This document shows, piece by piece, positions 1 to 64,000 of a DNA stretch of 64,000 bases (its first letter is position 1; the number at the start of each line of letters is the position of its first letter). The notes beneath the pieces were generated by a model. That model ran no database searches. It was not told the origin of the DNA and saw nothing but the letters and a program-made list of their open reading frames with translations. Origin of the DNA: Octopus sinensis (taxonomy: Eukaryota); contig NC_043020.1 in NCBI RefSeq assembly GCF_006345805.1, forward strand, positions 3,100,001 to 3,164,000, in the 5' to 3' direction. Both the position numbers and the translations under genes were made by a program.

Positions 1-1091
1 TCACAGATTAAATTACAAAGGTATTTAATTACAATTGTTTATGCTTTGGAGGTCAATCTTATACCCCTACTTTGCAGGTTAGTAACCTTGTACCAGTGTG
101 GGGAGTCAATTATATAATCTACCTGAAGATAGTTTTGTGATCTGACCATGTGTTTCTGCACAAGATATACTTATTTACAGCTAAATGGACTGAGAAGGAA
201 TTTAGTGTCTTGCCCACTGGGCACTCTTGAAATGTCAATTCTTTTGATTAGGAGACGGCTTATCTTATGGAGTAAACCAGCTGCAACTTTATACTGCTAA
301 TTAATGAATATGATTTATAATTGTCACTATGTATGACAATATTTAAATATCTCATTCCTCAAAGCAAATAAAATTACCAAACTCTTTCACAAACTCTCTT
401 CTGGATTAATTTTTACTAATGCAGGTTTTTATGGAATCCAGGTTTTACTAAATAATAAATGCCTTGGTTCGAAGATAATGGAAGTTTTGGCAGTGATTTT
501 TATTATTGTACATGTCATGTCTTCCTTCACACAGTATTTTTCTTAGCAAGGCTCTACAAAGACATTCCAAGTGGATCTATAACAATCTTGTCAGTAAGTA
601 AAATGCATAGATGAAAAAATCTAAAACTTTTAATATTTACAGAAATGGATTAGTGTTTTTTTTTTTGGCCCTCGTTTATGATACTACCTAATTGGATACA
701 GTTTGCAGTAGCATCTAATTAACTACAAAATAATGAGAAAAGAGAGGATGAAGAAAACGACTTTTCATTAGCTTGGTCGGTTATTAGTGGTTTGGATGGG
801 TTGGGGTAATATAAAAGACTTCTCTGTGACAGATCATTAGAGCCATGCTTCCTAATGCAGAGGGGTTACTTTTTCTAAAACCTCAAAGTTACATGTCAAA
901 AAAATGTCAATATATCTTCTTCTTTCTCTAACAGTAAATAAACATTGATTATGTACATAGCACAAGAATAAGATTTCATAATGTTTATGCCTGGATCTAT
1001 GACAGCTTATTTTTCTCAGCCAAGACTACAGCATCAGCAACAAGTTGTGCTTCTCTATCACTTAAATGATACCAAATTCTTCACTCTAAAG

Positions 1092-1321
1092 TAGTGGTTC
1101 CCAAACAGGGTCTATATAAGATTTTGTCATTGAAATTTATTTGCAATAAATTGGTTATGCTTCTACAATATAACAAAATGGTTTAAATTTTTAATACACT
1201 TTCTTATATCTAATTTTAAAAATATAATATAATTCTTTAAACACTGAATGGCTAGGAGAGTCCACCCAAGTAAAATAGCAATCAAAGGAGTCCATAGGTT
1301 AAAAATGGTTGAGAAGCATTA
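1092..1321. mobile_element. Non-autonomous hAT (Buster/Charlie-like) MITE
   Basis: Termini tagtggttcccaaac / ggttgagaagcatta; 8-bp TSD ctctaaag / gtctaaag with central TA. Confidence 0.7.
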
Positions 1322-3012
1322 GTCTAAAGTGTTCAAGTCTGGCTATGAGATATCCTTAGGAATGGAATAAGCCAGTTGGTACAGCTGTTTGGATGTTGAT
1401 GGTTTGAAATGGTGGCACCAAAATGGTTGTGGCCAAACATCTCCTGTGCCTCTGGGAACATAGCTATTGATGACTGAATGCACAGCAATCAGTACAACCT
1501 CTACTCTACATATGAGTTCAAACCCTGTGTAGGTCGGTTGCAATAAGGGTGTATACATTTGTTGTTGTAGTAACCAAGGGTGGCTTTTTTTTTGTTTGTT
1601 TTTGCTTTTTTACTAGTTAGAGTAAAATCTAATTTCTTTGAGGAGGTTTTCTAGTACCTTCCACACGGAGCAGCCTGTCTCATGCCAGTGACACAACTAA
1701 AGCATCCACTTCACACAGTAAGACATGCACAACAATGAAGTTGGGTGATTTTTCTCTGTCACTGGTTGAGTTAGATGATGCAGACAATGATGTGACAAGA
1801 TATTGTAAAGACTCATCTAACCCCTACCAGCATGGAAAAACAATTATGAGGAAGATTAAGAACAGCTCCAATCATCACAAACAGATTCTCACTTCAAACA
1901 TCACAAAATTGAGGGAACCTCTATATATTTGCTCAGACTGTTAGAAACAGAAGCTAAATCTCCCTTAAATAACAATTAACCAAAGGAATGGGCACATTAG
2001 ATGTACGAAAAGAGAAAAAAAACAGGATGGTCACAATTGGAAAGTCCACTGGATCAAGGCTAACCTGCAGGCTAAACAACACCACAACCACCACTCAACT
2101 TATAAATTATTTGCAAGGACTTACAAGTTTGTTTTTTATTCTTTATTTTTTCCTGGTTGGTAGGAGGTTTCTCACATTTAAAGGTTAAAGCGAAACTAAA
2201 CTATGAATCGGGCAAGTATTTGAATTAACATTATATTTTGTAACTAATAACATCTACTGGGAATAGAACATTATCAGAAACTGATAAAAAAAGACAAAAA
2301 GACAACATGCACCAACATAAAACCACACCACACACACACACCATCACCTCAACCCCCAAAAAGCAAAAAGATACCCAAGATCTAAACATGGATCTAACAC
2401 AATGGAGACAGTTGTCACAGACATCAACCTACTAAATATTGTTTGCAAAGACAATCCAGCAGAGAGAGAGACAGACAGACAGACAGATAACGAGGGGGAG
2501 ACAGAGGGAGGGAGTGGAGGTGCATTGCAAAGGTCAGTCTATGATCAAAAGAAAAGAGTTTATCGATTGACAGTGGTTGTTGATTAGTGCAAAATAAGGA
2601 ATAATAGCCTCAGCTGGGGTGGGGGAGAAAAAGTGATGGCTGGGGGAGTCAGGCAGTTGACATTATCAACAAGTATTCAGTATTTCAATAAAATCCAAGA
2701 AAGCTCCTCAATGTTTTGAAGATGGAGAAGGGAACACAAACAAACAAACATCCAAACAGATAAACGAATGCAGCAAATTGCCAAGTGTTGCTGTGTGGTT
2801 AAAAAAATGAACATCCCAGTTTGCAATTTTGGGTTCAGTCCCACTGAGTAGCAGCTGGGGTCATGTGTCTTCTACAAAAGCCTTGGATCAACAAAAGCAT
2901 TATGAGTGGATCTGACAGAAGAAAGCTGGAAAATGCCAGTTACATATATGCATGTACATAGGTATATCTGTGTGTACATGTATGTATGTATATATATGTG
3001 TGTATGTATATA

Positions 3013-3337
3013 GTGCAGGTGGCACGTAAAAAGCACCATCCGATCGTGGCCGTTGCCAGCCTTGCCTGGCCTCCGTGCCGGTGGCGCATGAAAAGCACCA
3101 TCCGATCGTGGTCGTTTGCCAGCCTCATCTGGCACCTGTGCCGGTGGCATGTAAATAGCACCCACTACACTCACGGAGTGGTTGGCGTTAGGAAGGGCAT
3201 CCAGCTGTAGAAACACTGCCAGATCAGACTGGAGCCTGGTGCAGCCTTCTGGCTTCCCAGACCCCAGTTGAACCATCCAACCCATGCTAGCATGGAAAGC
3301 GGATGTTAAACGATGAAGATGATGATGATGATGATGA
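3013..3337 (+). mobile_element. 5'-truncated RTE LINE 3'UTR copy ending in (GAT)n
   Basis: Same sequence as the 3' part of 45503-46392 (aggaagggcatccagctgtag..catgctagcatggaaagcgga.gttaaacgatg). Further copies at ~15993-16195(-), 24008-24195(+), 44120-44630(+), 48200-48308(+), 54760-54995(+), 57078-57335(-), 63040-63425(-). Confidence 0.8.
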
Positions 3338-3338
3338 T

Positions 3339-3387
<49 letters not shown>

Positions 3388-3390
<3 letters not shown>

Positions 3391-3926
3391 GCTATCATCA
3401 ACCTGGATAGAAAAATTTGTCTTTTGGAGAATTTCCACAATCTTCTCCTCAACAAAATTAGACATTTCATCCTGTCTTCTTGTAATTGTGTTATTTGAAA
3501 GTGGAATTGTACTTAGAGTAGATGCAGCATCTTTTCTCAGAACCTCATTTGCACAAGCTATCATAGCAGGCTTGACACGTTTCTCAACATAAATCTGAGG
3601 TGCTGTAACCTTGGCAATAATTTCAGAAACCAAATAACTTGGTTTGAGTATCTTAGCTTTTTCAATATTCATCTTCTTTACAAAGTCAGGCAGTTTGATT
3701 AGCTGTATTTTCTTTTCATTCTCAAAATATTCCCTTCTTTACCAAAAGATGATGGATGCCTTAATTTCTGGTGCTGTTCCAGCTTAACTCTCTTCATGGA
3801 AGTATTTGTCATGATGGCATCACATTCAAGACACATAGGTTTTGAGTCTACAGAAACAAAACCAAACATGATAAAATCTTCTTTGTAGTTCCTCAGTTTT
3901 GCCTTTTTAGCAATTGGTTCAGACAT
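3388..3926 (-). mobile_element. hAT Buster/Charlie (ZBED5/SCAND3-like) transposase, N-terminal remnant, frameshifted and truncated
   Basis: LRNYKEDFIMFGF..KPMCLECDAIMTNTSMKRVKLEQHQKLRHP (BED-like) and SYLVSEIIAK..IPLSNNTITRRQDEMS..FSIQVDDST match Buster motifs. The sequence is cut by (TA)n and an RTE tail. Confidence 0.85.
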
Positions 3927-4214
3927 TATTACAACTGATCTTTAAAAAATAAAAATAATAAATACTTTATTTCTATAAATTAAAAGTATCAAATTTATTA
4001 TTAAACAATATTGTATAGAGATATATTAATTATACCAAATTTATTCTGAAACTGTTGTGATTGTAAAATTTAAATTATGTAATTCTTGATTGTAATATAT
4101 TATTGATTATATATTATACATTATTGATTCTTATGGAATAATTATTGAATTTTGTTGTGTCTGGGGAGAGTCACTTTCTTTTTGTGCCTTATAATTTAAC
4201 ACACTCATTTTTGG

Positions 4215-4710
4215 GGTACAAAAGGCATTGTGTTTACTGACTATCTTTAAAAGGGCCACAACATTAATGGAATGTACTATGCCAACTTACTGAAGCAGTT
4301 TCGAAAGGCTATCAAGACAAAACACCCAGGGAAACTGACGAAAGGGATCTTGTTTCATCAGGACAATACTCCAGCAAACAAGTCCTTGCTTTCAATGGCT
4401 GCTGTGCATGATTATGGCTTTCAGTTGGTCAATCATCACTCCTATTCTGATTTGGCCCCATCTGCCTATCAGCTGTTCCCCAACATGAAAAAAACATTTG
4501 GCTGGGAATTATCGTTGCAGGGATGATGATGTCATATCTGCTGCTGATGGCTTTTTTTACCAACAGAATGAAAGCTTCTTCACCAATGGGATCCATGCAT
4601 TCTAACAACAATGGAAGGAGTGTGTAGGCCACAAGGGAGACAGTGTTGGAAAATACACCTCATCTGGTCACATTCCATGAGAATATCTTAGTCAGCCTAT
4701 GAACTTTACG
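4215..4710 (+). mobile_element. Mariner (DD34D) transposase C-terminal remnant
   Basis: YYANLLKQFRKAIKTKHPGKLTKGILFHQDNTPA..HHSYSDLAPSAYQLFPNMKK, then after a frameshift DDDVISA..SFFTNGIHA; contains stops and frameshifts. Confidence 0.85.
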
Positions 4711-7700
4711 ATGACTCTTGAATGTCATCTCTGTCTGTTTGTCAACCACTTTACAGAGTGTAGAGGGGGCATTTTAAGGTGACACCAGCACTAGTGAGGT
4801 TGTTTTGTACCTTGCAAGTTTTAATGCAGTGCCTCCATTTCATTCAAGGCAGTGTGAACAGATGAGAGAGCAACAACAGAAGGACCAGGGCAAGTGGGTG
4901 AAGCAAGAAATAGAGTGATGAAAGAGAGAGAGAGAGGTTATTTTTTTCTTAAGATGCTCAGAGACTAGTGAGATTGAAGATTTTTCATGTAGATATTGAC
5001 TTATAAAGGTTTGAGAGAAACATTAATGGCATCAATCTGATAAGGCTTGGAGGCTATGCAAAGGTCACGAGCACTGTCCATTCCTGTTGACCCAGCAAGT
5101 AAAAAAAAATGTTGACAACTGCAGGAAAAACACTGATGGGGACACAATTCAAGAGAGTCGGTGCTTTGGGAAAGGAAGTATTGGACATGGGTTTTTAATG
5201 CAAGGCCCAGAGAGGAAGATGTATAAGTGACAAAAAGAGAGACAAGTGTATCGTGTATATTAGAACATCTAATATGATTGTTCCAACAGAATATCTAATA
5301 TGGTTCTATCAGAATATCTAATATGATTATTCCATGAGAACAGCAAATATGATTATTGGGTTAGAACAGCAGATATAGTTATTGCCTTCAAACAAGGATG
5401 ATTATCAGAAAATATGCTAATTAAAATACAGTGTAGAAAGAAAAATAAAATGTAGGTTAATTGAAGTTAATATAGGTTAATAGTCTCATCACAGAAATAC
5501 TAATTAACTATATATCTATTTATTAATTTATATAACATACAAGTGAAATAAATAGAAACAAATATCAAATGTTTCGCTTTTTTTTTCTCACTTAACAATC
5601 TGTAATCGTGAAATGCTATTGGCATTGTAGTTTAGCCCCAGGTCAGCCTTGATTAAAGAGACCTATGGTCAAAGGTGGTCAAGCGTTGGTCTTCCAGTTT
5701 ATTTTAAAGTACACAATATGCAAGATTGCGTTATCTTATGTCCCTATATCATTTATTTCAGGTCTAGCAACCATATAGAGGCCCACTTAATGGTATTTTA
5801 ATCTGAGGCTGGCATATAAGTGTTACAAATTAACATTAATGACTTGGGGGAAGTTGTTCTATTCATTCCTTTCTCAGAGTAAATTGAGTGAAATCTAGAA
5901 ATCAAACTGGAAACCAAACGAAACTGGGAATTAAGCCAACATGGGAGCCTCTATATGGCTGCTCAACTGGCTAGACATAACAGCCAGACTGTTGTCAAAT
6001 CAACATGCCCACTGTTTTGAAAAGAACACATTGGAAAATGTAGTCCTAGATAAACAGTAAAACATAGAGAGGGTTATGGCTGAAACACTTTTGGTCATAT
6101 GCTTTTGATCATTCAGGGTCAACCTGAAACAAGACAACAAAAACAACTTTATGGTCATGGCTGAAATGCATACAATCATAGGTCTGATCCACTGAGGTTA
6201 ACCGAGGGTTAAACAATAAAGTAATGACTAGATCACCTATGATCATAGGTCTACTCAGTCAGGGATCACCTGGGGCTAAACAACATCAATATAGTAATGA
6301 CTGGAACACTTCTGATCAAAGTGACCATAGGTCTGCTCAGTCAGAGCTGACCTAAGGAACAGAACAAAGGGGGCAAATTGGCAGTCATGAAAAAGTTGGG
6401 ATGAATTCTTCACAGGATTTGTTTTGACTCTCCGTGTTCTGAGTCCGAATCCCACCAAGAACAACTTTGCCTTTCATCTTTTTGGAATTGATAAAAGACA
6501 TCAATCCAGGATTGTGGATTGGTGGAATTGTCAGAGGGCCAGGTGAGATGCTTTGCCATTTTCATTCCAGTTCTGACAGTAACGCCTGCAACAACACTGG
6601 TGCCAAGCTGTATTGGCCCACGTCAGTGACCTTTTCCTTGGATAAACATCAATAGCATGGAAAGTGGAAACTTGCATGCTTGGGCAATCTCTAATCTTCC
6701 TAAATAAAAAAAAATTTCCCAGGCCTGCACATAAAATCAGCAAATGCTTAGTCAAACAGGGCAGCAAGTTGACAGTTTATTGGAAACTTTCCACTAAACT
6801 ATGGTAATTTTCTCCTTGGATATTTTTTATCTTTTTCTTATTTCAGTCATTGAGCTACGGCCATGCTGGAGTGACTCCTTGAAGGGTTTAGTCAAACAAA
6901 TTGCTCCCAGTACTTATTTATTTTATAAGCCTGGTACTTATTTTCTTATGCCAGACAGGTAAGTTACAGGGACATAAACTAATACCAGTCGTTGGGCATT
7001 TGCTTGCATGGAAACAAACACAAAGACACACATACATTTTATATAGACTAGCAGGACCCGTGAACATTTCACGGAATCAATGTTAAACCTATTGGGTTAT
7101 TTCTGTAAACTTTATGCAAGAAACCTGAAAGCACGGCCTGTGTTGTGTCTGTGTGGAAAGACAGTCGCTCATCTGTTACTCATTGAAAAGGGAAGGAAAT
7201 TGGAATACGATGATTATTTAATTCACTTTATATACTTTATGCACAATTTTATAGACTTAATACACAGCACTCTCCCACTTTCTCTCTCACTCTTCACCGT
7301 ACCCTCCTTTTCTCTCTCTTTTTTTCTTTAGCTCTTTGTCTTTCTCTTCAACTAATCCCGTGAAAGTGTTACGGATAGGCTAAGTAACTGAGGAAAACAA
7401 TTTAGTTAAAAAAAAAATTACTCATTTCACACAGGATTTGAATTCAGAAAACAGACAACATGACTAAATCCGTAAGACATTTAATTCAGCTCCACTAACT
7501 TCAAGTTTATCACAAAGAAGTTGATATTACACTAATCCATAAATTAACTGAAATTGAAGATCCATTTATTAATTGAAAATAACAATTTCTAAATCTAGCA
7601 CACCACTGCAATTTAGGGTAGGGAAATAGAGTTGAATTAATTAACGTCAATACTTAAGAGATACTTAAATTATCAAACCTAAAGTTAATTACAACAGGAT

Positions 7701-8141
7701 TTGAAGCACAGCTAACTATGACAAGGCAATTTACCAATACTGCTGTTATACCATTTGTGTTTTACCTAAAAACATTAACCCTGCAGCAAGAATATTCAGC
7801 AATTACCCAATGTCATAGTTCACTAGAATATTGCCTATTTGATCAACAAAATCTGACCAATCACATGAAGTTGTGATTGGCCAGATTTCAACAGACCCCA
7901 GTATTCTCCTTCATACAACCCTTTACATACCAACACCTGAGACAACCTATTCTAATGCGTTCATATTTAAATTAAAATATTGATTAAAATCTCGTAACTA
8001 TTTTTATTTTTTTCATTTTACATCTGCTTTCTATGCTTGTATGGCTGACCACAGTCCAAATCAGTTCTTATTTGAAGTTAATGCTCCTCCTCTAGATGAC
8101 TTGGAGAACAGGTCTCACTCATACACTCCATTTTGTTATAG

Positions 8142-8342
8142 CAGTGGTTTTCAACCAGGGTTCCGCCAGTACAGTCCAGGGGTTCCGCAAGAAGTTACAA
8201 AACTGCTAAAATCGGCAGTAATTTTTAATTCTCCTGTGCAGATATGTGTGCATAAGACTATTAAATTATTGCACAGGGGTTCCTCGAGCCAGTGAAATGT
8301 TTCCTTGGGGTTCCGCTCCAGCAAAAAGTTTGAAAAGCACTG
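8142..8342. mobile_element. Non-autonomous hAT (Buster/Charlie-like) MITE
   Basis: TIRs cagtggttttcaacc / gtttgaaaagcactg; 8-bp TSD tgttatag / cattatag with central TA. Confidence 0.78.
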
Positions 8343-9383
8343 CATTATAGTCTCTACAGCTGGATATGGTATTTCAATTGGTCAACACAAGTTTCATTTA
8401 CCAATATATAAAGTTATAGATATTTCACTAAACTACTTCAAAATCTTGATTATACGGAATACTGAGCACATATGTTGTCTATTCATTAGAAACATACCAT
8501 AAAAGCTGTTATTTGTTACACTTCTCAACTTTTGGGGACCTAAATTATCTTAAAAACTTTATATATATATATATATAATACCATGAGTAAGACAGTGTTT
8601 AACAATTGTTTCAAGTGTAGATAATCTACATTAATCCAGAATAGTAGTTTTCTAAATGTTTCATTTTATTAAAATATATTGATATGTAGGCACAGGCATG
8701 ATTGGTGATAAGAAGTTTGCTTCCAAACAACATGGTTTTAGATTCAGTCCCACTCTTGGCACCTTCGACAATTATCTTCTAGTATAGCCTTAGACCGACC
8801 AAAACCTTGTGAGTGGATTTGGTAGATAGAGACTAAAAGAAGCCCATCGTGTGTGTGTGTGTGTGTGAGTGCGTGTGTGTGTGTGTGTGAGTGCGTCTGT
8901 CTGTCTGTCTGTCTATGTCTGTATTCACTCCATTTAGCAATTAGTTTTCATTTGTTCACATCCCCATAACTTAGTGGTTTGGCAAACAAGACCAATAGAT
9001 TAGTAAAACCCTTCAAGGTGATAACCTCAATATGGTTGAAATCTAAGGACTAGAAAAAGTAAAAAAAAAAAAAAATATGATGTAAAAAATAATCTAATAA
9101 TGATAATGCTTTTTAATTACATTATTACGGGATTTTTTTATAAACAATAGTGGAGGAAAAACTTTGCAACCTAATGTCATGTGTTATATGCGAAACTAAT
9201 TTTAACCTTCCTTTTAGGGGACAAGAAGTGTATTAGAAATGATGTTTCATGGTAGGCACAAGAAGGTTTAGAAGAGGTTTAGCTACAACCAGAAATACAA
9301 AGAAACAGGCAAGGAAAGAAAACGTAGTAAAAGATGGAGGGGAACAGAGTGATGAGACACATGCCTCAGAATAAATGGTGTGC

Positions 9384-9566
9384 TCAGTCACATCCAACAG
9401 TAATGACCGTGGTGGCCAGCAATACTTGCTGCAGAAGCCACTCCACTTTGCTGAGCTCATTTCTTTGATGGGTTGCTGTTATCCCTATTTTGCAGAGGAA
9501 ATCAGTTGTATGGGGTCTGAGAACACCTGAGGTTTCAATGGTGACCAGTACAAACTGATAGTGCCC
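9384..9566 (-). mobile_element. Probable CRE-clade non-LTR retrotransposon, restriction-like endonuclease C-terminal remnant
   Basis: Open frame GHYQFVLVTIETSGVLRPHTTDFLCKIGITATHQRNELSKVEWLLQQVLLA resembles the YxFxPxAxETxG..FL..IG..E..WL.QR.S.A motif at the end of CRE-type ORFs. Recognised by eye only. Confidence 0.55.
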
Positions 9567-10589
9567 CTAAAATGTTGTAGACTTGACTCTCATAAAGTCA
9601 ACTCTCTATTCCACTACATCTCCATCTCAAATATCTATAAACATCCTTATGAGCCAGCGAGAGAATTTGCATGTGGTTGCTCAAATGGCTAAAAATAACA
9701 GCTAAATTAACCTCAAATTACACTCCTACCATTTAGAAAAAGGGAAGGTCACATTAGATAATGTAGTCTTAGGTACACAGCAAAGGTCAACAAGGTCATT
9801 ACTCGAACACCTCACCTGTAATTATAGGTTTACTCAGTCAAAGCTTACCTGGAGTTAAACAACAGCATGATCCTAAACTTGCTGAGTAAGAGCTGATCTG
9901 GAGTCAGACAATATTTTGAAAGCTGGAATACTTTGTTCGGGTCAGCCCTGCTCATGTCAGGGCTGACCTGCATTAAAAAACAACTGCAACAATTTTAACC
10001 CCTATCATATAATATGACAGCTGGAAGGATTAATATATTGATATCAAGGTTTCTAATTGCTGTAATATATTTGTACAAGTCATGAGTGAACTTCAGCAGC
10101 TGAAACAATGAGCTGAAAACAATTTAATTGTATAAAACAATCAGTAAAAGTTAATTAAAAAAAACAAAAACTGAGTAGAACAATTACTAAAAACACAAAA
10201 TTTAAAGAAAAAAAAGGATTAATACTGTAAAAAAATTGTCTTAGGTTTTGTTTTCAAAGATTAATTTTCTCATTTATTTTATTACTTATGTTTTAAGGAC
10301 ATAAATGCCTCAATGTCTGAGCTTAATCGTTAGTAAGACTACATTTTTTATTGTTTGTTTTTTAGACTGTGAACATCATTGTTGATGGAAAATCTTTTTA
10401 CTGTACAAGTGACATCTGGTCCTCCAACTCATCTAAGGAGACAAGAACTCTGAATAAGACCCTACTCAGACTATGATGACCCTTCCAACCCTTCCTGCAT
10501 GGAAAACAAATGTAAAATGATAATGATGATGACATCAGCACTGTCTTTCATCAGTTTGATCTGTAATCATTCTCATGTATTGTGTTCCT

Positions 10590-10690
10590 AATGGCCTGAA
10601 CTCTTTGCATGAACACCCTCCCTGTACATAACTCCATGTCCCCCTACATGGCCTTGCTTTTTGCTTTTTGAGCCAAAAAATTAACTTAAC
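10590..10690 (+). mobile_element. CR1-type LINE 3'UTR, short 5'-truncated copy
   Basis: Near-identical to 52825-52925 (tggcctgaactc..ccatgt.cccctacatgg..gagccaaaaaattaact). Confidence 0.75.
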
Positions 10691-11799
10691 TATATACAGA
10701 GTACCAGGCTATATTTGAACTATTTAAAGACAATAACACTTATCAATGAGGCTATTGATATATGCTTCAATCAGTTCCATGCTTGGTCATCATTTGGTAT
10801 CTTATTCCTGGATTAATACAGAGTACCAAATTAGGATTAGGAATTTTTATTTTTAAAAACTAAGATTAACTATCCTTATTATCCATTGGACCACTAACAC
10901 ATCTTGTTGCATCTTAGCTATTTTACATTCAGCTAAATTTTGTGCAACTAAAGCTATACACATTTCACAGCATCTTCATTTAACATCACAAAGTCAGCAG
11001 AAATACATGGTTCTTGCATTTGAAACAACAGGTGCTTTGTAGTTATTTTGGATCTGTGTCACACGGTGTCATTGGTGAAGCTCTATTTCACGCTTTTAAT
11101 AGCACCGTAGCTCTACCAAACCAAAGTTCTTAAGATGGATTAAAGTATTTCTATTTTGCCAAGCTTCTGTCTGCATCAGATCATAGCCGTTGACTTGCTA
11201 CAGTTTCTATTGTATTGTTTTATTTCCTTTCTATAAACACATATAAATTGGTTTATTGAATTCATTAAATGAGAACTTTGCTAAATAATAAATAGAGTCA
11301 ATGTCTGTAACACTAGAAAGCAACTACTATATTAAAAAAAAAGAAAAACTGAATGTAAATTATATTTGTCCTTGACAGAACAATGTGAACAGAGGAAAGA
11401 GAAGCCTTTTCTATTTCAAAGTCAATAATTAAAAGCACATATAACTACAGCAGTCTAATCAAGGAGAAGGACCAGAAATCTGAAACTCTACAGAATGTTC
11501 TTAGAATGTGCAGGCTTCAGCAGCAGCAGCAGCAGTGACTGGGTTAGCAAGAGAATTCAATGTTGATGGTGATTGTTTGATAAGAGGAATTAAAAGCTAA
11601 ATAAAGAGACTGGCAAATACATTGTATATATATATATATATATATGTGTGCATGTATGTATGTACAACTGTGTATTTGTGTGTGTGTGTGTGTGTGTGTG
11701 CGCGTGCACACGAGTATTTATTATATTAGAAGTAAAATGAAAACAAAGGCAGAACAAGTATCTCAAATCACTTAGAATTTAATGAGGGCAAGGTGAATT

Positions 11800-11852
<53 letters not shown>

Positions 11853-11910
11853 AATATTAAATTTCTAAATATCTCATAGAGATATGTGCGGTGGTGGAGC
11901 GATAGAGTAA

Positions 11911-12071
11911 TGTATACTGTCAACTTAACGTGACGGTCCCATAAAGAGAATTATATTATAAGGACACAGGAAATGTGTCAAGGCCGACAGGAAGCGTCAA
12001 TGCTTCCTAGGGCTAAACAGCGGTGGTGTAATTCCCTTTACGGGACTGTCACGTTAAGTTGACAGTATACA
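11911..12071. mobile_element. MITE with ~43-bp terminal inverted repeats, TA-flanked
   Basis: 11911-11953 pairs with 12029-12071 with 3 mismatches; TA|ctgtcaac...gttgacag|TA. Confidence 0.75.
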
Positions 12072-12073
12072 AC

Positions 12074-12119
<46 letters not shown>

Positions 12120-13029
12120 TAAATTAGAGATATATATATACATATAGGTGCAGGAGTGGCTGTGTGGTAAGAAGCTTGCTTTCTATCCACTTGGTTCCGG
12201 GTTCAGTCCCACTGCGTGGCACCTTGGGCAAGTGTTTTTTTACTATAGCCTCAGGCCAACCAATAATTGATAGATGATAGGCAAAAAGAACCTGTACATT
12301 GGTTATATAAATGCAGTTTGGTATTATAGGAGAAAGCTGTATCATCAGAAGATGCTAAAATTATTATGATTTCCAATTGACAGCTGGTGAAAGGTATATA
12401 AAACAGTGTATGCAAAATATAAAACCTTATTATTATAACAATGAAAAACTGGCAAGTAGGTTACTCAAAAATTGTAACCAGAGTTAACTTTCAAGCTTTG
12501 TTCTCTGTACTTGTGTATTTAAGTGTACACAAGTTCATAAATGTTCTTTCCAATCATATCCAAAAGCAAATATATCCAAAGACTTAATCTTCACCAAATC
12601 ATAAAGCCTGTAATAAGCATTTCTAACATAGGCATAACACCACAACTTTAGGAAAAGGGTTTACTTGGATAAATTGACTCCAGTATTTGGCTGGTACTTT
12701 ATTTTATCAATCCAGAAGGATTATAATCAAAGGTGATCTTGACGGGGTCACAATACAAAACACAAACAGCTGAAACAAATAACACATGGAACTTTGATGC
12801 TCTTGCAATTCTGCTGCCAATCCATGGCCTGCAATAATAATAATAATTTCTAACCGAAACACAAAACCAGAAATGTTGAAGAAGGGAACAGCTGATTATA
12901 TAAACACCAGCAGGATTTGAACTCAGAACATAAAGGACAGCAAATGAATACTGCAGGTAATTTTGAGCAATGCACGAATCACTTTGTCAGTTCAATACAA
13001 GAACCTCCTTATGTTCCTTCTTGACCCAT

Positions 13030-13260
13030 GCCAGGCTCGTAAGATCTGGTTTCCCGGTTTCAGTGGCATAGAAATTCCCCATCTGGACAGGACGCCGGTC
13101 CATTGCAGGATTACTCATTTTTACCAGCTGAGTGGACCGGAGAAACATGAAATGAAGTGTTTTGCTCAAGAACACAATGCATTGTCAGGTCCAGGAATCG
13201 AAACCACAAACTTACAATCATGAGTGCAACACCCTAACCACTAAGCCATGCGCCTCCACA
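13030..13260 (-). mobile_element. tRNA-derived SINE with V-domain-like core
   Basis: Minus strand has an A box (tggcttagtgg) and B box (ggtttcgattcc), followed by gtgttcttgagcaaaacact..atggaccggcgtcctgtccag. A degenerate copy lies at ~19090-19260(+). Confidence 0.65.
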
Positions 13261-13847
13261 CAACCTCCTTATGGCTTAAACAGGGTGATGTGAACAGATG
13301 TATATGTGTATGTACAGCACATGCAGCTTGCACAGACATTCTTTTCATCAGCCGTCAGCTAGAGATCACAACAATTTCAGCACCTTTTAATAATGTTGTT
13401 CTTTTATGTGAGGGCCAAACAGTATTGCGCTACTAGGGGATGCCTGTGTTATTCTTGCCCTCCACTGTAGCACCCTTACTCCCACATCTTAACAGATACA
13501 CTTGTGCTTCAGAATATGCATCTCAGTCCATATTTATCAATAGAAGTACTCAATAAGAAATTCAACTAGAGCTCTAACGATACTGTCTATGTACTATAGT
13601 TGTCTAAGAATCCATAAGTCAGAAAAAATATGCACTTGTATGTTTGTCAATAGAGTGGGTATATTAATTGAAGTATACTGTATTATATATCCATTATGGC
13701 CGATCTTACCAATTGGTTTCACACTAAGGATTCAAATGTGTTAGATAACAGACTGATTATGTAACACTGCACTCTTCAGAGATTGTAGTTATGGAATGAA
13801 ATATGGCAACTGCTCTCTATTGTTGGAGGTTTTCCAACATCATCATC

Positions 13848-13892
<45 letters not shown>

Positions 13893-14384
13893 TACACAGT
13901 ATCACATTGGGTCAACATAAATACAGAGAATAACAGGAAAAAAATAGAACAAATCCAGTATGTGTTTGGAAATAAACTTCTGAAGCTGCTTAAAACACCC
14001 ACTGATCAAATGTGTAAGACATGAATTTTTTAAAAATGAACCTAACTCAGGAGCAGTATAAATGGATAGTAAATACACACAGAATTCATAGTTAATATCT
14101 TAATTCCTTTAAAACTGCTCTTCTCACACCACTCTGCTATTCATCTTTATGTGATTAGTTCAAGTGATTCCCCAGTAATATTTTGATGAAATCTTGCAGG
14201 AGAAATAATTCTTTCCTCTATACAGAGTGTATTTATGAGATAGCTGGGTAAGTAAATAATGAAACATACAGCCCCTGAGACACTTGTGTAATTCTACAGT
14301 GGAATTGTATATATATTGGTAAAAATAGTAAGATAACAAAAGAAAGAAAGAGACCTCAATATTATGTAAATAGAGGAAATTTAT

Positions 14385-14540
14385 CTGTAAAATAATATGT
14401 GACAATTATTCGGTAGCCAAGATAAAACTCTGAGAGATGGCCAGATAACCGAAGAGATGGTGTTGTGGATTTCCACCTCGGCATCTGAAACTCAGAGTTT
14501 TATCTTGGCTACCGAATAATTGTCACATATTATTTTACAG
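14385..14540. mobile_element. Foldback element: perfect 50-bp inverted repeat enclosing a degenerate hammerhead-like motif
   Basis: 14385-14434 is the exact reverse complement of 14491-14540. On +, 14439-14510 reads ggccagataa CCGAAGA gatg..gtgg attt ccac..catc t GAAA ctc a gag TT ttatcttggct. Confidence 0.7.
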
Positions 14541-14562
14541 TGGAATTATATATATATATATA

Positions 14563-14863
14563 TGTAAACATTATTGAATACATATACACAATGCATGAGT
14601 TTTGCTAGTTCGCAAGTCAGCTGTGATTCGATGTGGTGGAGGTGACCCTCTCAAAGTGCTGATGTTAAAACACCTGAAATAATGGCAAAACATCATGACT
14701 TGTGAATGGGACTTGGGGTAACTTGTCTCACCTGTCTATGAATATGACTTTCAGGTGTTCTAACAGCCAGCACTTTGAGAGGGTCACCTCCACTGTGTTG
14801 AATCGCAGCCGACTGGCAAACTAGCAAAACACATCTATTGTGTATGTGTATTTAATGTTTACA
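14563..14863. mobile_element. ~300-bp MITE/foldback with ~115-bp imperfect TIRs
   Basis: 14563-14679 is the reverse complement of 14749-14863, including the exact block gtggaggtgaccctctcaaagtgctg. Confidence 0.8.
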
Positions 14864-14894
14864 TCACTTGCACTGCTTCTAATTCATATGTTAA

Positions 14895-14895
14895 G

Positions 14896-14926
<31 letters not shown>

Positions 14927-14943
14927 TATATGTATGTATGTAT

Positions 14944-14977
<34 letters not shown>

Positions 14978-15021
14978 CATGTAGTATATATATATATATT
15001 ATATATATATATATATGTATG

Positions 15022-15054
<33 letters not shown>

Positions 15055-15080
15055 ATATAGATATATATATATATATGTAT

Positions 15081-15113
<33 letters not shown>

Positions 15114-15173
15114 TATATATATGTATGTATATATATATATATTATATATAATATATAATATATATATAATATG

Positions 15174-15249
<76 letters not shown>

Positions 15250-15287
15250 TGTATGTATATATATATAATATATAATATATATATATG

Positions 15288-15378
<91 letters not shown>

Positions 15379-15435
15379 GTATATATATATATATATATTA
15401 TATATATATATATATAATATATATATATATATATA
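14895..15435. repeat. Long compound (TA)n/(TATG)n microsatellite
   Basis: Seen directly. Similar tracts at 61810-62195, 62690-63040 and 63425-63570, plus many shorter ones. Confidence 0.97.
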
Positions 15436-17851
15436 GGCATACTCAAACACACAGACATGTGTATGTGTAAACATAGGTGAGTGTGTGTATAGATGTATAT
15501 GTTTATATGAATGTCTATGTATGTGTAAGAAGATTCTTGAAAATAAAAAATGTAGGGGACGGAAGTCAAACATGCTTAGCTAATATTTGTTAGTAAACGT
15601 AAGGTTTTCCATATTTAAGATTTAGGTGGAGGGTGGGGGATAAATCTAAAAGCCCTGCTCGTTACTTAGCAACTATTGGGTGCAGGATTGATTTTTGTCA
15701 CATATATTTCATCTATTTTTAAGTTAAGCTGATACAAACAAAATAAATAGTAGATGAAGTAAAATCCACATTGCTTCATGAAATTGTGAAGTAAGATGGA
15801 AGAAGGTGAATGAAGTAAAAAAAAAAAAATTACACAAGAAAACTTTCCAACTGGAAAAATAAATGAAATATAAAAAAAAGAAACAAAATGAAAATGTTAT
15901 CGATTTTTTTTTTTAAACAAACCTGAACAAAATATGTTGATTGCATCAAATGTATATATGATTAACATGCAGCATTAAAAATTTGGTCCCTATCATCATC
16001 ATCATCATTTAACGTCCGTTTTCCATGCTAGCATGGGTTGGACGGTTCGACCGGGGTCTGGGATGCCAGGAGGCTGCACCAGGCTCCAGTCTGATCTGGC
16101 AGTGTTTCTACAGCTGGATGCCCTTCCTAATGCCAACCACTCCGTGAGTGTAGTGGGTGATTTTTACATGCCACCGGTACAGGAGCCAGGGGAGCTATAC
16201 ATGTATTTCATTGTTCTCATTTACTTGTGTTGATATTCATTTTTCTGCACAGTATGGGTTGGACAGGGACTTGTTAAAAGCAAGATTCATTCTCTCTGTT
16301 TTTTTCTCCATGGATTACCAAGAAAAAATATTTGAGAAAATTAAAAATGAATTTGGTGTGGAGAGGGAGAAATTAAAATATTGAGAACGTGTTTTGTGGG
16401 TGAAATCCTAATGTCCTGCATTGGAAACATAGAAATCAGAAGAAATTTAGGAAAAAATAGTGTGAGGGAGCAGAAATGTCACCTTGGACATGCTAGAAAG
16501 AATAGGTAAAGTATAGGATTTCTGGGAAAAATTTCTTTTAAGTTTATATCAAAGATCAGGTTTTTAAATATGCTCATCACAAACACAAATTACACAATAG
16601 AAAAAGATAATTTCAATTGGATTTGAGCTTTAAATTTGCACATACACACTGCAAGAAATAGCATAATTCACACAGAAGTTTTACCTAGAGTGTGTGAGTA
16701 TAAGCATGTGTGTGTGAAAGGAAGTTATTTTATGGCATTCTTTTGTTTGAAGAAACAAAATTATCAACTCGACAAATGGGGGATCATATGATTGTTCATT
16801 AATTTCTGCAAAATTCTTTTAATTTATTTATTCTTTAAAGAAAGCAGAAATTGAAAGAGAGGATAAAGAGAAAATGTGACATTTGCTTTGAAGTGAAAGT
16901 AAAAGAGAGGAGAAAGTGAAAGATGTATATGTATATGAAATGGATGTGTGTGTGTGAGAGAGAGAGTGGTGTTTGTTGTGATGTATGAATTTTTTTGCAA
17001 GTATATGTGTCACTCACTTGCTCTCTCTCTCTCTCTCTCACACACACTTTTCATATACACATACATAAATAGGCAGAGGTAAAGAATACATACACCACCC
17101 GTTTTCGGCATAACATAACCCTAAACACCAGGTGTGCTTATTCTTTACCATCGGCCATAAATGCATATGCATACATACATCTTTTCTGTGCATGAGAGAG
17201 AGAGTGATTATATCTCCTCATAACATATAGAGAAATGGATGTCTTTTAAAGCAATTTTTGGGGGTTGTGGCTTATTTTAATACAATATTTATGTGTACAA
17301 TTTCATAAATGTTTGTCTGAGTAGAATTTTATGTGTGCGTGAAACATCAGATGAAAGTGAATCATTAGAAGCAAATTGAAATATTGTCCAAAAATGACCT
17401 AAAAATTGTGCGACCCAGCCTAGTTGCCAAGGTTATTTTAGTTGTAAAAAAGAGTTGTTGAGTGAAAAACATAGTTTATTTGGTAGATAGATAATAAGCA
17501 GGGGGGTTTTGTTTTGTTATAACTCTCAAAGTTGTCAACAAACTGTCATCTAAATCAGCTGTTTTGTTAATTTCTGTAATAATTTTTTATTTACTTTTGT
17601 TTTAAAGTGAAAGAGAGGAGAAAGTGAAAAATGTATGAACATGTATATGAAGTGGACGAATGTGAGAGAGAGAGAGAGAGAGAGAGAGAGTGAGTGCCAC
17701 TTACACATACACGTGAACACACACGATCACTCACTCACTCTCTTTCTCTCTCACACACATGCACATGTACATACAAAAAAGATGTATGCATATGTAGTGA
17801 TGTAGGTACGTATACATAACACACCCCTTTAGTCACTCTCTTTCTCCCTTC

Positions 17852-17882
<31 letters not shown>

Positions 17883-20524
17883 GTCCATTTTATATACATG
17901 TACATACATCTTTCATTTTCTCCTCTCTTTCACTTTAAAACAAAAGTAAATAAATAAAAAAAATTTACGGAAATTAACGAAAGCACATGACAGCTCTGCA
18001 AGTCAAAACGAAAGATCACCTGAGCAACTTTAATATAATACAGATGTGACTAATTCAGAGAAACATTACTTTGATTATTTATACATCGTCAGTCTTGTAA
18101 TCGAACACTGTAATTTTGGTTCTAATTAAAAGCATGAAACTATTTTCACTTTCTAATGAAACCTGGTCACTGTAACTTTCGATATCATCACGTTTCACTG
18201 TTGGGTGGAGGGTAAAGTCACACGCATAAACTAAGATGCACACCTCAAGCCTGTCTCTGTTCCTGTGTGTGTGTGTGTCTGTATCTTTAGATGTGTGTGT
18301 TTGTGTGTGTCAGTTGTCACAAAAATGTATGTATACTGACAGACACAAACACCATCGCACACATATACTTGTCAGTCATCAGCCTAACATACATAACAAA
18401 CATGTGAACGCACTCATATAGAAAATGTGACATCATCGTCGTTGTGGTGGTGGTAAAAGATGTCGTTTAGGATAGGTGATTAAAAGAAAAATGATAATAT
18501 TAAATTCTTGTAATGCAAATACATGAATGAAAATATAGTTTAGTTGGTAGCCAAAAGCTTACTGAATCTTTTGATACCCCATACATCAAAATCGGCAACT
18601 CTGTTTTGGAATGCATAAGGAACACACACACACGCAAACTCTAAATTTTGAGTTAAAATTATGCTGTACCTATCCGTGAATAAGTACCAGTAAAACCAGG
18701 TTGGATGTGTACTATCTTGAATATAAATCTCAAAAGAGCTAATTTTCATTCTTCTGACATCTTCAATGCCTCAAAGATATTGATGAATTATTTCAACATA
18801 TTAATTCTAATGAAATAAAATATTTATCTTAAGCTGGAATCCTTCCAACAAAAAGAGATTAGAAAAATGCATATTTTAATTATTTTAATTCTGTGAAATT
18901 GATTTGAATGTCATGTGAAACAGAGAAATTAAAAGAATTAAGATTTTTTTTTTTTTTAACAAATTTTATACATTATTTATTTAGCATTCCTTCTTTTCTA
19001 GTTAAATTCATTATTCTTATACATTGCACGTGTGTGTGTGTGTGTGTATTGTGAAGGTATTTGTCCTAGCAGTCAGAGTGTTGTGCTCATGAATGTAAGG
19101 TCGGGGGTTTCATACCTGAGCTGGTGGTGTTCATTGTCCTTGAGCAAGGTACTTCATTTCATGTCACTCCAGTTCAGTTGGTTGACTATAAGTACCACCA
19201 CTACCACCAGAGGCTGAGGTTAACTTATAGGGGAGTGGCATCCCATTGAGGAGGAATCTTCAAGGGTATCGAAATTTAACATTGACTGTCAGCAGAAAGA
19301 GTACTCAATGCCATAGTAGAGATTAATATCTTTATTTTGGGTATGTCAGTCTCTTGCTATTTTGGAGTTTTACCTGTGTCTTTCACAGAGTCATAAGGCA
19401 AGTTATAAGAACATGGAGTCTGACTCAACCAAATCATATTCTCTCTTCAAGACTTGAAGACAGATTATAATTACTAAGCACTGAAATAGATCTACCAGAC
19501 ATATCAAGCCTAAACTACTTTTTATTTAAAAAGGACAAATCTGATACTGCAGTTCTAGATATATTATGCCTGAAAACAAGACAGGATGGTCACTGATGGA
19601 ATGCTTTTGATCATGTCTAAGCAATCAGCTGATCTGGAGTTAAACAATTCAACACCCTTTAAGCCTCTATATGGTGGCTTGACCTGCAAGAAACAGCAGG
19701 CAAATCTTCATATCACACCCTACATATTGTATTTCTAGATACAAAGTCCAACCCATGCTAGCATGGAAAGCGGACATTAAACGATGATGATGATGAAAGT
19801 ATGAAACAAGCAACTAGATGGCCATGGTTGGAATGCTCAATCATAATTTTACACAATTGGCTCTGACCAGGATAGGTGCATAAAAGAGTAACAACTGAAA
19901 ATAAGCAAGAAGCTTGCTTCCCAACCACATGGTTCTAGGTTCAGTCCCACTATGTAGCATCTTGGGCAGGTGACTTCTACTATAGCTTCAAGCTGACCAA
20001 ATACACGTAAGATGAGATGGTCCTGGGTGGAATGCTTTTAGTCATAGGTATACTCAATCAACAGTTTTCCCAGGGTTAAACAACAGCAGCGTCTCTTTTA
20101 TTGACATGACGTATGCAGTGACAGAAGTGGCAAGGAATTAATCCAAATGCAGCTGATGTGAATGAATTGCTATTTAATTATGGACCAGCTGCAGGTGAAC
20201 TGAATGGCAGCAACATGTGTGTGGGTGGTCTACAGAAACAGTTGCAGTTGATCAGAATAGAGGATGAGGGTCTGAACAGGAAATTACTGACAATTACAGT
20301 CAAAAATTATATATGTATTTATGCAAATGTGCATGTGTGTGTGTGTATAGCGAAAGTAAAGAATACATACACCCAGTGGCTAGGGTTAGGATTACATGCA
20401 GATTTTAGCATTATTTATTGCATTTTGAATTATATGATCCCAAATATTATTTTTTAAAATATGTCCATTTTAAACTGAAGTATATGTACTAAAGATACTT
20501 ATTGACTATACATTCATAATGTCA

Positions 20525-20760
20525 TAAGGCGGTGAGCTGGCAGAAACGTTAGCACGCCGGGTGAAACGCGTAGCCATATTTCGTCTGCCGTTACGTTCTG
20601 AGTTCAAATTCCGCTGAGGTCGACTTTGCCATTCATCCTTCCGGGGTCGATAAATTAAGTACCAGTTATGCACTGGGGTCGATGTAATCGACTTAATCCG
20701 TTTGTCTGTCCTTGTTTGTCCTCTCTGTGTTTAGCCCCTTGTAGGTAGTAAAGAAATACA
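20525..20760 (+). mobile_element. tRNA-derived SINE (second family), well-preserved copy
   Basis: A box (gagctggcagaa) and B box (gagttcaaattcc); core gaggtcgactttgcc.ttcatcct..ggggtcgataaattaagtaccag. Decayed copies at ~25170-25330, 25540-25740, 30040-30420, 36890-36960. Confidence 0.78.
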
Positions 20761-21829
20761 TACATTCGTAATGTCCTTTTACAACACAGATTCCTACACA
20801 ACACTTTCACAATATGGATGGTGTTGAAAGGCTTGCATACTACAAAAGGGACAAAAGAGCAGCTCAAAACAAGGGAAATTATCAACAGAAGAAAGAAGGA
20901 ATATTACAAAAGCAAAGAGCAAGATAGGCAGAGAAAAGGGATGCAGAGAAAAAGGATGCCATGAAAAGGGGAGGTAGACTAACAAGAGAAGACATTGGGA
21001 ATGAAGCAAAGAATGCAAAGGAAAGGGAGCAAAATGCTCGATTATCGGGCAAAGTGCAAGGACCAACAGGCTTCTCACGAGAAGATGATGATGAAGAAGA
21101 GATAGAGGGTGGCTAGGTATAGAGCAAAGCAGAGGGGAGCAAAGTGTCACACCTAGGATATCAACTCATGTCAACATAAATCTCAAAATTCATGACTGTA
21201 TCATTTATGTTTAAATATGTGGAGATATAGGTCTGTGTAGTCAGACATATATGTGTATATGCAATCTTGAAAGTTGCAGACTTCCTGAGAGTACAACACA
21301 TTTGCATTGGTTGACTCTGCATCTAGACAAAGAGTTACTGCTAAACATTACGCCACACAAAATACGATTAAATTAGATATGAAAATATTCACAACATAAC
21401 TAATCTTTTATAGACTTCCTACCCTAACTAAGCCATCCTTTCAGAAAAAACACCAGCTTAATCAACGAAATGGTATTAATAGCTCAACTCAACTGAAAGA
21501 TTAAAAAACACAGATGAAGAAGAACCCGCCAGTGATAAACTAAGACAAACTTCCTGATTGTTGAGAAAGAAATAGAAAACTGGAGCCAATAGGAAAATCC
21601 ATAAATGATGACATCATTAACATGCAGCAATCCTATAATTCCTGTTTATTATAAAATGGTAAGATGTGTGTGTATGTGTGTGTATGTGCGTGTGTGTGTA
21701 AAATGTGTGTTTGTGTGGAGTCCATGTATGTATGAGAATTGCCTCAACTTTCATAAATGAATAAATTTTTACTACACACTTTGGTTATTTTTCTCTTTTT
21801 AGTTACTCTACTCACACACCTGAGTGTTT

Positions 21830-21901
<72 letters not shown>

Positions 21902-22689
21902 TGTGTGTGAGTGTGTGTGTGTGTGAGTGAGTGAGTGAAAAGAGGAAACCTAACAATGCAGAGATGAAAGTTGAAAAGCCGTTATGTATTTTGGGCACAA
22001 TGGCCCATTTTCAGAGGTGTACAGTCAAAGGAATGTGCCAAAGTAGATCCTACCATTGGGATAGCTGGATGGGCAGTGGCCCCATTTTAGTTCAGTGATT
22101 GTGCTAGGAGAGGCAGCTCCCCAAATGATGTATTGCTGGTGCTGTAGATGTCACACTGAGGGCAGTGGTGGAAGACAGGCTGTAGGTAGGTAGTGGTGGT
22201 GGTGAAGGTGGTTGTCAATGGGTGATGGTGTTGTCTACAATGGAGTTGTTAGCAGTGGTGGTAAATGTCATGGTTGTAGTCAGTGACAGCGTTGGAGGTA
22301 TACCACCTTGTGGTAGCCATTGACAAGTTGGTGCTGGCAACACCAACAAACTTCATCATGGCAAACAATGGCAACGGTAGTAGCCATGCTGACAGCAAAA
22401 ATGATGCTTGTATCACTGTCATAGTGATGATGTTGCTAGTCATGGTCACAGTAATGTAAGGGGCTGTTGGTAAATTATAGGAGCCACTGGCCCAACTCCA
22501 ACTGACTATTAATCTTCAGGTTAAGCTGGTAGATCAATAAGGATTCCTTGATAAGGAGATTTCTTGTATTCCTCTCTATGGTCAGTATGGAAGCATCTCT
22601 CTTTGGTGGTGTTGCCACATTTGACTAAGTGCTTGTAGAAGACACATTGGTGGTCAGGTGTTCTTTCAGTTGGATCGTACTATCAATGT

Positions 22690-23100
22690 CATACTCCAGT
22701 TGGAGAATAGAGCACTCAGTACTTGCTGCTCACGTACCTGCTTCAACAGGTATCTGGACAACATCTTCATGCTCACTATATCCCAGCAGAATGCCTCTAC
22801 AATACTGAAAAGCTTCAATGACATGGACCAGTACATCAATTTCACCATCAAATACCTGAATGACGATGGTTCCCTCGCCTTACTTGACTTTCATTTAAGA
22901 ATCACAGACAGAGGAAGAATCAACACTGTGTTCTACCAAAAGGCAGCCTGCCGAGACCTCTTCATCAATTACAAGTCAGCTTGTACATAAAGAGAATGCC
23001 TGTATACACAACAGATGCAGTGATGATGCCAACCGGGACACACAGACTGCACTTTCATAGTTAAGAAATTTGCTGAACAAATAACTTTATTCTGGTTTCC
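22690..23100 (+). mobile_element. Penelope-like element reverse transcriptase remnant
   Basis: FNRYLDNIFML..FNDMDQYINFTIKYLNDDGSLALLDFHLRIT..INTVFYQKAACRDLFINYKSA matches the PLE RT YVDD region and thumb (KFT.E...L.FLD..FY.K). Confidence 0.82.
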
Positions 23101-24194
23101 CACTGAGATGCACCATGGTAAATGTCATCTTTCATAACTCCAGGTTGTAAGTGAAATTAAATAGATGGAAACTGTATGGAAGCTCTTATTCTCATATGGC
23201 AGACTTAATCTCTCCCCTGAATTAACATCACTACCTGGTTCTCAGATGCCTTTAGCAGAGTCTAATCTGCTGTAAATATCCAAGCCCAGTTGTAAACATC
23301 CGGGCTGAAGAGAACTTCCTTGTACTGGGCCCTAAAAAAACAAAGTTGCAGGTGCTACCCTTCTTTTTCTGACTAAGTCATTAAAACTTCTAGTTCTATG
23401 AAACAAATCTGTTTTAAAGATCTTCCACCATAATTCCATTTAAGAGCCTTTAATTACATTATCACACACATCAGTTTAATAAACTAATAAATGAAACTAG
23501 TTATTTTACATCTCCAAATTCTTGATTATTTTAAAAATCAACTAAAATACAGGCAGAAAATATTTCATTAATCAATTCATTTATTTCATTAAAAGTTATG
23601 GTCATTAAATGGTTAAAGGAATCTTCAAAGAAAGTAATATGCAAATACAGCAAATTATCTACATACATGTATTATCTATTTATATCACGGTAAGTTGTCT
23701 ATACATATGTATATTCAGTAGATTATCTGCCATGTATTTAGATATATTTTGTGAATACAATAATCATCTGTATTTTTGTAGATTATATATATCATTTGCT
23801 GTGTGTATATAGATCATCTTCCATGTATATAGCTTATCAGGAGTCCCCACCACCCCTTGCTGGAGCCTCGTGGAGCTTTTAGGTGTTTTCGCTCAATAAA
23901 CACACACAACGCCCGGTCTGGAAATCGAAACCACAATCATCCTACTGCAAGTCTGCTGCCCTAACCACTAGGCCATTGCTCCTCCACTATATATACATAT
24001 ATATATACATGCAGGTGGCACGTAAAAAGCACCCACTACACTCACAGAGTGGTTGGCGTTAGGAAGGGCATCCAGATGTAGAAACACTGCCAGATCAGAC
24101 TGGGCCTGGTGCAGCCTTCGGGCTTCCCAGACCCTGTTCGAACCGTCCAACCCATGCTAGCATGGAGAACGGACAAACAATGATGATGATGATA

Positions 24195-24238
<44 letters not shown>

Positions 24239-27200
24239 ATATATATATATGAGTAAGTATGTATATGAGTAAGTATGTATAGGTTAATCCACTCCCCTGC
24301 AGCAATTTAATTTGACTTTTTCTGCTGGGGATGTTTTATGTTTTATGTGTATGTTTCGACACATGCACATAGATGCAGACACACACACACTGCATACAAA
24401 ATGCATTTCCAATATGTTTATAATTTAAAAAAAAAGCTGTACTCCATGTATAGTGCTGCTACTACGTGCAGATGTCTATCACCTGCATCAAAAGGTACAG
24501 CTGAAATTGATATTGAATATGTGGAATGAGTGAAAAATATAGAAAAAGAGATATGTGTATGTGTGAGAGAGAAGGGGTGCATGTATGAGTGTGTGTGTGA
24601 GAAAGAGAGAGAGAGAATGACTTGAGGGCAGATGTATGTGTGTGTGTGTGTGTGTGACTCGTTTATCTTTTTATTTTCCCTCTTTTGTTCTTGGCAGATA
24701 CATATAAGGTGGTGATTATGGTAATGACGAGGAAACTGATGATAATAACGATGGCAGTGACATCTGCCATTAAGTCAAATTCAAGTTGGCTTAACCAACA
24801 TTTCTTCAACAAGGTGATGTTATATGGGAATTGCAGCCACAGTGGCAACGCTTGATAAGGTAAATTGATAAATGAACAAGAGGCAGTGTTTTGTTTACTC
24901 TCATTACTTTTTTTTCTTGTTTTTGTTGCTTTCCTAAATAGTCCAAACAGGAAGCAAAGAATACAGCAACAACAACAACAAAACCAACTGCCAAGGTCAT
25001 ATTAAAACATTAGTTAGCTTGCCAGTTTGTTTACTAACAGACACATTTAAGTTTTCTGCTTCACTAATCCTTTTCTCCCATCTTCCTCATCTTTGCAAAT
25101 ATCAGCTTCTTCTATTTGTTTTGTTCTATTTTGTTTTTCTTTTTATTACTGAAGATGTTTTTGTCAGAGCCTCAACTGGCAGAGTCATTAGAGTAGCAAG
25201 CAAATGCCTTTAGAGGTATTTGTTCCAGTTTTTTTGCATTCTGAGTTCAAATCCTACCTAAATCAACTTTTCCTTTCATCATCCGTTGATGAAATAAAAT
25301 ATCAGTCAACCACTTAGAGCTGGTTCAATTCTCTCACAGAATTGTTTGCCCAGCATGACGTGAAGAACTTAGGGGACCACTCACAGCATTCCATTTCCCC
25401 ACAACTGCCATTTCTTCCAATCACAGAGAAAGTATATGCTCAGTGAAGTGTTGGTAGAACATGGTAAATGGTGAAGAAGGCAGTGAGTTGAATGTGAGGT
25501 TCTGCTGCTGACTTTGTTAATATTATTATCATCATCAAGGTGGCCAACTGGCAGAATCACTACCGCACCAGAGAATGTGCTTAATAGCATTTCTTTGAAC
25601 TCTTTACATTCTGAGTTCAAATGCCACTGAGATCGACTTTGCCTTTCAACCTTTCAGGGTCAATGAAACAAGTACTAGTTGAACACTGGGGTCAATGTAA
25701 TCAACTTCCCCTTCCCCTCAAAATTGCAAGCCTAGAAATTAGAAAGAAAATATTATCATCCTATTTAATGCTTCAACAAAAGCGACAACAACTACTTGTG
25801 GATATGCATAACCTTCATCAAAGAGCAATATTTCAGGCTGATATTTGAATATGTGGAAATTATGAGATAGAGAGTGATTTAAAGTGTCAGTAACACAAAG
25901 TAAGCATTTGAATAGGTTGTCCACTCTCTCTCTCTCTCACAAACTTAGTCCAATATTTCAACAAGAGGAGTTACAAACAAATGATGAAGAACATGCAACA
26001 GTAATCAACAATCATATCTGAAATGTTATTTAGTGATGTTCAGCTAAATGTTAACAACAAACAAGGCAAAACAGTTGCTGTTCTTCCTCTCCTTTCTGCT
26101 CTTTTACTACAAAACAATTGGCTTCTCAAACACAAGGCCATTTTGCTGTTGTTTAGAAAGCAGGTTTAGCAGATCTGTCTAATAAAAAAAAAAAAAAGAT
26201 TTCCAAGAAGCAGATTACATGAGAAAGTAAACCAAAATGAACATTTTGTTAATAAAATTGTTTATGTACACACATACACACACACACACAAACAAACACA
26301 CACACACACGAGTAGATGCACTCAACACTTCCATTCAGGTTTTGGCTCATTGTTAATCATGGAGAGAATGGATAAACAAAAGAAAGTGACACTCCACACA
26401 TTCGGCAGGAGTTACATATATTATTTAAGAACAATTTGATTTGGCTCTGGGCAACTTAAAATTTTATAGGTTCGTAGAAACCAAATAAGAGAGACCAAGA
26501 TTGCTTCTGGATACTGGACTGCTATTGGTCAACACAGGTCACATAATGCTATTAATTTGGTAGCGACATCACTTCCAATTCCGTATTCCAATCTGAATTC
26601 TTAGGACTACATGCTAAGAGAGGATGTTGGTGGGAACTCTGTCTAGGAAGTGGGATTTGGTTTGTTAGGAACATTAATCTGTTGGTCTGTGTGTATAACT
26701 TGATGTGTGCATATGTATCTTGTACATCTGTGTGTGTTGGTGACATCAGAGATTTTGGGTAACATAATGAAACAGCAAAAACCTCAGGCTGCCCACGCAC
26801 TATTCAAGTTACCATCAATTTTAACCACCAACTTTTTATGTATCCCCAAAGCATCAGACTCTTACCCCCAGACTTCAATGTTTATCAGAAGGCCTCCAAC
26901 AAAGCAAAACGAAGCAATTATTCAAGCTAAGGGAAACCACAAGAAATATGAACAATGTACAGTAACTTCTTGAAATGAACATTATGTATTAAATTTTCAT
27001 TATAGACATTTTCCTGTTTTAAAACACTCTATCTTGACTGGTTTGTGTGAGGTGACTGAAAACTTTTGCCTAACCATTTTTGGTGGTCGTACCACATCTT
27101 CCCCTCTCATTCAGAACCCCTACTACAAAATATAATTAGGTATGGAAATGACTCCAACAGAACCAATGTTTCATCTGAAAAAAAATGCAATGCGAAACGT

Positions 27201-27622
27201 CCACTTACAAGTTGGCAATTAGTAGAAATTTACAATAGTTTAAAGTAGCCAAAGACTTTTGCATGGCACCGTGTATGTTAATGCAATTGAAACAATAGTT
27301 GGATTTTTAAGGTGAAATCTAAAATAAAGATATAATTTTCTTTGTGGATATTTGTTGTTGTGTATATATCCTCATTTAACATGCACACTGTTTATGCTGA
27401 TGTCCAATTCTACACACAAATGCACCCTCCTCCTCTATATCATCACTAGCTTCAATTAACTTTTAAACCATGTAATAAATATTACATTCCCCCTACCTCA
27501 TGTCATGGACGCTTCTCTCTCCCTCTTTTTCTTTCACCTTCTGTCTCTTCCGCTTATCCTCTTTTTCTTTCTCTTTCCTTTCAACAAATCGTCAAATTTA
27601 ACCCAACACCCTGTACATATAT

Positions 27623-27699
<77 letters not shown>

Positions 27700-30600
27700 C
27701 TAATTTTAAATTGGTAAAGCAAAAGTTTGTTTAAATAAATGTCTAACTTTTTATCTTGAAGATTTAATCACAGAATATTTAGGTTATATATGGTTATAAA
27801 TTTATATATACACTCACAGACATGGAAATACACATCAAATGCTTAAATGACTTGTACACTTATATGCAAATGTATTTATTTATGTAAACATACATACAAA
27901 ATACACACACACATTGTATACACCAACAACACCTCTACAAGAATATATATATATATTATTTGAGTTAAAACACATGGGAAATCAGAAAATGTCAAAATAC
28001 AACTGAAGAAAACCACTTGCATTCTCACACTTTCGCATCCCCTCCATCACTGCTAATCCACTTACAACAACAGCAGCAGCATTTTTAATCTTTATTCAAA
28101 AAATGTCAATGAAATATGTCCATTCATAATAAATTGATAGAAATACTGAAACCATAATCCACTAAGCCAGTTCTAGTTCTCAGAGCTATTGATTTCTCAA
28201 TATTGTGTCAGACACTTGTGGTGGAATCATCATGAATGGAATGTCTTAGAGTTTCAGTGGCTGCATGGCTTAAAGTAGCACTGTAAAAGTTCAATCTGTG
28301 CGTCAGATGAAATGCCTTACAATATTTATTCTGGCCTCTTGCGATGTGAGCAAGATAATAGCTTTCTTCTTCTTTCCCACTAATTTTGGAAGCCCTATAA
28401 TGGGTCATGGGTACTGGCCTTCCCTTACCTTTTATCTGTTCCAGTCATTGGAATGCAGCCTTGGAGGTCAACACTAGTCATTCTTTTTTGTATATATTCT
28501 TTTATTTGTTTCAGTCATTTGACTGCAGCCATGCTGGAGCACCATCTTTAGTCGAGCAAATCAATCCCAGGACTTATACATTGTAAGCCTAGTACTTACT
28601 CTATCAGTCTCTTTTGCTAAACTGCTAAGTTATGGAGACATAAACACACCAGCATCACTTGTCAAGCGATGTTGGGGAGACAAACACACACACACACACA
28701 CACATATATACAATGGATTTCTGTCAGTTACCGTCTACCAAATCCACTCACAAGGATTTGGTCGGCCTGAGGCTATAGTAGAGGACACTTGCCCAAGGTG
28801 CCATGCAGTGGAACTAAACCTGGAACCAGTGTGTGTGTTTATGTTTACTGGAATAAACCAACGTTTCGAGTGGTGTTCTTTTATGTCAAATACATAACAA
28901 TGGGAACTGATAAACTAAGTACCAGCCTGAAACAGAATTAACTCTGCCCACAAAGGAAGTGCTCCAGCATGACAACAGTTCAATGACTGAAATCAGTAAT
29001 GTGTGTGTGTGTTTATTTCCAAATGGGGGAATAAATAAATACATGCAGCAAGAGTTTAACAATTTATGTTACAATATAAAAGCATGCATTTGAATCTACA
29101 ATTTCCCTTAACATTGTTAACGAAATGTAATGTATTAACCATGTGAATAGAACTTTAAATTGTTTAACAATATTCATCTGCAGATAAAGAGACATGATGA
29201 TGAATTTACCAATGGCATACCTGGCATGATGATGTATCGACTCACCAGTGATCTATTGGCTCATTATGTAATTACCTTGCAATTAAATTTTTAGATGATA
29301 AATTCACAATGTATTTACCACAATATAATTACCTGCTATAAATTTACATTGAACTAAAATGCAGAAATAGTTTTAAACTGTTGTCCACCAAACTATTTCA
29401 TCTCTCCTTAATGACCACGGATTTCATATTTTTTGTTATTTTTATTATTTTATTAAACATATTAAAAGTCAGGAGGGTCTTAGTTTCAGTATTTGATTTA
29501 TTCTAAATATATAACTGTAATCAGATAAAATAACGATTGATTTTATCATTCTCTTTTTCGGTCATTTGACTGTGGCCATGCTAGAGCACCACCTTCAAGG
29601 ATTTTAGTCAAACAAATTGCCCCCAGTACTTAAGATTTTCTTATTTTTATTTTAAAACTGATACTTATTCTATCAGTCCCTTTTGCTGAACCACTAAGTT
29701 AAGGAGATGCAAATGAACCAAACCATTTATCAAATGGTGGAAGGGAGAGGGAGTAACAAAGATATACACCAACACTGATATATGATGGCTTCCACACAAT
29801 TTCCATCAAACACATTACCTCACAAGGCACTAGTTGACCCAGGGTTATAGCTGAAGGCACTTACCGAAGGCGCTGTGCAGTCAAACTGAACCCAAAACCA
29901 TATGTTTGCAAAGTAATTATAAATGTTTTATGTGACACTTATGTCAGAATTAGGATGGCCACAACTGGAAGGTCTTTCATCATAAGCCTGTTTGATCAGA
30001 GCTGAGTTGGAGCCAAACAACAATTGTCAAAATCTTTAGAGTATTGGACAAAACACTCAGCAATATTTCTTCAAAATCGTTACATTCTGAGTTCAAACCC
30101 ACTGAGGTCAACTTTGCCTTTCATACTTTCAGGATCAATAAAATAAAGTGCTCATTAAGTATTGGGGTTGATGTAGTTGCTGGCCTTGTGCCAAAACTTT
30201 TAATTACTACTACTACTACTACTACTACTAATAGGGTGGTAAGCTGACAGAGTCGTTAGCATGTCAGACAAAATATTTAGCAGCATCTCCTCAAGTGCGA
30301 CTGAGGTCAACTTTGCCTTTCATTCTTTTGAGATCAATAAAATGGTACCAGTCAAGCAATGGGATTGATGTAACCAACTTCCCCCTCACTTCAAAATTGC
30401 TAGATTTGTGCCAAAAATTAAAAAGAATTATTATTATTATTAGAGGAGAAAAAGAATTTGAAATATCAGAGTCAAAGAAGTTGCTATCACACTTTTCAGT
30501 CAAATGCACGGCTTTAACACTTGTTCTTAAGATCTTAGAAAAGTTTTACACTGCCAGTGGAAATATCTGAAACTTAAAGTTCAATACTTTTTGGCATTTC

Positions 30601-31229
30601 AGAGAGTAAAAGAACAGCTGCTGTCACGACATCAGTGACAGCAAACTAACATGGTAATAATCTTCCTTTGAGTGCTGCTTCCATACAATGGTATTATGAC
30701 TCATCCAAGTCGGCTTCACTGGAACCAGAAGAGGCAAAAGATTAACCAAATTCCATTATTGATTGAAAAACAGGAGAAGACAACTTTTGTTCTAATCAAA
30801 CTGAAATTAGGAAAAGGTATTGCTACTATTGTTTATTTATTTATCTTTATGGGAACGGAGGACATATGCCTGCCGTTTTGTAAATTTAACATATATATAA
30901 TAGTTTAAAAATACATTCACACATATTAGAAAGAAAGAATATATTCACTAACAATTACACAAAGACACACGTGGGTTGTAACTGTTGGTGAATATATTCA
31001 CATGTGTGTGTGTGTGTGTGTGTTCACAGGGAAGAGTTTTATTTTTATACATGTTTCATTGAATTCAAGGTTGTATCCAAGTTTTATCTGTTTTTACTCT
31101 TCAGTTTTAGTAAATATTAGTTTTTACTAATATTAAAAATATTTTTTCCATTTTTTTTTACTTTACAGATTTACTAATTTTTGGGTTTTTTTCCTAAATT
31201 AATTTTCAATGTTTGAATTCCATACAGTG

Positions 31230-31870
31230 TATCCATGCAGACCATGACTACACAAGAGATGCAATGGAATTAGCAGATGATTAGCAGAGAAAGTGGGCTT
31301 TGCATGCGGCAGATGTGCAGGTACAATAAACACTAAGAATATATGGGAGATTTTCCCAAATGCCCAGGAAGATCCTTTGAGTTAGTAGATTGTAGATAGT
31401 TTCTGTTACCTAGGACCAAATTAGCAGTGGATGAGGATATTCTGAGAGTATTGCTGCAAGAATATAAACCAGCTATTACGTTTGTTGGTAACAAAAGGCC
31501 TCTCTCAAAACTGAGCAGCAGATTATATAATGCTCATATAAGAACAGCAATGCAACATGGTGGTAAATCATGGGCCGTGGATGCAGAGGACTTGTGAAGA
31601 CTAGAAAGAAATGAAGTTAGCATTCTCTGCTGAATGTGCAACATCAGTGTGTATGTATAACAAAGTGCAAATGTGTTGGGGGGAAAATTGGACGTGAGCC
31701 ATCATGCATATTGGATGAGGATAGCTGCGTGAAGCATTGATTGCAAAATGTGGATGTTACTTGTGGAAAAAGGAGATCCAAGAAGAGATGGGCTGAAGTA
31801 GTAGTTGTTGAACCTCAAGGAGGAGATGACAAAAACTGAGAAGATTGGCAATTCATCATGCTCAAATAGA
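31230..31870 (+). mobile_element. Decayed RTE LINE ORF2 C-terminal fragment
   Basis: Broken frames give KVGFACGRCAGTINT, IVDSFCYLG, LVTKGLS, SWAVDAEDL*RLERNEVSIL..MCNISV; same family as 49230-49780. Confidence 0.75.
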
Positions 31871-32460
31871 CTTTAACAAAGATGAGGTTCTAAAAGCATA
31901 CAATTAATGTCTGTACCCCTGCACCCAATCTGTACCTATCAAACCTTCTCCATAACTCATCTTCATAAAGCACATCCCGCTTTCATCCCTCTAACTACAG
32001 CACTATTTATTTAGCCATAGTTATATGAAAACAGAACTGCACCTATTCCATCATCCCTTTTTGTGCTATCAGTTATCCCTTCCCTGAAACCATTTCCCTT
32101 GCCATTCATCCTGCACTCTTCAACATCACTTCTTAACACTTTATTTTCCACTGAATGCCCCTTTCACCTGGCCGTCAACATCCTCCACCTTGTCACTATA
32201 TTCACCCTACAAGCCTCTCTTTCTGTGCATCTTCTCTCCTATCATCTCCCTATTTCTTAATATAATAAAACCCATGGTTTTATTATATTGTTGCTCTTCA
32301 CTAACCCACTCTTTTTTTTTATATATATTATTACCTATCACCTCCTCCTAGCTGACCCATTGCTATTTACCCTTACCTTCCTCCAAACTGAGATTCATTA
32401 TTGACCACACCTCCACCCATGTTCACCTTTCACTGCATTCACTTCTATCCTCATTTCTAT

Positions 32461-33006
32461 GTCACTCTCCTTTCACACTCTTGCAAACCTACCCACGCAG
32501 CCATCCTTGATTCTTGGCCCATATTCTCTCTTTACCCACCTTCTTCTACCTTGAGGGTACACCCTCACTACTACTCCGCCATCCTTTCTTGCTGAGGTAA
32601 CCATGTATCCCCTATACAGCAAGTCACTTGTCCCTGTCCCTCAATTACACTTCAGCCTCTCAATACCTGGCACAAAACCACTTCTGTCAATACTACACCC
32701 CAAGTGTCTTATGAGTTATTTGATGACATCACTGTCACTCTCCTTTCACACTCTTGCAAACCTACCCACGCAGCCATCCTTGATTCTTGGCCCATATTCT
32801 CTCTTTACCCACCTTCTTCTACCTTGAGGGTACACCCTCACTACTACTCCGCCATCCTTTCTTGCTGAGGTAACCATGTATCCCCTATACAGCAAGTCAC
32901 TTGTCCCTGTCCCTCAATTACACTTCAGCCTCTCAATACCTGGCACAAAACCACTTCTGTCAATACTACACCCCAAGTGTCTTATGAGTTATTTGATGAC
33001 ATCACT
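32461..33006. repeat. Perfect 273-bp tandem duplication
   Basis: 32461-32733 is identical to 32734-33006 by base-by-base reading. Confidence 0.95.
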
Positions 33007-33984
33007 ATTGCTAGTGCCATGAGAAAAATGCACCCAGAACATTCTGAAAAGTGATTGGCATTAGAAAGGTGATGATGATATTAAAAAAAAAAGCCACAGC
33101 CATCATATAAAAAAAATAGCAAAAAAGGATGTGATAACTTGTGAAATATCTTGGATGATAACTTTGTTTGATCAGAGCAGACCTTGGGCTAAATAACAGC
33201 AATGTAGTGGATCCACAGATAGCAATGTAACTCAGATAGAATCCTCTAACTTTCCATAATCCTTTAATCAAAAGAGATGAACACTTTATTCGTTCAGCAA
33301 GTGTATTGTTTCATTTTAATTACATAAAGCAACAATCTCCTAACCAGAAATCCAATTCACTAAAATCTCAAGAATATTGACATTTTAGCAACATTAAGCA
33401 ATACTGCAGCCAGTCAATTATTATCTCATGTTATATTTAAATGTCAAAATAAACACAACATTGGCAAAGGGGAATTATCGTCATCATTATTATTGTTTTC
33501 AATCATTAAAATAAAATTCATCAGATAAGATATGTCAAAATTGATTATAAATATCATTTCTAAAGATACTGGGATGCGAAAGAGAATAAAACTGATTGCC
33601 TAGTGATTGAACTAAATTAAAATTATAGTGAACTTTCCGAGTTTTATGTATACTATAAGGAGATGAAAGATCTGATGTTTTTGTTTTTTATTTATCTTAT
33701 TGCTTGGTCAGGAGTAAAGCTGTGATAGTGATGCTTCACAGAGCCCCTGAGACAAGTGGAAAAGAGGGAGGGACGGAGAGAATGCATCCTTAAACAGAAA
33801 AAAAGCTAGCCCAAATACTTACAAGATGGATACTGCAGTGACCCAAGGCTCACATGGTGTTAATTGGGCAAGGAATATCCACAGAAGGATTTGAATACAG
33901 AACCCAAAGGGCCAAAACAAATACTCCAAGAAATCCTGTTCAAAATTGACAATTCCACCAGTCATATTTATTTATTAACCCCAG

Positions 33985-34300
33985 AAGAATGAAAGTAGTC
34001 AAGATAAATACTGCAAGGCAGAACATCGATAGAGAAATCAGAGAAGTGGGGTCTGAAACTCTTGAGGGAGTTATGATGCTAGCTTTGGAAAGAGCACGGG
34101 CATGCAAAACCAAAAATGCCTGCCATTTAAGCAATGCCCTTTTTCATATGTGATGTAGGGGTGTTGCAAAATTTGACTTGTGTGCGTATTAATGTCCATT
34201 ATGTCCTTTATATTGTATCAAAATTTCGTGCATTTATTTGTAAAGTTAAGGAAGTTATTAAAAATTGAAACTCATCAGTGACTTTTGGGGACACCCTGTA
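33985..34300 (+). mobile_element. Tc1/mariner-superfamily transposase 3' end plus right terminus
   Basis: RQNIDREIREVGSETLEGVMMLALERARACKTKNACHLSNALF resembles Tc1/mariner C-termini; ends in ggacaccctg|TA. Confidence 0.65.
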
Positions 34301-34750
34301 TAATAAATGCCTAACCTAAAAATATTTAGTTTTAATATTGTTGATCAAACTAGATAGTATTTATGATAAACAGAATACCAAGCTAATGTGTAGCAAGAAT
34401 ATGATGAAAAAAATTCTTCTTTGTAAATACAAGAGCTAGAAAAGCCATTTTTTTCAATCTGTCATTTGTCTCAGTATATTATAGATCTAAATCTGATCTG
34501 GTGTAATCAGCCAATGATGTCTTGAAAAAAAAAACAGATAATGTCGAACATAATCACTGACATCTAAATAGTTGTAAAATATTAGATATCGTAAAAACAA
34601 AACACGTAAACATAGATTTCAGTTATAGAAAACAACACCTGCAGAGAAAAATCATTCAACTACACATGTATTTATGTGTGTCTGTCCACATATATATGAA
34701 TATACAGTCATGCATGCATATATATATATATATATTATATATATATATCA

Positions 34751-34906
34751 GGAGTGGCTGTGTGGTAAGTAGCTTGTTTACCAACCACTTGGTTCCGGGT
34801 TCAGTCCCACTGCGTGGCACCTTGTGCAAGTGTCTTCTACTATAGCCTCAGCCCGACCAGAGCCTTGTGAGTGGATTTGGTAGACGGAAACTGAAAGAAG
34901 CCCATC

Positions 34907-34950
<44 letters not shown>

Positions 34951-35146
34951 ATATTTGTGTGTCTGTGTTTGTGTGTCTGGTGTGTTTATGTCCCCGTCAT
35001 TTCGCGGTTCGGCAAAAGAGACAGATAGAATAAGTACTAGGCTTACAAAGAATAAGTCCCGGGGTCGAGTTGCTCGATTAAAGGCGGTGCTCCAGCATGG
35101 CCACAGTCAAATGACTGAAACAAGTAAAAGAGTAAAAAGAGAAAGA
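34751..35146 (+). mobile_element. tRNA-derived SINE (most abundant family, central microsatellite), full-length copy
   Basis: ggagtggctgtgtggtaag A box, gggttcagtccc B box, 3' tail gaaacaagtaaaagag. Other copies at ~8690-9060(+), 12154-12300(+), 28497-28828(-), 40452-40830(-), 57410-57595(+), 62195-62539(+). Confidence 0.85.
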
Positions 35147-35255
35147 GTATATATATATATATATATATAATAAATATTAGGGAATAAATCCAAATTTACA
35201 GGGAAAAAATCAGATTTAGGATTAAATCCAATTTTATAGTAAAATATTATAAAAT

Positions 35256-35405
35256 ATTATTAGAGACAAAACCACTAGTTTGCAAAACAAACAAGGAAAG
35301 ACTTAATCAATACATAAAATTTTAGTAAATTTTTATTAAAATTTTATGTATTGATTAAGTCTTTCCTTGTTTGTTTTGCAAAATAGTGGTTTTGTCTCTA
35401 ATAAT
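35256..35405. repeat. Near-perfect palindrome (69-bp arms, 12-bp spacer) made of the 3' tail of a hammerhead-bearing element
   Basis: Arms are 35256-35324 and 35337-35405. The arm sequence (attagagacaaaaccact..caaacaa.gaaagacttaatc.aatacat) recurs at 37119-37180, directly beside the 37222-37267 hammerhead. Confidence 0.85.
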
Positions 35406-35407
35406 AT

Positions 35408-35468
<61 letters not shown>

Positions 35469-36433
35469 TATATATGTGTGTGTGTGTGTGTATGTGGAGG
35501 CGCAATGGCCCAGTGGTTAGGGCAGCGGACTCGCAGTCGTAGGATCACGGTTTCGATTCCACTCTGTAGAATCTCTGCTGATGTTCAGAAGGGCATCCAG
35601 TCAATTGAAGTCTGGAGAACTGCCCAGCTGGACAGCTCCGTGTCAAACCCTTACCTGCATGGAAAACTGACGTTAAATATGATGATGAAGATGATGACAG
35701 GTATAAATGTATCCGTGTGTATTAGTGTTGTGTTTGTTCCCCTAACAACACTTGACAACCACTGTTGCCTTGTTTGTCACTGTAACTTAGCAGACAAAAG
35801 AAACTGATAGAATAAGTACCAGACTTAAAAAGTATGTTGATTTATTTGACTAAATCCTTCAAGGCAATGCCCCAGCATGGCCCCTGTCCAAGCAAAGATA
35901 AAAGAGAACAATAAACAATAATTGGAAATCAGAGGTAATATATTTTATCAATATATTTCAATCGATACATTTCAATAAAACCTGGTCAAGAAATGTTTAA
36001 TGAGCTCATAAATAAATTAGCAACGAACTATTAGATGAACTCAATCATTTATAGATTATTATTTATATACATAGATTATTCATACACAGGCAAATAATCT
36101 ATACACACACATTATCTATATACATGCCTGACAACCTATACACAAATATACATATATGTATTGCAAATGATCTATATACCGACAGATAATTTTTTTTTTA
36201 CAAGGCAGACAATCTCTATCTGTCTTTTTACAGAAGGCATGGACATCCTTTTTCAAGAACTGGTCTACATCAGGTATACCTCATCTTCAGGTGGGCCACA
36301 CCACTAAAAAATTCAAGGTAATTTTTCATTAGATGCCATTCAGGAAGTCCCATAGGCTGCAGTATGCCAATGACTGATCTATATACACCCAGATTATTTA
36401 GATACGTAAGCTATCTACACCCAGATTATTTAG

Positions 36434-36647
36434 CCCTTTAGCATCCAGATTACTTTGTTAAACGTAATGCTTATTTGCATTATTTTGAATCCATCCTGCA
36501 CTATCTCATAGCTTTGAGATTTCAATGATGTAATTGTTTATTTTTAAAATGACATTGTAGAATGGGTTTGAGAGGCCAGATCTAGCTGGTTCAAGGATAA
36601 AACGGAGAATATTTTGGCCAAATATGGCCAGTTTAAATGCTAATGGG
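36434..36647. mobile_element. piggyBac-like MITE
   Basis: Ends ccctttagcat / atgctaatggg with degraded TTAA flanks. A relative at 55584-55882 keeps TTAA at both ends. Confidence 0.6.
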
Positions 36648-37221
36648 TCAGATACACAGCAAATCATTTACATACACCCAGGTTGTGTAGATACATAACA
36701 GGTGAACTATACATAATATAAACAAATTTTCTTCTATTGACAGATGATTGATATCCATGTAAATTATCTATACATGAAAGGAAATCAATATACACATACC
36801 AGTTAACTATATCTATAACAGATGATTTATAGAGACATCGAATTGGCAAAGTCATCAGAGCCATAGAAGATGCCTTGCAGTATTTGTCCCAGCAGCACTT
36901 TAATTCCAAATCTCACTGAGGCCAACTCTGCCTTTCATCCTTTCGGATAGAGGACTGGCAGAAATGTTAAAGCATTAGTGGAGCTGCATTGCAGGATTTC
37001 TTCAGGTTTTTGCATTCTGAGTTCTTCAGTGGTAGTCTTAATTCATCCTCTGGTTTAACACCACCACCTGGTTTGTTTTTGTAGGGGCAGGGCTTATATA
37101 TATATATATATAATATTAATTAGAGACAAAACCACTACTTTGCAAATCAAACAAAGAAAGACTTAATCCAATACATTAAAAAAAAAAAAAATTTAATATA
37201 AAGTAAATAAAATTAAATTCA

Positions 37222-37267
37222 CCACTACAATTGTTTCGTGTCTCTTCAAAGGACATTCATCAGGTGG
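37222..37267 (-). ncRNA. Minimal type I hammerhead ribozyme (PLE-type)
   Basis: Minus strand reads CCAC CUGAUGA aUGUC cuuugaaga GACAc GAAA C aauu G UA^ GUGG. Consensus core, palindromic ACAAUUGU stem III; A10.1/C11.1 mismatch at the base of stem II. Confidence 0.72.
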
Positions 37268-37599
37268 ATTTCAGATCTTCTATTCAATTTTATATATATA
37301 TATATGAATTTTGGAAAATCGTACAATGGTTTCTGCATCAAAATGAATTTGGAAACCTCAGAATCAAGTGTTAAAGAACTGAGACAGTAAAGGCAAGATG
37401 AATCTTAGTAAAGTGACAAATGCACATGTTGGAACCATAACAATTAAAGGAGACTTTACAAGAACACTTCCGTCAATCAATGTGAAGATATTAGTGAGCA
37501 AATTGTGAAACCAATACTATCAGCAATGTATATTGTGAAAAAAGTGGCAAGCTGGCAAAAGTGCCATTTTTTGTTTTATCCAAAAAGTACCACTTGTAT

Positions 37600-38120
37600 T
37601 TTCTCCTGCTAATAAGTATGAGTTGACATCATTTTTAGAATAGGTAAATTTCCATAATTCATAGTTACCAAAAATTTCTGAAATGGTTGAACTATTTGTC
37701 AAATTGCGCAAGAAAAAAATATCCAATTTACTAAGTCAAATGCTTGGCAAAAGGCATTGGAGAATTTGAAATATGCACTTGCTGAAAATCCTGCTGCGAA
37801 GATATTTGACACCCATAAAGACATAACATTGACAACTAATGTTAGTGAGAATTCTAAATCAGGAATTTTATGACACAATAACCACCCAGTGTTGTACTAA
37901 ACAAGGTTAACTTCAGCTGAGTCTAATTATGAAAATATTGAAAGAAAAACTTTAGCAATTGTGTGAACCACAAAAGCAAAGCTGTCGTTTTTACTTAGTA
38001 GAAAATTCCTACTTAAATCTGATAGAAGGCATCTTGAATTCATCTTTAACCAGGTAATGAAGTTCCAAGAGTTGCAAAGACCCATTCAGCCACGCCTGGA
38101 AATTTTTTCCAACTTGTCCA
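37600..38120 (+). mobile_element. Ty3/Gypsy pol remnant (RT connection + RNase H)
   Basis: PANKYELTSFLE*VNFHNS*LPKISEM, then ALENLKYALAENP..FDTHKDITLTT..HPVLY*TRLTSAESNYENIERKTLAIV*..FLLSRKFLLKSD. Matches Gypsy RT/RNase H; several stops. Confidence 0.82.
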
Positions 38121-38400
38121 AAATCATAATGAAGAAAGAATATGGGATGCAAAGTATATTTGGTTTTATTGTTGATAAGGCTTAGGGACTTTATCTGATA
38201 TTTAGCAATGATGGTGAGAGAACAGGAACAATTGTGACTGATGTATTCCAAATTGCTATTGAGTGAGTATTGTTCCAAAATCTGGGGAAACTTGAAATTT
38301 TGGGAGGAAAAAAAATCATTTTAAAAATCGTAATCTCCATAAATTTGTATATTTTGGACGACGTTGCCGGATGATTCCTTCCATTTTTATAAGCTGTTGA

Positions 38401-38690
38401 GTGTGGGGGAGAGGGGAGAGAGGGAAGAGAGAGAGGAGAGAGACGGGAGAGAGAGAGGAGAGCGAGCGGGAAGAGAGGGGGGAGAAAGTGGAGAGAGCGG
38501 GAAGGGAGGGGGAGAGAGCGGGAGAAGGGGAGAGGGGGAAGAGAGAGAGAGCGAGAAGAGAGAGGAGAGAGCGGGAAGAGAGGGGGGAGAAAGTGGAGAG
38601 AGCGGGAAGGGAGGGGGAGAAGGGGAGAGAGGGGGAGGGGGATAAGGGGAGAGAGGGGGAGATAGAGAAGGGAGAGAGAGGCAGACAGAA
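38401..38690. repeat. Purine-strand (GA-rich) low-complexity tract with internal duplication
   Basis: Almost only G/A on +; the block gagagcgggaagagaggggggagaaagtggagagagcgggaagggagggggaga occurs twice. Confidence 0.9.
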
Positions 38691-38969
38691 AGAGTTGACA
38701 GTTATTTCTAGCACGTCGAGTGACTTCATGGAGGTAACACTCCTTTGAGTCGTCTGCTAGTTTAACAGGAATCCACAAATAAGTTGCTGTCTAGATTTTT
38801 AAACGTGAAGATTAAAATATATTCAGAAATATAATCGAAAAAGTAATAAAGAAAAAAGTTCGAGAATGAACATTTTGAAAATCTGGGAGATTCTTTTTTC
38901 TTTGTTTTCTTTTTTGCTGTTGTTGAAAATAAAGGAACGTGAAGAAATTAAAACAAAACCTAACACAAG

Positions 38970-39930
38970 TGTGCATACCTACACAAGTGTGCTCCACTTC
39001 GGCCTTGTTTCCTCAAAATTTTCAGAAAAATTGATATTTTTTGAGGAAATTTTCATCAAATACACTTCAGATGGGGTAGATTCCGATTATATCGTAATCT
39101 GTAGTGAAAAAAAAAATTTTTTCCGAATATGGGTGAAGAATTTCGGAAAATCCACCCGAGTCGTCTTTGTTTCTTCAGAACTTTCAGAAAAATTCTGTAA
39201 TGAAATTTTCTACAAATGCTTTTGCAGAGTTTGCCTGTAGGTTATGATTACATCGGAATTTAATATGGAAAAACAGAATGGTGAACTCGTACACAGACAC
39301 ACGTCAGATATCTTAGAAAATGAAAGTAGAAATTTCAAAAATAAGTTGTGATGCGTGTTTATTTATTTACTAGCAGTATCGCCCGGCGTTGCTCGGATTT
39401 GTAAGGGAAATAACTATATAAGCATTTTTAGAGAGTAATAGCAAAGACATGCATTAAAAATGGAAAAAAATGATGGTAAATTTTTTTTTAAACCGTAGAC
39501 TCATCGTAGACGCGCGCTAATACCCAGAAGGGCTCGATATGAATCACGACTATAAGATACCCGAATTTGGTTAAACTGCACCGCAAAATGTGGGAGTAGT
39601 TAGGAATCTAAATCGTAGGAGACAGACAGACACACAACCTTACTTTTATATATAAAGATTTTCGTATTAAATTCCGATAAAATCGTAATCTAGACACCCT
39701 GAAAAGTATTTGTAGAAAATTTCATAAATAAATTACCTAAGCCGATTCTATGAATTTTCCGAAACTTCTCTCCCCAGCTGCGGAAAATTCTGTTCACAAC
39801 AAATTCCGATATAATCGGAATTTATTGCCATTTGAAGCATATTTGTAGAAAATGTCATTAAAAAATACTCACTTTTCTGGAAGTTAAGGGAAAACAGAAT
39901 CGGTGGGGCCCAATTGTGTAGGTCTGCCCA
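38970..39930. mobile_element. Old foldback element with ~270-290-bp imperfect inverted arms, interrupted by a Helitron
   Basis: The reverse complement of 38970-39265 aligns by eye with 39665-39930. A third copy of the left end starts at ~40379. Confidence 0.65.
39370..39658 (-). mobile_element. Non-autonomous Helitron
   Basis: Minus strand has an A|TC 5' end (tctttatatataaaag), a subterminal hairpin ccgagcaacgccggg and a 3' CTAG|T. Inserted between A and T with no TSD. Confidence 0.85.
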
Positions 39931-40956
39931 TAATTAATATGTCATGACTAGAATACCTTTAATCTTCCTTTTTATAGAATTAGAAATTATTTTGGGCGCC
40001 AGGAATTTCTTCAGGTGTGGAAATTTTAAGCTTTTCGTAGATTACGTAACTTTTTTCTTTTCGTTTTGATATTTTTGAGAAAATGTTAGATCTTGTTCAA
40101 TTTCTTCCAACTACCTGTAATTAAATGACTTTGGATGTTTCTACCTTCTTTATTATTAATTTCTAGAAGAAGAAAAATGCGATTTTCGTCATCACCTGCA
40201 AAACATGGGTTATGAGAATAATCTGGGGAAAAATGGAAAGAGGATTTTAAAAAAAGTTTGGAAATAAAATCATACTTTTTATACGAATAAAATCATTATT
40301 TTTGATAACAAAGTTGTCGAAAGAATTCGAACAAGATCCAAGATTTCTGTGGCGAAGAAATAATAATATGACGAGAGTGGCACATCTACACAAGTGTGCC
40401 ACCACCACGACTTTGTTTCCTCATAACTTTTAGAAAATTTGAAATTTATTTCTCTTTTACTCTTTTGCTTGTTTCAGTCATTTGACTGTGGCCATGCTGG
40501 AGCACCGCCTTTAGTCGAGCAAATCGACCCCAGGACTTATTCTTTGTAAGCCTAGTACTTATTCTATCGGCCTCTTTTTACCGAACCGCTAAGTTACGAG
40601 GACGTAAACACACCAGCATCGGTTGTCAAGCGATGTTGGGGGGGACAAACACAGACACACAAACACACACGTACATATATATATATATATACGACGGGCT
40701 TCTTCCAGTTTCCGTCTACCAAATCCACTTACAAGGCTTTGGTAGGCCTGAGGCTATAATGGAAGACACATGCCCAAGGTGCCACGCAGTGGGACTGAAC
40801 CCGGAGCCATATGGTTCGTAAGCAAGCTACTTCTACGCCTTTCAGACGGTGTAAATTCCAATTATATCGAAATTTCTTTTGAAAAGTTAAAGATATTTCG
40901 CTAAACAATTGAAGGGTTAGTAATTAGAAGCAGATAAAAAGTAATTCTTTCTTTAC

Positions 40957-41640
40957 CTGTCCAAACACCGAAGGAACTCCCGTCATTTTCTGTCACACCG
41001 TAAAAAAAAGGTAACCCGAGACTTCTTTGGTCCTTTCACTTCATATATATAGTTTTGTTTTGGATTATTATAATAATTATTATCACTGCTAATACTGCTG
41101 GGTTTCCATTTCTGTTTAGGTGAGGCGGAAAATAAAATAAATCCTGAATAATGGGAAGAAATGTGGAGAAACAGGATTCGAATTTAGCGCTGAATTGCAT
41201 GAAACCAGAGAAACAGAGAGAGGAAGAGGGGTGAGAGGGAAAAGGAGGAGTGAGAGGAGAAAAAAGTGCCGGAGGAGGAGGAGGTCAACTGAAATGTTCT
41301 GCTTCCGGTTCGTAGCCCTACTTTTATGGTGGAGGTTATTCAACATGGTTTTTATTTAGCAAAGGCGGGTTACGAAATGGGGTGGAGAGGAAAATAGATT
41401 GCCTGCTTGGTTTCTGTCACTGGTGTGTTTTCGTAGTTGGGGAATGTCAGGAATAAATACGGGTAGGAGGAAGGAGCTGAACAAAAATAATGACAATTAA
41501 ATAAAGTGACTGAAACATTAAGAGAAAGAATTAATGGGTGGATGAAAAAAGAAGTTTTAATAAATTTCGGTTGAGTTTCTGCCTTCCTTATTTCCGGCTA
41601 TCTAAAAACAAAAGCAGTGTGAATGACCTACCGGAAGTTA
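40957..41640 (-). promoter_or_regulatory. Candidate promoter and first exon of an unidentified minus-strand gene
   Basis: Three CCGGAA (ETS-type) cores at 41303, 41592 and 41631. The minus strand shows a pyrimidine-rich leader, then aaaATG at 40986 giving MTGVPSVFGQ and a CAG|GTAAAG donor. No downstream exons identified. Confidence 0.3.
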
Positions 41641-41999
41641 CATTTTTTTAGCACATCTTTTGGAAGCGAGAACTTTCTTAAACTAAGTTGTGATGGCAAT
41701 TTATTTTTCTATGGGAGCACAGAATGGAACCAAAACGAATGAATTGATTTTTTGTTCCAAGTTCCCTTGCCTCTTCACTGGAGGTTCTCTCTAGTTCTAC
41801 TGTAGAACAGTTTGAGGCTTCTAATTTCAAATGTTGAACACATAACAGAGTGTATTTCGCCTTCCTTTCTAGCTCTGTTGTAGGGACAATGTAAGAGGTT
41901 TCTAGTCTCTAGTGTTAACTAAATGTCGTTGAGCACAGAAATCTTTCTGTGTTTATGTTAAAGCCTTTTCATTCCATTTTAATATTCTTTGCATGAGTC

Positions 42000-43165
42000 G
42001 TTTTGGAGTGGTTATCCTTCCCATTTGTGGAGTCTTATGATGAATTGTTTTGCTTTCAGTTAGGACTCTTCTCAGCAAAAATGTGGAGTGTGCCAGTTAT
42101 ATATTCAATCCTTCCCTACAGGTCATATGGTGGACTGTAGCAGTTATTTTTCCATAGATTGTACAGTAGATTGCATCTGTTGTTTTTCCATTAAAATGTT
42201 GTTGTTTCAAAAAACATCTTGTCCTTGGATGTATGGGTTTTGTTAGATGGTCTGGCAATGTTCTGAGAGTTAGTGCAAGGGTATGAATAGCCATTCTTCA
42301 TTAGAACTTTTCTGGATTGTATGGTGTTGGTGTTTGTTCTTCCTGCCTTTCTACATTTACTGTGTATCTTGTGAATTACATTTCTAATGAAGGTCATCTT
42401 AGCTTTGATGGGCAAGGATGAATTATGATGCACAAATAGGCCCCTGTATGCTGCTTCTCTGTAATTTTGAGTTCAAAATCAATTAGAGATAAGCAGTTAT
42501 CAAGGTGCACCACTTCAAATTTTATTTGTTCATTGATACTGTTGAACATATTGTATATTTTATCAGTTTCTTCATGTAATGATGTTAATATGGGGTTGTC
42601 ATCCATACACCTGATGAAAAAGGTGCAGGACTGATAGCTGTTGAACGCTGGTCCATATACATGATGGCCAGTAGGCCTGTCGAGTTTGACCCCAATCAGC
42701 AGTCCAGAGATTTGTTTGTAAATAGACCCTTTGAACTGGAAGAAGGTGTTGACCATTATAGTAGATAATGGTTCATGGATATCTGGAGATGTGAGCCCAA
42801 AGGTTGTGAGAGGAGACAATGTCTTCAGTTAATAAGTTGATAACTGGGATTGCGTCAAAAAACACCTACAAAAATAGTTACTCCACCTAAGGCATCCAGA
42901 TTTCCATTGATGCTACAGAAAGAAACACTGGGAACTTGAGACTAAAAGAAGCTCTTTTAATTAAGAAATATACACCACTTATTAATAATAGGTCAGAGTT
43001 GCACATGGCCAATTGTTTATAGTGACGTATATCAAATACACTTATATACAAGACACAGAAATCAGTGAATAACAACATTCCTCCAAAGATTTCCTGAGGA
43101 AGGGGTCCTGGCCCTGAAATACTGAAATACCATGTAAAAACTATCAACCTGTTTATTTTTATAAA
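42000..43165. mobile_element. Penelope-like element with inverted 5' part: RT on minus strand, endonuclease C-terminus and 3' end on plus strand
   Basis: Minus strand 42190-42830 gives NTFFQFKGSIYKQISGLLIG..FFIRCMDD..INEQIKFEV..LSLIDF and HHNSSLPIKAK. Plus strand 42850-43020 gives ERNTGNLRLKEALLIKKYTPLINNRSEL, followed by CTGAGGA aggg..ccct GAAA at 43094-43119. Confidence 0.75.
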
Positions 43166-45456
43166 TTGCTGTGAAAAAAAACATGATTAAAAATTGATAA
43201 TTTCCTATTGTTTAAATTTTTTTATATCTGTAGATACATTTTAACCTTTTGTTTAATACATGGTTTTGTCTTCAGGGTCAAAGAGTGCCGTAATATTTAT
43301 ATTTGCTCTAAACTGTTCTTTGAGTAAAAATTAAATTTGAGTTCTTTAATATAGAAGCTTTGTTGTTGGTTCAGAAACTGAAAGATCTATAATACTATTC
43401 TACTAATCACAAAATATGTTTGTTACATTTTAAACAAACTTCACAATGGGATGAAATATTAAGTATCGTATTACAATTTTATTTAGTTCTATAGAATTTC
43501 CACAAGTCCTTCCAGCAGTTACTAATGATGTGATAGACTGACATAAAATGGTTCATATGTATGTATACACACACACACACAGAGTCATAAACACAAGTGT
43601 GGCTGTGTGGTAAGGAGTTTGCTTCACAACCACATATTTCCAGCTCAGTCCCTCTGCATAGCACCTTGGGTAAGCGTCTTCTACCATTGCCCCAGGATGA
43701 CCAAGGCCTTGTGAGTGAGTGTGTGTTTGTGTTTTCTTGTTCTGACATCACAGGATAATTGTAAAATGATTGTCACCATCATACAAGCAGTGTTGTTCAT
43801 TTCCAATATTCTGCAAGAACATGTTTGGCTATGAGGAAATATTACCTTGCTTGGAAAAAGATGAGGGTTGGTGAGAGGAAGGGCATCCAGCTGTAAAGAA
43901 TCTGTCTCAATAAACTTGCAGATGTTTGATGATGATGATGATGGCAATTTACCCTCCCCACTTTTCAGTCTTCACACTAAGAAGCTTTGGGAGAGACACT
44001 AACTTAGTGTACCACCAGCAAACAAAAGGTTCAAAAGTAAATTTCACCACAACAAGCTGTAAATTCAATTACTGAAGTATGAAGTTTTAAGACTTTCAAA
44101 TATGGAACTGTTCAAAGGCATGAGTTTTTAATTAAATATTGTTGAGACCATAACCCGTGGCCTTTACCTGGGATGTAGCCAGTCCACTTATGCATACCTT
44201 TCCTCCTTGGGACACAAAACTCTGCTTGCGAAGATCTGTTGAGGCAATCGAAATCAATCAAAAAACCAATGGAAATTGTAGTTGTGGTACCAGTGCCGGT
44301 GGCACATAAAAAGATCCATCTGAACATGGCTGTTGTCAGTGCCACCTCGATTGGCGGTGGCACGTAAAAAGCACCAACCGATCGTGGCCATTGCCAGCCT
44401 CCCCTGGCACCTGTGCCGGTGGTACGTAAAAAGCACCCACTACACTCACGGAGTGTAGTTGGCGTTAGGAAGGGCATCCAGCTGTAGAAACACTGCCAGA
44501 TCGGACAGGAGCCTGGTGCAGCCTCCTGGCTTCCCAGACCCCGGTTGAACTGTCCAACCCGAGCTAGCATGGAAAACAGACGTTAAATGATGATGATGAT
44601 GATGGTGGTGATGGTGATGATGATGATGATTGTTGCTGCTGCTATTCTTCGTGTTTCTGTTTTTGTTTTCTGCAACTATTTCCATGGTTCACATTTTTCA
44701 TACTTTTTAAGTTTTCTTTGTATTTTGTTTCCATGTCTTTGAAAATATTGCCATTATTATTATTATTTCTATTACAGTCTTTTATAGATTTCAATAAAAA
44801 ATTAATGTAGATGCTTAGCTAAACAAAGACACCTTAGCTCCGTTAGTATATCAAGCATTTCCTCCACCATCTCTCCCTCCACTAGCCCATCTCTGACCAC
44901 CACCACTGATGTTATCTCTATCAAACATCAAATGACCCTGTACATGCTCACTCATCCTGCTAGAAATAGTGGCTAAATTTCTCTTAATTTGCATCCTAGC
45001 CTCTTTAAAAAACGGAAGGACACATTGGTGTCATAAGCATACAAAAAAAAACCCCAGTCATTACAAATGGAATACTTTTGATCACTGGCTTGCTTGATCA
45101 GAGACGACCCGGGGTTTAACAGCACCACCAACAACATCTACAGTCATTGCTATGTTTATATGATTTGAAAAAATCAATAGAAACATAGATGAGTAATGAG
45201 AGAAAAGAAGTGTTTGAAATTCTGTTGGTTTAAAGGAAATGTAAGACAATGGCAGTTGATATGAAGCTGTGTATTGATGAAGTTCAGAGATGAGATGAGG
45301 TGAGATGATATTATTGGAGTAATAAAGTTATTGGACCATTAACTGCTACAGTTGCTGTTGAGTTTTGTTTTCACTTCTGCTTGTTTGTATCTACTTTGTT
45401 TTTTTAATTTGCACCAGTATTTTCATTATGTGTGTGTGTGTGTGTATATATATGTG

Positions 45457-45502
<46 letters not shown>

Positions 45503-46392
45503 AGACCAGGAAAACCTGGGACGAGGTGGTGAAGCACGACTTTCGGACGTTAGGTCTCACCATGGAAATGACTAGAGACCGAGACCTATGGAAGTATGCT
45601 GTGCGTGAGAAGACCCGGCAAGACTAGTGAAGCCATAATCCATGGCCCCTACCTGGGACGTAGTCAGTCCACCTGTGCATACCTTCCTTCTTGTGACACT
45701 TGTGAAGACATGTTGAGGCAAGTGAGAATCGAATCGAATCGAATCGTATCAAATCAAATCGAACCAAATCAAAATAGATGAACATCAATGGAATTTGTAT
45801 CCTTGTGGTACCAGTGCCGGTGGCACATAAGAAAACCATCCGAACGTGACCGTAGCCAGTACCGCAATGACTGGCCTCCGTGCTGAGGGCACGTAACAAA
45901 CACCATCCGAGCGTGGCCGTCCGCCAGCCTCGTCTAGCACCCGTGTCGGTGACACATAAGAAAACACCATCCGAGCGTGGCCGTCTGCCAGCCTCGTCTG
46001 GCACCTGTGTCGGTGGCACATAAAAAACACCATCCGAGCGTGGCCGTCTGCCAGCCTCGTCTGGCACCTGTGTCGGTGGCACATAAAAAAACACCATCCG
46101 AGCGTGGCCGTCTGCCAGCCTCGTCTGGCACCTGTGTCGGTGGCACATAAAAAACACCATCCGAGCGTGGCCGTCTGCCAGCCTCGTCTGGCACCTGTGT
46201 CGGTGGCACATAAAATCACCCACTACACTCTCGGAGTGGTTGGCGTTAGGAAGGGCATCCAGCTGTAGAAACACTACCACATCTGACTGGCCTGGTGCAG
46301 CCTTCGGGCTTCCCAGACCCCAGTTGAACCGTCCAACCCATGCTAGCATGGAAAGCGGACGTTAAACGATGATGATGATGATGATGATGATG
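45503..46392 (+). mobile_element. RTE LINE 3' end (ORF2 C-terminus + long 3'UTR with internal VNTR + (GAT)n tail)
   Basis: TRKTWDEVVKHDFRTLGLTMEMTRDRDLWKYAVREKTRQD* (stop at 45625-45627) is a typical RTE ORF2 terminus. It is followed by the UTR shared with many truncated copies. Confidence 0.85.
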
Positions 46393-46552
46393 ATCGCCAT
46401 ACTAATATGGCATTCTTATAAAAATAAGAATAAAGCTGACCGCTTATTAGCTCCATGAGGCCATCGCCTTAAGTTAGCTATTTGATACACAAACTGTATC
46501 CATATAACCTTTGAACAAGGGAGGTCAGGCGCTCCACACTACTTGGCCGGCA

Positions 46553-46594
46553 GCTACAGACGCGTTTCGGGGTATTGCCCCTTTTCAGTGCAGC
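46553..46594 (-). ncRNA. Minimal type I hammerhead ribozyme, copy 1 (C3/A8 mismatch)
   Basis: Minus strand reads GCUGCA CUGAAAA GGGG caaua CCCC GAAA C gc G UC^ UGUAGC: 6-bp stem I, 4-bp stem II, palindromic ACGCGU stem III, GUC cleavage triplet. Confidence 0.7.
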
Positions 46595-46915
46595 GTAGCC
46601 AAACCAGTAGGTGTCGCTTCCGACAATCTCTGTTCAAAGGTTTTATTTACCTAGCTTCGGTGGAATACATCCACTTGTTTTCAATAATAGAAATATTAAA
46701 ATTACTAAGTCTCTCTAAAAGAGAACAACGGCAGCGTTCCCGGAAAATATTAGTTATCGCCATACTAATATGGCATTCTTATAAAAATAAGAATAAAGCT
46801 GACCGCTTATTAGCTCCATGAGGCCATCGCCTTAAGTTAGCTATTTGATACACAAACTGTATCCATATAACCTTTGAACAAGGGAGGTCAGGCGCTCCAC
46901 ACTACTTGGCCGGCA

Positions 46916-46957
46916 GCTACAGACGCGTTTCGGGGTATTGCCCCTTTTCAATGCAGC
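46916..46957 (-). ncRNA. Minimal type I hammerhead ribozyme, copy 2 (U3-A8 core)
   Basis: GCUGCA UUGAAAA GGGG caaua CCCC GAAA C gc G UC^ UGUAGC. Confidence 0.82.
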
Positions 46958-47278
46958 GTAGCCAAACCAGTAGGTGTCGCTTCCGACAATCTCTGTTCAA
47001 AGGTTTTATTTACCTAGCTTCGGTGGAATACATCCACTTGTTTTCAATAATAGAAATATTAAAATTACTAAGTCTCTCTAAAAGAGAACAACGGCAGCGT
47101 TCCCGGAAAATATTAGTTATCGCCATACTAATATGGCATTCTTATAAAAATAAGAATAAAGCTGACCGCTTATTAGCTCCATGAGGCCATCGCCTTAAGT
47201 TAGCTATTTGATACACAAACTGTATCCATATAACCTTTGAACAAGGGAGGTCAGGCGCTCCACACTACTTGGCCGGCA

Positions 47279-47320
47279 GCTACAGACGCGTTTCGGGGTA
47301 TTGCCCCTTTTCAATGCAGC
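47279..47320 (-). ncRNA. Minimal type I hammerhead ribozyme, copy 3 (U3-A8 core)
   Basis: Identical to copy 2. Confidence 0.82.
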
Positions 47321-47640
47321 GTAGCCAAACCAGTAGGTGTCGCTTCCGACAATCTCTGTTCAAAGGTTTTATTTACCTAGCTTCGGTGGAATACATCCAC
47401 TTGTTTTCAATAATAGAAATATTAAAATTACTAAGTCTCTCTAAGAGAGAACAACGGCAGCGTTCCGGAAAATATTAGTTATCGCCATACTAATATGGCA
47501 TTCTTATAAAAATAAGAATAAAGCTGACCGCTTATTAGCTCCATGAGGCCATCGCCTTAAGTTAGCTATTTGATACACAAACTGTATCCATATAACCTTT
47601 GAACAAGGGAGGTCAGTCGCTCCACACTACTTGGCCGGCA

Positions 47641-47682
47641 GCTACAGACGCGTTTCGGGGTATTGCCCCTTTTCAATGCAGC
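47641..47682 (-). ncRNA. Minimal type I hammerhead ribozyme, copy 4 (U3-A8 core)
   Basis: Identical to copy 2. Confidence 0.82.
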
Positions 47683-47854
47683 GTAGCCAAACCAGTAGGT
47701 GTCGCTTCCGACAATCTCTGTCCAAAGGTTTTAGAGAGACTTAGTAATTTTAATATTTCTATTATTGAAAACAAGTGGATGTATTCCACCGAAGCTAGGT
47801 AAATAAAACCTTTGAACAGAGACTGTCGGAAGCGACACCTACTGGTTTGGCTAC

Positions 47855-47896
47855 GCTGCATTGAAAAGGGGCAATACCCCGAAACGCGTCTGTAGC
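47855..47896 (+). ncRNA. Minimal type I hammerhead ribozyme, copy 5 (in the inverted unit; U3-A8 core)
   Basis: Read directly on + strand: gctgca ttgaaaa gggg caata cccc gaaa c gc g tc tgtagc. Confidence 0.82.
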
Positions 47897-48304
47897 TGCC
47901 GGCCAAGTAGTGTGGAGCGACTGACCTCCCTTGTTCAAAGGTTATATGGATACAGTTTGTGTATCAAATAGCTAACTTAAGGCGATGGCCTCATGGAGCT
48001 AATAAGCGGTCAGCTTTATTCTTATTTTTATAAGAATGCCATATTAGTATGGCGATAACTAATATTTTCCGGGAACGCTGCCGTTGTTCTCTTTTAGAGA
48101 GACTTAGTAATTTTAATATTTCTATTATATATATATATATATATATATACTGGAGCCTGTGAGTGTGTATGTGTGTGTGTATATATATATATATATGTAG
48201 ACTGGAGCCTGGTGCAGCCTCCTGGCTTCCCAGACCCCGGTCGAACCGTCCAACCCATGCTAGCATGGAAAACAGACGTTAAACGATTATGATAATGATG
48301 ATGA

Positions 48305-48399
<95 letters not shown>

Positions 48400-48949
48400 A
48401 AGGTAGGTAGGTAGGGAGGGAGGTAGGCAGGCAGATATTCAAACTTAACAATAAGAACAACACAGAAAGTAGAAACAAAATATGCTTCTTATTAGTTTGA
48501 TACTCAATGAGTGTTAGAAAGCAGGAGTGTCTTTGAGGCTTTGAATGCAAGTTCTTCTTCAGAAAGTTGTATGGTACCATAAAAGCAACATGACAGGTTT
48601 GGAAAGACTAGAAGAAAGTGGGTAGCAGAGAAGCTAGATGACAGGTGTTTTTAGCAAGGGGAGAAGCAAAAAGTAGGAGGCTTTCAGGTATACTATGATA
48701 AGAGGATGAAACACATGAGGAATTTCAAATTGCAAGACAATGTACCAAAAAGAACTGAGAATGCGCTGAGATGTGAATGAGAAATGTGTATGGATAACTA
48801 ATAGCACACCTGCAGTTAGTGTTTCTGAAAAGAAAGAAATAGGGAAATATTACTATGGAAGGGTATAAAATATGGATAATGTTTAGAAGAAAGAGGGTTT
48901 TCACAGTGTCAACCAAGCAGTGGGACATTCTCATGAACAAAAGTATAAT

Positions 48950-50560
48950 CATCATCATCAGCATTATCATCATTTAACGTCCATTGTCCATGCTAGCATG
49001 GGTTGGATGGTGTGGCCAGAGCTGGTAAGCCAGGGGGCTGCACCACATTCCAGTCTGATTTGGCATGGCTTCTATAGCTGGATGCCCTTCCTAATGCTAA
49101 CCACATTACAGAGTGTTCTGGATGGTTTTACATGGCACTGCATGGGCAATTCTACATGTTGCCACATGGGTGCCTTTACATGTCACCACACAGGTGCTTT
49201 TATGTGGCACCGCAACGAGTGCTTTACACCACCATAAGGATCAGTTTAAAACACTTCTGCTATGGTGTGTGGGTCTTCTTGAGTATGGCCAGGTGTCAGC
49301 TATCTTGGTCCTTTGTCACCACACCTGAAAGTTCGGTGTTCTGAGGTCATTCTTCAGTACTTCATCCCATGTCTTCCTGGGTCTTCCACTCCCATATGTT
49401 CTATCCACTTTGAGAGATTGGCATTTCTTTATGGAACTGTCAGCATCCATCCACATCACATGACCAAACCAGCGCAGTCACCTCTTTTGCATACAGCAGC
49501 AAATTCCTCTTATGCCTACCTTAGCTCTCAGAGCAGTGGCACTCTGTTGAACAAGTACACTTACATTACGCATCCAGCAGAGCATACTAGCATCATTCCT
49601 TTCTAATCTTTGAGAGAGAAACCTTTTGTGGCCAACAGAAGCAACAAGCTCTCTGAATTTCCTCCATTCTATTCTTATTCTTGCTATTACTCTTTCCACG
49701 CATCCTCTCCACAACTAATTTGGTCCCTTAGGTAGCAGAAATTATCTACTACCTCTAATGAGCCACCAGGGCAAATAATAGATAAAGTAATTACAAATAT
49801 AAAGTCAGGAAAAGCCCCTGTTCCAGGAATTGCTGCAGAGATGCTTAAAATATCCAGAGGAATAGGAATCAAGCTAGTTGTGAATATAGTCAATCAGGTT
49901 GCACAAGAAGGTGTCATACCCAAGATTGGCATAGCAGCATCATAGTCAACTGTTACAAGATTAAAGAAGATATCTTAGAGAAACATAATTACAAAGGTAT
50001 CAAATTAATGAACTTGGTCATGTAAGTTACAGGAAGAGTTATAGCTCAATTGAATAGAAAGAGAGTTAGTCTAGTTGAGTCTGTGCCAGGAACAAGTAGC
50101 ATTGATGCCATCTTACATGTGAGATGAACTTAGCTATGGAGAAGTACTTAGCTATGAGTAAGAAAAAGTTTCTAAAATTTGTTGGCCTAAAGAAAGCCTT
50201 TGTAATCTGGTGGTCACTGTGGAAACTAGGAGTAGGTGAATGGCTTGTGAGAGTCATAGAAGCCATGCATAGAGATGCTGCCAGCAAAGTGAGAGTTAGC
50301 AACTAGCGACAAATTCAGTGTGCAGGAAGATGTCCTCTAGGGCTTGGTTCTAAGTTACTTTGTACTTATAGTCCGACAGGCCATAACAGAGGAGTTTAAG
50401 AATGAATGCCCATGGGAATTCCTATATGCTGATGACCTTGTTGAATTTGTAGTTAAGATTAAAATGGGAATTCCAGGAGTGGAAGCAAAATCTGGAATCA
50501 AAAGGCTTCAAAGTTAACTTATCAAAGACTAAGGTATTAATAAGAAAGATATGTAGAGAA
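48950..50560. mobile_element. RTE LINE with inverted 5' segment
   Basis: Minus strand 48950-49777 has CPGGSLEVVDNFCYLRDQIS..RLERNDASMLCWM, then UTR and tail. Plus strand 49778-50560 has IKSGKAP..EMLK..LKKAF..WWSLWKLGVGEWLVRV..PWEFLYADDL (RT domain). Confidence 0.8.
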
Positions 50561-50567
50561 GTAGAAG

Positions 50568-50860
50568 GTACAGGGGTTGGACAAAATAATGGAAACACCT
50601 AGCATCATAGCATCGCAATTTTGAAATATCTATAAAACTTGTATATTGTGTGTTATAAGAGTTTATGGAAAGGTATCCCATAGAGACTCAACAAGTATGT
50701 TAAAAAACGGAGAAGAGAAGATGTTAAAATTTAAAGGAATTTTAAAGAATTTTAAAATTCCTTTAAATTTTAACATTTTCTTTCTCCGGTTTTTTAACAT
50801 ACTTGTTGAGTCTCTATGGGACACCTTTCTATAAACTCTCATAACACAATATATACAAGT
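50568..50860. mobile_element. Tc1-type left terminus followed by a 224-bp palindrome
   Basis: TA|caggggttggacaaaataatggaaacacc is a Tc1-like TIR start. 50637-50746 pairs with 50751-50860 (4-nt spacer). No right TIR found. Confidence 0.7.
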
Positions 50861-51949
50861 AATAGTTTCATATTTGCATAAATCTTCCGCCAGTAAGCTA
50901 CCAGCAAAATATGAAGAATCTTTGTTAGAAATTGCCCTTTGGAACCCTCCAAAGTAAAGGATGAAATATAATTCAACCTCTTCACATCTACACACACCAC
51001 ACACACATGGGCACACGCGTGCATGCATGTGTGTGTGTGTGTGTGTTTATATATTCTACAGAGATGGACATGAAAAAATATTGTAATTTTATTTCATGGT
51101 ACAGGAAAGTATAGATTCAATAAAAAACATTTGATTAAATGCAATAAAAATGGGGTTTTATTGATATTCGAGTAATTGTTTAATCAGGCTTCTTTCGTGT
51201 CCTCATTTCACACATCATGGAACACAAAGTTGCAAATTTCATAAAAAAGCATAGTTAGAGATTAACTTTAATACATTCACATAGTAACTCCAGCTATCTT
51301 TCTTGTTGTTTAAGCCCCCCCTCCACCCTCATCTTAATCCTGATGAAATGGATCTTTGATCAAATGGTTCTTCTTGTGTTATAATCATCACCACCACCAT
51401 CATATATATATATACATACATATAGAAGAAGAAGAACATTTATAACTATGAACAAGTCACAATTATAACTAAGAGGGTTTCAAAATGCTTACATGTTAAA
51501 AACAGCAGCCAAAAATGGCTATGAAGCCATTTTATCACTCATATTATTTCTCTTCACAATAAAAACTGTCTGCGGGCAACATGACAAATAGAATCCACAA
51601 CTTAAAAATAACTAGTTAATTCCCTATTGAAATTTTGAGCTAGGGACATCTTAAAGGACCCATTTGTCTCATCAGGGGAAATATTCCTATAGATAGAAAT
51701 CAAAACAGGTCTTTACCTTGGGGCTAACATGTATCCCAACCGGCAAGAGAAATGTCTCAACCTCTCTCTACACATTCACGTTTTGAATTCAAATGCCATG
51801 CACAGCATTTATGAGAGCCATGGCAAAAATCACTGGATATGAATTGGGAAAAATTAAATACATGTAGTCAACACGTTGAGTAATATCGAACCCTCATTGG
51901 ATGGAGTACTCTTCGTAATGACTTTTATGCAGTTAATTTCTTATATCTA

Positions 51950-52020
<71 letters not shown>

Positions 52021-52599
52021 TCACCACCACCACGTCCACTGCCACCACTACCACCATCACCATCATCATCATCATCATCATCAATATTTCAGTATTCACT
52101 TCTCTATGCTTGCATGGCTCAGAAAGGATTTATTGAGATAGATTTTCTATGGCCAGATCAACTGTTTGTAAACTACAAAATATTAAGATAATTTAAACAT
52201 ATATCTCATGGGATCTTAAATTTGCATACTGTTTTTTTTAATATTTTCAAATTGCAGTGAGGATAACAGAACATTAAATTTAGTCATTTATCAGTGTCCG
52301 CAAACATAGTTGTATATCTCTCAATTGTAGATGGGGTCACACAGTTACACGGCTTTAAAAAACCCCATTTATATAACATACTATACACAAGTCAATGACA
52401 GAATTACTTTCCCAGAGTTTCTCCAACCTAAGGTCTGCCAAAAATTGGTGGGTGCTAAAACTCATTCCAGTGGGTGCTAGGAATCGGTAAGAAACAAATT
52501 CAAATTAAATTTCATTTCTTCATGAATACCAGTGTGGAAAATTTAAGGAGAGGTCATATCTGAGTCAACTTGTTATTGTAGTGAGTGCTGGGCAAACTA

Positions 52600-52940
52600 A
52601 AAGTTGTGGAACACTGCTTGATGTAGGTGCTAAACCTGAGGGATATAGTAATAACAGCGTCGGCTGCGGGGGTCATTCCGAAAAGCTCTATCTGTGACGA
52701 TTTTATCTCAATCGAAGGAGAGGGGCTTTCTCCGTCCGGGTTGCAGATCCGTGGAATAAGCTGCCAGACAAGATGGTGAGGATGCCGACGACTGCTCGGT
52801 TCAAAGTCTCCCTTGACCTCAAGTGGCCTGAACTCCTTACATGAACACCACCCTGTACATAACTCCATGTTCCCCTACATGGCCCTGCTTTTTGCTTTTT
52901 GAGCCAAAAAATTAACTAACTAACTAACTAACTAACTAAT
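52600..52940 (+). mobile_element. CR1-type LINE 3' end
   Basis: GHSEKLYL*RFYLNRRRGAFSVRVADPWNKLPDKMV..FKVSLD matches the CR1 ORF2 end; 3'UTR hairpin ccatgt..acatgg and (AACT)n tail. Confidence 0.85.
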
Positions 52941-53289
52941 AAGATTTCATCTCAGATCACTACAGCTATTCCAAACATGTTTTTGTTTATTAATGAACAA
53001 ACCAATTACATCATGTAAAAAAACCCCAGTTTTTTTTTAGGTGAATTAAAAAATAAACCTTAACATTTAAAATTTTTCACCCAAATAGTATAGGAAACAT
53101 ATTGACTCCCTCATCTTGGTGCCAGTTGAGGGAGTAAGTTGGGGAATGATGTTAAATATACATGGCAATAAACCTGTCAACATCTCTAGAGCATGGATAA
53201 AGAGGGAAAAAAAGAAAAAGAAGCTCACATCCCAGTTAAAGGGTTTTTTTGGGAGGCCTGGGGAGTGGAACCGATTCCAGATAAAGAGA

Positions 53290-54115
53290 GACAGGGTGGC
53301 TAATTAATTATCAATATGCCATTAAAGAAGGCAAGAGAAAAAAGGAAGATAAATAATAAAAAATAAAAGTGACATAGGATCATCATTATAAGGGAATGGT
53401 AAAAAAACAGAAAATTCAGTTCAATGGAATGGAAATTAAGAAAACAAAATTAATGGTAACCAATAACAAATGATACATATTAAGAATAAATGTTACAATT
53501 GAAAAGGAAAAGCCAATTGAAACAAGACTGAGAAAATAAACCTGGGATATGTACAGCAATCAGAAAACTGGAAATATGTAGCAGATATAAAAAAAAAAGT
53601 GCCATTTGAGAGAGGAAGAAGAAGTCATTTGAAAAAAAGAAAAATCAAACATTCTAACATCAAGAAACATTAATATCAATGGCAGAAGATTATTGAAATG
53701 CTATGTTTAGTCCACTCTACTCTGTGGAGCTGAAACATGGACATTAACAAAAATATTATGAAATAAACTAGAAGACTTTGAATGGTAGGTATATAGAGGA
53801 CTTCTGAGAATATTATGGACAAAACCAATGATGGAATAGCAAAAATAGCAAAAACTAAGAAAATTTTATTAGACACGATCAAAGAGAAAAGTAAAACATT
53901 TTGGACACTTAATTAGAAAAAAGTGGTTTACAGAGAATATTATTCAAAAGCGAAATGGGAATAAATAGGAAGAGAGGCAGAGGAAAACCCAAAATTATGC
54001 TAGATTTATATTAACAAGAATTGGGTAGCCATAAAGTTATAATGAATGTGATAAAAAAAAAAAACTGAAATGGTAATCAATGGTATTCAACATAATGAAT
54101 GCAGATGATAACTAA
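53290..54115 (+). mobile_element. Decayed RTE-clade LINE (second family) ORF2 C-terminal region
   Basis: GMEIKKTKLMV, LLKCYV*STLLCGAETWTLTK..KLEDFE..RGLLRILWT and RKRGRGKP motifs in broken frames. Confidence 0.7.
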
Positions 54116-54134
54116 GGGTGTTGATGATATACAT

Positions 54135-54193
<59 letters not shown>

Positions 54194-54238
54194 TACATAT
54201 ATGCATTATATATATATATATGTGTGTGTGCGTGTGTA

Positions 54239-54269
<31 letters not shown>

Positions 54270-54309
54270 TTATTTATGATATATATATATTGGGTCATAC
54301 TATAAATAA

Positions 54310-54530
54310 TGTAGTTTTTTTAATACTTCTTTTATTTTTCAAAATTAAGATAAATTTCTTTTTTAATTTTAGATATACTCTCCTTTATTTTCTGCAATGC
54401 TCTTCCATCTTCTGGTAGACTTGCAAGGCTCCTCTTCCAAAATTCACTTGTCCATGACGAAAAATACTCTTCCACTACTGTTCTGACTTTGTCTACAAAT
54501 TTCATTATTTTACCATCCAAATGATTTTGA
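54310..54530 (-). mobile_element. Mariner transposase C-terminal remnant
   Basis: VEEYFSSWTSEFWKRSLASLP, then a frameshift to WKSIAENKGEYI*; matches the mariner end (LPERW..V...GEY). Confidence 0.65.
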
Positions 54531-55052
54531 AGACTGTGGAATAAATGATAATCTCACATCTGCAGATAAATTCAGTTTCAGATCATGAACATAACCTCTC
54601 CAGATGAAGAACTTTTGAATCTGATTAGATAAACAATATCAAAATAGCATTTCAGCAATATTTAAAACTCTTCCTATGAGATGACAAAGGACTGAGATAT
54701 GTCGCACATTGCTGTACTCAAGACCCATTCACCACAACAGAATTGAGATCCTAAAACCAAAACACCACATAAAAAGCATTGGTGTGGGTACTGGTGTCCC
54801 ATAAAAAGCATTAGTGCTGCTACCATGTACAAAGCACTGATGATGGTGCCATGTAAAAAGCACCTAGTACATTCTGTAAAGTGGTCAGCATTAGGAAGGT
54901 TTTCCAGCTGCGGAAAACAAGCCAAAACAGTGTATGGAACCTTGGCCTTGCCAGTTCCTGTCAAGCAATTCACACAATGTTGATGATGATTGATGATTCC
55001 TAAACTGTTTTCACATTATTCATGGTACAATTTAATCACCTAATATAGATGT

Positions 55053-55272
55053 CCCTTTCGTTACCAACCCGGCTGAGACTGGCTCTGGCTCTGAGTACAA
55101 ATGTCTTGTTTTCAGAAGTTTTGAATTAAAATCTTCCACCAAACCTTAGTCACAATTTATGTTCCTAACACTAGCTGAATGATACCTAAGTTATTTTACT
55201 AAATTCTTTGTTATATTTAAAACAGTTAAAAGAAACAGAGAGCAGCTCAAAATAAATCCAGTAACGAAAGGG
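55053..55272. mobile_element. piggyBac-like MITE
   Basis: Perfect 12-bp TIRs ccctttcgttac / gtaacgaaaggg; TTAA flanks not preserved. Confidence 0.55.
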
Positions 55273-55583
55273 ATAGTCTTACTGACAAAACAATGGGAGT
55301 ATCCAAGAAGAAACAGACTTCATGCTCAAATAACTTTTGTACAAATGCCATCATTAAAATGCACACACAAAAAATTCCTGAAACATCTCAACATATAATG
55401 AGAAAATCATACAAATCAAGGAGCCGGCTACTCTCTCAAAGATAGATCATAGGGGCCACCTCATCATGTGTCCCCCTACATCTATCATTCTTAAGGTCCT
55501 TACGCTCAATTTTGTTTCTAACATTGATAATCAATCATTCTAAGAGCGAGATAGACATTGTAGTAAATATTTTCTCAATACCA

Positions 55584-55882
55584 TTAACCTTTAAATATAA
55601 ATATAATGAAATTATTGTATACAGTGCTCAGGTGTACCACAACTTGTCAAAAAGTGCATATAAAGTATAAAGTATATGCATTCACATTATTCTGTCAAAA
55701 GTTAAGATTATTTATTCACAGTTTTTATCTTTTTATCTTTATCTTGCAGCTTTGAAATTTTGATGAGGTAACTGTTAATTTTTTGAATGATATTGTAGGG
55801 CTGCTGTGTGAAGCCAGATTTGGCCAGTTTGAACATAAAACAGGTGGAATACTTATGGCTGGTTTAAATGCCAAAGGGTTAA
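55584..55882. mobile_element. piggyBac-like MITE
   Basis: TTAA at both ends (ttaaccttt / aaagggttaa); internal similarity to 36434-36647. Confidence 0.6.
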
Positions 55883-57335
55883 ATCTGATTTCAGATGGCT
55901 ATAGTGTTGATTCAAACGGACTACAGTGCTACTGTAATCAACAAGTTTCACAGAACATCAACCCCAGTACTGAACTGGTATTTATTTCATCAGCCCCAAA
56001 AGGATGAAAGGTAAAGTCCACCTCGACAGAATTTGAACTTAGAAATTCTGCCAGCTTGCTGCCTTTTTCTACCCTTCAATATTGAATTCACTTCTTCTGA
56101 AAGCCCTAGATTTGACCAACAATTTACTAGAATCAATGGTCTCAGCATCAGAATCATTCTAAATACTAGAATGTCACTCCTGTGTTGTGATTCTTACTGG
56201 ACAAAAAAGAAGGCAGCCCAATGTTTGATGGTTCTGTTTGGCGCTACAATTGGATTGATGTTGCTGGTTTCATCAGGTTCTTTAACCTAGATACCTTAAA
56301 AAACATACCCATTCCCACAGTTCAGCCTTGCACAGGGTCAATAGCTGGGCAATCTCAAGCCACAAGAATGGCTATATCAGGATGAATTTTATAAATATAT
56401 TCAAAGAATTTAGCCTTACTATAACATCCTGAGCTGACTTCCTAAGTCTTGCACTAAACCACAAAACAAGCAACCATTCTTTCTACAGAAAACCCTTTGA
56501 GAAAACTGTTTATATCCACAGAAATTCAAATCACCCTTCATATATACATATGTACACAAACACAAATACACAAACATACACTAATATATATATATATCTA
56601 CATATACATATATTTATATACACACATACATAGTAATATATATGCATATGTATTTATACACATGTATATAAATATATATGTATATATCTGATTGAATCTT
56701 TGCGTCAACAAGTACCTCCTTGCGACAATGTAGCCTTTAATCTAATCAAGATATCCTTGGCCTGAAGACTAGCCGGCAATAAACATCTAACTTAGATTTT
56801 ACCACTTCTGAGGTTCTAGTCACTATGAAATATATGTAGTCCAGATTTCCCATATTTCATTCTGTAATTTTTTTTGCACACTCCACAACCCTGGTTGCCT
56901 ACTGAGGAATATAAAAAGAACTTATTTCAGCTCTTCGATAAAAGTTAGAAAATCCACAATCTTCCATCTCAATAAACCACTACTGTCTTGAAAGTTGTTT
57001 TATATTCACCACGGATTGCTCGAAGCTAACTTTCTTCCTACACCTCAATCTCTGGATCTTATATATATACATATATATCATCATCATCGTTTAACGTCTG
57101 TTTTCCGTGCTAGCATGGGTTGGACGGTTCGACCGGGGTCTGGGAAGCCAGAAGGCTGCACCAGGCTCCAGTCTGATCTGGCAGTGTTTCTACAGCTGGA
57201 TGCCCTTCCTAACGCCAACCACTCTGTGAATGTAGTGGGTGCTTTTTACGTGCCACCGGCACAGATGCCAGGGGAGGCTGGCAGCGGCCACGATCGGTTG
57301 GTGCTTTTTACGTGCGACAGGCACAGAAGCCAGTC

Positions 57336-57406
<71 letters not shown>

Positions 57407-57615
57407 GTATTTATGTGTCTGTTTGTCCCCCACCCATCATTGCTTGACACTGATGTTGGTGTGTTTACACCAACAAAAGAGACCCGTAGAATAAGTACTA
57501 GGCTTACAAAGAATAAGTGCTGGGGTTGATTTGTTCGACTTAAGGCAGTGCTCCAGCATGGCCACATTCAAAGGACTGAAACAAGTAAAAGAATAATATA
57601 TATATATATATATAT

Positions 57616-57647
<32 letters not shown>

Positions 57648-57748
57648 ATATATATCACACACACATATATATATATATGTGTGTGTGTGTGTAATATATA
57701 TTTATATATAATATACGCACACACACATATGCACACACATTCAGACAC

Positions 57749-57781
<33 letters not shown>

Positions 57782-57879
57782 TGTATGTGTGTGTATGTAT
57801 GCATGTATGTATGTATAGATATACATACATGTGTATATACACACATACATGCACTAGTTTTTTTTCCCTCTCCCAATAA

Positions 57880-58417
57880 CTAAACGCGTGGTGAAACGAC
57901 TCTCTTTAAGATGTCACCATTGTCGACGCGAGTCCCTGAAATATTCCTTTATACATTTCTGAAATTATTTTCTGTTAGCAATTTTCTGGCGCCTTCGCGC
58001 AGCCGTAGTTTTCGATGTGTCATCGTAGAAGTACCGTCAGCAGCAGTAGTTAGAAAGTGTTTTTAGTAGTGGAAGCTTCAGCGGCCGACTGAGACAGAAC
58101 TGCCAGCGAGAATCAGGATGGATACCGGATAAAAGGACTCCAAGACTACTCGTTTTTTCGCAGAATCGGCACCATTGGACTTAAAACCTTCGATACAAAG
58201 GAAGAAACTGGATTATCTTTTATTTTTTCCTGTTCGTCAATTTTTGGAATTTTTGGTAAACTGGAAGAATTAAAAGTTGCTCGAAAGATCTGATGTGCTG
58301 AAAAAGAAAACTACAAAAAAAAAAAAGAGAAAAAAAGAGAAAAAGAAAAATAATTAACCTTCCCCGAGAAAGAAACAAGCTGAAGCCAGGCACAGGATTA
58401 TACATACATACATACAT

Positions 58418-58453
<36 letters not shown>

Positions 58454-59417
58454 TCTTAGAGAAAGAGAATTAACAAAAAACAGGAGATACCCGAAGAATT
58501 TTGTTTCTCTATTTCTCTAGCATCGTCCTCATATTGTGATATTGTGTATGTCTATATCTATATATATATATACATATATACACGCACGCACACACATACA
58601 TTCATACATACACACATGCATACTCACACACACGCACTTAAGTATTGATGCTGTGATGCTGCTACTATGACTAACAGTTAACTTTTAAACGGCAATCGTC
58701 ATTCACATGTATACATATACACAGTCACACGTGATACTCGCTCATAAACTTATCTCTATGTGTTTATACAGAGATCTAGCTTGATATATACATATATATA
58801 TATATATATGTATGTATATATGGTGAATATGTCGCCAAGAATGTGTGCAAGAAAGTTGGTGGCGCACTTGGTCGGATGCTACAGCCGCTGATAAAGGAAC
58901 GGCTTCGTCGGGGGGTGAAAACGAAGCACCGACCCTGATAGAGTTGTTTCGGGGGGAGGGGAAGTTTCAGTTAGAATTTTGGTGACTTCGCAGAAATTAT
59001 ATCACGATGTGTGTGTAGAAAGTTGTGATGATGATGATGATGAAGTGTTAGGAGAATTTTCGTTCCACGATCTCGTCGAAGACGAGTGGAAGAGTGAATG
59101 AAAGAGTAGGAATAAAGGGGGGGAAATATATCGCTGAAAGAAAAGAGTAAGAAAACATATTTCTTTATTACCCACAAGGGGCTAAACATAGAGGGGACAC
59201 GAACAACATTTAACAATTGTAATACATTTCACTGGGAACGAAACGAAAGATATAAGGGGGAAAAGGGTTTTCTTTTTGTCCCCTTCGTCAGGATCGGAAG
59301 TAAGTTGCAATAAATAATTGGTTAGTGAAAGAGTTACTCAGCTTGCTTGTGTCTGCACAGATAGTTTTGTATTACAATTTCTTGTAGAGTTCGTTGTTTG
59401 TCGCCTGCTTCAGTACC
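57880..59417 (+). promoter_or_regulatory. CpG-retaining region upstream of the ERC exon: probable promoter, 5'UTR exon(s) and intron
   Basis: CpG dinucleotides are visibly more frequent at 57880-58200 and 58830-59340 than in the surroundings. Candidate acceptors lie at 59360, 59387 and 59413. The transcription start cannot be placed. Confidence 0.45.
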
Positions 59418-60407
59418 ATGTATTCTTCGAATGTATCTCGGTCAACAGGGAGGTTGGACTCCATGACCAACTCCCTCCCTAATTCTCGCAGTGGTCACCA
59501 CTATTCTTCGTTATCGTCTCCATCCAAGTCTTCTAATGGCTCAATGATTGAGCATCGCAAACACAGCGGAGGGACCAGCGGTACCTCATCTGTCTCGTCC
59601 AAATTATTGTCTCCGCGCCGAAGTAGGTCCAGCGGAACGGATAGTAGTAGCCAAGGTAGCCGTTCCAGCAGCCCCCTTGACATGTCCACAGACAGCATTC
59701 AGTCTGTAAATTCAGCCTACAACCTGAGCCAATCTTATGTCCTAGATGGACACACAAGTCCGATTCCTTCCCTCTATGACAGCCGTTCCAGTAGCATGAC
59801 CAGTGTAAGAAGCTATATGCGAGATCGGTCTTTAGAAAGAAATAGCGACAATGATAGAATGTCCTCTTCAGGTATTTATTCAGATGGTCGATCACAATCA
59901 TCCGAAACCAGTAGGTATCCAACGTTGGGCACTGGCGGTCGAGATCACCGCGATTTGGCCCCCACCAGCTCTGGTAGTGTCCGAGAACGCCGCCCTAGTT
60001 ACCAACTCTCCTCTTCGTCATCTCGTGATCGTTCTTTAGACAGAGAGTATCCTCATATGGGAGCTAGATCCTTGGAAAGGGACTATGCTTTCCATCACAA
60101 CCGCAATCGAAGTTTTGATTTGGCCGAGGTACTTTCTTCCAGTTTCACTTCGCAGTCCGTCATGGATGTCCGACTCAAGGACCAGATTATTTTGGATTTG
60201 CAAAACCAGATAGCCGAATTAAACAGAGACTGTTTACAGTATCAAAGGGATGCAGAAAATTCAAATGAAAAATTAAACTCTTGCATGAACAGTATTAAAA
60301 CTTTTTGGAGTCCCGAATTGAAAAAGGAAAGGGCTCAGCGAAAGGAAGAGGTTTCTAAATACCTTAACTTAAACGAGCAACTGAAAATTACCCAGGCTGA
60401 ATTTAAG
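59418..60407 (+). CDS. ERC1: First large coding exon of an ERC/ELKS/CAST/Bruchpilot-family presynaptic active-zone protein (330 codons; gene continues beyond the window)
   Basis: A Ser/Arg-rich N-terminus leads into a coiled coil containing KLNSCMNSIKTFWSPELKKERAQRKEE, the ERC/CAST signature (IKTFWSPELKKER). ATG is in accATG context with an in-frame TAG at 59385-59387. The exon ends at a phase-0 donor AAG|GTAAGA (60407/60408). ERC1 versus ERC2 is not resolvable in an invertebrate, and the N-terminus could extend from an upstream exon. Confidence 0.92.
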
Positions 60408-61808
60408 GTAAGATTCTCTTTGGTTATTTACTACTTATGAATTATTTTAATCATTTGCGGAAGCACAGCAGATCTCTCTCTAGATATACCTTTTAAAAAG
60501 CAAATGTCACAAAAATGAGGGTTCCACCTTCATATGTACTCTCATAAAAATTCAGTCGATTTAAATTATTCTTATAAATCACTATTGTTCAGAAAAAAAA
60601 AAAAAATCGAAATATATCGATTCTTCTCAGCCATACCTCCTTCACTCAACCATTTCTTAGATACCGGCGACAGCTCTCCACACGTCGTCATGTGCTTTCG
60701 TTTATACCCAGAGTGCACTCATACCCTGCTACAACCCATCATAAACAAATACATGTACACATAATTATGACAGGAAGGGTTTCTTGTCTAGACACAAAAC
60801 CATTTCTCAGCTACAGGATGGATGCATTCTTTTTAAACCATCCTAGCATTTTACTGGTATTTATTTTACCACCCTGTTGGAGATTGATGAAAATAACACG
60901 ATTTCTGTCGGGATTTCTATGATAACAAACACCTAATGGTTTCTTATAAAGGTTTTGACCCCTGTTGTAGTTCATTGGCGGGTAAGGAATTTCTGAGTTG
61001 CGGTGCGTATATTTTCAAAAAAAAAAAAAAAATATTAACAAAGTATGAAGTAAACAACAGTTTGTCTCAATTGCAAAACCTTATTCTTGATAAGGAGTGG
61101 GTTTGAGGACGGTCAATTATCCCATTACCCTCTCTTGCTGACACTTAATGGCGAACCAACGAGGAAGACTCTATAAAACCATTCGACTGGTTAGAAATGA
61201 CAGTCAAATTTTTCTCAAATTCAATTCTGCAGCTTTAGATAAGCAAGGCCAAGTTAAGCAACATGGTCAATGATGTACGAAAGAGTGGAATGGTCTTTGG
61301 ACACTAGCCTCGTCGACCAGGTTTGACCTGGGGTTACACACAAAAACTCCAACTGGCATTTAATAGTAACTACATCAGTAATGATACCATAACTAATTAA
61401 TAACAATAGTTATTAATAACAATTAAAATAGATGAAATTTTGATTTAGTAGAGGGGTAACCGTTGGAGTGAATTTATTTATTGTTGCTTATTTTGTCAAC
61501 ACCAGATGAAGTTCAAGAAAAATGTGCATACTCGGAGTGGATTTGAACCATGCACAGTGAAGTAATGAAGTTAGATTTAATACAGCACCCAACTCAGTAT
61601 AACGTGGTTTTTCCCTTCCGGACAATGCATATGTCTGTAGGAAGTGTGTGAGACAACGTCATGGAAAAACGATTAACAGAAAAGGAGAATTAGAGAAGGA
61701 ACACCTCTCGTCAGCTATGGACACCAGAATCAGAATGATTTCGGCACACATAAGTCCAGGACTTTAATCCCATTGGATCGGTTTATGTATATCTATATAG
61801 GTATGTAC

Positions 61809-61854
<46 letters not shown>

Positions 61855-62037
61855 ATGTATGTATGTATATGTATGTATGTATGTATGTATATGTATGTAT
61901 ACATATGTATATATATGTATATATGTATGTATATATATATATATGTATGTATGTATGTATATATATATGTATGTGTATATATATATGTATGTGTATGTAT
62001 ATATATATGTATGTGTATGTATATATATATGTATGTG

Positions 62038-62068
<31 letters not shown>

Positions 62069-62146
62069 GTATGTATATATATATATATGTATGTATGTAT
62101 ATATATATATATATATGATATATATATATATATGTATGTGTATGTA

Positions 62147-62181
<35 letters not shown>

Positions 62182-62583
62182 GTATATATATATAGGAGTG
62201 GCTGTGTGGTAAGTAGCTTGCTTACCAATCACATGGTTCCAGGTTCAGTCTCACCGCGTGGCACCTTGGGCAACCAAAGCCTTGTGAGAGTGGATTTGGT
62301 AGACGGAAACTGGAAGAAGCCCGTTGTATATATGTATATGTGTGTGTATGTTTGTCCCCCTAACATTGCTTGACAACCCATGCTGGTGTGTTTACATCCC
62401 CATAACTCAGTGGTTTGGCACAAGAGACCAATAGAATAAAAACTAGGCTTACAAAGAATAAGTCCTGGTGTCGATTTGCTCAACTAAAGGTGGTGCTCCA
62501 GCATGGCCACAGTCAAATGACTGAAACAAGTAAAAGAGTATATATATATATATAATCAAAATAAGCAACAAGAATGACTCCGG

Positions 62584-62673
62584 TAATTTGGTACGATCGT
62601 TTCATACTACATCATTTTATTAAATGTAAGTATTACAACAGATTTAAGATGGTGAGTACTCATCAGCCAATTA
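62584..62673 (-). ncRNA. Type I hammerhead ribozyme with extended stem II
   Basis: Minus strand reads UAAUUGG CUGAUGA GUACU...(~46 nt)...AGUAU GAAA C gauc G UA^ CCAAAUUA: consensus core, palindromic ACGAUCGU stem III, GUA triplet, 7-bp stem I with one bulge. Confidence 0.75.
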
Positions 62674-62691
62674 TAGAGGTTTTCCATTAAT

Positions 62692-62734
<43 letters not shown>

Positions 62735-62996
62735 TATATGTGTATGTGTGTGTGTGTGTCTGTGCATATATATGCATATTTATAAATATGCATATATATA
62801 TATGCATATTTATATATGTGTATATACGCATATATATATATATGTATATATGCACATATATATATGTGTATATATGCATATATGTATATATGCATATATG
62901 TATGTAAATATGCATATATATATATGTGTATATATGCATATATATATTTGTATATGTTTATGTATATATATATATATGTATGTTTCTATATATATA

Positions 62997-63042
<46 letters not shown>

Positions 63043-63436
63043 CATCATCATCTTCATCGTTTATTATCTGTTTTCCATGCTGGCATGGGTTGGATGGTTA
63101 GACTGGGGTCTGGGAAGCCAGGAAGCTACACCAGACTCCAGTCTGATCTGGCATTGCTTCTACAGCCGGATGCTCTTTTTAATGCCAACCACTCCAAGAG
63201 TGTAGTGGGTGCTTTTTATGTGCCACCGACACTGGGCCAGATGGGGCTGGCATCAATCACGATCAGATGCTGCTTTTTACATGTCACCGGCATTGGAGCC
63301 AGTCAAGGTTGCACTGGCATTGGCCACATTTGGATGGTGCTTGTTTATGTGCCACCAGCACAGGAGCCAGTTTGGGCGAGCAGGCGAGCATCAACCACGT
63401 TCGGATGGTGGTTTTTATCTGCCATATATATGTATT

Positions 63437-63488
<52 letters not shown>

Positions 63489-64000
63489 TATATATTATAT
63501 ATATATATATGTGTCCTATTTAGGTATAATACATGTATGTGTATATATACATATATGTATATATATATATACAGACACATACATATAGAATAATCGAAAT
63601 AAATTTCGTGACCCTTGAACCCCAGGGCGACTATATAGATTATCTACTCTTCCCCGGCATTGAGCACTTTTTTCTGTGTATTACCTCTCATGCGTGCTCT
63701 GTTTGTTTTTGTCTGAATAATAATAGCCATTCTATCGGGTACAATTGCTTATTCAGATAAAAGAGATCACTGATTCATCTCTTCCTGCCTTGAACGATTG
63801 CACGTAACGAGAAAGTCAGATAAACGTGAGCTTCTGATTAAATAAATACATATAACCCATTCTATGGAGTTAATAAGGGAGTCTATCACGGTCACTCGAT
63901 CTGTAGAAGTAACAGCTCAGTTCACTCCACACCCAGTCCACCTTAAAGATGGGAGGAGTATAATGGATATAATGCCTGGAAGAAAATGACAGGATGGTCA

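What the first reader, a model, noticed from the sequence alone, without database searches (positions are those of the whole stretch)
46393..48128. Retrozyme-like array: 363-bp tandem units, each with a hammerhead ribozyme, a possible source of circular RNA
Seen: about 3.7 head-to-tail copies of a 363/362-bp unit plus about 1.1 inverted copies, nearly identical, with no recognisable protein. Each has one minimal type I hammerhead (6-bp stem I, GGGG/CCCC stem II, palindromic ACGCGU stem III, GUC site). Established: such minimal hammerheads occur in Penelope-like element terminal repeats and in metazoan non-LTR retrozymes, which are tandem ~150-400-nt units processed to monomers and circles. Palindromic stem III allows cleavage as a dimer. 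Inference: a minus-strand transcript would cleave at 47647/47646, 47285/47284, 46922/46921 and possibly 46559/46558, releasing 362-363-nt monomers that could circularise. The high identity suggests a young, possibly active, family mobilised by PLE enzymes (PLE RT remnants lie at 22.7 kb and 42.2 kb). I do not recognise it as a described cephalopod family but cannot search.
Basis: partly seen in the sequence, partly recalled or inferred. Interest (0 to 1): 0.93.

Follow-up and report, generated by a model that had tools for sequence, protein, structure and literature searches.

The report
Hammerhead-ribozyme tandem repeat (retrozyme-like insertion)
A young, non-coding 363-bp tandem repeat, each unit carrying a hammerhead self-cleaving RNA motif with an unusual but known core variant, inserted into the microsatellite tail of a SINE; it looks like a new member of the known animal "non-LTR retrozymes", with RNA cleavage and circle formation still untested.

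Summary
There are 3.7 head-to-tail copies of a 363-bp unit (46393-47733) and a 400-bp inverted arm (47729-48128), 99-100% identical. Each unit has one type I hammerhead motif at the stated cleavage sites.

- **Core variant.** The core is UUGAAAA, a U3-A8 pair instead of C3-G8. This covariation is already reported in Schistosoma Penelope-like element (PLE) hammerheads. The copy at 46594-46553 has a C3·A8 mismatch.
- **Chance.** A generic descriptor matches nothing else in the window: 0.005 hits expected per shuffled window, and 0 of 20,000 shuffled units match.
- **Rfam.** Its hammerhead models find nothing, but they also miss canonical control hammerheads with a 1-bp helix III.
- **Fold.** The monomer folds into a strongly self-paired structure (z = -6) that contains helices I and II.
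- **Insertion anatomy.** The array sits exactly between the (GAT)n and (TA)n parts of a SINE tail. The two arms lie head to head with 5-nt microhomology, as in PLE-type integration.
- **PLE remnants.** Degraded PLE reverse-transcriptase remnants at 22.7 and 42.4 kb are confirmed but unrelated in sequence and age.

Verdict: a new member of a known kind, the metazoan non-LTR retrozyme. No relatives could be retrieved, so covariation, copy number, cleavage and circular RNA remain untested. Interest is moderate.

The parts
46393..47733 (-). Direct arm: 3.69 head-to-tail units. The ribozyme (sense) strand is the minus strand. In unit coordinates counted from the cleavage site, the 5' end is at position 277 (window 47733) and the 3' end at position 166 (window 46393).
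47285..47646 (-). Predicted monomer 1, cleavage site to cleavage site, 362 nt. It carries a 1-nt deletion near 47466, T>C at 47445 and C>A at 47617.
46922..47284 (-). Predicted monomer 2, 363 nt, used as the reference. Circular minimum free energy is -117.9 kcal/mol, z = -6.0, and the fold contains helices I and II.
46559..46921 (-). Predicted monomer 3, 363 nt. Its 3' boundary depends on the impaired C3·A8 hammerhead.
47641..47682 (-). Type I hammerhead motif with U3-A8 core; cleavage after C at 47647.
47279..47320 (-). Type I hammerhead motif with U3-A8 core; cleavage after C at 47285.
46916..46957 (-). Type I hammerhead motif with U3-A8 core; cleavage after C at 46922.
46553..46594 (-). Hammerhead copy with T>C at 46588 (sense strand), giving a C3·A8 mismatch. 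Probably impaired. C17 is at 46559.
   Evidence: not accepted by the descriptor
47729..48128 (+). Inverted arm: one unit plus 37 nt, sense strand is the plus strand (unit position 202 to 238). It lies head to head with the direct arm.
47855..47896 (+). Type I hammerhead motif with U3-A8 core in the inverted arm; cleavage between 47890 and 47891. It is the only ribozyme on this strand, so no monomer can be released from it alone.
47729..47733 (.). Head-to-head junction of the two 5'-truncated arms: 5 nt (TTTTA) shared by both arms, a microhomology.
46368..46394 (.). (GAT)9 tail of the host SINE, forming the left border of the insertion.
48129..48150 (.). (TA)n forming the right border of the insertion. 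It is inferred to be the second half of the same SINE tail, because 5 of 9 other SINE copies in the window have (GAT)n directly followed by (TA)n.
46200..46367 (+). 3' body of the host SINE whose tail received the insertion. About 10 copies of this SINE lie in the window.

Best explanation
This is a retrotransposed, non-coding, hammerhead-bearing tandem element of the metazoan non-LTR retrozyme type, inserted recently into the (GAT)n/(TA)n tail of a SINE.

**Shown by the sequence**
- Each 363-bp unit encodes, on one strand only, a type I hammerhead. It has a 6-bp helix I that continues through a UAC/U internal loop into a long, almost unit-length helix. It has a 4-bp helix II with a CAAUA loop, and a 1-bp helix III with a palindromic CGCG loop.
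- The core is fully canonical except that the C3-G8 pair is replaced by U3-A8.
- The insertion consists of two 5'-truncated arms in opposite orientation. They meet at a 5-nt microhomology, and their 3' ends abut the two microsatellite halves.

**Inferred**
- A minus-strand transcript of the direct arm would cleave after GUC at 47647, 47285 and 46922, and less well at 46559. It could do so as single ribozymes or as double hammerheads paired through ACGCGU.
- Cleavage would release 362-363-nt RNAs with 5'-OH and 2',3'-cyclic phosphate ends. A host RtcB-type ligase or the ribozyme itself could then close them into highly self-paired circles.
- A PLE reverse transcriptase/GIY-YIG endonuclease supplied in trans would copy longer-than-unit RNA into microsatellite targets. 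Priming from both sides of the break (twin-priming-like) would give the tandem-plus-inverted structure.
- Any transcript crossing the junction would also fold into a roughly 270-400-bp hairpin.

**Confidence.** The figure of 0.75 is for the identity of the element, a genuine hammerhead-bearing retrozyme-type insertion. That the RNA actually cleaves and circularises in vivo I put at about 0.5.
For: - **Array and identity:**
- **Motif beyond chance:** it is unique in the window, with 0.005 hits expected per shuffled window and 0 of 20,000 shuffled units matching.
- **Fold:** the monomer's minimum free energy structure contains helix I, the UAC/U internal loop and helix II, with z = -6.0 against dinucleotide shuffles.
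- **Layout:** UAC lies 5' of a 6-bp helix I and loop 2 is A-rich, as in the Rfam HH9 type I consensus printed.
- **Dimer:** the dimer fold is -40.7 kcal/mol against 2 x -17.3, with a 6-bp intermolecular helix III of -8.9.
- **Core variant:** U3-A8 covariation is reported in about 1,300 PLE-associated hammerheads of Schistosoma (PMC4209133).
- **Class criteria:** type I hammerhead, 150-450-bp tandem units, GC below 45-50%, no LTR/PBS/PPT, self-paired RNA of 170-400 nt (PMC7229834). Here the unit is 363 bp with 41% GC and has no protein.
- **Insertion site:** the array lies exactly between (GAT)9 and (TA)n, while 5 of 9 paralogous SINE tails read (GAT)n(TA)n uninterrupted.
- **PLE-type integration:** partial tandems, an adjacent inverted 5'-truncated copy and a microsatellite, notably (TA)n, target bias are described for PLE insertions (PMC8557442).
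- **PLEs in this genome:** the ORF at 42397-42819 has 85 homologues. All 8 long ones scanned have RVT_1 and 4 also have a C-terminal GIY-YIG domain. The 22.7-kb fragment aligns to one of them at E = 7e-13.
- **Link to PLEs:** non-LTR retrozymes co-occur with PLEs and are related to PLE terminal repeats (pLTRs) (preprint 10.64898/2026.07.22.740005).
Against: - No Rfam hammerhead model matches, even at E <= 10 on a 101-nt slice. This is weakened by the control.
- All copies come from one insertion, so there is no independent covariation evidence for any helix or for the 3-8 pair.
- No homologous unit was found, so it is not shown that this is a dispersed family.
- PLE-type hammerheads with short helix III cleave poorly in vitro, and the U3-A8 core may lower activity further.
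- Neither 3' end of the insertion lies at the cleavage site. One variant (unit position 30, C>A) is present only in the two copies flanking the junction. That does not fit simple rolling-circle copying of one homogeneous monomeric circle. It suggests an uncleaved multimeric template or later gene conversion.
- The PLE remnants in the window are degraded and share no sequence with the unit.
Confidence: 0.75

Rival explanations
1. The unit is not an independent element. It is the terminal repeat (pLTR) of an autonomous Penelope-like element, present here as an ORF-less multimerised fragment of a catalogued PLE family.
For: PLE terminal repeats carry hammerheads, and PLE insertions form tandems with inverted 5'-truncated copies. 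In Xenopus, retrozyme families are sister to PLE pLTRs. PLE reverse-transcriptase remnants exist in the window.
Against: There are 3.7 consecutive 363-bp units with no ORF between them. There is no RT/GIY-YIG ORF adjacent and no similarity between the unit and the PLE remnants or anything else in the window. The hammerhead has the canonical type I layout (6-bp helix I, 4-bp helix II, no bulge after A9) rather than the long-helix-II, bulged minimal PLE form.
Confidence: 0.15
2. The hammerhead is a catalytically dead or very weak relic. The locus is effectively an inert young tandem and inverted repeat, and its main RNA consequence, if transcribed, is a long hairpin feeding small-RNA pathways.
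For: The non-canonical positions 3 and 8, and one copy with a C3·A8 mismatch. No Rfam match. Low in vitro activity of PLE-type hammerheads. A 269-400-nt near-perfect inverted repeat, which is what the sub-threshold miRNA-precursor matches reflect. The variant pattern suggests the template was an uncleaved multimer.
Against: The 3-8 change is compensatory and is a recurrent natural variant. All other core positions, G10.1-C11.1, the A15.1-U16.1 pair, the palindromic loop 3 and the internal loop of helix I are intact. The near-identity of the copies shows that the family was mobile recently.
Confidence: 0.2
3. Assembly artefact: a single unit or a fold-back chimeric read inflated into a tandem and inverted array.
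For: PLE-type tandem and inverted structures are known to trouble assemblies. Depth and reads cannot be inspected here.
Against: The copies differ by private substitutions and one indel. The arms are out of register (5' ends at unit positions 277 and 202), each has its own variants, and they are bordered by different unique flanks.
Confidence: 0.03
4. Ordinary satellite or minisatellite in which a hammerhead-like string occurs by chance.
For: Only one locus is available, and there is no Rfam support.
Against: 0 of 20,000 shuffled units and 0.005 hits per shuffled window match the descriptor. The motif is embedded in a fold that forms helices I and II unprompted. The insertion anatomy points to retrotransposition into a SINE tail, not local slippage.
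Confidence: 0.01

Closest known systems
Metazoan non-LTR retrozymes (Cervera & de la Pena 2020, PMC7229834), for example those of the mussel Mytilus galloprovincialis, the coral Acropora and the axolotl or newt satellite 2
   Same: A type I hammerhead once per unit. Head-to-tail units of 150-450 bp (here 363). Low GC (41%). No ORF, LTR, PBS or PPT. A strongly self-paired monomer RNA. Co-occurrence with PLEs in the genome.
   Different: The core has U3-A8 instead of C3-G8. Only one locus is known so far, and expression and circular RNA are untested. The insertion shows an inverted 5'-truncated arm and exact microsatellite borders, features documented mainly for PLEs. The host appears to be a mollusc, possibly a cephalopod, for which I found no published retrozyme.
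Minimal hammerheads in the terminal repeats of Penelope-like elements (Cervera & de la Pena 2014, PMC4209133)
   Same: Type I topology, a very short helix III with a palindromic sequence that allows dimeric action, a G10.1-C11.1 pair, and the U3-A8 core covariation described for Schistosoma PLE-associated motifs.
   Different: PLE minimal hammerheads have a longer helix II (6-8 bp), a shorter helix I (4-5 bp or less) and an extra nucleotide between A9 and G10.1. Here helix II is 4 bp, helix I is 6 bp with an internal loop and a long extension, there is no bulge, and no RT/EN ORF lies between the repeats.
Canonical metazoan type I hammerheads (Schistosoma Sm-alpha, amniote HH9; Rfam RF00163 and RF02275)
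   Same: A 6-bp helix I preceded by an unpaired UAC, a 4-bp helix II with an A-rich loop, GAAA, and a GUC cleavage site (HH9 consensus).
   Different: Scores below any reportable Rfam threshold. The core has U3-A8. Helix III is only 1 bp. Loop 2 has 5 nt rather than 6, and the 3' side of the internal loop is a single U.
Plant LTR retrozymes (Cervera et al. 2016, PMC4918200)
   Same: Non-autonomous, hammerhead-processed retroelements proposed to spread through circular RNA.
   Different: The plant elements have type III hammerheads inside LTRs, PBS and PPT, 600-1000-nt circles, GC above 55%, and are mobilised by Ty3/Gypsy enzymes. None of that applies here.

Membership tests
Hammerhead ribozyme, type I | Conserved core C3 U4 G5 A6 N7 G8 A9 / G12 A13 A14 / A15.1-U16.1 / H17 | tested here: inconclusive
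   U4, G5, A6, A9, G12, A13, A14, A15.1, U16.1 and C17 are canonical. Positions 3 and 8 are U and A, a compensatory exchange of the C3-G8 pair, in 4 copies, and C·A in 1 copy. This variant is documented in nature, but its activity here is unknown.
Hammerhead ribozyme, type I | Three helices around the core, with the open end at helix I and a G10.1-C11.1 pair | tested here: met
   Helix I is 6/6 bp, helix II is 4 bp starting with G-C, and helix III is A-U plus a CGCG loop. Helices I and II appear in the unconstrained minimum free energy fold of the whole monomer.
Hammerhead ribozyme, type I | Match to the Rfam covariance models (RF00163, RF02275 and others) at the gathering score | tested here: not met
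   No hammerhead match at the gathering score or at E <= 10. In the control, two canonical CUGAUGA type I motifs with 1-bp helix III (L001, L003) are also missed, and a third (L002) reaches only 23.9 bits against a threshold of 52.
Hammerhead ribozyme, type I | Helices supported by covariation among independent homologues | not testable with these tools
   No homologous unit was found in the window, the protein-indexed collections or the metagenome scan.
Hammerhead ribozyme, type I | Site-specific self-cleavage | not testable with these tools
   Needs in vitro transcription or RNA end mapping.
Metazoan non-LTR retrozyme | Type I hammerhead within short head-to-tail repeats (monomer about 150-450 bp, dimers to multimers) | tested here: met
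   363-bp unit, 3.7 direct copies plus 1.1 inverted, one motif per unit. The criterion comes from PMC7229834.
Metazoan non-LTR retrozyme | Low GC (below 45-50%), no coding capacity, no LTR, PBS or PPT | tested here: met
   GC is 41%. The longest ORF is 92 aa, lies antisense to the ribozyme and has no homologue. There is no tRNA-like part. PBS and PPT were not searched for specifically.
Metazoan non-LTR retrozyme | Monomer RNA highly self-paired | tested here: met
   Circular minimum free energy is -117.9 kcal/mol against -85.4 +/- 5.4 for shuffles, z = -6.0.
Metazoan non-LTR retrozyme | Dispersed multi-copy family in the genome | tested here: inconclusive
   There is one locus in 64 kb.
Metazoan non-LTR retrozyme | Expressed as unit-length linear and circular RNA | not testable with these tools
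   No transcriptome access.
Autonomous Penelope-like element (pLTR-ORF-pLTR) | RT plus GIY-YIG ORF between the direct repeats | tested here: not met
   The units are contiguous and no ORF lies between or beside them. The nearest PLE RT remnant is 3.6 kb away, degraded and unrelated in sequence to the unit.
Autonomous Penelope-like element (pLTR-ORF-pLTR) | Insertion anatomy: partial tandem, adjacent inverted 5'-truncated copy, microsatellite target | tested here: met
   Head-to-head arms with 5-nt microhomology, and borders at (GAT)9 and (TA)n inside a SINE tail. The features are as described in PMC8557442.
PLE minimal hammerhead (min-HHR) | Long helix II (6-8 bp), short helix I, unpaired nucleotide between A9 and G10.1 | tested here: not met
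   Helix II is 4 bp, helix I is 6 bp, and no extra nucleotide is needed (bulge = 0 solution).

The most novel reading that the evidence does not exclude
A currently active retrozyme family of a mollusc, possibly a cephalopod. It would use a natural U3-A8 hammerhead in a tertiary-stabilised (canonical type I) scaffold and produce abundant 363-nt circular RNAs. This insertion, with its clean empty-site analogue, twin 5'-truncated arms and a variant shared across the junction, would record how PLE machinery copies multimeric rather than monomeric-circular retrozyme RNA.
Probability: 0.3. Interest if true: 0.55.

Novelty: new member of a known kind. Interest (0 to 1): 0.4.

Why it matters
If the family is active, it would extend hammerhead-processed circular-RNA retroelements to a lineage where I found none described.

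It would also provide a natural U3-A8 core in a canonical type I scaffold. That is a ready-made test of how much the C3-G8 pair identity matters in vivo.

Finally, it offers an unusually legible insertion: an exact microsatellite target, twin arms and microhomology. This bears on the open question of whether retrozymes are copied from circles or from multimeric transcripts by PLE enzymes.

None of this changes the existing picture of retrozymes. It adds a case.

Tried and rejected
1. **Rfam, three ways.** I ran the whole window at gathering score, a 1.9-kb slice at E <= 10 and a 101-nt slice at E <= 10. No hammerhead match appeared. The miRNA-family matches (MIR2630, MIR5070, mir-297 and others) are all far below gathering score. 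They merely reflect the long inverted repeat and the (TA)n run, so I rejected them.
2. **Protein-indexed search for copies elsewhere.** I queried with the unit's 92-aa antisense ORF and found none.
3. **Metagenome DNA scan with a degenerate hammerhead pattern.** It gave three unrelated canonical type I hammerheads (L001-L003), which served only as controls. None is a homologue of the unit.
4. **Identifying the species through the ERC/CAST exon.** The best database hit is 63% identical, and named hits are molluscs and annelids at 35-47%. The source species and its close relatives are therefore not in the collection. The 63% contig (L004) has no unit or SINE.
5. **Pfam on the two RT remnants.** Nothing was found. 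The word-indexed search on the 42.4-kb ORF also found nothing. Only the exhaustive HMMER search recovered PLE proteins.
6. **A GIY-YIG-like string downstream of the 42.4-kb remnant.** It was read by eye and is not supported by BLASTP.
7. **The 102-nt direct repeat flanking the array (46290-46391 and 48207-48308) as a target-site duplication.** I rejected this. It is 92% identical against over 99% for the units, and it is simply two copies of the SINE 3' end.
8. **A tRNA-like part of the unit.** None was found.
9. **Przybilski & Hammann 2007 on exchanges of the 3-8 pair.** The paper is not held. Only its citation was seen.
Full report
**1. Observation**

Tandem Repeats Finder reports one array at 46393-47733 with period 363, 3.7 copies and 99% matches. 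Repeat finding and BLAST of one unit against the window give direct copies at 46393, 46756, 47119 and 47481. They also give an inverted arm at 47729-48128 (400 nt), 99-100% complementary to the direct copies. The 64 kb holds no other copy.

The string GAAACGCGUC occurs four times on the minus strand, with the cleavage-site C at 47647, 47285, 46922 and 46559. It occurs once on the plus strand, with C at 47890.

**2. The ribozyme motif**

Read on the sense strand, each unit contains GCUGCA-UUGAAAA-GGGG-CAAUA-CCCC-GAAA-CGCG-UC^UGUAGC. This has type I topology:
- a 6-bp helix I, which is the open end;
- a 4-bp helix II beginning with G10.1-C11.1 and a 5-nt loop;
- G12 A13 A14;
- an A15.1-U16.1 pair closing a palindromic CGCG;
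- C17.

Position 3 is U and position 8 is A. C3 and G8 form a Watson-Crick pair in the active fold (PMC3884650), so this is a compensatory exchange. The same U3-A8 covariation was reported for about 1,300 PLE-associated hammerheads in Schistosoma mansoni (PMC4209133).

The 3'-most direct copy (46594-46553) carries T>C at 46588, which gives a C3·A8 mismatch.

**3. Is the motif more than chance?**

I wrote a generic descriptor. It accepts C3-G8 or U3-A8, helix I with at least 5 of 6 pairs, helix II of 3-8 bp starting with G-C, an optional bulge, GAAA, up to 12 nt between A15.1 and U16.1, and H17. On both strands of the window it hits only the four U3-A8 copies in the array. Dinucleotide-preserving shuffles of the window give 0.005 hits on average. 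None of 20,000 shuffled units, each duplicated so that a motif could span the junction, has a hit. The descriptor was written after seeing the motif, but its ranges are those of the published descriptors.

**4. Rfam**

No hammerhead family matches at gathering score. None matches at E <= 10 on 1.9 kb or on a 101-nt slice. To see what this means, I scanned metagenome contigs for a degenerate pattern. This recovered three unrelated, fully canonical type I hammerheads with CUGAUGA or CUGAAGA cores and the same 1-bp helix III with a palindromic loop. Rfam misses two of them entirely and gives the third 23.9 bits against a threshold of 52. The negative result is real and must be reported. It reflects the models' poor fit to this short-helix-III class, not evidence against the motif.

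**5. Structural context**

The 363-nt monomer taken from cleavage site to cleavage site folds, without constraints, into a structure containing:
- helix I;
- an internal loop (UAC on the 5' strand, U on the 3' strand);
- a long branched extension of helix I that uses almost the whole unit;
- helix II.

The circular minimum free energy is -117.9 kcal/mol against -85.4 +/- 5.4 for shuffles, z = -6.0. GC is 41%.

An unpaired UAC immediately 5' of a 6-bp helix I, together with an A-rich loop 2, is also the layout of the Rfam HH9 consensus shown. From memory, it is the layout of the Schistosoma ribozyme too. That suggests loop-loop tertiary contacts, but I could not test them.

Two 52-nt ribozyme domains co-fold into a double hammerhead with an intermolecular ACGCGU/ACGCGU helix III. 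The energy is -40.7 against 2 x -17.3 kcal/mol, and the duplex alone is -8.9.

In architecture the motif is closer to the 'canonical' metazoan type I hammerhead of retrozymes than to the 'minimal' PLE form. The minimal form has a 6-8-bp helix II, a short helix I and a bulged nucleotide after A9.

**6. Anatomy of the insertion**

I use unit coordinates counted from the cleavage site.
- The direct arm (sense is the minus strand) runs from its 5' end at position 277 (47733) through three full units to its 3' end at position 166 (46393).
- The inverted arm (sense is the plus strand) runs from position 202 (47729) through one full unit to position 238 (48128), one unit plus 37 nt.
- The two 5'-truncated ends meet head to head and share 5 nt (TTTTA, 47729-47733).
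- The 3' ends abut (GAT)9 on the left and (TA)n on the right.

The left flank is the 3' end of a SINE present about 10 times in the window. In 5 of the 9 other copies the tail reads (GAT)n directly followed by (TA)n. The array therefore sits exactly at the (GAT)n/(TA)n boundary of a SINE tail. The paralogous tails serve as an analogue of the empty site. No target-site duplication can be discerned.

The 102-nt direct repeat flanking the array is just a second SINE 3' end, 92% identical, and not a duplication made by the insertion.

Partial tandems, an adjacent inverted 5'-truncated copy and a microsatellite target bias, (TA)n in particular, are the published hallmarks of PLE integration (PMC8557442). 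I read the structure as priming of reverse transcription from both sides of a staggered break, followed by microhomology joining. This is inference.

**7. What the variants say**

The direct arm differs from the reference unit at five positions in 1341 nt, and the inverted arm at two in 400 nt. The insertion is therefore young.

One variant, C>A at unit position 30, is present only in the two copies on either side of the junction (47617 and 47920). Neither 3' end of the insertion coincides with the ribozyme cleavage site. Copying of a single homogeneous monomeric circle would have put any template variant into every copy. The pattern fits better with a heterogeneous, uncleaved multimeric template, or with later gene conversion between the inverted arms. 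I cannot decide between these two.

**8. PLE remnants**

Pfam does not recognise either remnant, and a word-indexed search found nothing. An exhaustive HMMER search with the ORF at 42397-42819 (minus strand) found 85 proteins at E <= 0.001. All 8 long ones scanned have RVT_1, and 4 of them also have a C-terminal GIY-YIG domain at about 800-1160 aa, the canonical EN+ PLE architecture. The fragment at about 22.7 kb aligns to residues 549-627 of one of these at E = 7e-13.

However, both are riddled with stops and frameshifts, share nothing with the unit and are clearly older than the array. They show that PLEs have lived in this genome, not that one is active now.

**9. Comparison with what is known**

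The element meets every sequence-level criterion of the metazoan non-LTR retrozymes (PMC7229834): a type I hammerhead, 150-450-bp tandem units, low GC, no coding capacity and a highly self-paired RNA of 170-400 nt. [quoted passage not shown]

The criteria I could not test are dispersal as a family, expression, circularity and cleavage.

I found no paper describing retrozymes or hammerheads in cephalopods. The library is incomplete, and Repbase and Dfam are not available here.

The host is a lophotrochozoan, most likely a mollusc. The ERC/CAST exon at 59418-60407 has named hits in Dreissena, Batillaria, Lottia and an annelid at 35-47%, and one unnamed hit at 63%.

**10. Verdict**

This is a real, non-chance hammerhead-bearing tandem insertion. 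It is best filed as a new member of a known kind, the metazoan non-LTR retrozyme. It has two mildly unusual traits. One is a U3-A8 core in an otherwise canonical type I scaffold. The other is an unusually legible PLE-style insertion anatomy.

Function (cleavage, circles, current mobility) remains inferred.

Noticed in passing
window 45888-46215: A 63-bp unit (also scored as a 127-bp unit) repeated 5.2 times at 95-96% identity, lying inside the 5' part of the SINE whose tail received the insertion. It is an internal tandem expansion of a SINE segment.
   Followed up: partly
window 3142-3312, 16008-16176, 19746-19783, 24014-24174, 44417-44587, 46200-46368, 48200-48285, 48973-49130, 57088-57258, 63072-63229: About 10 copies (77-92% identical) of one SINE ending in ...CATGCTAGCATGGAAA.CGGACGTTAAACG. 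Its tail is (GAT)n, followed in most copies by (TA)n. This composite microsatellite tail is the target of the retrozyme-like insertion.
   Followed up: partly
window 59418-60407 (+): A long first coding exon of an ELKS/CAST/ERC active-zone protein (Pfam Cast, E = 5.7e-17). The best database relative is only 63% identical. The array lies about 11 kb upstream, and the sense strand of its direct arm is antisense to this gene.
   Followed up: partly
window about 22650-23000 (+) and 42397-42819 (-): Degraded Penelope-like element reverse-transcriptase remnants. Pfam and the word-indexed search miss them. They are recognisable only through exhaustive HMMER and comparison with RVT_1 plus GIY-YIG proteins.
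   Followed up: yes
window 47617 and 47920: The same substitution (unit position 30, C>A on the sense strand) occurs only in the two copies that flank the head-to-head junction. It hints at a shared template segment or at gene conversion between the inverted arms.
   Followed up: partly
window 47465-48072: A 269-nt near-perfect inverted repeat with a 70-nt spacer (up to 400 nt with more distant copies). Any read-through transcript would form a long hairpin. This explains the sub-threshold Rfam miRNA-precursor matches (MIR2630 at 68.9 bits against 144, MIR5070, MIR812).
   Followed up: partly
L001 14-43 (-), L002 1740-1769 (+), L003 2311-2340 (+): Metagenome contigs (ERZ1739169 and WNGL01048539.1) carry canonical type I hammerheads with a GGGG/CCCC helix II and a 1-bp helix III closed by a 4-nt loop (palindromic in L001 and L002). 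Rfam 15 misses L001 and L003 and scores L002 far below threshold, which is a sensitivity gap for this hammerhead class.
   Followed up: partly
window 48306-48414: A (GATA)27 microsatellite follows the (TA)n tail of the second, 5'-truncated SINE copy. The whole 48.1-48.4-kb stretch is a patchwork of TA, TG and GATA repeats.
   Followed up: no
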